From positions 1 to 39,945 of the IMG/VR virus record IMGVR_UViG_3300027822_000008: a stretch of DNA of 39,945 nucleotides; one strand, written 5' to 3'. Source of the DNA: a virus. The notes below the pieces were generated by a model that worked only from the letters and a program-made list of their open reading frames with translations, was not told the DNA's origin and did not search any database. Below, one piece after another: positions 1 to 39,945 of this stretch (its first letter is position 1; every line of letters begins with the position of its first letter). A program made the translations under genes and the position numbers.

Positions 1-127
1 CGTGCGTAAGGCCCGAGGCACACAGGCAACCGGCATCTGGTTGAATGAAATCAAGGAGCTGAGTAAGCCTGTTGTCGATATTCTTGATCTGCGTCATGGA
101 CGCTTCCCGCTGGAATATGATCCGAAG
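1..127. repeat. Terminal overlap, copy 1 (identical to 39819-39945)
   Basis: Compared base by base: cgtgcgtaaggcccgagg...gaatatgatccgaag is present at both window ends. It lies inside the terL coding sequence. Confidence 0.95.
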
Positions 128-1159
128 TGGTCCGGGATGATTGGGGACTATAACGCGCCCGACGTGGATCACTGGCTTTACGAGCTGGCGGAGGTTGAAA
201 AACCCGATGGCTGGGCTTTCTTTCATCAGCCTGGCGGAGTTATTGAGGTTGGCGTGGACCCCAACACAAAGCGGCCGCTTTTCGAGGTAAACCCAAACGC
301 TGAAAACCTCAAGAACCTTCGGCCCGGGTACTACGAGCGCGGCATGCGCGCCAAGAGTGATGCCTGGATAAAGGTAAATCTTGCCAATCAGTACGGTTTT
401 GTGACAGAGGGCAAGCCGGTCTACCCGGAATACGTGGATTCCGTGCATTGCCGCCCCGTCGACCCGATCTATGGGCTACCGATTCGCCGCTCATGGGACT
501 ACGGCCTGACGCCGGCCTGTACGTTTTCCCAGCTGTCGCCCTCTGGCCAGCTCCGTTTTTTCTACGAGATGTGCACAACGCGCTCAGGCATTGAGCGGTT
601 TACCGACCAGGTGCTGATGCACTGCGCTCAGGAGTACCGGGGCTTTGAGTTCACGGACCTGGGCGACCCGGCCGGCGATGCGGGCAAGAAATCATCCTTC
701 GATGGTGGCACCTTCGCTGACGAGCGTAGTTGCTTCGATATCCAGCTTGCCAAGGGCGTGGACATTGTTGGCGGCAATCAGAACCCGCACACTCGGCAGG
801 AGTCCGTACGCTATGGGCTTAACACCATGATCGATGGTCAGCCTGGACTGGTTATTGATCCGGCGTGCAAAATGCTAAGAAAGGGCTTCCAAGGCGGCTA
901 TTGTTTGCGTAAGCTCCAGGTAAGCGGCGAACGCTATGCGCTAAAGCCGGATAAAAATGAATATTCACACCCCCACGACTGCGCGCAATACGACGCGGCC
1001 GATGTCTTTGGCGATATCATCACTGGCGCCGATGGTCTGGATGGCGCCCAGCAGATCGCGCCTGAGGTTGTACCGGTCCCTGGCAGGCGCGCACATAGGC
1101 TGCGGGGTAAACAATCGCCCGCTGTTGCGGTTGATGACTTTGACGTTTACGAGGTGTAA
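2..1159 (+). CDS. terL: Terminase large subunit, C-terminal part (continues from 39442-39945 across the circular junction; whole gene 1536 nt, 511 aa)
   Basis: Open from the window edge and in frame with 39442-39945 once the 127-bp overlap is collapsed. The N-terminal part carries Walker A GPLGSGKT. It sits between the small terminase and the portal. Confidence 0.9.
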   Translation: MRKARGTQATGIWLNEIKELSKPVVDILDLRHGRFPLEYDPKWSGMIGDYNAPDVDHWLYELAEVEKPDGWAFFHQPGGVIEVGVDPNTKRPLFEVNPNAENLKNLRPGYYERGMRAKSDAWIKVNLANQYGFVTEGKPVYPEYVDSVHCRPVDPIYGLPIRRSWDYGLTPACTFSQLSPSGQLRFFYEMCTTRSGIERFTDQVLMHCAQEYRGFEFTDLGDPAGDAGKKSSFDGGTFADERSCFDIQLAKGVDIVGGNQNPHTRQESVRYGLNTMIDGQPGLVIDPACKMLRKGFQGGYCLRKLQVSGERYALKPDKNEYSHPHDCAQYDAADVFGDIITGADGLDGAQQIAPEVVPVPGRRAHRLRGKQSPAVAVDDFDVYEV

Positions 1160-1162
1160 ATC

Positions 1163-1492
1163 ATGGGCTTTGGTATCAGTTTCAAAAATCCGTTCAAGAG
1201 CATCAAAAAGGCATTCAACAGCTTCACTGACAGCATCGGTGACGGCGTCAACTTCTTTGTCGGCGGCTCCAAGGATATTGCGCGTAGCGCATCGCGTGGG
1301 TTTGCTCCAAAGATCCCGAAACTTAAGGTGCCACCCCCTCCTGACTTGTCGGCACCTACCGACGTCACAGATACCGGGCTGACGCCGAGGCGGCGACCAC
1401 TGCCGTTCGGTGGCGCGGTCGCCACCAGCCCACTGGGCCTTGTGGATGACCCGGACAAGAAAGAAAAACGTAAGGTACTGCTCGGAGGCTGA
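1163..1492 (+). CDS. Small hypothetical protein between terminase and portal
   Basis: 109-aa ORF with GAGGTG 7 nt upstream of the ATG. Pro-rich centre and basic C-terminus; no family recognised. Confidence 0.55.
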   Translation: MGFGISFKNPFKSIKKAFNSFTDSIGDGVNFFVGGSKDIARSASRGFAPKIPKLKVPPPPDLSAPTDVTDTGLTPRRRPLPFGGAVATSPLGLVDDPDKKEKRKVLLGG

Positions 1493-1493
1493 T

Positions 1494-3176
1494 ATGGACG
1501 CTGAACAGATTGTTAAGGTCACCTCTGCCCTTGAGGGTGAGAAGGCCAATATCTCCAACGTTTTCCAGGACATCAAGCGCTACTTTCTGCCGAATCGCGG
1601 CAACATCACCAGCATGCAGTCACCGGGCACCCAGTCAGACACTCAGACCCGCTTTGATTCGACGGGTATGGAGGCGAACCGCCTGTTGATGTCGAGCATT
1701 CAAAGCGCAATGGTGCCAGCGACTTCGGAATGGTTCGGCCTCGGCTTTCGTGAGGAAGATATTGCCAACGACAAGTCGGTGATCGATTGGCTTGAAGACT
1801 GCGCGCAGCGCATGCACAAGGCCTATAACGCCAGCAACTTCGGGATCAAGTACGGCGAGGGGTTCCTGGACCTTGGCGGGTTCGGGACTACGGCCATACT
1901 CCAAGAAGAACTGCCCCGGGATCGAGTCGGCAGTTTCGCCGGGGTCAGGTTTGATACGTTCGCCGCCGCCGAATATGTCTTTACCACATCGCCGCTCGGT
2001 CAGGCAGACGGCCTGTACCGCCGGTTCAGCTTCACCGCCCAGCAGATCAAGGATAAGTTTGAAGACCTGCCGGGCTTTCGCGGGTTCGGTTCTTCGATTG
2101 ATGGCGCCCTTAAGGCCACCGACAAGTCGAAAAAACAGGAAAAGTTCGAGATTGTTCACGCCATCTTCCCGCGCCAGCACTTCAACCAGAAGTTCGGTGG
2201 CGCGATAAATCTTCCTGTCGCCAGTGTTTACGTGGCAGTGAAGGATAAGCATATCCTCAAGGATGGCGGTTATCATGAGTTCCCGGCAGTGATTCCCCGC
2301 TGGGAGCTTACAGCAGAAGACAACGGCTGGGGCCGCTCTCCAGCGTGGATCGCACTCCCCGAGGTAAAAACGCTTAACCAGTGGGAAAAACTGGAGCTTA
2401 AGGCGATGGTGAAGGAAATCAGCCCCCCGTTGCTGGTGCCGAACAAATCGGTAGTGGGCGGCATGCGGACTACGCCGAATGCTATTAACTATTACGATGC
2501 GCGCCGCACAGGCGGACAAAAGCCCGAGTACCTGAACGCTGGCGTGAACTGGGCCATCGAGGACGCGAAGAAACGAGCAAAACAGGAACAGGTGCGGCGA
2601 ATCTTCTTTGTCGATCAGCTGCAATTTTCACCAGACGCGCCTCAAATGACAGCCACCGAAGTGCTGGAGCGCACCGTACAGGCACGCCGCGCGATGGGGC
2701 CTAACTTCTTTCGCCTGTCGTTTGAAATGCTGGACGCGACGGTATCGCGCACGTTCAACATCATGCTACGCGCCGGAGCCTTCCTACCGCCGCCGGCTAT
2801 CCTGCAGGATCGGCAGCGCCGAGGACTGGATTTAACGCTCGATGTGACCTATGTGTCTCCGCTTGCCAGAGCGCAACGCCAGGAAGATGTCAGCGCCACG
2901 CTACAGGCATATCAGTCGGGCGCGCAGATCGCGGAAGCCAAGCAAGACCCCTCTGTTCTGGACAACTTCGACGACGACGCCGCGATTGATGTTATCTCCA
3001 AGCAGCTCGGCGTACCGGCCAAGATCATGCGCGGGAAGGAAGAGGTGGCGGGAATTCGTGAGGCGCGTAATCAGCAGGCCCGGCAACAGCAGGAGCTTGA
3101 GCAGGCGGCTGCCGCTACGCAGGTAGCTGAAGCGGCAGCCGGCGCGCAGGCCAAGGGCGGGGTTGTTGCGGCCTGA
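1494..3176 (+). CDS. Portal (head-to-tail connector) protein, podovirus type
   Basis: Start moved to ATG 1494 (GGAGG 6 nt upstream); the track start at 1410 overlaps the upstream gene. 560 aa, located directly after terL. The overall pattern resembles T7/BPP-1-type connector proteins, with an Ala/Gln-rich C-terminal tail. Confidence 0.8.
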   Translation: MDAEQIVKVTSALEGEKANISNVFQDIKRYFLPNRGNITSMQSPGTQSDTQTRFDSTGMEANRLLMSSIQSAMVPATSEWFGLGFREEDIANDKSVIDWLEDCAQRMHKAYNASNFGIKYGEGFLDLGGFGTTAILQEELPRDRVGSFAGVRFDTFAAAEYVFTTSPLGQADGLYRRFSFTAQQIKDKFEDLPGFRGFGSSIDGALKATDKSKKQEKFEIVHAIFPRQHFNQKFGGAINLPVASVYVAVKDKHILKDGGYHEFPAVIPRWELTAEDNGWGRSPAWIALPEVKTLNQWEKLELKAMVKEISPPLLVPNKSVVGGMRTTPNAINYYDARRTGGQKPEYLNAGVNWAIEDAKKRAKQEQVRRIFFVDQLQFSPDAPQMTATEVLERTVQARRAMGPNFFRLSFEMLDATVSRTFNIMLRAGAFLPPPAILQDRQRRGLDLTLDVTYVSPLARAQRQEDVSATLQAYQSGAQIAEAKQDPSVLDNFDDDAAIDVISKQLGVPAKIMRGKEEVAGIREARNQQARQQQELEQAAAATQVAEAAAGAQAKGGVVAA

Positions 3177-3469
3177 TGGATAAAGTTACTCAGGATTTAT
3201 TCCTTGCGTACCTGGATGTTGCCGAAAGCGGCTCGGGCAAGCTGGTCATGGAAGATATGCGCACATCCTTTATTGAGCTGGGCAGCGAGGCCCTTCTCGA
3301 AGAGCTTGAGCAGTTCCCGCACCCCTACCGTGCCTATGTCGAAAAAGGTATGGCGATGGTGGTGCACAAGATGGAGGCAACCGTAAAGACCGCAGAACAC
3401 TATCAGTTACATGGATTCCCTGACGACGACAGAGAGGTAAATGACGATGAAGACAACCTGGTTGGTTAA
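3176..3469 (+). CDS. Acidic hypothetical protein
   Basis: 97-aa ORF. Its ATG overlaps the portal stop (TGATG); acidic C-terminus DDDREVNDDEDN. Confidence 0.55.
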   Translation: MDKVTQDLFLAYLDVAESGSGKLVMEDMRTSFIELGSEALLEELEQFPHPYRAYVEKGMAMVVHKMEATVKTAEHYQLHGFPDDDREVNDDEDNLVG

Positions 3470-4391
3470 CCTTATCCTGCAGCCGTGGCTGCTGTTTATG
3501 TTCTTTGCCGATGATGACGGTGGGGGTGGTGGAGGCGGTGACGATGGAGGGGCTGGCGACGACTGGCTTGGCGGCCTGAGTGAAGAGCTGCGCAGCGACG
3601 GCTCAATGAAGCCGTATCTAGAGAGCAAGGACCTCGGCGCACTGGTCACTGATTACATCGGAACCAAACGCATGATGGGCTCGCGTATTCCCATTCCGGG
3701 GCAGGATGCTGGCGACGACGCGATGAAAGAATTCCGCGAGAAACTGATTAACGTGCCGGGCGTTGCCATGATCCCGGATGCTGAAGACGCGGACGGCATG
3801 GCGGGACTATGGAACAAGCTGGGCCGACCGGAGACAGCCGAGGAATACGGAATCGGCAAACCCGAAAACTTACCGGATGGCGTTGACTGGTCGGACGATC
3901 AGGTCGGCGGCTTTCTCAAGCTCGGCCATGAGATTGGCCTTACGAAAACGCAGGCACAGCGCCTTATGGACTATCAGGTACAGGAGGCAACAGCCGCCAG
4001 CGAGGCAGAAGCCGAGCGGACAACGCAAGGCAAGGCCGCATTGCAATCTGAATGGGGGGCGGCGCTGAATCAGAACATGGGTATTGCGCGCGCCTTCCTG
4101 GCCGAAACCATGCCGCCCGACGAGGCTGCGTTTTACGGCGGGCTGCTGGAGGCCAATCCGGCGCTGGCAAAGGCATTGCACAAGGCCGGCACGACTGCGC
4201 TTGAGGACACGGTCATTCGTAACCTTGAGGGCGGTGGGCCGATCAAGACCCCCGGCGAGATTCAGGCGGAAATCGCACAGATTACTTCCAACCCTGAATA
4301 TATAAACCGAAATTCACCGAACCGGCAGGGGCTGGTGGACAAGGTCGGAAAGCTTTATCAACAGCTTGAAGGCTTGAAGAAAGCGGGCTAA
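3441..4391 (+). CDS. Putative scaffolding (capsid assembly) protein
   Basis: Lies between portal and capsid, is helical/charged, and has a DDWLGGLSEELR...SMKPYLESKDLGALVTDYIG motif like podovirus scaffold proteins. GAGAGG lies 4-5 nt before ATG 3441. The start is uncertain (alternative ATG 3498). Confidence 0.6.
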   Translation: MTMKTTWLVNLILQPWLLFMFFADDDGGGGGGGDDGGAGDDWLGGLSEELRSDGSMKPYLESKDLGALVTDYIGTKRMMGSRIPIPGQDAGDDAMKEFREKLINVPGVAMIPDAEDADGMAGLWNKLGRPETAEEYGIGKPENLPDGVDWSDDQVGGFLKLGHEIGLTKTQAQRLMDYQVQEATAASEAEAERTTQGKAALQSEWGAALNQNMGIARAFLAETMPPDEAAFYGGLLEANPALAKALHKAGTTALEDTVIRNLEGGGPIKTPGEIQAEIAQITSNPEYINRNSPNRQGLVDKVGKLYQQLEGLKKAG

Positions 4392-4406
4392 CCAGGAGAC
4401 AGCACC

Positions 4407-4685
4407 ATGACAGGCAAAAATCAGGACGATACAGAGGTCGACGCCACCAGCACCGAGGGAGGCCAAAAAAGTGATAATCAGTCACCGGACAGCCAAAACA
4501 ACGAAGTCGATGCGCCGGAGCAACCAGCCACTACTGAAGCTGATGCGGCTGAGGAAGATCAAGCGGCGGCGCCAGAAAGCAATGCGCCGGAAGCGGCTGC
4601 TGAACAAGTTGCCGAAGACTTACAGGTACCAGCCAGTCCAAAACGCTTTGTAGCCGACACCTGCCGTAGCCGATCACAGCAGTAA
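4407..4685 (+). CDS. Acidic low-complexity hypothetical protein
   Basis: 92-aa ORF with AGGAG 9 nt upstream. Composition is Asp/Glu/Ala/Pro/Gln-rich. A terminator follows. Confidence 0.5.
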   Translation: MTGKNQDDTEVDATSTEGGQKSDNQSPDSQNNEVDAPEQPATTEADAAEEDQAAAPESNAPEAAAEQVAEDLQVPASPKRFVADTCRSRSQQ

Positions 4686-4709
4686 CAGAACATCCTCCCC
4701 CAGGGATTT

Positions 4710-4736
4710 GCCCCGGCCACGTCCGGGGCTTTTTTA
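4710..4736 (+). terminator. Rho-independent terminator candidate
   Basis: GCCCCGG-ccacgt-CCGGGGC stem-loop followed by TTTTTTAATTTT. Confidence 0.7.
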
Positions 4737-4752
4737 ATTTTACGCATATGTA

Positions 4753-4780
4753 TTGACAGAACGGTTTTAGCCGCTACTAT
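4753..4780 (+). promoter_or_regulatory. Sigma70-like promoter candidate upstream of the major capsid gene
   Basis: TTGACA (4753-4758), 16-nt spacer, TACTAT (4775-4780). It is followed by a roughly 140-nt leader with hairpins. Confidence 0.5.
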
Positions 4781-4926
4781 GCAAGGTAAGCCGGGGTTGC
4801 GCGATTGTGGAATGCGTCCGGCGTTTCTCCACCGTCTAGTTCAGCGTACTGAACAGGCGGGTCCGGTCTTGAAACCGGGTTGCCCGACCGACAAGCGTTA
4901 GTTTATTGACACTTATCGGAGGCATT

Positions 4927-5817
4927 ATGTCTACTCAAATCCCTACCTGGATGGTTGAACAGTACAAGAACAACGTTCACGTACTGGCACAGCAGAAAGG
5001 CTCAAGACTCGCAAGCACCGTTCGCATCGATGGCGATATCATCGGCGAGCGGGTTCATTACGACCGCATCGGCGCAGTAGACGCGCAGAAAGTCACCGGT
5101 CGACATCAGGATACTCCGCTGATGAATACGCCGCACAGCCGGCGTTCTGCCGTCATGTACGACTATGACTGGGCGGACCTTGTCGACAAGCCCGACAAGC
5201 TCAAGACAATCAACGACCCGACCAACTTCTACGCCATGCAAGCAGTATGGGCATTGGGTCGTGCGAAGGATGACGAGATTATCGAAGCCATGTTTGGTTC
5301 CGCCCTGTCCGGCAAGGAAGGCACGACCTCTATCGCCTTGCCCGCCGCACAGAAGGTTGCCGTTGACGACCACACCTATGACGCGGGTTCCGGCAACGTT
5401 GGCTTGACGGTTTCCAAACTGATTCTGGCCAAGGAGATTCTGCTTAGCTCAGACATTGATCCGGATATGGAAATGTTCTGCGCCTGCACGCGCAAGCAAA
5501 TCTCCGACCTCCTGGCCACTACCGAAGTCACCAGCTCCGACTACAACAGCGTTAAGGCGCTGGTCGAGGGCAAAGTCGATACCTTTATGGGCTTCAAGTT
5601 CAAGACCACTGAAAAAATGACGCTGGACGCTAGCGGTCATCGTCAGGTTGGCTGCTACAGCGAAGTTGCTGTCGGACTGGGTTTGCCACAGGACGTGATG
5701 GTTGACATCGGCCCGCGTCGTGACAAGCGCAACGCCACGCAGGTCTATGCCAGCGAGTCCGCCGGCGCTGTTCGCATCGAAGACGAGCAGCTCGTCGAAA
5801 TCGCCTGCGCCATCTAA
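4927..5817 (+). CDS. Major capsid protein
   Basis: Start moved to ATG 4927 (GGAGG 4-5 nt upstream). 296 aa, after the scaffold. The gene is insulated by a promoter and terminators, consistent with high expression. The N-terminal pattern (...QYKNNVHVLAQQKGSRL...) resembles podovirus capsid proteins. Confidence 0.8.
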   Translation: MSTQIPTWMVEQYKNNVHVLAQQKGSRLASTVRIDGDIIGERVHYDRIGAVDAQKVTGRHQDTPLMNTPHSRRSAVMYDYDWADLVDKPDKLKTINDPTNFYAMQAVWALGRAKDDEIIEAMFGSALSGKEGTTSIALPAAQKVAVDDHTYDAGSGNVGLTVSKLILAKEILLSSDIDPDMEMFCACTRKQISDLLATTEVTSSDYNSVKALVEGKVDTFMGFKFKTTEKMTLDASGHRQVGCYSEVAVGLGLPQDVMVDIGPRRDKRNATQVYASESAGAVRIEDEQLVEIACAI

Positions 5818-5844
5818 CGCCGGATCATATAGGAGCACTCTGAT

Positions 5845-6336
5845 ATGGCAGTAACTACCGAAACCTCCACGCAGCGGTCGAATCCAATTGCTAGCCCGCC
5901 CGTGATGAACCCGGCCTATGAAGATCATGGCCGCCTGCGCGTTAAAGCGTTCACCTTCACCCAGGGCGCTGCCGCTGGTGATGCTACCAGCACCCAGGGG
6001 CTCGTGAAGCTGCCGCCCGGCAAGGGCCGTGTCTACCTCGGGCTGAGCTTGCTGGAAAACTCGGCGTTCGGGGCTTCTCGTACTCTCGATGTCGGTTATG
6101 CCGCACATACCCAGACGGATGGTACGGCGGTCGCTGCTGATCCCAACGCGTTTGACAACGCCATTGATGTATCGTCGCTTGCCTCGGCCGCACTCGGCTC
6201 CGATGTCGCGGCGGCTTCCGGCAAGATGTGGGAATTCGACTCGAAGGCCGGAATCGATATTGGGGCGGTTGTGGCGGGCGGAACAATTCCTGCCGGAGCA
6301 ACCCTGACCGGTTACATCGTTTATTCGCAGGACTAA
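5845..6336 (+). CDS. Putative capsid decoration/cement protein
   Basis: 163-aa Ala/Gly-rich, beta-rich ORF immediately after the capsid gene and inside the same terminator-bounded cassette. AGGAG lies 10 nt upstream. The function is inferred from position only. Confidence 0.45.
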   Translation: MAVTTETSTQRSNPIASPPVMNPAYEDHGRLRVKAFTFTQGAAAGDATSTQGLVKLPPGKGRVYLGLSLLENSAFGASRTLDVGYAAHTQTDGTAVAADPNAFDNAIDVSSLASAALGSDVAAASGKMWEFDSKAGIDIGAVVAGGTIPAGATLTGYIVYSQD

Positions 6337-6357
6337 GCACGAAAGTCGTGGGACTTT

Positions 6358-6396
6358 AACGGGGTCGGGCTGAAATGCTTTGGCCCCGTTTTTTCT
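6358..6396 (+). terminator. Rho-independent terminator candidate
   Basis: AACGGGG...CCCCGTT stem followed by a T-run (TTTTTTCTTT). A smaller hairpin CACGA-aag-TCGTG lies just upstream (6338-6350). Confidence 0.7.
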
Positions 6397-6409
6397 TTGA
6401 GGTGTTGCC

Positions 6410-8386
6410 GTGGGTGGAACAAGGGACGCATTAAACAGGCATGTCCGGGAGGCTGGCTTTAAGCGACCTGGGCTTGATGGCCACGCTGACGAGCATCTCG
6501 AGCTAGGGTTGACTGCGGATGTCGCCCAGGTATCCACTTTGCAGACGTCCCTTATTGATGCGCTACAGCGCATTACCGCACTTGAAAGTAATACCGGCAC
6601 GGTTGTTGAAAACCTGCCCGGACAGATTCAATGGGCAGCGACTACGCCACAGGTTAACGAGGGCGCCGCTGCTGTTGATAATTATGTCGACGTGTCAGTA
6701 TTCCGATCAGCCGGAACCTTTGGCGTTGTCGATGCGATACTCGCAATAACGACAACGGCGACACTAACCACCGAATACACCTTGCAGATCGGCGTCGATG
6801 TGTCGTCATTGGTGCCGTTTACCAGCGGAAACCGCGTCACGTTTCTCGATGGCCAGGTATCGAAAATTATCCGGGTAACGTGTATCGGGGACTCGATTGC
6901 TGCCGATGTTGATATCACCATGACCCTGTCGGGGCACAGAGCGAACGGTTCTGTGCTGGCAAGCGTTGAGGGTATCAATACTGTCTCCGTAGTTTCTCTG
7001 CTGGAAAACAACGGCGGGACACCGATTCTTGTTACTGGCGCCAGTTTTACGGTGGCAAATTCAACAAACACGCTGACTGCCGCTATTACGCTTGCTGCAA
7101 CTAACGCCGCATCTCAGATCATAACGACTGACGCGACGGTTACAGCTTCCGATCCGCGCTGGTCTGCCTATGACGCAACGATACCGAGCGTCCAGCAGCC
7201 GGCCTATGATGCGCTGACAACGTGGTACGCGCACTTCAAGTCGTCTACTGGCGATATCGTAAGCGTTAGCGCGGCCGCTACAGCTTCTGATACAGCGCCG
7301 CCGAGCCTGCCAACGGGGCTTGCCCAGTCAGGTGCCACATCCTCTTCTATTACCGCAGTTTGTAACGTGTCGACCGACAACGAGGGTTCGGCCATCACTT
7401 ATCGGTTCTACAAGGATGCGGTCCTTGATGGCACATCAGCTACGCCAGCCTATACGTTTACCGGGATAACTGCGGCGGCCACGCATTCCATTACTGCTGA
7501 CGTTGTTGATGCGTTTGGCAATGCGTCCGCACAAACGGCCGGTGTAAATATGACGGCCTCGGCCGCCTCAGCGGTAATCTTTACCGGAGACTATACGGCC
7601 AACGCAGGCGTCGGACCGTATAACCTCGATTCCATGACGCAGGTGTCGACAAATGACTCAAGTTATCATACCGAGGCGCTGGTCGCCGACTCGAACGCCC
7701 TATCGATGGGCAGTACGCATAAGTCGACATTCCTTGATTATTGCCTCGATAGCTATTTTGGGTTTGATGTGTCGATTCCGTGGTCTGCCGCCGCGATCTA
7801 CTGGAAGTGCGCCATGCGCTACGGGGATGACGGAAACGCTTATACCTGGTCGAACCCGGAAACCCCGACGAATGGCGCGTGTGGCGATCTGACAAACCGG
7901 CCCCATGAGCTTAAGTTTCCCGACATCGGCGGCGGCCAGGGCTTTGTCGGCAACGCGCGAATCATCGGCAAGGTACGCCAGTCCGGCCTTGGCGATACCG
8001 GGCGCTACCGGGTGTACACAAACGACGGGACAGATCACAACCTTGACGATTCAACGTTCGGGATGGGCGCCAGCGGGATTCTGGAGTCGAATGTTCCCTA
8101 TGTTATCCAGTTTGCCTGTATCGACAATCTTGATGGGACGCAGACTGTTAAAATATGGCGGCATCTGTATGGTGGCGCGCCTTCGGAAGAGGCAACACCT
8201 GATTACGAAAGGACCGGATCGAATTACTTTGATTCAACCCTATGGTCTGCTCCGCCTTCTGGCGGCCCTGGTCTTTATTTCGGACACGGATACAGGAATC
8301 ATAACTCTGTTGCCTCGCCCGTACAGTCGCTCTACATCGGTGCTGATGGCGTAGGGCCGCAATTCAGCGACAGCTTTATACTATGA
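6410..8386 (+). CDS. Multidomain virion protein: coiled-coil N-terminus, Calx-beta-like domain, FN3-like domain, C-terminal jelly-roll-like domain (putative fibre/glycan-binding protein)
   Basis: 658 aa, GTG start with GAGGTG 6 nt upstream. The segment VNEGAAAVDNYVDVSVFRSAGTFGVVDAILAI...VTFLDGQVSKIIRVTCIGDS...ITMTLSG fits the Calx-beta pattern. The segment PPSLPTGL...SSSITAVCNVSTDNEGSAITYRFY...YTFTGI...H looks FN3-like. Confidence 0.6.
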   Translation: MGGTRDALNRHVREAGFKRPGLDGHADEHLELGLTADVAQVSTLQTSLIDALQRITALESNTGTVVENLPGQIQWAATTPQVNEGAAAVDNYVDVSVFRSAGTFGVVDAILAITTTATLTTEYTLQIGVDVSSLVPFTSGNRVTFLDGQVSKIIRVTCIGDSIAADVDITMTLSGHRANGSVLASVEGINTVSVVSLLENNGGTPILVTGASFTVANSTNTLTAAITLAATNAASQIITTDATVTASDPRWSAYDATIPSVQQPAYDALTTWYAHFKSSTGDIVSVSAAATASDTAPPSLPTGLAQSGATSSSITAVCNVSTDNEGSAITYRFYKDAVLDGTSATPAYTFTGITAAATHSITADVVDAFGNASAQTAGVNMTASAASAVIFTGDYTANAGVGPYNLDSMTQVSTNDSSYHTEALVADSNALSMGSTHKSTFLDYCLDSYFGFDVSIPWSAAAIYWKCAMRYGDDGNAYTWSNPETPTNGACGDLTNRPHELKFPDIGGGQGFVGNARIIGKVRQSGLGDTGRYRVYTNDGTDHNLDDSTFGMGASGILESNVPYVIQFACIDNLDGTQTVKIWRHLYGGAPSEEATPDYERTGSNYFDSTLWSAPPSGGPGLYFGHGYRNHNSVASPVQSLYIGADGVGPQFSDSFIL

Positions 8387-8402
8387 ACCGTGAGGATTTG
8401 GC

Positions 8403-8876
8403 ATGAGTACATCAGAAGATAAATTTAATTGGTTTACCAAGGTTAGCGTGTGGCTTGAGAGCGCGCTTACTGGCTTGCCAGAAAGATTGAAAAGCGCTGC
8501 CGGGGCTGCGTACACCGCCCCACAAAACACAGGCTCATGGAGTTGGCCTGATTACGATTATACATGGGATGCATTGGTTGGCGCGGCTGCTGGCGTTTTA
8601 CATACAACCTCAGATATATCAGGTACGAAAGGATTTTCATTGGATATTTCGGCACTTACTGCTACTAGCGTGGACATTTATACATCCCTTGATGGATCGA
8701 CCTTTACTGGTCCGGTAATGATGCATGATGCGTCAACGGCTGCGCCTTTCGCTACAGCAGCAATCACTGCGGTAGGCCAGTATTATCTGAAGTCTGAACG
8801 GCCCATCAGAAACATACGCATCGATCAGGTTGGCGCGGGCGGTGCAACTATGACCTTTGCACACGGGAATGGCTAA
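8403..8876 (+). CDS. Hypothetical virion-module protein
   Basis: 157-aa ORF with GAGGA 7 nt upstream. Its stop overlaps the next start (TAATG). Confidence 0.6.
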   Translation: MSTSEDKFNWFTKVSVWLESALTGLPERLKSAAGAAYTAPQNTGSWSWPDYDYTWDALVGAAAGVLHTTSDISGTKGFSLDISALTATSVDIYTSLDGSTFTGPVMMHDASTAAPFATAAITAVGQYYLKSERPIRNIRIDQVGAGGATMTFAHGNG

Positions 8877-10294
8877 TGAAGATAAGGCACGGTTGGGTAC
8901 CTTACGAGGCCGATGACGAAGACGTTGTTTTCAGATCGCCGCTAACCTCTCTCGCTTCCCTGACAGATCAGGTTACGGCCGGCAATCTGGCGTCTGCTGC
9001 TGTCTATCCGGTTTCAGGGAATACCAATACGTATGACTCTGTCAAGGGCTTCAAGGCGGGAGCGTCAGGGGGTTTGACCTTTGCGCTTTCAGCCGCCAAT
9101 GCCGCACTGGTAGATCGAGGCTTTCAGATTTCACTTGAAGTCGAGCGGAAGCTGCTTGTTGCCAGTCCGCTGGATTCATCGCGCCATACCTCTGATGGCG
9201 ATGTCATTGCCGGGGAACAGCGAATTCTCGAAGCCTTTTCCGGGGCTATTCCGACGGGGCAAATCCAACTGCTTAAGGTCTCTCTGAGTACCAATGACAA
9301 ATACGCCACTGCCTATCTAGGAACGGGTAATGGACTGGCTAACATATTTTGGGATTTCATCGATGGCCCTGCATCGTCAACGCATTACCTGCACAGTGTC
9401 GGAAAGGGTGATTTTGTTACGGTTAACATTGGTTCTCACGGTAGGCACGTATATTACGCCTTTGATGGCTGCATATATGGTTATGCAGAACGTCTTGGCG
9501 TAGCGAACTTCCTGAACTGGGTGCTTGGTAATGACCGTGGAGCGTCAAAGTTCGTTGAGAATCATTACGTCCGGAATATCCAGCTGGTAGCGCGCCCGCC
9601 GATATTCTCCTGCCCACCCCTGTTCTCACACTGTTATGTGGTGAGTGATTCTATCTTTGACAGCCTCAGTAACTACAGTCAGGATGCTGCTGACGCAATC
9701 CCGAGGGTCGGCGCAACTCGCCCCCTGCATCAGAGAGGACTTCGCTGGGGTAAGTTCACGATCAGTGAAAATGGTGGTGCGACAATCACGGCGGGTGCAG
9801 ATGATCTTGATGCTGACCTTGATACGGCCATCGCTGCAAGGCCCAGTGTGTTGTATTTCCGTGGTGGTCATAATGATATTTCTCAAGGGTTGAGTTTGGC
9901 CACTACGTATTCAACCCTCCAAGATTACATCGAGCGCGCGCTGGGCCAGAACGGAAACCCACACACAACCATACAGAGGTTTGTCATGGGGAACATGACG
10001 AGCTGGATGGGGGCGAGTGTAACCAATACGGCACAGAACCTGTCTGATGTTATCGACTGGAACATCTTACTGGATGGTCTTGTGGCATGGTGGGATATCA
10101 CCTATCCCGCTGCTGCCGGGCAGGTTGTTCTGGCGGATAACTTTAACGACCTTGGTGGTGAGAACCCTGAACCATTAACGTATATTGGCCAGGTCTCCGG
10201 TTCGTTTACAGACTTCCACATGCATGCCTACGGTGGTCTCACGCTGGGCGATTCGTATACAAAGGCGCTACTGAATTCGGTAAGTGCAATTTAA
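8876..10294 (+). CDS. Virion-module protein with a C-terminal SGNH/GDSL-like esterase domain (putative polysaccharide deacetylase)
   Basis: 472 aa. Block I-like VVSDSIFDS and block III GGHND are present. The C-terminal TDFHMH carries Asp/His but not at the canonical DxxH spacing. Confidence 0.55.
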   Translation: MKIRHGWVPYEADDEDVVFRSPLTSLASLTDQVTAGNLASAAVYPVSGNTNTYDSVKGFKAGASGGLTFALSAANAALVDRGFQISLEVERKLLVASPLDSSRHTSDGDVIAGEQRILEAFSGAIPTGQIQLLKVSLSTNDKYATAYLGTGNGLANIFWDFIDGPASSTHYLHSVGKGDFVTVNIGSHGRHVYYAFDGCIYGYAERLGVANFLNWVLGNDRGASKFVENHYVRNIQLVARPPIFSCPPLFSHCYVVSDSIFDSLSNYSQDAADAIPRVGATRPLHQRGLRWGKFTISENGGATITAGADDLDADLDTAIAARPSVLYFRGGHNDISQGLSLATTYSTLQDYIERALGQNGNPHTTIQRFVMGNMTSWMGASVTNTAQNLSDVIDWNILLDGLVAWWDITYPAAAGQVVLADNFNDLGGENPEPLTYIGQVSGSFTDFHMHAYGGLTLGDSYTKALLNSVSAI

Positions 10295-10314
10295 GAGATA
10301 TCGCGAGAAAATCT

Positions 10315-10872
10315 ATGGCTTCTGAGACTTCAATTTGCAATCTGGCCTTGATTAGCATTGGCGAAGAAAGGATCAACAGTATCGATGATACAAACAGGCG
10401 CGCCGTTATCTGCAAGGAGTTCTATGCGGCAACGCGCGACGCGATGATTCGAGCGTTCCCGTGGGATTTCGCGAAGGCTCGCGCCGAGCTTGCGGCAGAA
10501 ACCACTGCGCCGGAGTTTGGGTATTCCTACCAATACCCGCTACCATCCGACTGCCTTAAGGTGCTCTCTGTTAATGGTGAAACAATCGGCTGGGAGGTTG
10601 AGGGCGGCAAGCTGCTGACTGATGAATCCGCAATCAAGATAAAGTTCTTGCAGCAAATCACCGACCCAAACGCGTTCGATGCAAGTTTTGTCAATGGCCT
10701 TGCGAAACGCCTTGCACGGGATATCGCCTACGGTATAACAAAAAACAAAGGGGTCAAGGAGCGCGCCGAAAAGGACTATGAAGAGGCTGAAAGCGAAGGC
10801 TTTTTGACGGGATCACAGGAAAGCTCACTGGACGATGCCAATGAGTCCGACGCGCTTATCTGGATCAGGTAA
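10315..10872 (+). CDS. Tail tubular protein A / adaptor-like protein
   Basis: 185 aa. The N-terminal SICNLALISIGEERINSIDD pattern is typical of podovirus gp11-like proteins. It lies directly upstream of the nozzle-like gene. Confidence 0.6.
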   Translation: MASETSICNLALISIGEERINSIDDTNRRAVICKEFYAATRDAMIRAFPWDFAKARAELAAETTAPEFGYSYQYPLPSDCLKVLSVNGETIGWEVEGGKLLTDESAIKIKFLQQITDPNAFDASFVNGLAKRLARDIAYGITKNKGVKERAEKDYEEAESEGFLTGSQESSLDDANESDALIWIR

Positions 10873-13106
10873 TGCCGAGGTCAAGGCCGATACAAAATAG
10901 CTTCACGACCGGAGAAATATCCCCCCGGCTTCGCGGTCGCTCTGATGTTACAAAGTATTTCAGCGGTGTCGAAGAGCTACAGAACTTCATTGTTTACCCG
11001 CACGGCGGAGCGAACCGGCGCCCCGGCACGCACCATGCCGCAAACTCAAAAAGCGACGAAAGGGTTCGGTTAATACCTTTTGAATTCAACACAGAACAAA
11101 CCTATATTCTTGAGTTCGGAAATCTGTATATCCGGTTTTACCGGAATAGCGCCCCAATCTACGAAGCTGATGTCACCATTACCGGCATTAGCCAGGCCGC
11201 CTCTGCGCGCGTAACGGCGGTCGGGCATGGGTATGTGACGGGTGGCGAGGTTTTAATTACCTCCGTGGCCGGTATGACGGAGATAAACGGCCTGCGCTCT
11301 ATCATTACCGTGATCGACCCTAACACCTTCGATCTCGACAGCGTGGATTCGACAGCATTTACCGCCTACGCTTCCGGTGGTGTTGCCAACCGCGTATACG
11401 AAATTGTTAGCCCATACACAACCGCAGACCTGGAAGATATCCAGTATGCGCAGTCCGCAGATACTATGTGGATTGTGCACAAGGGATTTAAGCCTCGCAC
11501 GCTAACGCGCACCGGGCATACTGCGTGGACGCTGGCAAACTATGCGCCTACTGCCGATCCGTTTACCTCCGCCCCCCTGTACCCGGCCGCCGTTACCATG
11601 TTCCAGCAGCGGATTATATTTGGCGGTACCACCAGCACGCCCAGTACGTTTTATGCAAGTGTTGCCGGAGACCTGTCAGATATGACGGTGGGAACTGCCG
11701 ACGGCGATGGATACACATACAGCATTGTTTCAGGTACTGGTCGTGTGCCGGTTATTCGCTGGCTGGCCTCGTCAGATGTGTTGCTTATCGGAACCGCCGG
11801 GTCTGAGTTTGTAGCGACTGGCGGCAATAGTAGCGCCATCACGCCGACAAACATCGATGTCAGTGAGCGGGCAACGAACGGTTCAAAAGCCATTCAGCCG
11901 GTCGTTGTGGACAGTAACGCGCTGTTTGTTCAGCGCGCCGGGCGAAAGCTCCGGGATCTTGGAACTTTCCTTACGCAGGACTCAAGCGGAAATGTCCGGT
12001 CACCCTCATCAGACCTTAGTATTATTTCGGAGCACATAACAGTAAGCGGGATTCAGGGCATGGCGTTCCAGGCGGTTCCTGATGGAATCCTGTGGATGTA
12101 TCGGGCGGACGGGTTGGCGATAGCCTTTACTTACAATCGGGAACAGGAGGTTTTTGCGTGGCAGCGTCATCCGCTTGGCGGGAGTCGGGTTGCTGTTGAG
12201 AGTGTGGCCGCGATACCAAGCGCGTCCGGCGAGCAGCTTTGGCTGTCAGTTCGGCGTGTCGTTAACGGACAAACCGTAAGGCACGTCGACTATATGGACG
12301 AGGAAGCATGGCGAGAGCTTTCTATGCAGACCGATGATGACATACGTGACGCCATGCGCGATTGCTTTTATGTTGACTCCGGTCTGTCGTATGAAAACCC
12401 TGTCGTTATTTCCGGAATTACTCGGGCTGCGCCTGGTGTTGTCACTACGGCATCGGCGCACAGCCTGGCCACGGCCGACGTGATAGAGATTCGCGACGTG
12501 CTCGGAATGACGGAAGTTAATCACAAAAAATATTCGGTTGCAGTGCTATCGCCGACTACGTTCGAGCTGAAAGATGAAAATGACAACACGGTAGAGATTG
12601 ATACCAGCGCTTTCGGCGTCTATGAATCCGATGGCATTTTGCAGGTCGCGGTTTCAAGCCTGTCCGGACTGCATCACCTGGAAGGGGAGCAGGTTGACGT
12701 TCTGGCCGATGGCGCAGTACATCCTGCGCAGACGGTAACCAATGGCGCTATTGCACTACAAAATGCAGCAACCAGAATTCACGCTGGACTGAATTACGCC
12801 TCCAGATTAAAGACCATGCCGGTCGGAAGCGCTGGCGACGCCGTTGGTTCGACCCTGGGCCGATTGATGGGGTGGTCTGACGTTATTGTTAGCCTGTACC
12901 TCTCAGGCTCTGGTGCGATTCAGGGTGAACAGCTTGAATATCGTTCCGGTGGCGATCCGATGGACGCTCCGCCGGCGCTGATTACGGAAACCGTTAACGT
13001 TAACGATTTGGGTTATGATAAATCCGGGCAGGTCGAAATCACCCAGGAGGTGCCACTCCCGTTCACGGTGCTGGCAATTTCCGGGGCTTTGCAGGTCAAT
13101 GAGTAA
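10872..13106 (+). CDS. Tail tubular protein B / nozzle (phage stabilisation protein-like)
   Basis: 744 aa. The N-terminus NSFTTGEISPRLRGRSDVTKYFSGVEELQNFIVYPHGGANRRPG is typical of this family. TAATG overlap with the upstream gene. Contains two copies of a roughly 70-aa insertion domain. Confidence 0.7.
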   Translation: MPRSRPIQNSFTTGEISPRLRGRSDVTKYFSGVEELQNFIVYPHGGANRRPGTHHAANSKSDERVRLIPFEFNTEQTYILEFGNLYIRFYRNSAPIYEADVTITGISQAASARVTAVGHGYVTGGEVLITSVAGMTEINGLRSIITVIDPNTFDLDSVDSTAFTAYASGGVANRVYEIVSPYTTADLEDIQYAQSADTMWIVHKGFKPRTLTRTGHTAWTLANYAPTADPFTSAPLYPAAVTMFQQRIIFGGTTSTPSTFYASVAGDLSDMTVGTADGDGYTYSIVSGTGRVPVIRWLASSDVLLIGTAGSEFVATGGNSSAITPTNIDVSERATNGSKAIQPVVVDSNALFVQRAGRKLRDLGTFLTQDSSGNVRSPSSDLSIISEHITVSGIQGMAFQAVPDGILWMYRADGLAIAFTYNREQEVFAWQRHPLGGSRVAVESVAAIPSASGEQLWLSVRRVVNGQTVRHVDYMDEEAWRELSMQTDDDIRDAMRDCFYVDSGLSYENPVVISGITRAAPGVVTTASAHSLATADVIEIRDVLGMTEVNHKKYSVAVLSPTTFELKDENDNTVEIDTSAFGVYESDGILQVAVSSLSGLHHLEGEQVDVLADGAVHPAQTVTNGAIALQNAATRIHAGLNYASRLKTMPVGSAGDAVGSTLGRLMGWSDVIVSLYLSGSGAIQGEQLEYRSGGDPMDAPPALITETVNVNDLGYDKSGQVEITQEVPLPFTVLAISGALQVNE

Positions 13107-13118
13107 CAGGGCGGTCTG

Positions 13119-13598
13119 ATGTCATTTACATCGGCATTAACAATCTTATCTGCGGTCAGCTCGTTTTCAGCGAGTAATCGGCAGGCTGATGCAATCAGTC
13201 AGCAAGGCGAGGTTAATGCGCGCATTTCCGAGCTGGACGTGCGTCAGGCCGAGATATCGACGCAAGACCAGCTACGCATCCGGCAGGACCGTTTGACCAA
13301 AGACCTGGGGGCCGCCCGCGCGAGCTTTTCGGCTAGTGGCGTTGATATTGGTTCAGGATCGCCGCTTGATGCGCAGCTGGAGATTCTGGCGCGCGGCCAG
13401 GAGGATCTGGACGCGATCCGGTCAAATGGCGCGCTTGCGGTCTATCGGGCGCAGCTGGGCGGCGGGTTCGATCAGTTGGCGGCACAAAACCAGGAGGCGG
13501 CTGCGCGGACTCGCGGTAACCTGACGTTATTCCAGACCGGCCTGTCGTTGGCGCGGGAATTCCGGCCGGCTACCGTGACCATTGAGGACAGTGAATAA
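13119..13598 (+). CDS. Internal virion protein (small)
   Basis: 159 aa with a hydrophobic N-terminus followed by a coiled coil. First gene of a four-gene block in the position of podovirus core/ejection proteins. Confidence 0.55.
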   Translation: MSFTSALTILSAVSSFSASNRQADAISQQGEVNARISELDVRQAEISTQDQLRIRQDRLTKDLGAARASFSASGVDIGSGSPLDAQLEILARGQEDLDAIRSNGALAVYRAQLGGGFDQLAAQNQEAAARTRGNLTLFQTGLSLAREFRPATVTIEDSE

Positions 13599-15631
13599 TG
13601 GCGAAGATCACGATTCCGGAACGCCAGGTTGTCCGCGCTGAAACCACGGGCGCGCCGAAGCTGAGTCCGGCCGTTGCCGGCATTGCGGAAGGCGCGAATG
13701 CTGATGCCAGTCGCCAGCTTACCGGTCAGCTGCTGAGTTTTACTAATGAGTTGCATGGCGCTGAAATCCAGGCCGATGCCGCCCACCGTGTAGCGAGGGC
13801 GACCACTGAATTCAATGCCTTCTACGCCGAGCGCAGCGGCCGTCCGGACGGTTTCGACACCCTGCAGAAGGATACCAGCGACCAGCTTGGCGAGATTCGC
13901 AACCAGGCGTTTGACGGTGTCACGGACGGCCGGACACAGGAGCTTTTAACCAGTCGTTTCGGCGCGCTGGAGGTGCAGGCCAAAGGCCGGGCGGCGTCGG
14001 ATGAGCGTCGTCAGCGCGTCGCTTTTGCCAACCAGCAGACCAGAAATACGCTTGAGCTGAACGCCATCAGCGCCGCTAACTTTGATAGCTCGAGGGAAGG
14101 CGCTGATCTGGTGGCCGACTCTGTCGCGCTGCTGGATGGGCAGGTAGCGTCCGGGCTGCTCTCGCGCCCGGTTGCAGACGCGCTGAAGACAGACTTTTTG
14201 TCCCAGGTGCAGGTTGGCCGCTTCCAGAAGCTGATTAACGACGATCCTGAGCAGGCGCTGAAAATCCTGAGCGGAAAGGAGGCCATTGACGACCTGGATC
14301 CGGGTAAGCGTAATGCCCTGAAGCGTGCTGCGCAGGCTCAGGTCAATGCGCTGGCATCGGCGCGGAAAAAAGTAGTCGATAACGCGGTCAAGGATGCACT
14401 GTTTTCGCTCGAGAACGGGTTTCTGCCGGCCAACTTTGAAGCAGTTCAGAGGGCGGCCGAGGGCGTGCCTGGCGCCGAGAGTAAACTAAATCTTGGTCTT
14501 AAGCAGTATCAGGTGGTGGCCGACGTGTCAGCGCTCACGCCGCAAGACCAGCAGCAATGGGTGAACCGGACGCGGGCGCGCAAGAACCTGACCAAGCCGG
14601 AAGTTCAGGTGCTGAAGTCTGTTGAAAGCAACCTGGCGGCTCAGCGCAGCACGTTTAACCGCAACCCGCTACAGCTCGGTATCGATAAGGGGCTGATTCC
14701 AAGCCAGCTGCCGCTGGATTTCGCAAACGCCGATGGCCTGCCTGTCCAGCTCGCAGAGCGGCGGGCGGCGGCTGCCGTGGTTTCCGATCATGTGGGGCAG
14801 CCGGCTTCGCCGCTGTTTGCTGAAGAGCTGGACGAGGTCAAGCGAATGCTTGATGTCGGCGATGTGGATGCGCAAGCGGATCTGCTGGGCGCCATTGTCG
14901 CCGGTCTTGACAGTGACGCGCGCGGCTTTTTTCATCAGCTCGACAGCAAGGGCTCGGATACTTATGCCATGATGGGTTCGCTTTTATTGCGTGGAGAAAA
15001 GGCGGCGGCTCTACAGCTTGGTATCGGGCGCAAGGTGCTGGCCAAGGATGCGGCGGCCGGGCCGAAAACAGCAGATTTCAGGCTCGAAGGGCTTGCGGTC
15101 CTTGATGATTCATACGAACAGCTGCCGCGTACGCAATCCACCATTCTGAAGAATGCGCGCGTGCTATATGTGGGCATGGGCGGCGATTCCGAGTCTGTTG
15201 ATACCTCTCTGATGGAGCGCGCTATCAACACGTTGACCGGCGGGCTTATCGACTACAAGCCGCAGTCGGTAAAACAAAACACCGTCATCCCGGAAGGTCA
15301 GCCCGGGCGGATTTTCTTCACTAGCGATATATTCGGTGCGCAGCGGCTTCCCGCCCCCGCCCCTGGCGTGACGGCCGACGAATTCACAGACTGGGTTCGC
15401 AATATTGAGCCCAGCGATATCAAGCGCTTCGGCGGTGTGGCGGGATATGAAGACGCGCCGGATCAGGTACTGCGCTGGATCTGGCGGCAGGATGGCGAGT
15501 CGCGGCTTGTCGGGGTTGGGCAAGGGCTGTATGCGGTTGAGATTGAGAGCCTGAGCGGCTCCCGCGAGTTCCTAAGAAGCGCTGACGATCCAGCGCAGCC
15601 GTTCCTGCTGGACTGGGAAAACCTGCCATGA
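13598..15631 (+). CDS. Internal virion / ejection protein
   Basis: 677 aa, TAATG overlap upstream and ATGA overlap downstream. Helical and Ala-rich; no enzymatic motif seen. Confidence 0.6.
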   Translation: MAKITIPERQVVRAETTGAPKLSPAVAGIAEGANADASRQLTGQLLSFTNELHGAEIQADAAHRVARATTEFNAFYAERSGRPDGFDTLQKDTSDQLGEIRNQAFDGVTDGRTQELLTSRFGALEVQAKGRAASDERRQRVAFANQQTRNTLELNAISAANFDSSREGADLVADSVALLDGQVASGLLSRPVADALKTDFLSQVQVGRFQKLINDDPEQALKILSGKEAIDDLDPGKRNALKRAAQAQVNALASARKKVVDNAVKDALFSLENGFLPANFEAVQRAAEGVPGAESKLNLGLKQYQVVADVSALTPQDQQQWVNRTRARKNLTKPEVQVLKSVESNLAAQRSTFNRNPLQLGIDKGLIPSQLPLDFANADGLPVQLAERRAAAAVVSDHVGQPASPLFAEELDEVKRMLDVGDVDAQADLLGAIVAGLDSDARGFFHQLDSKGSDTYAMMGSLLLRGEKAAALQLGIGRKVLAKDAAAGPKTADFRLEGLAVLDDSYEQLPRTQSTILKNARVLYVGMGGDSESVDTSLMERAINTLTGGLIDYKPQSVKQNTVIPEGQPGRIFFTSDIFGAQRLPAPAPGVTADEFTDWVRNIEPSDIKRFGGVAGYEDAPDQVLRWIWRQDGESRLVGVGQGLYAVEIESLSGSREFLRSADDPAQPFLLDWENLP

Positions 15632-17538
15632 GACCCGTTGCAGCGCGCATTGAGCCCGATGGTCGCGATATGCTGGCCGCACGTATGCCGACAGCGATTA
15701 ACGGCGAGCAGGACGTGGCTGCGACGTTCTCAGAGGTGTTTGACTCGGCGCTTGGGCTGGTTCGCCGTGAAGGGACGAGCATCAGTGCCGATTTAGCCTT
15801 CGAGCCGCATGTGCAGGAGCGTAACCAGAAGATCGAGGAATTGACGGGCGTCAAGGCCGACTTCATTGACCAGACGCGCTATTTAGACCCCGCCGTTACT
15901 CGCAGAATTGAGAAGTTTATCGACGCTGGCGAGATATTCCAGAACGAGGACGGTAGTGTTCACGCCACCTCACGCATTGCTGACTTCTGGATGAAGGACA
16001 ATGCGCAGCTTACCCGCGTCATTCTGGCAACGCAGCGGGCGCGCAGGCTGTCACCGGCCGAGGTTCCCACGGACAAGGAGATTGACCGCCGGGTTTCCGC
16101 AGAACTTGCGGAGAAGCGTGCGCCCGACGAGGAAATTCTGTCGCGTGGGCGCGGCGTTTCGGGTGTGGCGGGCGCCCTTAGTGGAACATTCGTCGGCGCA
16201 CTGCAAGACCCGATCTTGTTGGCCTCGTTGCCATTTGGGTTCGGTCCGATGCTTGGTCGCGGGGTTGCGATCAATGCCGGACGCGCGTTTCTGGCCGAGG
16301 GTCTCGCGGCGGGGGTCTCTGAAATACCCATTCAGGCGGAAGTGATGCGCTTTAAAAAGCAGATCAATTCCCCGTACAGCACGAAAGAAGCCGCGTTTAA
16401 CGTGCTGGCCGCGACGCTTGGCGCCGGACTTTTAAGGGCGACTGGCTCAATCACTGTCGACGTTGCCGAGAACGCCCTTAAGGCTTATCGAGGCCGATTC
16501 GGCGGCATTGTCGAAACACCGGAAAGCCGCGAGGCGGCGCAAGCGCTGCAGGCGTATGTCGATCAGGCCAATGAATCGCCGGTTGGTCCTACGTTGCGCA
16601 CAAAAGAACGTGAGCGGGATCATTTCGAGGCCATCGACAAGGCGGCCAGTGATATTGAGGCGGGTCGCCCCGTGCGGGTCGGTGACTTGCTAGACGACGA
16701 CATCCCCGTTACCGCAAGGATTCTCCCGCAGGAGACCGTCCAAAACGCTATTGCCAGGCTGATTCCGGACGCCGGCAACGCGCTGACCCGGGGCGAGCGT
16801 AAAGCCATCGTATCTGAGATTAGCGACCTCAAGTTTAAGCTGGACGCCATCAAAACATCGCGTGAGCCGTTGAGGGCCGAGGCCAGGCGCATTGAGAAAC
16901 AGCTGCCCGCTACCCTGTCGAAAAAGGCCCGTGAAACGCAGGCGCTGAAGCGCGCGAGCGAGGCGAGGAAGCAGGAAACCGAGCTACTGGAAAACAGCGT
17001 GGCGGCGCTTCAGGAACGGATGAGAATGCACGACGAGGCGAATCTTGCAAAAGCAACCCTCGACAGGGTTGACCGCATGCGTGCGACGGGAAAGACCGAG
17101 GATGAAATACAGAAAGTCCTCGAAGAAAAGGGCTTGATTCAGCGCCGGAAGGCTGGCCCCGACGAGCTGCTGGGGACCGTTGCCGCGAAAGCCAAAGAGG
17201 CGAAGGCCGCCAAACAGAAGCCCAGGACACCGAAAAAGCCCAAAGTACCGGAGAAAGCCAAGCCCGAAAGCGGGGCAGGCAAGGAAGAGAGTAGTAGTAT
17301 TACCCGGCCTGCCAGGACGCGCCAGCCGGTCGGCGACACATACAACGCCGATTCAGCGGCGGACGTTCTGGACGAGGTAAGCGAGCTGCTGGCCGAGGGG
17401 GATATAGAGATCCCGACCGAAATTACCGTGCGTGACGGCGAGCAATCTGTTATTACCCGCTCAGCCCGCGCGGAAATGCAGGCGCTGCAAGACAACCTCG
17501 ATGCGCTCGATGCACTCGACACCTGTAGGAAAAGCTAA
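15628..17538 (+). CDS. Internal virion / ejection protein
   Basis: 636 aa, translationally coupled on both sides. Contains a Gly/Ala-rich hydrophobic stretch (GVSGVAGALSGTFVGAL...) and a Lys-rich coiled coil. Confidence 0.6.
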   Translation: MRPVAARIEPDGRDMLAARMPTAINGEQDVAATFSEVFDSALGLVRREGTSISADLAFEPHVQERNQKIEELTGVKADFIDQTRYLDPAVTRRIEKFIDAGEIFQNEDGSVHATSRIADFWMKDNAQLTRVILATQRARRLSPAEVPTDKEIDRRVSAELAEKRAPDEEILSRGRGVSGVAGALSGTFVGALQDPILLASLPFGFGPMLGRGVAINAGRAFLAEGLAAGVSEIPIQAEVMRFKKQINSPYSTKEAAFNVLAATLGAGLLRATGSITVDVAENALKAYRGRFGGIVETPESREAAQALQAYVDQANESPVGPTLRTKERERDHFEAIDKAASDIEAGRPVRVGDLLDDDIPVTARILPQETVQNAIARLIPDAGNALTRGERKAIVSEISDLKFKLDAIKTSREPLRAEARRIEKQLPATLSKKARETQALKRASEARKQETELLENSVAALQERMRMHDEANLAKATLDRVDRMRATGKTEDEIQKVLEEKGLIQRRKAGPDELLGTVAAKAKEAKAAKQKPRTPKKPKVPEKAKPESGAGKEESSSITRPARTRQPVGDTYNADSAADVLDEVSELLAEGDIEIPTEITVRDGEQSVITRSARAEMQALQDNLDALDALDTCRKS

Positions 17539-19970
17539 TGGCCACACTTGATACTTGTATTTCCAACCTGCTGGCAGACGGCGCCCTGACCCGAGAACAG
17601 GCCGACCAGGTCAAAGACACGGTAAATCGTCAACGGGATGCCCTGATGCGTGTGGACGGGCTTTCTCCCGAAGCTGCAGAGCGCGAAGCCTCGCGGGTTG
17701 GCGTGCAGATGGCCAGGCAGGCTGTCGAGCTGATTCGCTACCAGAAGGCGCTACAGGTTATCGCCCTGGACCGGGCCATGCAGAACGTGACCACGCACCC
17801 CGAGGGCGTCCTCACCGGCATTAATTCCCTGCTCGGGCGTGATCTGACCCGGAACGCAACGTATACCAATGTCGATCGACGTGGGCGGGCGGTGCTCCAT
17901 GAGCTGCACCGGCGGTTTGCGGAGCCGATGGAGGCGCTACGGACTAAAAACCTGGGGTTGACACAGGACAGGACCACGATGCGTAACATGGTGCGCGAGC
18001 TGCTGGGGCAGGATACCGGCGACCATGCCGCCAAAACGTTTGCGCGCGCATGGTCTGAAACGGCGGAGTATGCCAGGACGCGCTTTAACCGTGCCGGTGG
18101 TGCCATTGCCAAGCGTGAAGACTGGGGACTCCCGCAGTTTCATGATGCACGCAAGGTCGGGCGTACCGACAAGGCTGAATGGAAAACGACCATTAACGGC
18201 TTGATTGATCGAAATAAAATGCTGAACGACGCTGGCCAGCCGATGAATGATCTTGAACTGGATGCGCTGCTCAATAGTGCCTACGACCGTATTGTCACAA
18301 ACGGATTGGTCGACCTTACGCCCGGACGGGTTGGCGGGAGCAAATTAGCGAACCGTCGCCAGGACTCGCGTGTATTGGTCTTCAAGGACGGTGACGCCTG
18401 GCTAGAGTACGGCGACAAGTTCGGGCGTCCCGATCTGTTCCTGACCCTGAGCGAGCACCTGGACGGCATGTCGCACGATATTGGCCTGCTGGAGGTGCTT
18501 GGCCCCAACCCTGAGCTAACGTACAGGACGTTGCGGGACATGGCGAAGAAAGAGGGCGAGGGCGGCATCAGGCTCGCCACGCTCGACTCGCTGTATAACG
18601 TGGTCAGCGGCAAGGTAGATGATACGGCTACGCTATGGGCGGCGGACACGTCGGCGGCGTTTCGTAACTGGATTACAGCGGCCCGGCTGGGCTCTGCGAT
18701 GTTGTCGGCGGTTTCAGATATCCAGTTCCTGCGCCAAACCTCCCGCTGGACGGGTATGTCCCCAATGAGGGTGATGGCAAGGCAAATGAGCCTGCTGAAC
18801 CCCAAGAACGCCGAGGATCGTTTGCTGGCCGTACAGATGGGGCTCGGCGCCGAGGCGTGGGTGACCCGGGCGCTGGCGGCGAACCGGTTCAGCGAGGTAA
18901 CCGGTGCAGGAATTTCGGCGAAGATGGCCGATTTCACCATGCGCGCTTCCGGCCTGTCCGCCTGGACCGATGCGGGCAAAAAGGCGTTCGCAATGGAGCT
19001 GTATGGCCTGTTTGGGCGCAATCGTCGTGTGGCCTTTGACGAGCTGGCGCCAGACTTCCGGCGCGAGCTGGAGCGGTACGGGTTTGATTCAGCTAGTTGG
19101 GATGATATCCGAAAAACTCAAACCCTGAATGAGAAGGGCGCACACTTCTTTTCAACCGAAAACCTGTTTGCACGAACCGATTTGCCGGAAGCGCGCAAGA
19201 TTGACTTGAATAACAAGGTGCAGGAGATGCAGGCCGAGCTGTCCATTTTCGCTGTCCCTGAGCCGGACGCCCGCGCCAAAGCCTTGACGACAGCCGGTAC
19301 GGCACGCGGCACGCTGAGCGGGGAAACCATGCGCTTTGTATCGCAGTTCAAAAGCTTCCCGGTGTCGGTGATACTGTCACATTTTTATCGCGGCATGTAC
19401 GAACACGGCACCGGTCGCAAGCTGTCGTATATGGCGCAAATGATTGTTGGTACCACGGCCCTGGGGCTCCTGGCGCTGCAGGCCAAGGAGCTGAGCAAGG
19501 GCAGAGACCCGCGCCCTGTTGATGCGAAGACGGTGGGCGCGGCTTTTCTGCAGGGCGGTGGCGCTGGTATTTATGGTGATTTCCTGTATACCGGTCTCTT
19601 TGGCGCAAACCGGTTTGGCAGTAACGCGCTGACAACCCTATCCGGGCCTGCTGCGGGCTTGTTTTTTTCTGACATCCCTCGCGTTACCACCGGTCAGTTC
19701 GGGGAGGTCATCGAGGGCCGCGACCCAAAGGTGGCATCTGATCTTATCCGCCTCGCCAAGTCTTATACGCCGGGCGGTTCGTTATGGTACTTGCGGCTCG
19801 CCCTTGAGCGTGAAGTGTTTGACCAGCTGGAGCTGATGGCAGACCCCGCCAAGGCCAGGAGGCGGCAGAGCGCCACTGTTCGGCGGCGACAGAATGAGTT
19901 CGATCAAGGGTACTGGTGGCGTCCTGGCAGGACATCGCCAGACAGGGCGCCAAACTTAGGAGGTCAATAA
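17538..19970 (+). CDS. Large internal virion / DNA-ejection protein with C-terminal hydrophobic helices
   Basis: 810 aa, TAATG overlap. The C-terminal part has hydrophobic segments (MIVGTTALGLLALQA, GGGAGIYGDFLYTGLFG). Confidence 0.6.
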   Translation: MATLDTCISNLLADGALTREQADQVKDTVNRQRDALMRVDGLSPEAAEREASRVGVQMARQAVELIRYQKALQVIALDRAMQNVTTHPEGVLTGINSLLGRDLTRNATYTNVDRRGRAVLHELHRRFAEPMEALRTKNLGLTQDRTTMRNMVRELLGQDTGDHAAKTFARAWSETAEYARTRFNRAGGAIAKREDWGLPQFHDARKVGRTDKAEWKTTINGLIDRNKMLNDAGQPMNDLELDALLNSAYDRIVTNGLVDLTPGRVGGSKLANRRQDSRVLVFKDGDAWLEYGDKFGRPDLFLTLSEHLDGMSHDIGLLEVLGPNPELTYRTLRDMAKKEGEGGIRLATLDSLYNVVSGKVDDTATLWAADTSAAFRNWITAARLGSAMLSAVSDIQFLRQTSRWTGMSPMRVMARQMSLLNPKNAEDRLLAVQMGLGAEAWVTRALAANRFSEVTGAGISAKMADFTMRASGLSAWTDAGKKAFAMELYGLFGRNRRVAFDELAPDFRRELERYGFDSASWDDIRKTQTLNEKGAHFFSTENLFARTDLPEARKIDLNNKVQEMQAELSIFAVPEPDARAKALTTAGTARGTLSGETMRFVSQFKSFPVSVILSHFYRGMYEHGTGRKLSYMAQMIVGTTALGLLALQAKELSKGRDPRPVDAKTVGAAFLQGGGAGIYGDFLYTGLFGANRFGSNALTTLSGPAAGLFFSDIPRVTTGQFGEVIEGRDPKVASDLIRLAKSYTPGGSLWYLRLALEREVFDQLELMADPAKARRRQSATVRRRQNEFDQGYWWRPGRTSPDRAPNLGGQ

Positions 19971-19971
19971 C

Positions 19972-21726
19972 ATGACGGTTTCAACGACGATAAATAAAAC
20001 GGCCCCATTGGCCGCGAACGGCTCGGTTGTTGTTTTCAATTTCAGCTTCCCGATTACGGCAGAAACGGATCTGCGTGTTATTCACACCGATGCCGCCGGC
20101 GTTGAAACTGTTCTGGCGCTGACAACAGAATATACAGTGTCGACTGGGCCGTGGCCTTCAGGCGGCTCGATCACTACCGTCGCCACCTATGCGTCTGGCG
20201 TCACCATTACGGTAAAACGCGTGATGTCGCTCACACAGCTGATCGACTATATTAGCGGCGGCAGCTTTAACGAAGACCTGCATGAAGGCGCACTCGACAA
20301 GCTGACGTTTATTTGCCAGCAACTTGCCGAGGCGATCACGCGAGCGGTGCTGTTGAAAGAAACGTCAACTCTTTCAGACATCACCCTGCCTTCCCCGGTT
20401 GCCAATGGCCTGATCGGCTGGGATTCTCTCGCGACGGATCTGACAACGTATACAGAGCTAACGCCGGGCGCGCTTGTTGTTTCTGCGTTCATAGAAACGC
20501 TGCTGGATGATTCGGATGCGGGCGCAGCGTTGACGACGCTGGGGTTTAGCGCGTTCGTGAAAACGCTGGTAAGTATCGCCGATGCGGCAGCAATGCGAAC
20601 GGCGCTTTCCATCAAGCCGGTGTCGGTAAAGGATTTCGGTGCGGTCGGTGATGGTGTTACCGACGACCTGACCGAGATTCAGGCGGCTATTGATTTCGTA
20701 GAGGCGGCGGGTGGCGGCCAGGTGTTTTTCCCGGCCGGTGATTATCTGATAAGCGCAAAGCTGACAGCAGACAGCGATGTGGCCCTGGTCGGCGAAGGGC
20801 AGGACGTTTCCCGCATCCTGGGCGACAACCTAACCACCGCCCTTATCAGCTCGTCCGTGGTGGCGACCCGTTTCTTCCGCTGGACGTTCCGGGATATCGG
20901 CTTCGACAATCAAGACCGTGCCAACGCCGGTGGCATCGGTATCGACGCAACCAACATATCGATGGCGACATTCGATAACGTGCAGATATCGAACGTTGAG
21001 AAAGGGCTTTTGCTCGTCAAGAATGGCGCGAGCGGCGGCGCCTTTTATAACGACTTCTACTCGCTGAGAATTATAACGGTGGATACCGGTATAGACATAG
21101 GCGACACGGCCAACGAAAACCGGTTTTACGGCGGGCGAATCAATGACTGTATTACCGGCGTCGTTATTGACGACAATACCAGCAACACGTTTTGGGGTAC
21201 GGCTGTCGAGGTCTTCACAACAGCATTTTCAATTTCGCCCAGCAATACAACGCAATACACAAAGCTTAATGACGTTCGCCTTGAGAACACCCCAACATCC
21301 GGCACCGGTATTTTAATCGGCGCAACTGCGCAGTCGACCTATATAAAACAACCTATGTTTGTTGGGCTTACGGCCGATATCACGGATGGCGGTGTCGATA
21401 CAAATATCGATTCTGACAATATTTTCCAGCACGGTACGGGGTCTACGAATCCCCGTTCTCTGCGTATTCTGGACACCATCACGGCTGTAATTAACTTCCC
21501 TTCCATCGCTGCACATTCGACGAACGATCAGGCCGTGGTTGTGACTGGGGCAGCAAACACGGATCACTGGATGGTAACCCCTAGCGCGTCACTGGGAACG
21601 GGTCTTATGGCGAACGCAATCCCCGGGTCAGGGCAGGTCTTTATTCGGCTGGCGAACGTGACGGCTGGCGCCATAGACCCGCCCGCGCTGACTTATAGCC
21701 TTACCAGGCTGAAGTACAACCCATGA
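19972..21726 (+). CDS. Tailspike / depolymerase with a right-handed beta-helix (pectate-lyase-3-like) domain
   Basis: 584 aa, GGAGG upstream. VSVKDFGAVGDGVTDDLTEIQAAIDFVEAAGGGQVFFPAGDYLIS is the classic start of the pectate_lyase_3 beta-helix. The N-terminal roughly 130 aa look like a podovirus fibre anchor domain. Confidence 0.8.
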   Translation: MTVSTTINKTAPLAANGSVVVFNFSFPITAETDLRVIHTDAAGVETVLALTTEYTVSTGPWPSGGSITTVATYASGVTITVKRVMSLTQLIDYISGGSFNEDLHEGALDKLTFICQQLAEAITRAVLLKETSTLSDITLPSPVANGLIGWDSLATDLTTYTELTPGALVVSAFIETLLDDSDAGAALTTLGFSAFVKTLVSIADAAAMRTALSIKPVSVKDFGAVGDGVTDDLTEIQAAIDFVEAAGGGQVFFPAGDYLISAKLTADSDVALVGEGQDVSRILGDNLTTALISSSVVATRFFRWTFRDIGFDNQDRANAGGIGIDATNISMATFDNVQISNVEKGLLLVKNGASGGAFYNDFYSLRIITVDTGIDIGDTANENRFYGGRINDCITGVVIDDNTSNTFWGTAVEVFTTAFSISPSNTTQYTKLNDVRLENTPTSGTGILIGATAQSTYIKQPMFVGLTADITDGGVDTNIDSDNIFQHGTGSTNPRSLRILDTITAVINFPSIAAHSTNDQAVVVTGAANTDHWMVTPSASLGTGLMANAIPGSGQVFIRLANVTAGAIDPPALTYSLTRLKYNP

Positions 21727-21989
21727 ATAATGATGATGAGGCGAAACAGCAGGTTGAAGCATTTATACTCATACTTAGAGACCGCTACGGAATGTCTGAG
21801 CAGGACATGGATGGCGTTATTCGTCAGCTTGTCGCTCTTAACAGGAAGTATAAAAAGATTGGAAGTTATGCCGATTTTGCTGCGCATGCAACAATTGTTA
21901 TTATTATTGGCGGTTTCCTCACTGCTGTTGGGTGGGGCATTGTCCGCTTTATTCAGGACATAGCTTCATCGGTCATTAAAGGAGGATAG
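21723..21989 (+). CDS. Small membrane protein (single C-terminal TM helix), possible holin/antiholin
   Basis: 88 aa, ATGA overlap with the tailspike stop. TM segment ATIVIIIGGFLTAVGWGIVRFI. First gene of the lysis cassette. Confidence 0.5.
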   Translation: MNNDDEAKQQVEAFILILRDRYGMSEQDMDGVIRQLVALNRKYKKIGSYADFAAHATIVIIIGGFLTAVGWGIVRFIQDIASSVIKGG

Positions 21990-21992
21990 GCA

Positions 21993-22421
21993 ATGAACAG
22001 ATCCAGATTACGCAAACAGCTTATTGCTGACGAAGGTAATATCCCGCATGCTTATCAAGATTCAGAAGACTATTGGACGATAGGTGTGGGGCATCTGGTT
22101 GACGAACGGATGGGTGCCGGACTTGACCCGGATGTGATCGAATTGCAGCTTGATAACGATATCGACCGAAAGGAAAGGGAGGTATTGGACGCCTTCCCAT
22201 GGTATCAAGACCTGAATGATGTCAGGCAGGAAATTGTGCTGAATATGGCGTTTAACCTTGGCTTGACTCGGTTTAAGGGCTTCCGTATGACCATAGACGC
22301 AATCTCCCGTCACGACTTCCTTACGGCCTCTCAGGAAATGCTGGACAGTAAGTGGGCGGGTCAGGTTGGGAGTAGGGCTTTGCGGCTATCAGAAGCCATG
22401 AGAACGGGCGAATGGACCTGA
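21993..22421 (+). CDS. Endolysin, GH24 T4-lysozyme-like muramidase
   Basis: 142 aa with AAGGAGGA upstream. ADEGNIPHAYQDSEDYWTIGVGHL aligns with the T4 lysozyme E11/D20/T26 region. Confidence 0.9.
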   Translation: MNRSRLRKQLIADEGNIPHAYQDSEDYWTIGVGHLVDERMGAGLDPDVIELQLDNDIDRKEREVLDAFPWYQDLNDVRQEIVLNMAFNLGLTRFKGFRMTIDAISRHDFLTASQEMLDSKWAGQVGSRALRLSEAMRTGEWT

Positions 22422-22454
22422 CCCTCGAAGGTCCAATAGACGGGAGACATCGAT

Positions 22455-22970
22455 ATGGATTGGAAAGATACGATAGGCGCGATAGCGCCCATACTTGGAA
22501 AAGCCATATCGATTGCGAACCCAGTCGCAGGGCTGGCGATACAAGCCGCGTCATCTGCCCTTCTGGGGAGACCAGACGGCTCTGAGGATGAGCTGGCGGC
22601 TGCGGTGTCCGGTGCCAGCCCTGACCAGCTACTCGCCCTGAAACAGGCTGAGAATCAGTTTAAGCTAGATATGAAGAGAATGGGCGTTGATCTTGAGGCC
22701 GTGCTTGCCGAAGACCGCAAGTCTGCGCGTGAAATGGGTATCAAGACGGGATTAGCACCCCAGATGACTCTATCCGTTATTTATGTGCTGGCTTTTTCCA
22801 TAGTGCTGTACGTTGTCTTCTCGGGCGATTTAGAAATGAGCGAATCACAGGAAAAGATGGCAAGTTACCTCCTTGGTATATTATCTGCCGGGCTACTCCA
22901 GATAATGAACTTCTGGTTCGGATCGAGCAAATCCAGTCAGGACAAAAACAACATCATAGGTGCCAAATGA
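22455..22970 (+). CDS. Holin, 3-TM type (GTA-holin/DUF3154-like)
   Basis: 171 aa. N-terminus MDWKDTIGAIAPILGKAISIANPVAGLA, the central motif LLALKQAENQFKLDM, and two C-terminal TM helices match my memory of the 'holin of 3TMs' family. Confidence 0.65.
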   Translation: MDWKDTIGAIAPILGKAISIANPVAGLAIQAASSALLGRPDGSEDELAAAVSGASPDQLLALKQAENQFKLDMKRMGVDLEAVLAEDRKSAREMGIKTGLAPQMTLSVIYVLAFSIVLYVVFSGDLEMSESQEKMASYLLGILSAGLLQIMNFWFGSSKSSQDKNNIIGAK

Positions 22971-23329
22971 AACTCATATTTATCCTGCTACTCGCTATTC
23001 CCCTATCCCTTCAAGCGTCAGAAAAACGTCACACGGCTATCCCGATTGCTGGTCCCCAAGGAGATCCAGGGCTGAATGGAAATGATGGGAAAGATGCTGA
23101 CGCTGTGGCGATTGGCCTTGCGGCTGCTCAAATTCATCCAGACTTTAACTACAACGGCTTTCAAGGTGGCGTAGGGGTAGCAACCTTCGACGGAGAGCAG
23201 GCTGTAGTCTTCGGTATAGCCAGAAAGGCTTGTATCAATAGATGCGGCAAGAAGATGCTTCTAAATGGCTCTGTGGGCGTCTCAGGCGGTGAGGTTGGGG
23301 CTGGGGTCGGAGCTAACTGGCGGTGGTGA
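22967..23329 (+). CDS. Mini trimeric-autotransporter-like protein: signal peptide + 5 collagen G-X-Y triplets + YadA-type beta-barrel anchor
   Basis: 120 aa. Signal peptide MKLIFILLLAIPLSLQA/SEK, then GPQGDPGLNGNDGKD. The rest, AVAIGLAAAQ...GFQGGVGVATFDGEQAVVFGIARK...LLNGSVGVSGGEVGAGVGANWRW, fits the YadA_anchor pattern and ends in an aromatic residue. ATGA overlap with the holin stop. Confidence 0.7.
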   Translation: MKLIFILLLAIPLSLQASEKRHTAIPIAGPQGDPGLNGNDGKDADAVAIGLAAAQIHPDFNYNGFQGGVGVATFDGEQAVVFGIARKACINRCGKKMLLNGSVGVSGGEVGAGVGANWRW

Positions 23330-23541
23330 AGCTTGAATCCATCACCAGATTTCTCGAAGTCCTGAGAAGCTGGTGGTTCATCATTCCGATGCTTGGGCTA
23401 TCATTCGGTCTTAATTGGCACCAGAAAGAGGAAATACAGCGTGTACAAACTAATTGTTCTGCCTGTCAGCCTATTGATGATCGCTGGCTGTGCTTGTGCA
23501 GTTCCGATACCAGCAGAAAAGTTGAAGCCGGTAGTAATTAA
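23323..23541 (+). CDS. Possible i-spanin-like type II membrane protein (unusually short)
   Basis: 72 aa, GTG start overlapping the upstream stop. N-terminal TM WWFIIPMLGLSFGLNW. The lipoprotein ORF begins inside it in another frame. Confidence 0.4.
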   Translation: MVKLESITRFLEVLRSWWFIIPMLGLSFGLNWHQKEEIQRVQTNCSACQPIDDRWLCLCSSDTSRKVEAGSN

Positions 23542-23605
23542 GCCTGCCTGCCCGGAACTGACTGACAAACAGGCTCTCAGACGCTGTTCTGAGCTGTTGA
23601 GGTAA
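23441..23605 (+). CDS. o-spanin-like outer-membrane lipoprotein
   Basis: GTG 23441 with AGAGGAAA 6 nt upstream. VYKLIVLPVSLLMIAGC carries the lipobox IAGC. The mature part is Pro-rich and contains Cys residues. Confidence 0.6.
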   Translation: MYKLIVLPVSLLMIAGCACAVPIPAEKLKPVVIKPACPELTDKQALRRCSELLR

Positions 23606-23608
23606 CTT

Positions 23609-23848
23609 ATGGACGAACATACCGTAGATACAGGTAATGGTGGTGGCCCGGATCATGAGCGGGACGAAACTCCTGAATCAGCCTGGTTGAGATTCAAACG
23701 CTCACCGGACCATCATAGTTACACCAATCTGTTTGTCGAGCAGTACAGGGTATGGGGTGCTAACGATCCTGTCGCTCAATGGGGCGGAAGGTTCACGGCT
23801 GTTATTACCTCACTGATTGGTCTGGTGTTGTGGCTGATATATCGGTGA
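23609..23848 (+). CDS. Tail-anchored small membrane protein
   Basis: 79 aa with GAGG upstream and a C-terminal TM AVITSLIGLVLWLIY. Last gene of the rightward unit. Confidence 0.5.
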   Translation: MDEHTVDTGNGGGPDHERDETPESAWLRFKRSPDHHSYTNLFVEQYRVWGANDPVAQWGGRFTAVITSLIGLVLWLIYR

Positions 23849-23859
23849 TCCGCCGGTAG

Positions 23860-24039
23860 TTATTCGGTTGGGGTGCTATTGTCTGGATCAGGCTTGTGCC
23901 CAAACTTTTCAAGTAATTCAGACAAGGCTACAGCTTTCCCGTAATTAATAAGTTGCAGTTCTTTTATATCCGACCTTTTAGCTTCATCGCGATATGCGTA
24001 AAACATTTCGGTAGCTTCTTGTATCCAGAGCTTCATCAT
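23860..24039 (-). CDS. Small hypothetical protein (59 aa), last gene of the leftward unit
   Basis: Not in the ORF track (below its size cutoff). ATGATG start overlaps the upstream TGA (ATGA). Translation: MMKLWIQEATEMFYAYRDEAKRSDIKELQLINYGK... Confidence 0.45.
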   Translation of the reverse strand: MMKLWIQEATEMFYAYRDEAKRSDIKELQLINYGKAVALSELLEKFGHKPDPDNSTPTE

Positions 24040-24434
24040 CCTTCCCCTGTAGTGTCGTTAGTGGAGAGTGCTGACGGTGCTTGACTGTCGTCTGGTATTT
24101 CACCAGATAACGCGCAGCATCGGTAAAACCCAATATCTCTATGCAACAGTTCAATCTCCGCGTCCTTCACTTTGCTGGCTGCTCTGAGACCAAGGATTAG
24201 ACCTTGCAATCTTAGGCGATCTGTTAGTCCTTCCAAGAACTCGGATTCGAGTTCGGCGATACGAATTTGCATCTGTGTTATGTCTGCTAGTACTTTAGGC
24301 GAAACGACATCGTATTCTACTTCTTCAATTTTAATTCTTGCTTTGGATTTCTTCTTAAGTTTTTCTTTACATTCTGCAAGCTCAGATTCTAGTCTATCAA
24401 TAATAACTCCAGCACCGTCTATTGTTTCACTCAT
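24036..24434 (-). CDS. Coiled-coil hypothetical protein
   Basis: 132 aa. Its start overlaps the upstream stop by 8 nt. Confidence 0.6.
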   Translation of the reverse strand: MSETIDGAGVIIDRLESELAECKEKLKKKSKARIKIEEVEYDVVSPKVLADITQMQIRIAELESEFLEGLTDRLRLQGLILGLRAASKVKDAEIELLHRDIGFYRCCALSGEIPDDSQAPSALSTNDTTGEG

Positions 24435-24825
24435 GATCGCTCTCCCCGGCTGCTAATAGTCTTGGTATATCAGGGTCATTAAGCAATGCTTGGCGATACG
24501 CTCGAACTTCATCTTCGCACGGCTGCTTTGTTTTATAATCTTGCATAACCATTTCCCCGACTCGACGAACGTCTTTTCCATTCAGTAAAACTATCGCAGG
24601 ACAGAGATATGCAAATCCCAGATCAGACACTTCCTGACCCCCGACAATAGCTGGATAAGGTTTTGAATTCTGTTCTCGCCACTGAGCTATGACCTCATCG
24701 ACGGTAGAACCTGAAAAGGGACAAAATAGATGGCAATCAAACATGCCTTTAATGCTAACCCCGTCCGGCTGGGTGACTACGAACTGTCCACACTTCTCAC
24801 ATAGTTCCGGCGCTTCATCGCTCAT
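24427..24825 (-). CDS. Hypothetical protein (N-terminal CxxC)
   Basis: 132 aa with an ATGA overlap with the upstream gene. Confidence 0.6.
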   Translation of the reverse strand: MSDEAPELCEKCGQFVVTQPDGVSIKGMFDCHLFCPFSGSTVDEVIAQWREQNSKPYPAIVGGQEVSDLGFAYLCPAIVLLNGKDVRRVGEMVMQDYKTKQPCEDEVRAYRQALLNDPDIPRLLAAGESDHE

Positions 24826-25028
24826 TGTTTACTCTTCCTATAGGCTTTAATCAGGGCGTTGGCTTGATTTATGGCTATAAATGCCACGGCGCCCCCATCC
24901 ATAGCATCGGTGAAACTCTCACGACTCAACAGACCTTGTGTCGCAGCCACGGCCGCATCCCATCTACGCTGCTCCCATTGTTCTGGACCTATTACTATGC
25001 TGCCGTCATCATCATAATCACTCACCAT
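24822..25028 (-). CDS. Hypothetical protein
   Basis: Start moved to ATG 25028 (GGAGGTGG directly upstream), giving 68 aa. The track start at 25076 would overlap the 45-aa membrane ORF. Confidence 0.5.
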   Translation of the reverse strand: MVSDYDDDGSIVIGPEQWEQRRWDAAVAATQGLLSRESFTDAMDGGAVAFIAINQANALIKAYRKSKQ

Positions 25029-25039
25029 CCACCTCCACG

Positions 25040-25177
25040 CTATCCAGAAACTGTCCCAATTATAAAAAGAGCCCACGAGAACGCTATAATTAAACCGAAC
25101 GGAAGAAACGGCACACTGCCAAACAAGAGCACTGCAATAGTGCTAACCGTAAAGATAATCCAGTGCTTTTTGTTCAT
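25040..25177 (-). CDS. 45-aa double-TM micro-protein
   Basis: GGAGGGAGG directly before the ATG. Translation: MNKKHWIIFTVSTIAVLLFGSVPFLPFGLIIAFSWALFIIGTVSG. Below the ORF-track size cutoff. Confidence 0.45.
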   Translation of the reverse strand: MNKKHWIIFTVSTIAVLLFGSVPFLPFGLIIAFSWALFIIGTVSG

Positions 25178-25211
25178 CCTCCCTCCACGCTATAGTCGTC
25201 GTAGTTTGGCA

Positions 25212-25460
25212 CTATGCAGAAACTACCGGTTCAATCTTGCAATATGCCTTAATAGGTAAATCAGTTCTGTTGAATGCCTTCGCATAGTGGTAAGTTCGCT
25301 CGATGGCGGAGCGAGCATCTTTTCTTTCAGAAAACACAGTTCGTTTGAGATTACCTTCTGCCCATACCAGTACGCCGCCATCCGGGAGATTATCTTCGAC
25401 CTCAAGTGCAAGTATTTGCTCGTAGTCATCGCACACTTCAATAACAATAAACCCTTTCAT
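25212..25460 (-). CDS. Hypothetical protein
   Basis: Start moved to ATG 25460 (ACAGGAGTAGAAAGG upstream), giving 82 aa. The track extension to 25649 would run through the tRNA-like element. Confidence 0.55.
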   Translation of the reverse strand: MKGFIVIEVCDDYEQILALEVEDNLPDGGVLVWAEGNLKRTVFSERKDARSAIERTYHYAKAFNRTDLPIKAYCKIEPVVSA

Positions 25461-25485
25461 CCTTTCTACTCCTGTCGTAATTAGT

Positions 25486-25578
25486 GACGCTGCGGGGGAA
25501 TCGAACCCCTTTGACTGCCAGTCGCTTTGTGGATTTGAACCACTTACGGGAGCTACCCGCACCTCCAAAGGACAGCGC
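25486..25578 (-). tRNA. tRNA-like element, possibly a non-canonical type II tRNA-Leu(CAA)
   Basis: The reverse complement gives these parts. Acceptor GCGCTGT/GCAGCGT (7 bp, 2 G-U). T arm GGGG-TTCGATT-CCCC. Anticodon-like arm GTGG-TTCAAAT-CCAC (U33, A37, anticodon CAA at 25535-25537). Variable hairpin GACT-GGC-AGTC. D-like hairpin GGAG-N10-CTCC. The connectors are too long (5 nt each) and no CCA is encoded. Confidence 0.4.
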
Positions 25579-25591
25579 CATAAACATATAA

Positions 25592-25702
25592 TCAATCTCT
25601 TGATGCCAGCACAATCATAATAATTACTGCTAATAGTATAGGCGTCCACATCCAGAACTCTGTACCTAAAATAGACTCTAGTGTTGATATCAACTCGCGC
25701 AT
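25592..25702 (-). CDS. 36-aa single-TM micro-protein
   Basis: Translation: MRELISTLESILGTEFWMWTPILLAVIIMIVLASRD. Its ATG overlaps the end of the upstream ORF by 13 nt. Below the track cutoff. Confidence 0.4.
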   Translation of the reverse strand: MRELISTLESILGTEFWMWTPILLAVIIMIVLASRD

Positions 25703-25896
25703 TCTAGCCACCCACCTCCACAGGGTTGTTGGTCATCTTCGCCTTCGTCATCCTGAAATTCCTCGTTGTGGCATCGGCATTCGCAGGGGCCTCCGTCCGC
25801 TTCGACCACTTCAGCAGTACACATGCCGAGGTTGTATCGATCTGCCCAGCAGACATAGGCGTCATCATCAAGACAGCAACAATTGGGGCTACTCAT
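25690..25896 (-). CDS. Small acidic Cys-rich protein
   Basis: 68 aa with 10 Cys and many Asp/Glu (...CECRCHNEEFQDDEGEDDQQPCGGGW...). Confidence 0.6.
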   Translation of the reverse strand: MSSPNCCCLDDDAYVCWADRYNLGMCTAEVVEADGGPCECRCHNEEFQDDEGEDDQQPCGGGWLECAS

Positions 25897-25915
25897 CGGC
25901 TAGGCTCCGGGGTGG

Positions 25916-26470
25916 TTAGGCAATCATATCTTTGAGCGCTTTCACATACCAAATATTGTCAATATCGGTATCCGTGATGACTTTCAGGTCTTCGGGTGAC
26001 TTGACTTCTCTCCACCACGATTCGTACCCCATAACGACACGGTTAAGATCAGGAACCCATATAGCGGGATTTCCCGCGCCAGAAGATACGGAAAGGATTT
26101 TTGTTTCCTTGCTATAACGAAGTAATGGTCTCGCTATTTCACCGATCAGAACACCAAGGAACGTCTTTCCTTTGTATTCATCGTCGACGAGTCGGATAGA
26201 TACCCAGACACCAGCTTTATGGAATAATGGTTTTCTGATGGTGTCGGCTTCATCAAAAACAATATGTGTTACGGGCCAGTCCCTTTCTTCTGGCAACGGG
26301 TCATATGCGCCCTCGCTAATGCAAGATCGAACCATACTGCCAAGGCTTTCAAGGTTGTCCTTTGATGACTCGCTGATAATGCGTTGGCAGGTGTGCTTAT
26401 ACTGATCTTCAGCAGCGTGCTTTTTCTCCAGAGCTTCGTCCAGAAGTTTCCTTGCTGTTTTTGGTGTCAC
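25916..26470 (-). CDS. Hypothetical protein
   Basis: 184 aa, GTG start with AGGAG 9-10 nt upstream. Confidence 0.65.
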   Translation of the reverse strand: MTPKTARKLLDEALEKKHAAEDQYKHTCQRIISESSKDNLESLGSMVRSCISEGAYDPLPEERDWPVTHIVFDEADTIRKPLFHKAGVWVSIRLVDDEYKGKTFLGVLIGEIARPLLRYSKETKILSVSSGAGNPAIWVPDLNRVVMGYESWWREVKSPEDLKVITDTDIDNIWYVKALKDMIA

Positions 26471-26497
26471 GTTTTCACACTCCTGTGGGTGGTGGGG

Positions 26498-26932
26498 TTA
26501 GGTGAATAGATCCCCATAATTTTCAATAGCAAGTTCTCGCGTCTCTCCGAAAGCGTAATTCCCTGATTCCTGCAAGTTCTCAAAATCTTCTCCAATACAG
26601 CACCACTGATTGCCATCCTTAATCACTTTTATGACCCACCACGGCCTATCAAGATGGCTATTGTTGCAAGTGTTGCAGACCCATGTCCCACCGTAAGGGA
26701 ATGCGAAACCATGCCTACATCCGCCATGAGATTGATGGAAGTTATGAATAGAATATATTTTCCCGGACTTAATCATGCTCTCTGCCAATTCCCAGCCTGC
26801 GTGACGTGCTCCGTCGGAGCGTTCATGCGGGTATTGAAATGTATCGTTGTAACTGTGCCCATAAATACGGGAATTAAAACCCGAGAAGGCCGCGCTGTTT
26901 GTAGTGCCTATGTAGTCTTGGGCTGTTTTCAT
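26498..26932 (-). CDS. Hypothetical His/Cys-containing protein
   Basis: Start moved to ATG 26932 (GAGGAAG 6 nt upstream, inside the 31-nt repeat), giving 144 aa. Confidence 0.65.
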   Translation of the reverse strand: MKTAQDYIGTTNSAAFSGFNSRIYGHSYNDTFQYPHERSDGARHAGWELAESMIKSGKIYSIHNFHQSHGGCRHGFAFPYGGTWVCNTCNNSHLDRPWWVIKVIKDGNQWCCIGEDFENLQESGNYAFGETRELAIENYGDLFT

Positions 26933-26959
26933 CACTGCTTCCTCTGTTGGGGTAGGGGT
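26929..26959 (-). repeat. 31-nt perfect direct repeat, copy 1 (translation-initiation region)
   Basis: On the minus strand it reads ACCCCTACCCCAACAGAGGAAGCAGTGATGA, identical to 27443-27473. Confidence 0.9.
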
Positions 26960-26976
26960 AACGTCAGGCATTGGGG

Positions 26977-27246
26977 TTAGGCTGAACCAGAACGTTCATG
27001 CTCTGGTGCGGGTTTAGCTCCACCCCACTCAGGACGGATTCCGGTTTCCGTTTCTATAATGTCCGATACGGCGTCACGCATCAGAGCCATAAACGCTTCT
27101 TTACGTGCTTCAACCGTGGCAATTCGCATGCGAATTGACCCGAGCATTATTGCGTCATCCATCGATTCAGGTAGCGCATAATATGCAACCCAGTTATCAC
27201 CTTCATGTCGCATTGAAAGCCGGCCGATTTGAGTGTGTCCTTTCAC
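26977..27246 (-). CDS. Hypothetical protein
   Basis: 89-aa ORF whose start overlaps the upstream stop. Confidence 0.6.
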   Translation of the reverse strand: MKGHTQIGRLSMRHEGDNWVAYYALPESMDDAIMLGSIRMRIATVEARKEAFMALMRDAVSDIIETETGIRPEWGGAKPAPEHERSGSA

Positions 27247-27446
27247 GTATGAGCCCTCGCTTTACGTTGAGCCTTACGCTTTTTCTTTTGGTCAGCACGG
27301 CCTTTGCGAGAGCGCGTTATCCCGGCTCCCCTCATTCTGTGAGAGTGCTGTTTGTCACTTTCAACCTGCCGCTGCTCAGCAGCGGCATCAAAAAGCCACT
27401 GCTCGCTTTCAACACTGAATTCCAATTGTTTATTTACTGATCTCAT
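27243..27446 (-). CDS. Small protein with a highly basic C-terminus
   Basis: Start moved to ATG 27446 (same repeat-borne RBS), giving 67 aa. C-terminus: RSRKGRADQKKKRKAQRKARAHT. Confidence 0.5.
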   Translation of the reverse strand: MRSVNKQLEFSVESEQWLFDAAAEQRQVESDKQHSHRMRGAGITRSRKGRADQKKKRKAQRKARAHT

Positions 27447-27473
27447 CACTGCTTCCTCTGTTGGGGTAGGGGT
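27443..27473 (-). repeat. 31-nt perfect direct repeat, copy 2
   Basis: Identical to 26929-26959, 514 bp away. Confidence 0.9.
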
Positions 27474-27481
27474 CATAGCCG

Positions 27482-27733
27482 CTACTTAACAACGCTCAGG
27501 GTTTTGTAATCAACACAAACCTTGTCGATATAGTCTTTCAGGTATTCATTAACAGGCTGTCCTTTGTGCTCTGTAATTCCAGCCTGAACACAGGCGTTTG
27601 TAAGTACCCCGACACCTTCAAGTAAAATGGCCAGATCAGCCCACGGGTCGTTAGCTTCTGGTGAGCGTGGCTTACCGACCATTACCCTGTTTGGCTTGGT
27701 ATCATCGTAGATAACTGTTATTTCATGCTTCAC
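27482..27733 (-). CDS. Hypothetical protein
   Basis: 83 aa, GTG start with GGGAG 9 nt upstream. Confidence 0.6.
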   Translation of the reverse strand: MKHEITVIYDDTKPNRVMVGKPRSPEANDPWADLAILLEGVGVLTNACVQAGITEHKGQPVNEYLKDYIDKVCVDYKTLSVVK

Positions 27734-27758
27734 TTCATTCGCTCCCTATGGGTGGCTA

Positions 27759-28778
27759 CTATAGTGCCTCGATTTGTTGGACATATTTCTTGGCTAGACC
27801 ATCGAGTTCCTGTAGCGCATCGACCTGAATGTCTCGCAGGCTCAAGTTATCCAGGCTCACCCCGTCAACAAACCGCAGCTTATTTAGCCAATCTATCAGT
27901 CGGTCTTTGTCAGGGCGCAGTGCTTCCTGCCGCGCCTCTTCGGCCTCTGCATCCAGCCGGCGCCGCTCGGTTTCCGCCTTCTCGCGACTTTCATTTTCAA
28001 GCCGTTCATTTTCCTTGCGGAGGCGCTCTGTCTCGGCACGTTCGCCAGCAAGCCGCTGCTCTTCTGCCTCGCGATTGCGTTGATCGATGGCCTCCTGTTC
28101 TTTGCGTTGCTCCTCGGCCTGCCTGTCCAGCGCCGCCTGCCGGTCCGCCTGCTCTTTGGCGACACGTTCTTGCTCCGCCTGACGTGACTCGAATTCCTTA
28201 CGGGCGGATAGCGCCTGCTCGAGTGTGGCAATAGTACCCCTGCAGGCTTCGTACGCCTGCTCTGCGTACTCAGCGAAGCGTGACACGTCAACCGACTCGA
28301 CTGCGTGGATATGAGCCTGGATCGCCACAGCGTCCTCGTATGGCTGCACGCCAGCCACTTGCTTGATGCCTTCGATCTCTGCCAGTATGCCCTTAATGCG
28401 GGCCTCTTCTGCTTCGCGGGCCTCTGTTGCTTTCCGCTCGGCTTCGTCGTCCGCTTCTTTCCGCAAGGCTTTAAGGCGGTTTTCTTCCGGGCTGATGATT
28501 CCGGTCAAGCGATCCTGCTCTGCGATAACTGCCTTGGCGAACTTGTTGGCGTCATCGCGCGCAGCCTTTCCGCTATTCTCAATGGATACCCGGACTTTCT
28601 TCAATTCGATTCCGGCACGCTTGACTAATTCATAGTCGTCGCCATCTTTGATCTCGGTGACATCGGCGTTCTTTTTCGCCAGTATGTTCAGTTGCTTTTC
28701 GGTGTAGTCAACAGACATCGCCTGTGCTGCGCGTTCGGCAATGGTCAGCTCGGTGGTGTTTTCTGCGGTGCTGGACAT
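27759..28778 (-). CDS. Long coiled-coil, Glu/Arg/Ala-rich protein of the recombination module (DUF1351-like?)
   Basis: 339 aa, immediately downstream of the exonuclease. The family name comes from memory of the N-terminal pattern and is low confidence. Plus-strand ORFs over this region are shadow ORFs. Confidence 0.7.
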   Translation of the reverse strand: MSSTAENTTELTIAERAAQAMSVDYTEKQLNILAKKNADVTEIKDGDDYELVKRAGIELKKVRVSIENSGKAARDDANKFAKAVIAEQDRLTGIISPEENRLKALRKEADDEAERKATEAREAEEARIKGILAEIEGIKQVAGVQPYEDAVAIQAHIHAVESVDVSRFAEYAEQAYEACRGTIATLEQALSARKEFESRQAEQERVAKEQADRQAALDRQAEEQRKEQEAIDQRNREAEEQRLAGERAETERLRKENERLENESREKAETERRRLDAEAEEARQEALRPDKDRLIDWLNKLRFVDGVSLDNLSLRDIQVDALQELDGLAKKYVQQIEAL

Positions 28779-28780
28779 AA

Positions 28781-29395
28781 TCAGAATTCCTGTAGTGTTT
28801 TATGGATTAGGTTCCGCTCAGCAATAACAGCCAGTAACTGCGCCTTGAGCGGTTCGATGATTCCTGGGTCTGGGAACTGGCGGATAATAAGCCTTGGCAG
28901 CCCCGGCCGATAAAACATAAGATCACACCACTTCCTTTCGGCAATCATCATCTGCCCCTGCGTCTGAGCGATTCGCCCGGGCGGCGTCTTGCCGTCCCTC
29001 TTCCACCTCAGCAGTGTAGGGATGTGCTCTTTCGGCAGACACTTGATTTCCACCATGCCGTCATCGCCAACCAGCCCATCGGGAGAGCATCCCCACCGCT
29101 CTAGATCGTCAGTAACAAATCCAACCCGCTCCACGGTGGTGCCAGTACCCATTTCATACGCCAGCCGCGCCAGTTCCTCGATCTCATGACCGTACTCGGT
29201 ATATTTGTTGCCGTTCCAGGTATCCAGCGGCCTTCCTGCATACAACTCGCCAGCCAGCTCAATGGCGTAGGGTTTCATGGACTTCGACGGAGTGCCGGTG
29301 CTGGTAATCAGCTTGCTAAAATTACTGGCGGTTGGCTTGCCTGCGCGCAGCGCCTCCCACTCCGGCGTATTCTGCTCAACGTTATGTATCTTCAT
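28781..29395 (-). CDS. YqaJ/lambda-exonuclease-like recombination exonuclease
   Basis: Start moved to ATG 29395 (ATGA overlap with the erf stop), giving 204 aa. Motifs: QNTPEWEALRAGKPTASNFSKL..., GCSPDGLV and VEIKC (PD-(D/E)xK). Confidence 0.85.
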   Translation of the reverse strand: MKIHNVEQNTPEWEALRAGKPTASNFSKLITSTGTPSKSMKPYAIELAGELYAGRPLDTWNGNKYTEYGHEIEELARLAYEMGTGTTVERVGFVTDDLERWGCSPDGLVGDDGMVEIKCLPKEHIPTLLRWKRDGKTPPGRIAQTQGQMMIAERKWCDLMFYRPGLPRLIIRQFPDPGIIEPLKAQLLAVIAERNLIHKTLQEF

Positions 29396-30222
29396 GACAC
29401 GGCCCCATGTTGTTTTATATTCGCCTTGATCTGGCGCAATACTTCGTTGCGGGCCTTCGCCGCTATCTGGCTGATGCCGTCTGCCTTCATGGCCGCTTTC
29501 AACCATGCAAGAAACTTCTGCATGTCCAGCTCGTTATCAATAATCATGGCGTGAATTTCGTTGGCCTGATCTTCGGTGATGTACTCGACAGGTTTAGCGC
29601 TTGCGGAATTGCCATCGTCGTCCTGATCCATAGAGGCAAGGCCAACTAATGAAAACGCGGTATAACGCTCCAGGTAGCTGATCGTGGAACCAATAGCCTG
29701 TATGCTGTTCTTGTTCCCCGAGGAATCTGGGGAGGCCGACAGAGATGTGGACTTACTGAATCCCATCTCATGCGCCAACACGCAAGTTACGGTAATCATC
29801 CCGCCGCCCTGCATGTCCTGTTTTGTTTCCCATGCCAGAGAGAGGCCGGCCTGACTCAGGAGTGGGTTGATGACCTCCAGCGCATAGCCCAGCGTCGTAT
29901 GACGGTACGATTTTGTACCACCGGCGTTCATTTCAAACGAAACCAGCTTATCTTTTTCAAGCCTGATCTCATGCTTCTTGAATTCTGACAGCGCCTTATG
30001 GAAAGCCTTCTCGGCTTCATTGCTTTCGTAATCCTTCTGAATTTCGAGTAGCTGTTTTAGCTTCTCTGTATCCAGACTGCCGTTCATTGCTGCCTGCACA
30101 AGCGGGGACAGTCCGGTTGTTTCTACAGGCGTCTGAACCAACGCGCGTTCCTGTGTTTCAGGAACCAACCCCTGTTCCGGTGTATCGTCTTCCGGTATAA
30201 CGTCTATTGCTTCATTGCTCAT
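29392..30222 (-). CDS. erf: ERF-family single-strand annealing protein
   Basis: 276 aa. YRHTTLGYALEVINPLLSQAGLSL...CVLAHEMGF...DSSGNKNSIQAIGSTISYLERYTAFSLVGL fits the ERF pattern. Confidence 0.8.
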   Translation of the reverse strand: MSNEAIDVIPEDDTPEQGLVPETQERALVQTPVETTGLSPLVQAAMNGSLDTEKLKQLLEIQKDYESNEAEKAFHKALSEFKKHEIRLEKDKLVSFEMNAGGTKSYRHTTLGYALEVINPLLSQAGLSLAWETKQDMQGGGMITVTCVLAHEMGFSKSTSLSASPDSSGNKNSIQAIGSTISYLERYTAFSLVGLASMDQDDDGNSASAKPVEYITEDQANEIHAMIIDNELDMQKFLAWLKAAMKADGISQIAAKARNEVLRQIKANIKQHGAVS

Positions 30223-30464
30223 GATCTCATATCCTCAAATATCTGCTCAGGAGTCACCTCGGGATTGTATACACCGATCAGCTCGTGGTGCCCGTCTTCC
30301 ATCCAGCGGCGGAACCTGGTTGAATTAATCCCGGCCCATTTAAAGTTGCGGCTATTCACACGAAGCACCGCAACAGGCCGATCAAGCTGTCGTATCGTTT
30401 CCACTAATTCGTAACAGTCGCCCAGCGTCCTCATATCGTATTGTTCGAATGAAAGCCTGCTCAT
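30219..30464 (-). CDS. Hypothetical protein
   Basis: 81 aa with ATGA overlaps on both sides. Confidence 0.6.
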   Translation of the reverse strand: MSRLSFEQYDMRTLGDCYELVETIRQLDRPVAVLRVNSRNFKWAGINSTRFRRWMEDGHHELIGVYNPEVTPEQIFEDMRS

Positions 30465-30679
30465 TCGACCTCTACAGCGGCTTTGCGTATTCCTTCTGCT
30501 ATTATTTCGAAAGTAATTGCTTCCTCATCTTCATCTTCAACTATCTCAGCTGCTTTTAGCATTCCTGCTCGGTATGCACTTTGTAGCCAGTGATATGGAT
30601 TCCCAGACAAATCTAGTTTCGTTGGGTTCTTTCCCGCTTGCTCCAGCCATTCATCAAACCCTTTGGGCGTATTACTCAT
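30461..30679 (-). CDS. Hypothetical acidic protein
   Basis: 72 aa, translationally coupled. Confidence 0.6.
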   Translation of the reverse strand: MSNTPKGFDEWLEQAGKNPTKLDLSGNPYHWLQSAYRAGMLKAAEIVEDEDEEAITFEIIAEGIRKAAVEVE

Positions 30680-30849
30680 GTTAACCTCAACTCCCGAAAA
30701 AGCCGTTCCAGTCCAGGCTTAGAAATAACCCCAGCAGAAGTGCGCACAGGGCGTCTCTGAGCGTCAGAAGACATAATCTGCAACGGGATAAGCTCGATGT
30801 CTTTCCCGTCATAGCGCGTTACTAAGCGGGCCTTGCTCATCAGTTTCAT
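30676..30849 (-). CDS. Hypothetical small protein (start uncertain)
   Basis: Several in-frame ATGs lie between 30840 and 30894. I chose 30849 (GGTGGA 5 nt upstream). It overlaps the end of the upstream ORF. Confidence 0.4.
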   Translation of the reverse strand: MKLMSKARLVTRYDGKDIELIPLQIMSSDAQRRPVRTSAGVISKPGLERLFRELRLT

Positions 30850-31012
30850 GATGTCCACCATTCCCATCGTCGGATGACAAAGTATCTGGCACATGGTTAG
30901 TCTCCAGTTTGTTTAACGTGCTGATTTGAGCTTTAAGATATGCAACACGGCAGGCGTGAAATGCCGCCTCGTGCTCTTTCATGCGCTGGCGGAGTTCGGT
31001 GTTGTCGTTCAT
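30809..31012 (-). CDS. Hypothetical small coiled-coil protein
   Basis: Start moved to ATG 31012 (ATGA overlap with the upstream stop), giving 67 aa: MNDNTELRQRMKEHEAAFHACRVAYLKAQ... Confidence 0.5.
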   Translation of the reverse strand: MNDNTELRQRMKEHEAAFHACRVAYLKAQISTLNKLETNHVPDTLSSDDGNGGHHETDEQGPLSNAL

Positions 31013-31314
31013 GATCTGGCCTTGACCGGCTTCGTCACATCCCGCCGAAGGTATCCGCTCAACTCTTCTTTGAAGTCTTGATCGCAAGTCTGAAAGCGGT
31101 CTTCGGGGGGTGGGTTGACGGGTTCGAGAACGCATTCGCAATACCAGTGGCTTTGGTCATCCTCCAGATCGAAGGCGTTGTGTGAGCCGCATGTTTCGCA
31201 ATTGTGTCTTTGGGCCTTACTCACTGTCTTTGATATTGTTCCGTTTAACCTGTTGGCATGCTCACCGTGCCCCGGCAAAACACGCACCACCATACCCCTC
31301 TCTATTCTACTCAT
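31009..31314 (-). CDS. Hypothetical Cys-containing protein
   Basis: Start moved to ATG 31314 (GGGAG 8 nt upstream), giving 101 aa. Confidence 0.6.
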   Translation of the reverse strand: MSRIERGMVVRVLPGHGEHANRLNGTISKTVSKAQRHNCETCGSHNAFDLEDDQSHWYCECVLEPVNPPPEDRFQTCDQDFKEELSGYLRRDVTKPVKARS

Positions 31315-31316
31315 CT

Positions 31317-31454
31317 CTAACACTCCCACTCTTCAACAACCACCCGGTTGTCGGTGATAAATCCAGCATATGCCGATAACCCATACAGGCACGCAAGCAT
31401 AACAATGAAGGCGAGCAGATAGGCTTTGAGGTCAGGCCAGAAGGTGTTTTTCAT
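31317..31454 (-). CDS. 45-aa single-TM micro-protein
   Basis: Translation: MKNTFWPDLKAYLLAFIVMLACLYGLSAYAGFITDNRVVVEEWEC. ATGA overlap with the upstream stop. Below the track cutoff. Confidence 0.45.
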   Translation of the reverse strand: MKNTFWPDLKAYLLAFIVMLACLYGLSAYAGFITDNRVVVEEWEC

Positions 31455-31783
31455 GCGAATCCCATTCCTTTTCTCACCAAAACCCAAAGATCATTACCTT
31501 GCCGCTGGTATTCGGCTTCGTATAAAGGAGCATAGAAATAGATTCGCCAGTCGTGATCCGGTTGCAGCTTTGCTATTGATTCCACATAACCAACAGTATG
31601 AGCATCGTCCTCTTCGTTGTTTATTTCTTGTTCGTTCCACAACTCAACTCCATCGCGTGAATAACCAGCAGAACCAAACCCCACGGCTATACCGCGATCC
31701 ATTTCAAGATCAGACCTCGCTCCACAGCCGCATGTTAGGCAAGCAAGAGAGCCTTCTACTGCTGGCAATTTTTCAAAGCTCAT
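31451..31783 (-). CDS. Hypothetical protein
   Basis: 110 aa, overlapping the upstream gene by 4 nt. Confidence 0.6.
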   Translation of the reverse strand: MSFEKLPAVEGSLACLTCGCGARSDLEMDRGIAVGFGSAGYSRDGVELWNEQEINNEEDDAHTVGYVESIAKLQPDHDWRIYFYAPLYEAEYQRQGNDLWVLVRKGMGFA

Positions 31784-32016
31784 GCCGCCTCCTCAGACTG
31801 AATTTCGCTAATAATCAACTTCACTGTTTCGTCGCTAAAGAGGTCGATCAGGTCAAGGTCTTCGCCCGATGCGTCCTGCATATAGATATGGTGGATATCA
31901 ACAAACTCGCCAGCAGGGGGTTCAATGTCAGAGCCGAAATACTCTTTGTAGTAGCTGTAAAGTACAGTAACCCCAAATTCTTTGCCCTTCGCCTTCAGAT
32001 AGATGGTGGTGTCCAT
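31780..32016 (-). CDS. Hypothetical acidic protein
   Basis: 78-aa ORF. Confidence 0.6.
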   Translation of the reverse strand: MDTTIYLKAKGKEFGVTVLYSYYKEYFGSDIEPPAGEFVDIHHIYMQDASGEDLDLIDLFSDETVKLIISEIQSEEAA

Positions 32017-32018
32017 AA

Positions 32019-32228
32019 TCAGCTCCGCTCAATGCGATAGAGTTCTTGGGTGAAGTCGGTGGGTGGCTCGGTAGTAACCAAGTATTTGGTTTTGCCGTTA
32101 TTGGCGCCCCAATTGCTGTAGCTACAACATGGTTTATATTCGTAGGCCCACCATTCCACACTGTTATCTTGCGCAATCAGCTCCGCCCAATCAGGAATAG
32201 GAACTTCAAATGTCAGTGTGTGGGTCAT
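32019..32228 (-). CDS. Hypothetical protein
   Basis: 69 aa with AGAGGGAAG upstream. Confidence 0.6.
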   Translation of the reverse strand: MTHTLTFEVPIPDWAELIAQDNSVEWWAYEYKPCCSYSNWGANNGKTKYLVTTEPPTDFTQELYRIERS

Positions 32229-32246
32229 GGCTTCCCTCTGGTGTGG

Positions 32247-32792
32247 TTAGCTAGATCGGGCTTTGCTTACAGCCGAGGTATAACTTTCAAGCCCAGCGCG
32301 GGTATTTGATGATGCGTAATTAATAGCATTGTCTTTCTGGATACCGAAGTGCTGCGCTGTTGCCCATGCGTCTTGATCGGCGGCAAGGAAAATCACATCC
32401 CAGCCGTAGTTTTTTTCATGGTCTGTGATAAGAAACTTGATAGTTTCTTGTGTAAACTCTTTGCTCGCGTTCTCAAATCCGTCCGTGAGAATAGCCATGA
32501 TGACTTTCTCAGGCTGTTCGCGAGAGAAGCGCTCCTGAACGTGCTTGAAGGTTTTGCCTATAGCATCACGTAAAGCTGTCATGCCGCCGCTAGGCCAGCC
32601 AGAAAGCTTTCCCATATTCTTGATAGAGCCTTCGTGACCAACTTCCCAGCCGTCATCGAACCAGACAAGCGTTAGATTGGCATCGCCAACTGCCTGCTGG
32701 TCTTCAAGGAATTTGTTGAAGCCGCCCACTGCATCATCTGCAACTGACTGCATGGAACCTGATTTATCAAGTACGCAAATAATTTCCTGCAT
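32247..32792 (-). CDS. von Willebrand factor A (vWA) domain protein with an intact MIDAS motif
   Basis: Start moved to ATG 32792 (AGAGAGGA 7 nt upstream), giving 181 aa. MIDAS elements: DKSGSM (DxSxS), GGMTAL (Thr) and ILTDGFEN (Asp). First gene of the leftward unit. Confidence 0.8.
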   Translation of the reverse strand: MQEIICVLDKSGSMQSVADDAVGGFNKFLEDQQAVGDANLTLVWFDDGWEVGHEGSIKNMGKLSGWPSGGMTALRDAIGKTFKHVQERFSREQPEKVIMAILTDGFENASKEFTQETIKFLITDHEKNYGWDVIFLAADQDAWATAQHFGIQKDNAINYASSNTRAGLESYTSAVSKARSS

Positions 32793-32835
32793 CTGTCTAT
32801 CCTCTCTGGTGGCTTGTTGATTGACCTTGAACACA

Positions 32836-32864
32836 AGTAAACCACTTACCGCTTGACAGGTCAA
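32836..32864 (-). promoter_or_regulatory. Leftward sigma70-like promoter candidate
   Basis: On the minus strand: TTGACC (32864-32859), 17-nt spacer, TTTACT (32841-32836). Confidence 0.4.
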
Positions 32865-32865
32865 G
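32852..32865. promoter_or_regulatory. 14-bp perfect palindrome CTTGACAGGTCAAG (candidate operator containing both -35 hexamers)
   Basis: Read directly from the sequence. TTGACA lies on the plus strand and TTGACC on the minus strand, both within the same palindrome. Confidence 0.6.
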
Positions 32866-32881
32866 TGCTTTATGTAATTAT
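32853..32881 (+). promoter_or_regulatory. Rightward sigma70-like promoter candidate giving a (near) leaderless transcript
   Basis: TTGACA (32853-32858), 16-17-nt spacer, TAATTA/AATTAT (32875-32881). ATG 32890 follows 8-9 nt later with no Shine-Dalgarno sequence. Confidence 0.4.
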
Positions 32882-32889
32882 TTTACCCT

Positions 32890-33081
32890 ATGAGCATACA
32901 CAACGGAAAAGAATATCGTAAGCAGATGCGGCGATGGATTAGCCGTCAATTAACTATCGTTCACCTCAAGGATGAAAAAAATCTGACATTACAGCAGATT
33001 GGCGACCGGTACGGGATATCAAAGCAACGTGCCAAACAGCTCTATGATAAGGGCAGGGCCAGAATGGAGGATCCAGGATGA
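32890..33081 (+). CDS. Sigma70 region-4-like HTH mini-protein (transcription regulator)
   Basis: 63 aa. RQLTIVHLKDEKNLTLQQIGDRYGISKQRAKQLYDKGRARM resembles sigma region 4.2 / LuxR-type HTH. Confidence 0.65.
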   Translation: MSIHNGKEYRKQMRRWISRQLTIVHLKDEKNLTLQQIGDRYGISKQRAKQLYDKGRARMEDPG

Positions 33082-33407
33082 GTCAATTTCTCACCCAAGC
33101 AGAACGCGATTCACTAAAAGATCTTGACCGGATTATTGATTGGCACCTATCAAACAACAAGCCGCTCGATCATTTAGTGATTAGCAAAAAGCATAGTGAC
33201 ACGTTATCCCGTCTTGCCAAGAAGCGCAATAAAGGCCCGGTCTATGACGCTGTTTCCGAGGTTGAAATCGACGTTCCCGAGGATCTTGGCTCGATTGTCT
33301 ACCGAGGCGTCAGACTAGATGTGAACGAGCCTGCACGTCGTAGATATCGCAAGAAAGACACTGAATCATTACTACCCGAAACCGAACAGGAGGAATTAAA
33401 GACATGA
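33078..33407 (+). CDS. Hypothetical protein
   Basis: 109 aa with an ATGA overlap upstream. Confidence 0.6.
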   Translation: MSQFLTQAERDSLKDLDRIIDWHLSNNKPLDHLVISKKHSDTLSRLAKKRNKGPVYDAVSEVEIDVPEDLGSIVYRGVRLDVNEPARRRYRKKDTESLLPETEQEELKT

Positions 33408-33685
33408 ACCGAGAATCAGCAACAAAACTCTTGGCTAAATGGCCTGTGATTAAAGCCTATGCCGAAGGGGCGGATATTGAATATCTCAAGAATGGGAAAT
33501 GGCGCCATGCGCAATACCCAATATTCAACCCTGACCGTGATTACAGGGTTAAACCCAAGAAGCCGATAATTGGGATTCTTATTGACACTCCAGATTTCCC
33601 TGTTGCGGTCGCCGCTAAAGGCGTCGAGCTTACTCCCGAAGTCCGCCAGATCCTCACTGACGCCGGTGTGGAGATAGAGGAATGA
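33404..33685 (+). CDS. Hypothetical protein
   Basis: 93 aa with an ATGA overlap upstream. Confidence 0.6.
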   Translation: MNRESATKLLAKWPVIKAYAEGADIEYLKNGKWRHAQYPIFNPDRDYRVKPKKPIIGILIDTPDFPVAVAAKGVELTPEVRQILTDAGVEIEE

Positions 33686-33689
33686 GCCT

Positions 33690-33860
33690 TTGAAAGTCGA
33701 ATCCCTACAGCGCCACAGAGACATCCAGCGCGAGGAAGATATCGAGCGCCACTTCAACGCCATGCTTGATGATAATCTGGCCGGCAATAAGCAAGAAGCC
33801 GAGCGGCATCGTGAGAGAATCAATGAGCTGGTTTCTGAGCGGAGAACGCATAGTGATTGA
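33690..33860 (+). CDS. Possible 56-aa charged helical protein (TTG start)
   Basis: AGAGGAA lies 7 nt before TTG 33690. The stop TGA is 1 nt before the PAPS-reductase ATG. Translation: LKVESLQRHRDIQREEDIERHFNAML... Below the track cutoff. Confidence 0.35.
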   Translation: MKVESLQRHRDIQREEDIERHFNAMLDDNLAGNKQEAERHRERINELVSERRTHSD

Positions 33861-33861
33861 C

Positions 33862-34650
33862 ATGGCGGCCTCTTTCCGGCAGCAGGAGTTATGGTTAAAG
33901 CGTGACGAGGCTGGTATTGCCCACGTTGTGGGTGTCTCTGGAGGAAAGGACTCGGTTTGTTTGGCGGTTGCGTTGCGCGAACGCGAGCCGCGTCCGTATA
34001 CTTACATTTATACCCCGACTGGTGATGAGCTTCCGGAAATGGATTTACATATTCTACATGTAGAGCAGCTACTCGGCGAGCCGATTATCCGCCTAACGAA
34101 TGGTACTTTGAAAAGCGTAATTGCAGATAACCATATGCTGCCAAATTGTCACGCCAGATTTTGCACACGAATTCTAAAGCTAAAACCCGCTGGTGAGTTC
34201 TACCAATCAGTTCAACCAGTTATTAATTATATCGGTTTGCGTGACGATGAAGATGCCCGCGAAGGGACGCGTCCCGGGGGTGATTCAGCCTCCATTAACA
34301 GCGATGTGGCACACGACTATCCCCTTCAGCGCTGGGGGTGGGATATAGACGACGTATGGGCGTTTTTGGATGAGCGTAATATTGTGATACCAGAGCGTAC
34401 GGACTGCGCTCGTTGCCCATATCAAAGATTGGGTGAATGGTACAACTTGTGGCTAATTTATCCAGAGATCTATCAAGATGCTGTGCAAGACGAAATAAAG
34501 TATGGACACACATACCGCAGCCCTCAGCGCGACAGTTGGCCAGCCAGCTTAACTCAACTGGCGAAATTATTTGCCGCTGGCAAGATCCCGGATCGTAGTT
34601 TGAGAATGATGGAGAAGCGCAGGGGGATGTGCCGTGCATGCTCAATGTAG
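33862..34650 (+). CDS. PAPS-reductase-family PP-loop protein
   Basis: Start moved to ATG 33862, giving 262 aa. PP-loop VSGGKDS, then ARFCTRILKLKP, and a C-terminal CARCPYQ. Confidence 0.85.
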   Translation: MAASFRQQELWLKRDEAGIAHVVGVSGGKDSVCLAVALREREPRPYTYIYTPTGDELPEMDLHILHVEQLLGEPIIRLTNGTLKSVIADNHMLPNCHARFCTRILKLKPAGEFYQSVQPVINYIGLRDDEDAREGTRPGGDSASINSDVAHDYPLQRWGWDIDDVWAFLDERNIVIPERTDCARCPYQRLGEWYNLWLIYPEIYQDAVQDEIKYGHTYRSPQRDSWPASLTQLAKLFAAGKIPDRSLRMMEKRRGMCRACSM

Positions 34651-34675
34651 CCCTTTAACCAATCTGGAGCAGGTG

Positions 34676-35062
34676 ATGATTGACATGCCGTCAGCTTTCC
34701 GGCAGTCTGACATGACGAGGCCAGCACGATGGCTGGCCCCGGAATCGGCAATGCTTGTGAGAGGGCACCGACTCAGTAAGTCCATTTTATCTGAGTCCAC
34801 TTTCCTTTTGCAAGCGATACCTTTTCCCGCTGTCGGGTCTTCCCACGGTAGAGCGCATCTATGCGGAGAATGTCGGGCGCTAGACTTTAAAAAGCGATGG
34901 TTGGCACTCAAGAAAGGGACGCCCCCTGTCCAGTGCAGATGTACGGAGCCGCGTAGGAAGAAAGGGTACCGAGTATCCCCACCACTGGTGCAGCCGGTAG
35001 GGAGAAAGGGGGTAGATATGGCTAGAGGAAAGCTAACTAACTGGGGCCAGGTTGATAATTAA
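34676..35062 (+). CDS. Doubtful ORF: basic Arg/Pro/Gly-rich protein, or a non-coding / decayed region
   Basis: GGAGCAGG lies before ATG 34676, and the first residues (MIDMPSAFRQ) copy the start region of the PAPS-reductase gene. However, the composition is atypical, antisense ORFs are also open here, and hairpins plus a 3x AGAAAGGG motif are present. Confidence 0.3.
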   Translation: MIDMPSAFRQSDMTRPARWLAPESAMLVRGHRLSKSILSESTFLLQAIPFPAVGSSHGRAHLCGECRALDFKKRWLALKKGTPPVQCRCTEPRRKKGYRVSPPLVQPVGRKGVDMARGKLTNWGQVDN

Positions 35063-35080
35063 AGCTGAAGGGAGAGCGTG

Positions 35081-35467
35081 ATGGGCTGGTCAATCGGATA
35101 CGATAGCAATTGGAAGCGTGATATTGGCTACGGTGTTCCTGCTATATGCGATCATCCGGGATGTGATGAGGAAATAGACCGTGGTCTTGCTCATGTTTGT
35201 GGCGGTGAGCCATACGGTGGAGAGTTAGGTTGTGGGCTTTATTTTTGCGGCAAGCATTTATATGTCGGTCAGGGCGACCCTCAAATGTGTGAACGATGCT
35301 GCGATGAAGAGCCTGCGTTTGAGCCAAAACCCGATCATCCCGATTGGATCAAGCACAAACTAACGGATGAAAGCTGGCAGGAATGGAGGGGCGAAAATAC
35401 AGAGGAGGTTGCTGTGATGTGTCAGGCCAATCCGGCGCTGGCTCGGTTAATTGGGAGAGTGACATGA
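35081..35467 (+). CDS. Cys-rich conserved phage protein of unknown function
   Basis: ATG 35081 with GAAGGGAG 7 nt upstream, giving 128 aa. Contains multiple Cys/His clusters (CDHPGCDEEIDRGLAHVCGG...GCGLYFCGKH...CERCC). Confidence 0.7.
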   Translation: MGWSIGYDSNWKRDIGYGVPAICDHPGCDEEIDRGLAHVCGGEPYGGELGCGLYFCGKHLYVGQGDPQMCERCCDEEPAFEPKPDHPDWIKHKLTDESWQEWRGENTEEVAVMCQANPALARLIGRVT

Positions 35468-35652
35468 AAACAGTATTCGAATATGACGCGGTTAGCGGTG
35501 AGATTAAGGATGCGAACGGGTTGGTGATTTATATGTCAGGTATGGTCGGGTTTGAACCTAACAAGGATTCTGGAGGGTCGGTGCTTGAGCTTATCAAGCT
35601 AGGCGTTACACCGGATGAAATAATTAAGCTGAGCAACAACAATCTCTTGTAG
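35464..35652 (+). CDS. Hypothetical small protein
   Basis: Start moved to ATG 35464 (ATGA overlap), giving 62 aa. Confidence 0.55.
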   Translation: MKTVFEYDAVSGEIKDANGLVIYMSGMVGFEPNKDSGGSVLELIKLGVTPDEIIKLSNNNLL

Positions 35653-35653
35653 C

Positions 35654-36082
35654 GTGACCAATGACCCGCATAGCCGAAATACAACCGGGCATACGGATAT
35701 GAGCGCTACAGATCAATGCGGGGTTCATGGCTGTGTGCTGCCGTGTGCGATTTGTCATCCGGCTTTAGCGCGCATGAACCAGCCGGTTCCAGTAGAGAAA
35801 AGCTATGACGCGTTTACAGATAGCGTGAAAACGGTCATTGGCCTAAATTTAAAGAAGAGTGAGCTACTTGTTTTGCTTTATGTGATAACCAGAACAATAG
35901 ATCGTGGTATAGACCGTACCGTCCTGTCTTATGCGGAAATCGGACGATTTGTAAATATGCGTGGCTGCGAAGTATCTAGGGCGGCAAAGACGCTGATAGC
36001 CAAAGGGTATCTCACCGTAGACTTCACGCAAGCTCGCGGTATTAATGGCTCTTATACACTAATAATGGGAGCTACATTGTAG
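35654..36082 (+). CDS. Winged-helix DNA-binding protein, replication protein O N-terminal-like
   Basis: LKKSELLVLLYVITRTIDRGIDRTVLSYAEIGRFVNMRGCEVSRAAKTLIAKGYLT resembles the Phage_rep_O-type wHTH. The start is uncertain (GTG 35654 or ATG 35699). Confidence 0.6.
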   Translation: MTNDPHSRNTTGHTDMSATDQCGVHGCVLPCAICHPALARMNQPVPVEKSYDAFTDSVKTVIGLNLKKSELLVLLYVITRTIDRGIDRTVLSYAEIGRFVNMRGCEVSRAAKTLIAKGYLTVDFTQARGINGSYTLIMGATL

Positions 36083-36114
36083 TGGAGCGCAAAGTAGTGA
36101 AGACTAAAGAGGGT

Positions 36115-36354
36115 ATGCTTAGTTTAGCTCATGATGCTATGAGGGAGGCTAAAGGAGATAAGTTCGCAGCATATGAAATCATGATGGATAAAAAGTCATT
36201 CTGGAGCAGCCTGAACCCTGAGCAGCAGGACTATGTAAGAACCTGCACCTTCATTCAGGAGGCGATCAACACATTCCAGGCTGAGCTTGAGAAACAGCCA
36301 GAAGGGGGCGTGATCCCCTTCATCCCCAAACGCGTCAAGGGTTATGGGAAATGA
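36115..36354 (+). CDS. Hypothetical protein
   Basis: Start moved to ATG 36115 (AAAGAGGG upstream), giving 79 aa. Confidence 0.55.
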   Translation: MLSLAHDAMREAKGDKFAAYEIMMDKKSFWSSLNPEQQDYVRTCTFIQEAINTFQAELEKQPEGGVIPFIPKRVKGYGK

Positions 36355-36379
36355 TTAACTACACCCTCTGGCCAGAAAG

Positions 36380-36835
36380 ATGAAGCTTTACCTAAAACGT
36401 ATGCAGGGCGGTATTCTTGTGCCTGACAATGATGAGTCAGCCGAGTACATTGGCAAGTTAAAGCTGGGTGAGGTTATTAGTGCCGAGGGCAAGAAGCCCA
36501 GGAACTATAAGTTCCTGAAAAAGTACATGGCGCTAATGCAGCTGGGATTCGACGCATTTGAACCAAGTCAGGAATACAAGGGGCAGTCGGTAGAAAAGAA
36601 CTTCGATCGGTTCAGGAAAGACATCACGATTCTTTCGGGTTATTACCATCTGGTGCCGAGCGTTAAAGGTGAGCCGAGGGCCGAAGCCGACAGTATCAGT
36701 TTCGGCAATATGGACGAAGATACGTTCGCAGGTCTGTACAACAAGACGATTGATACGCTTATCCGATATGTGTTGAAGAACTACACGCATGATGATGTGA
36801 ACAACGTGGTTAATGAGTTAATGGGGTTTGGATGA
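36380..36835 (+). CDS. Conserved phage protein (DUF1367-like, from memory)
   Basis: 151-aa ORF. The pattern ...GILVPDNDESAEYIGKLKLGEVI...PRNYKFLKKYMALMQLGFD resembles nin-region DUF1367 proteins. The family call is low confidence. Confidence 0.6.
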   Translation: MKLYLKRMQGGILVPDNDESAEYIGKLKLGEVISAEGKKPRNYKFLKKYMALMQLGFDAFEPSQEYKGQSVEKNFDRFRKDITILSGYYHLVPSVKGEPRAEADSISFGNMDEDTFAGLYNKTIDTLIRYVLKNYTHDDVNNVVNELMGFG

Positions 36836-36860
36836 ACGCCAACAGACGGCAGGTACAGAT

Positions 36861-37052
36861 ATGAGTGCGGAAATACTTGACAATGACATGAAAATAACTG
36901 TGTGCGACAAGTGCCTTATGGCGTGTTGTTGGCAGGGTGTTTTCTATTGCGATGACTATCGGACAGCCGGGACTACAGAAAAGACAATTTCTGAGCTGAA
37001 GACGTTAAAGCTGGAGTCTTCGGATTATTGGTGCAAGGCGAGATCACTATGA
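36861..37052 (+). CDS. Small Cys-rich protein (start uncertain)
   Basis: First in-frame ATG is at 36861 (the track uses TTG 36828). Contains CDKCLMACCWQGVFYC. Confidence 0.45.
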   Translation: MSAEILDNDMKITVCDKCLMACCWQGVFYCDDYRTAGTTEKTISELKTLKLESSDYWCKARSL

Positions 37053-37066
37053 GCGGAGAGGACGAC

Positions 37067-37225
37067 ATGACAAAGATTACCATCGAATCAGGCGACGAAA
37101 CAGTATCAGTAAGCCGGGATAGGGACTATCTGAATATCAGCGAAATGCTAGAACTTGTACGGTCAGCCTTGGTTGCTTCCGGTTATCACCCGGACACGGT
37201 TGAGCGTGGATTTCTGGAAAAATGA
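37067..37225 (+). CDS. Hypothetical small protein (alternative start 37049)
   Basis: GGAGAGGA lies 4 nt before ATG 37067. ATG 37049 forms an ATGA overlap with the upstream stop. Confidence 0.5.
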   Translation: MTKITIESGDETVSVSRDRDYLNISEMLELVRSALVASGYHPDTVERGFLEK

Positions 37226-37250
37226 TTTTGATGAGCGGAGAGGATGTTTT

Positions 37251-37487
37251 ATGTGCCAAGATCCCGCAAATTATTGCAGAGGATTATGTAAACAGCCCAT
37301 GAAATCCAGGCAATGCAAGCAATGCGGTGGAGAGATGCGCAAAGGCACTGCTATTGAGCAGACCTATACGTCTGGCCCCCAATACGCTATTGAAGTGGGT
37401 TCAAATGTGCGCACAAGATCGCCCGGAGGTCAGGGGAAAATAATCACTGTCATGAAATGTGTTAAATGTGGCTGGAGTGTGACGTGA
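37251..37487 (+). CDS. Zinc-ribbon small protein
   Basis: Start moved to ATG 37251 (GGAGAGGA 6 nt upstream), giving 78 aa. CKQCGG...CVKCGW pairs. Confidence 0.6.
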   Translation: MCQDPANYCRGLCKQPMKSRQCKQCGGEMRKGTAIEQTYTSGPQYAIEVGSNVRTRSPGGQGKIITVMKCVKCGWSVT

Positions 37488-37876
37488 AGAAGACTCCTAG
37501 TAAGGTGACTGTCTGGAAGAAGTGCAGCGAATATAACCGCCGAAAGGATGCAGATGAAAATGGAATGGTGTCTTGCTGCTGTTGCGAGAAGGTACTCCAT
37601 TGGAAAGATGTTGACGCCGGTCATTTCATACCCAAATCTAGGGGCAAAGGTGTTTATTATCTCCCTGAAAACATATTCGCTCAGTGTCGGGGCTGTAATA
37701 GGCCGCATACAAGCTCAGATGCAGAGAGGGTAAAGATCAGCTACACGCTATGGATGATTAGGCGATTCGGGGAAGAGGCGGTTGAACGGCTTCAGAGGCT
37801 GTCTAAGCAGGTGCAGCATGACACAGATTTGGTACATTGGAATGAATTTTACACCAAGGCGTTGAAACGATTATGA
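37484..37876 (+). CDS. ninG: NinG/Rap-like recombination endonuclease
   Basis: GTGA overlap start at 37484, giving 130 aa. CCCCEKVLHWKDVDAGHFIPKSRG...ENIFAQCRGCNRP...FGEEAVERL parallels lambda NinG (C.SCG...DAGH...NI..QC..CN...G.EAV). Confidence 0.7.
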   Translation: MKKTPSKVTVWKKCSEYNRRKDADENGMVSCCCCEKVLHWKDVDAGHFIPKSRGKGVYYLPENIFAQCRGCNRPHTSSDAERVKISYTLWMIRRFGEEAVERLQRLSKQVQHDTDLVHWNEFYTKALKRL

Positions 37877-37988
37877 ATATTCTCTACAGGAGCCTGGAAA
37901 ATGAGAGATAGATTAGCAAAAGATATTCGCCGGTATGCCATACTGTTAACGGCCGGGAAGCCCTGGAACGACTCAGGAGGCCAGCGTA

Positions 37989-38666
37989 ATGGCAAAGCGT
38001 GATCCAGTCACTTTGCGCCCGACGGTCTCGGATAAGCCGAGCGGGTATACACCAAAACCTATCAGGCAAACACGCACAGCAGGGGAAGCCATGAACAAGC
38101 CGGCAGCAGTAAAGACGGAAGAGAAACCGGAGGTCGACGAGCTATTCGAGCGCGCAGCCACGTTTGCTCGGCAGCGGGGAACGGTCACGCCCAACGCGCT
38201 GAAAAAGGAACTTAGGATCGGCGCGGAGCGGGCTAGTAGGCTTGCAGACCAGCTGGAAACCGCTAAGGTCGTTGGCGCAAAGCAGCAAGACGGTACCCGC
38301 GCTGCGCTGCAGCCGGAAGAGCCCAACGAGTCAAAAGACGAGCCCCAGCAAGACGGTGCACCGGATTCAAACGAGAAAACCAATAGGCTGAGAGAGTTTT
38401 CCGATCAGCACGGCGTCAAAGTCTTGCCAATGGTCGCCAAAGGGCATTATCTCGTCCCCCTGGTTCATGGCACCTATGCCGGGCTGTACATCGTTCTACG
38501 AAAGGGTACGGGCAACCCGCGCGATAGAGTCCGTCCGCAGGATGAGCCGCAGCTGGTGCGAGACCTGCGCAGCGAAGGCTATATGGCCAGCGTATGCCTG
38601 GGCGTCGATCAGGCCATTGACACGATTAACAAATATCGCCAGATGGAGCGGATGTCGGTCGCATGA
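37989..38666 (+). CDS. FtsK-gamma-like winged-helix protein with an unknown C-terminal domain
   Basis: AGGAGG lies 8 nt upstream; 225 aa. DELFERAATFARQRGTVTPNALKKELRIGAERASRLADQLETAKVVG closely follows the FtsK gamma pattern (D.LF..A..F...AS...LQR.LRIGY.RAARL.DQME..GIVG). Confidence 0.7.
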   Translation: MAKRDPVTLRPTVSDKPSGYTPKPIRQTRTAGEAMNKPAAVKTEEKPEVDELFERAATFARQRGTVTPNALKKELRIGAERASRLADQLETAKVVGAKQQDGTRAALQPEEPNESKDEPQQDGAPDSNEKTNRLREFSDQHGVKVLPMVAKGHYLVPLVHGTYAGLYIVLRKGTGNPRDRVRPQDEPQLVRDLRSEGYMASVCLGVDQAIDTINKYRQMERMSVA

Positions 38667-38911
38667 ATGACCTTATTACTGCCCTGAACCGAATCCGCGA
38701 CGAGGTTTTTGAATGCTCATTCGTTGAGGTGGTTGCTCTGAGCATGGACCATCCGGCCGTTATGCTGACTATCGGGTGGCCGGATGGTTTCACGTGGAAC
38801 AATATTGTCGAGAGAAATACCCGTGAAACGGATAAGCAGATCGTTGATCGCGTGATTTATGTGGCGAATAGCCGGCGCGCCCAAGCACAAGGCGCCCCTT
38901 GTCGTGACTAA
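38663..38911 (+). CDS. Hypothetical protein
   Basis: 82 aa with an ATGA overlap upstream. Confidence 0.55.
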   Translation: MNDLITALNRIRDEVFECSFVEVVALSMDHPAVMLTIGWPDGFTWNNIVERNTRETDKQIVDRVIYVANSRRAQAQGAPCRD

Positions 38912-39455
38912 AGGCAAGATCACCCCAAGACAGCAGCAATTACTCGATCAGCGGATGCTTGAGCCGAAGATTAAGGACGCCGCAAATACGATTGGTATGA
39001 ACTACGATTACGCAAGGCGTCTATTCACAAAAAGCCACATTATTGACGCTTTTAACAAGATGCGTGCCGCGCGGGCGGAAAGAGTCTTGCCGAATCAGGA
39101 TTATGTGCTCAGAAAGGCAGTGCAATATCTGGAGGCGAACGTTGCTGACTTTCTGGTTACGCCTGACGACGGGATGCCGTACTTCGATTTGAGCCAGGCA
39201 ACACCTGAGCAGCTGGCGTGCATTGAGTCACTGCAGCTGGATACGGCTGCGGAGGAAGGCGACGAAGACGAGGACGGCAATCAGCGGTACATCGACGTGC
39301 GCAAAGTCAAGCTAGGGTTGCCGAAGAAAAAGGATATGTTGGAGCTGATCGGTAAGCACGTGGGGGTTGGCGCCTTCAAGCAGGATGGCGCGCAGGTAAA
39401 CCTGGTTATCGTGAAAGACTTCACCGGCCGTGAGCGAGAAGATGGCGACCCTTGA
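38904..39455 (+). CDS. terS: Terminase small subunit
   Basis: LTPRQQQLLDQRMLEPKIKDAANTIGMNYDYARRLFTKSHIIDAFNKM is the typical Terminase_2-type HTH N-terminus. I prefer the GTG 38904 start (8-nt overlap with the upstream gene); the track start is 38859. Its stop overlaps the terL start. Confidence 0.75.
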   Translation: MTKGKITPRQQQLLDQRMLEPKIKDAANTIGMNYDYARRLFTKSHIIDAFNKMRAARAERVLPNQDYVLRKAVQYLEANVADFLVTPDDGMPYFDLSQATPEQLACIESLQLDTAAEEGDEDEDGNQRYIDVRKVKLGLPKKKDMLELIGKHVGVGAFKQDGAQVNLVIVKDFTGREREDGDP

Positions 39456-39945
39456 ATTCAGCATAAAGCCCCAGGGTCAGGTGCTTGAGGATTACTATCT
39501 CAGTGACGCTGATGTCAATTTGATCCGTGGGCCGCTTGGTTCCGGCAAGACAATCATGAGCTGCTTTAAGATTTTCCGTCATATGCGCGAGGAATTTGTT
39601 GTTGAAAACACCCGGCGCTCGCGGTGGTTTGCGGTGCGAAACACCTATTCAGACCTGTTTGGCACGACCATCAAAGACTGGATGCACATATTCTCCCACC
39701 TTGGCAGGTTCAAACAGGGGAGTATGGAGCCGCCTACGCAGTACATTCTCGCGCAGCTGGAGGATGGCACGATGCTGGAGGCCGAAATCATCTTTATCGC
39801 GCTGGATCGGCCCGATCACGTGCGTAAGGCCCGAGGCACACAGGCAACCGGCATCTGGTTGAATGAAATCAAGGAGCTGAGTAAGCCTGTTGTCGATATT
39901 CTTGATCTGCGTCATGGACGCTTCCCGCTGGAATATGATCCGAAG
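39442..39945 (+). CDS. terL: Terminase large subunit, N-terminal part (runs off the window end; continues at 2-1159)
   Basis: ATG 39442 overlaps the end of terS. Translation MATLEFSIKPQGQVLEDYYLSDADVNLIRGPLGSGKT... contains Walker A. There is no stop before the window end. Absent from the ORF track because it is open-ended. Confidence 0.9.
   Translation, partial: MATLEFSIKPQGQVLEDYYLSDADVNLIRGPLGSGKTIMSCFKIFRHMREEFVVENTRRSRWFAVRNTYSDLFGTTIKDWMHIFSHLGRFKQGSMEPPTQYILAQLEDGTMLEAEIIFIALDRPDHVRKARGTQATGIWLNEIKELSKPVVDILDLRHGRFPLEYDPK
39819..39945. repeat. Terminal overlap, copy 2 (identical to 1-127)
   Basis: Same 127 nt as the window start. Confidence 0.95.

Follow-up and report, generated by a model that had tools for sequence, protein, structure and literature searches.

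Profile searches and structure prediction confirm that a short gene in a phage lysis cassette encodes a genuine anchor-only protein of the trimeric autotransporter (TAA) type, here called the mini-TAA. The gene lies in a 39,945-nucleotide stretch of viral DNA (IMG/VR record IMGVR_UViG_3300027822_000008; hereafter the window) and belongs to a previously unnamed family that is seen so far on phage-like metagenomic contigs only. We estimate at roughly 50% the probability that the mini-TAA is the outer-membrane subunit of the lysis machinery and works with the inner-membrane protein encoded beside it. The dedicated step of outer-membrane destruction that Gram-negative lysis needs is, to our knowledge, known to be performed by spanins and one "disruptin" only, and the recurrence of anchor-only genes in lysis clusters suggests an undescribed part of phage outer-membrane breakage. 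A conserved, unnamed two-gene module found beside six endolysin families is a concrete, testable candidate for a further outer-membrane mechanism.

A trimeric autotransporter anchor with a minimal passenger

The position, strand, and 120-residue translation given for this gene in a preliminary description are correct, as are its overlaps with both flanking genes (Table 1). Upstream, the ATG at 22967 overlaps the TGA (22968–22970) of the 171-aa open reading frame (ORF) to give ATGA, and downstream the TGA stop codon (23327–23329) overlaps the GTG (23323) of the 72-aa ORF to give GTGGTGA. These overlapping codons suggest that the mini-TAA is co-translated with its neighbors; the earlier assertion of co-translation with lysis genes is best read as an expectation from the junctions rather than as an established fact. 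By inspection and hydropathy, the product has the predicted N-terminal signal peptide and the C-terminal aromatic residue of type Vc proteins. The hydrophobic N-terminus with small residues at its end is kept throughout the family alignment, and the terminal RW corresponds to a consensus RF in 75% of members.

Table 1. Features of the lysis cassette in the window
Feature	Coordinates	Strand	Basis
88-aa protein, one C-terminal TM segment, first gene after tailspike; holin or antiholin candidate	21723..21989	+	Kyte-Doolittle peak 2.18 at 56-74
T4-lysozyme-type endolysin, 142 aa	21993..22421	+	PF00959 Phage_lysozyme E=1.5e-10; phrog_7 endolysin E=4.9e-16
171-aa membrane protein, holin candidate	22455..22970	+	phrog_1544 E=7.7e-21
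Mini-TAA (anchor-only trimeric autotransporter) gene, 120 aa	22967..23329	+	PF03895, AF2, Foldseek, homologous clusters
Predicted Sec signal peptide of mini-TAA, residues 1-17, cleavage after LQA	22967..23017	+	Sequence inspection, Kyte-Doolittle hydropathy
Five G-X-Y triplets (GPQ GDP GLN GND GKD), residues 29-43, vestigial collagen-like passenger stub	23051..23095	+	Sequence
Predicted pore helix (41-54), conserved loop periplasmic by homology (55-64), four beta-strands (65-118), terminal RW	23087..23326	+	AF2, family profile
72-aa i-spanin-like protein, short N-terminus, one TM, ~42 periplasmic residues, four Cys	23323..23541	+	Hydropathy, position
54-aa o-spanin-like lipoprotein, lipobox IAGC, overlaps 3' end of 72-aa ORF in another frame	23441..23605	+	Lipoprotein scan
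79-aa tail-anchored membrane protein, last operon gene	23609..23848	+	C-terminal hydrophobic segment 59-77

The preliminary description had seen a YadA-type anchor in the C-terminal part, and this identification is confirmed. Residues 65–120 match PF03895 (YadA_anchor) with 30.9 bits against a gathering score of 22.7 (E = 2.9e-7). The AF2 monomer model has a mean pLDDT of 86, with 84–97 per 10-residue block from residue 41 onward, and comprises a helix (41–54) and four strands (65–74, 77–90, 95–106, and 109–118). Its best Foldseek matches, on which the predicted fold superposes, are the membrane domains of Hia (3emo, 2gr7, and 2gr8) and AtaA (9vnj), with a probability of 1.00 and an rmsd of 2.4–3.2, and the family profile compared with the PDB recovers Hia (E = 1.4e-5) and YadA (E = 3e-3). 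From homology to Hia, YadA, and AtaA, we infer that the protein forms a homotrimer that makes up a 12-stranded outer-membrane barrel. The barrel and the loop assigned to the periplasm by homology are highly conserved, and the surface stub is the least conserved. The sole residue invariant in the family is Q66, at the start of strand 1, and Q55, F58, D59, and T62 are kept in 74–90% of members.

The mini-TAA shares with the anchors of cellular TAAs (type Vc; YadA, Hia, and AtaA; PF03895) its signal peptide, its C-terminal helix and four strands, and its terminal aromatic residue. In contrast to the passengers of cellular TAAs, which span roughly 1000–2000 residues (preprint 10.64898/2026.01.22.700529), the passenger of the window protein amounts to only about 23 residues from the predicted cleavage site to the pore helix, and the family median for this linker, measured to a conserved helix position, is 24.5 residues (range 14–58). 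Pfam passenger domains (head, neck, or stalk) are matched neither by the window protein nor by family members, which sets them apart from adhesins. They differ from cellular TAAs, furthermore, in a conserved loop (Q..FD..T...QGS) that is specific to the family and lies on the face assigned to the periplasm by homology, and in their occurrence on phage-like contigs, mostly in lysis cassettes.

The linker, that is, the surface stub, shows the lowest conservation in the family (0.91 bits per column). Collagen repeats had been claimed for it, and the five consecutive triplets are indeed present, but the window protein reaches only 11.5 bits with Pfam Collagen (PF01391), below the cutoff of 27.2. 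When the Gly-rich mature protein is shuffled, 1.3% of the shuffles contain a run of at least five G-X-Y triplets. In homologs, the equivalent site holds as many as about 14 triplets, with P0002, P0004, P0006, and P0010 exceeding the count of the window protein; at least four triplets occur in 10 of the 68 family members, and six of the 68 match Pfam Collagen at E ≤ 0.01. Because six relatives reach this level, the window triplets represent the shortened homolog of a true collagen-like region.

The mini-TAA family

The mini-TAA is not unique, as it might have seemed from a word-indexed protein search, which returned the window protein itself and nothing else. An exhaustive HMMER search found about 70 homologous clusters at E < 1e-3, nearly all of them 98–135 aa long. 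The alignment statistics given here refer to 68 of the 70 clusters; the median length of these is 118 aa, and 61 of them match PF03895. The loci of relatives were located on viral and metagenome contigs with sub-alignments of the family. Among cultured phages (50,697 records), megablast with the cassette gave no match, and tblastn with the window protein, two further members, and one partner gave nothing except a nonsignificant match of the partner (E = 0.9). The family is thus not known from cultured phages at this sensitivity, at which low-complexity masking may hide some members. Pattern-dependent scans of 185,579 bacterial species genomes found no relatives of the mini-TAA, and our literature search found no paper on YadA-type anchors within lysis cassettes.

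The existence of the family bears on the suspicion that this reading frame is open by chance, or that it is a functionless, decaying piece of a larger adhesin gene. It is true that the ORF is short and Gly-rich and that the collagen-like run of the window protein is only marginally nonrandom. However, the Pfam match lies above its cutoff, the fold is confidently predicted, synteny and the codon-overlap junctions are conserved, and about 70 clusters of the same size keep the signal peptide, the barrel, and the C-terminal aromatic residue. This family-wide conservation effectively refutes the suspicion, and we regard it as extremely improbable.

Gene neighborhoods of the mini-TAA

We read the genomic contexts of 23 mini-TAA genes, 22 of which extend downstream. 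A small single-pass membrane ORF lies directly 3' of the barrel gene in all 22 of these, usually with an overlap of 1–7 nt. Whether homologs occupy lysis cassettes in other phages had been raised as a question, and the answer is strongly positive. A peptidoglycan hydrolase is encoded within two genes of the mini-TAA in 13 of the 23 contexts, and the hydrolases belong to six Pfam families (Phage_lysozyme, DUF5675, Peptidase_M15_3, M15_4-like, Amidase_2, and Amidase_3); holin-like genes, including PF11351, adjoin five further contexts. If the chance per gene is taken as 4 in 60, the 13 of 23 have a p value of about 3e-10, with the reservation that the contexts are not all independent, although they involve six hydrolase families. 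Four or five contexts are not visibly lysis cassettes (L027, L035, L037, L046, and perhaps L044), and one of these lies between two tailspike-like genes.

The proteins encoded directly downstream have no match in Pfam, PHROG, or NCBIfam and no lipobox, and their periplasmic parts are short, about 30–70 aa. Those of the main clade share a conserved Cys/His motif at their end, which resembles a metal-binding site, and the barrels have His-rich tails at their start. A correlation of Cys in the β2–β3 turn of the barrel with Cys in the partner, which would point to an intermolecular disulfide, was looked for, but sequence inspection gave no consistent pattern. The 72-aa ORF of the window was likewise rejected as a member of the main-clade partner family: a clean HMM did not match it, and hhalign gave a probability of 26%, on the TM segment only. 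An apparent match to the partner HMM (E = 6e-6) was circular, because that HMM contained the window sequence. Since homology of the 72-aa ORF to the main-clade partner could not be demonstrated, the module of the window subclade is defined by position and architecture only.

In the window, the upstream neighbor of the mini-TAA had been named a 3-TM holin. Hydrophobic segments are present in this 171-aa protein, one strong (near residue 104), one moderate (near 135), and one weak (near 7, at the N-terminus). In many phages its homologs adjoin endolysin genes, and it is labeled a holin in one record; it has no similarity to PF11351 (GTA_holin_3TM). Because its sole family match is phrog_1544, a family of unknown function, the name is given on context. 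The 142-aa endolysin shows no hydrophobic segment by hydropathy and has no signal-anchor. Only one of the 22 phages that share the phrog_1544 holin-like gene carries the module, which is therefore an accessory.

The view that the mini-TAA gene is embedded in an operon rather than being an independent moron is borne out. Bor and Lom of lambda are small proteins of the outer membrane whose genes lie close to late or lysis genes. Morons of this type bring along a promoter and a terminator, frequently deviate in GC content, and are expressed in lysogens. The mini-TAA has a different fold from Bor and Lom, and scans of the region and of bacterial genomes showed none of the marks of moron or lysogenic-conversion genes (own promoter and terminator, deviant composition, and presence in prophages). 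Promoter-like and terminator-like sites across the region are not clearly above shuffle expectation in number, and none stands out beside the mini-TAA; we found no terminator on the + strand between 21042 and 24072. The GC content of the gene is 52.3%, against 50–51% in its neighbors. Searches of the window for Rfam families and tRNAs gave no match.

These data also bear on the idea that the mini-TAA is a late-expressed surface factor, which masks a receptor, excludes superinfecting phage, frees progeny from debris, or alters adhesion, with the downstream protein as a biogenesis helper like SadB or TpgA and the cassette merely providing late, strong expression. TAAs are adhesins, and the Eib proteins are TAAs carried by phages. 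Another phage-borne case is gp046 of the N4-like Erwinia phage S6, a 379-aa "adhesin" (PMC10654107). The stub of the mini-TAA is hypervariable, as expected of an exposed region under diversifying selection, and often has collagen-like or His-rich motifs; helper proteins for TAAs are known, and the contexts outside lysis cassettes, one of them between tailspike-like genes, also fit a surface role. However, a stub of about 20 residues makes a poor adhesin or shield. The Eib proteins and gp046 share the YadA-type anchor with the mini-TAA, but they are several hundred residues long, have real passengers, lie outside lysis cassettes, and are interpreted as virulence or conversion genes. Moreover, gp046 sits among early and middle genes and barely registers against the mini-TAA profile (E = 0.0086). 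No promoter or terminator of its own and no deviant GC content were found for the gene, which speaks against a surface factor, as does the failure of pattern scans to find the mini-TAA in bacterial genomes or prophages. A cargo gene would hardly be expected to recur next to six unrelated endolysin families, and expression at the very end of infection would leave exclusion little time. We therefore judge a surface role to be rather unlikely; were it correct, the mini-TAAs would still represent a novel outer-membrane protein family of phages that has its own dedicated partner.

The helper systems deserve separate comparison. The pairs AtaA-TpgA and SadA-SadB resemble the mini-TAA module in that a small envelope protein is encoded beside a TAA, which it binds or assists. 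TpgA docks with its N-terminal domain on the AtaA barrel, and the AtaA membrane domain and periplasmic TpgA form an A3B3 complex (PMC12523085); there is thus precedent for a partner that docks on a barrel of this kind from the periplasmic side. Unlike TpgA (BamE-like plus OmpA) and SadB (an inner-membrane lipoprotein), the mini-TAA partners are single-pass inner-membrane proteins without BamE, OmpA, or SadB-like domains and without detectable homology to these helpers, which argues against a helper role, and the mini-TAA has almost no passenger that would need help in export.

Spanins and the outer-membrane step

The lysis function that we favor for the mini-TAA is read from its gene neighborhood, and the spanin content of the cassettes bears directly on it. 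In ten cassettes with the module, a search of the surrounding 3 kb gave no lipoprotein spanin candidate, even under relaxed criteria, and the module is their sole outer-membrane-directed gene. Five cassettes, that of the window among them, carry o-spanin-like lipoproteins besides the module. Four of these five (L025, L029, L030, and L033) combine the module with a separate Rz-like i-spanin and a lipoprotein; the i-spanin of L029 matches phrog_1026 (E = 2.6e-8), and those of L025, L030, and L033 are assigned by architecture. Because these four hold the mini-TAA alongside a canonical Rz-like i-spanin and lipoprotein, it is not simply a spanin substitute. In a 2018 census, 91 of 677 phages were without a spanin candidate (PMC6139136).

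In the window, the preliminary description took the neighboring i-spanin to be abnormally short and in need of help. The 72-aa ORF is short, yet this argument carries little weight: the pair that it forms with the overlapped lipoprotein has about 80 periplasmic residues in total, which falls inside the 62–300 reported for two-component spanins (PMC6139136). The ORF fits i-spanin architecture, with a single TM segment near the N-terminus and a gene that overlaps a lipoprotein ORF. This layout is kept in its two closest relatives, L051 and L052, as are its LEVLRSWWF..P segment and its C..C...W.C.C motif. Neither the 72-aa ORF nor the main-clade partners match PHROG spanin families. The 54-aa lipoprotein ORF, also kept in L051 and L052, has a Shine-Dalgarno sequence (AGAGGA) 5' of its GTG, and its mature part of 38 aa is Pro-rich with three further Cys; it matches phrog_8971, an Rz-like spanin, weakly (E = 0.015). 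A lipoprotein scan of the whole window gave it as the sole candidate in the lysis region, the two others being located in a structural gene and among reverse-strand genes. We rejected the notion that the spanin-like pair of the window is a decayed remnant, since L051 and L052 have kept this pair in the same short form.

Two-component spanins such as lambda Rz/Rz1 resemble the mini-TAA module in several respects. Both are tightly coupled pairs of inner- and outer-membrane genes in lysis cassettes (PMC6139136), both have a type-II single-pass inner-membrane subunit with periplasmic cysteines, and in both cases the cassette often has no other genes directed to the outer membrane. The module differs in that its outer-membrane subunit is a predicted beta-barrel rather than a lipoprotein, the lipobox Cys being absent from the mini-TAA, and is encoded first. 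It further differs in having no clear homology to spanin families and in its co-occurrence with a canonical spanin pair in some cassettes.

We propose that the barrel gene and the downstream gene for a single-pass inner-membrane protein form a two-gene module whose products would be made late and in matched amounts. The secreted mature protein, of about 103 aa, would trimerize by homology into a 12-stranded barrel of the YadA/Hia type, with three short helices plugging the pore and a stub of about 20 residues, collagen-like in the window protein, reaching the cell surface. The complex of outer-membrane barrel and inner-membrane anchor might then act at the final step of lysis, in which the outer membrane is destroyed once holin and endolysin have done their part, and so do the job of a spanin with a beta-barrel that replaces or accompanies the usual outer-membrane lipoprotein. 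In the window, the barrel would be a third, barrel-type member beside the i-spanin-like ORF and the overlapped o-spanin-like lipoprotein.

The same association with holin and endolysin genes is expected if the module is instead a lysis regulator, in which the barrel and its inner-membrane tether stabilize the envelope, or relay cues such as superinfection or the envelope's condition to the holin, and thereby tune timing. There is precedent in RI and RIII of T4, which tune lysis timing in lysis inhibition. The presence of the module alongside complete canonical spanin pairs in four cassettes and its accessory distribution among phages with the same holin-like gene would fit such a regulator, and the Cys/His motif of the partners and the His-rich tails of the barrels could form a sensing or switching element. 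However, the module has no homology to any antiholin, the ten spanin-less cassettes are more simply explained if the module performs the outer-membrane step, and the signaling idea is purely speculative. We find regulation quite improbable.

Returning to the proposal of an outer-membrane lysis subunit, one could extend it to a third class of outer-membrane disruption, a "beta-barrel spanin", in which the barrels and their inner-membrane partners would carry out the final stage of Gram-negative lysis in some of the ~13% of phages for which no spanin is found, with the collagen-like or His-rich tails and the Cys/His partner tails as coupling or trigger elements. This extension is tentative, and we consider it somewhat unlikely as a whole. 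We know of no inner-membrane partner for the disruptin. Like the mini-TAA, the disruptin of phage phiKT (gp28) is the product of a lysis-cassette gene proposed or shown to perform the outer-membrane step in phages that lack spanins (bioRxiv 10.1101/515445); it is, however, described there as cationic and antimicrobial-peptide-like rather than being a Sec-exported beta-barrel. It has no sequence relation to the mini-TAA.

As regards topology, the N-terminus of the mini-TAA faces outward by homology and the barrel has short periplasmic loops only, an arrangement that counts against a lysis subunit. The short periplasmic parts of the partners, the canonical spanins in some cassettes, the non-lysis contexts, and the accessory distribution count in the same direction. 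If the lysis reading is true, this would be the first type Vc autotransporter anchor used other than for adhesin display. At about 100 residues, the mini-TAA is also a natural minimal model for the assembly of trimeric barrels.

Two further small membrane proteins bound the cassette. The 88-aa ORF has no Pfam or PHROG family, and coiled-coil-plus-TM proteins analogous to it precede the endolysin in most related cassettes. The 79-aa ORF had no family match in searches of Pfam, PHROG, or NCBIfam, and its homologs adjoin the module in the close relatives L052 (77 aa) and L051 (69 aa).

The mini-TAA and its family

The ORF in question begins with a hydrophobic leader (residues 1-17, ending in LQA), read in the preliminary description as a signal peptide, and continues with five G-X-Y triplets (residues 29-43); as also described there, at its 5' end the ATG is part of an ATGA shared with the stop of the 171-aa ORF upstream, and at its 3' end the TGA is part of a GTGGTGA that holds the GTG start of the 72-aa ORF downstream. 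Several lines of evidence establish that the protein is a genuine trimeric-autotransporter (TAA) anchor from which the passenger is nearly absent. First, the YadA_anchor domain suspected earlier passes PF03895 over residues 65-120 (30.9 bits against a cutoff of 22.7, E=2.9e-7). Second, an AlphaFold2 model made with 68 homologs (mean pLDDT 86; 84-97 per 10-residue block from residue 41) has a helix at 41-54 followed by four strands, and its only Foldseek matches are the membrane domains of Hia (3emo, 2gr7, 2gr8) and AtaA (9vnj). Third, a search of PDB sequences with the family profile recovers Hia (E=1.4e-5) and YadA (E=3e-3). As a molecule this mini-TAA is thus a member of the YadA_anchor superfamily; because it lacks the passenger of an adhesin, it is not one. 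Taken alone, its collagen-like run is only marginally non-random, with a Pfam Collagen score of 11.5 bits, below the cutoff of 27.2, and a run of five triplets in 1.3% of shuffles of the Gly-rich protein. We regard it as a real, shortened feature because homologs carry longer runs at the same position.

A word-indexed protein search returned nothing beyond the mini-TAA itself; an exhaustive HMMER search of 1.84 billion representatives recovered 70 clusters at E<1e-3. Almost all members are 98-135 aa long (median 118) and share a signal peptide, then a linker whose length varies (14-58 aa), the motif G.AL.IA.AQ..FD..T...QGS.G.G, the rest of the barrel and an NWRF end; 61 of 68 match PF03895 individually. 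None bears a name in any source checked, and searches of 50,697 cultured-phage records and, by three pattern scans, of 185,579 bacterial species genomes yielded no relative. Conservation is lowest in the linker (0.91 bits per column) and high in the barrel and the helix-strand 1 loop (2.0-2.7 bits per column), which by homology with Hia lies on the periplasmic face; the sole invariant residue is Q66, at the start of strand 1. The linker is collagen-like in the window's subclade, and others in the family consist of Thr/Asn/Val-rich repeats. Its start is nearly always His-rich (DPHH, for example), with His among the first 12 mature residues in 58 of 68 members and at least two in 40 of 68.

The beta2-beta3 turn, periplasmic by homology, carries a Cys pair (C-x3-C or CPxCG) that is conserved in the window's subclade, recurs in the homologous proteins P0002-P0006 and is absent from most other members. 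The i-spanin-like and lipoprotein neighbors in this subclade are likewise Cys-rich, and together these residues suggest that periplasmic disulfide chemistry may operate there.

The lysis cassette and its relatives

The mini-TAA gene belongs to a lysis cassette of seven genes downstream of the tailspike (PF12708), after which the coding strand switches. The 171-aa phrog_1544 protein is a holin candidate because its homologs flank endolysins in many phages. Listed under "unknown function", phrog_1544 is probably an unrecognised holin family; in the loci L003-L024 its members adjoin endolysins of various kinds, from Vibrio, Pseudoalteromonas, Rhodoferax and Bordetella BPP-1 (bbp1) phages, and many of these cassettes have no obvious spanin. 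The 54-aa lipoprotein (Shine-Dalgarno AGAGGA, lipobox IAGC, Pro-rich mature part of 38 aa) is the sole lipoprotein candidate of the lysis region; a whole-window scan gave two more, of which one overlies a structural gene in an alternative frame and the other lies among reverse-strand genes. L051 and L052, the window's two closest relatives, have kept both the i-spanin-like/o-spanin-like pair and the 79-aa protein, which are therefore not debris. A tail-anchored protein of ~70-80 aa with the motif ..PE..A..RFK....H.. closes the operon in the window's subclade and received no family assignment. A promoter and terminator scan of the region found no signal marking off the mini-TAA gene, and its GC content (52.3%) matches that of its neighbors; this is not the signature of a moron, in agreement with the initial view that it is not independently promoted.

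Positions of features in the window and in related loci
Feature	Locus	Position
~80-130-aa pre-endolysin protein (88 aa, tail-anchored)	window	21723-21989
T4-type lysozyme	window	21993-22421
phrog_1544 membrane protein	window	22455-22970
mini-TAA (120 aa, + strand)	window	22967-23329
beta2-beta3 Cys pair (residues 89-93)	window	23230-23246
72-aa i-spanin-like ORF	window	23323-23541
54-aa lipoprotein, overlapped	window	23441-23605
tail-anchored closing protein (79 aa)	window	23609-23848
small terminase	window	38859-39455
tail-anchored closing protein	L052	1473-1703
tail-anchored closing protein	L051	1343-1552
66-aa ORF	L052	962-1162
main-clade partner	L025	6354-6623
main-clade partner	L043	4353-4658
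main-clade partner	L044	531-791
main-clade partner	L049	1640-1915
~80-130-aa pre-endolysin protein	L025	5645-6004
~80-130-aa pre-endolysin protein	L043	3118-3477
~80-130-aa pre-endolysin protein	L049	298-639
~80-130-aa pre-endolysin protein	others	
DUF5675	L025	5223-5645
DUF5675	L033	1489-1965
DUF5675	L041	3182-3604
DUF5675	L008, L015	
mini-TAA and partner between large genes	L037	2589-7929
Tad2-like gene	L027	1791-2054
Tad6	L030	6077-6697

The window is essentially a whole podophage genome, circularly permuted, from a 39,959-bp metagenomic contig. Its portal is 30-38% identical to portals from podophages of Pelagibacter, Yersinia and Vibrio, and it also encodes ERF and YqaJ recombination genes, PAPS reductase, FtsK-gamma and DUF1367. 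It has zero tRNAs and zero Rfam matches, and no integrase was found among the ORFs tested.

We examined 23 distinct contexts, all from phage-like contigs. That homologs would sit in lysis cassettes is borne out by 13 of them, in which the gene lies at most two genes from a peptidoglycan hydrolase of one of six Pfam families: Phage_lysozyme (window, L030), DUF5675 (L025, L033, L041), Peptidase_M15_3 (L029, L032, L050), M15_4-like (weak hits; L034, L036, L045), Amidase_2 (L043) and Amidase_3 (L004). Supposing a chance of ~4 in 60 that a random gene lies this near the endolysin, p for 13 of 23 is ~3e-10, the contexts not all being independent. Holin-like genes adjoin the module, that is, the mini-TAA gene and the small membrane protein gene downstream, in five further contexts (L047, L048, L049, L051, L052), two of them with PF11351 GTA_holin_3TM. 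Around the module, which stays constant, the hydrolase and holin families change; this favors a functional link over synteny that is simply inherited. No lysis cassette is visible around L027, L035, L037 and L046, and L044 is ambiguous.

The endolysin position of DUF5675 in several lysis cassettes suggests that it is a cell-wall hydrolase. Just upstream of the endolysin, most module-bearing cassettes encode a single-pass membrane protein of ~80-130 aa that has a coiled-coil-like region, is not a member of any known family and may be another holin, antiholin or spanin-like component.

The membrane partner

A small single-pass membrane protein is encoded 3' of the barrel gene in all 22 contexts with downstream sequence, immediately next in 20, usually through a TAATG, ATGA or GTGGTGA junction. 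Nineteen of these neighbors form one family (HMM E 6e-30 to 1e-4), with F/Y-x-W-V-K-L-I-L-D/E-N at the N-terminus, a transmembrane segment, 30-70 aa outside the membrane, and a C-terminal CxxC or HxH paired with an invariant final His (..H.KEYH); it has no match in Pfam, PHROG or NCBIfam. The neighbor in the window, L052 and L051 is a different one of the same architecture (66-89 aa), whose membrane segment contains LEVLRSWWF..P and whose C-terminus carries C..C...GW.C.C. Placement of the window's 72-aa ORF in the main family was rejected, as an HMM without the window sequence did not match it and hhalign gave a probability of 26%; as a partner of the mini-TAA it is therefore defined by position and architecture only.

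The main-clade tails (CxxC or HxH, then H-x4-5-H and the last His) look metal-binding, with long His-rich runs in L044 and L049; by homology, the partner's Cys/His tail and the mini-TAA's His-rich start lie on opposite sides of the outer membrane. In L052, the closest relative of the window's cassette, the mini-TAA and i-spanin-like genes are separated by an inserted 66-aa ORF whose two CxxC pairs are zinc-ribbon-like, and the tight coupling of these two in the window is therefore not obligatory.

Relation to spanins and proposed role

We propose that the barrel and its neighbor would be co-expressed late and form an envelope-spanning complex that would act at the outer-membrane step of lysis, a reading to which we assign even odds (about 0.5). 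A periplasmic interface is supported because the AtaA-TpgA A3B3 crystal structure (PMC12523085) gives a precedent for a periplasmic protein bound to the inner face of this kind of barrel, because the outside is variable whereas the loop that is periplasmic by homology is conserved, and because the passenger is too small for an adhesin. In its proposed working the system would be closest to a two-component spanin; the mini-TAA is not the lipoprotein that the definition of such spanins demands, and no homology of the module's sequences to described spanin families was detected. TAAs borne by phages are already known, such as the adhesins of N4-like phages (PMC10654107), but unlike the mini-TAA these have several hundred residues and lie outside lysis cassettes. 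A full-text literature search brought up no account of YadA-type anchors as part of lysis cassettes, and neither phages nor such short forms are mentioned in a 2026 worldwide survey of TAAs and helper proteins (10.64898/2026.01.22.700529). What would be new is the role in which a TAA anchor is used and, for the spanin concept, the type of outer-membrane subunit, and there is a realistic chance that the mini-TAA is a new class of lysis protein.

The earlier argument from an abnormally short adjacent i-spanin is not compelling, because the combined periplasmic length of the window's pair (~42 + 38 aa), short as it is, falls within the published range for two-component spanins, 62-300 (PMC6139136). 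Scanned strictly for lipoproteins within 3 kb, the window, L025, L029, L030 and L033 were the only contexts to yield o-spanin-like ORFs; in the latter four, a 74-78-aa protein with an N-terminal transmembrane segment, encoded downstream of the module, overlaps the lipoprotein. The L029 protein matches the Rz-like spanin phrog_1026 (E=2.6e-8); those of L025, L030 and L033 are putatively Rz-like from shared size and architecture, the phrog_1026 scan having covered L029 only. A relaxed scan of the other 15 contexts gave no convincing o-spanin candidate. The module occurs without a spanin candidate in ten lysis cassettes and alongside spanin candidates in four, so it is not simply a spanin replacement; in many cassettes it is the sole pair directed to the outer and inner membranes. 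The coexistence with canonical spanins in some cassettes counts against the lysis reading, as do the short periplasmic parts of the partners and the accessory status of the module, which only 1 of the 22 phages with a phrog_1544 gene carries. A role of the module in lysis timing or tethering is an alternative that we think distinctly improbable.

The few contexts outside lysis cassettes likewise count against an outer-membrane step in lysis. They favor the alternative that the mini-TAA is a late surface factor and its partner a biogenesis helper, which we consider doubtful. A surface or adsorption-related role fits best in L037, where the two genes are flanked on either side by a large gene of tailspike- or fibre-like type (800 and 740 aa). 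Anti-defence-type genes occur in two loci: in L027 a Tad2-like one immediately precedes the mini-TAA, and in L030 Tad6 is ~4 kb from the module.
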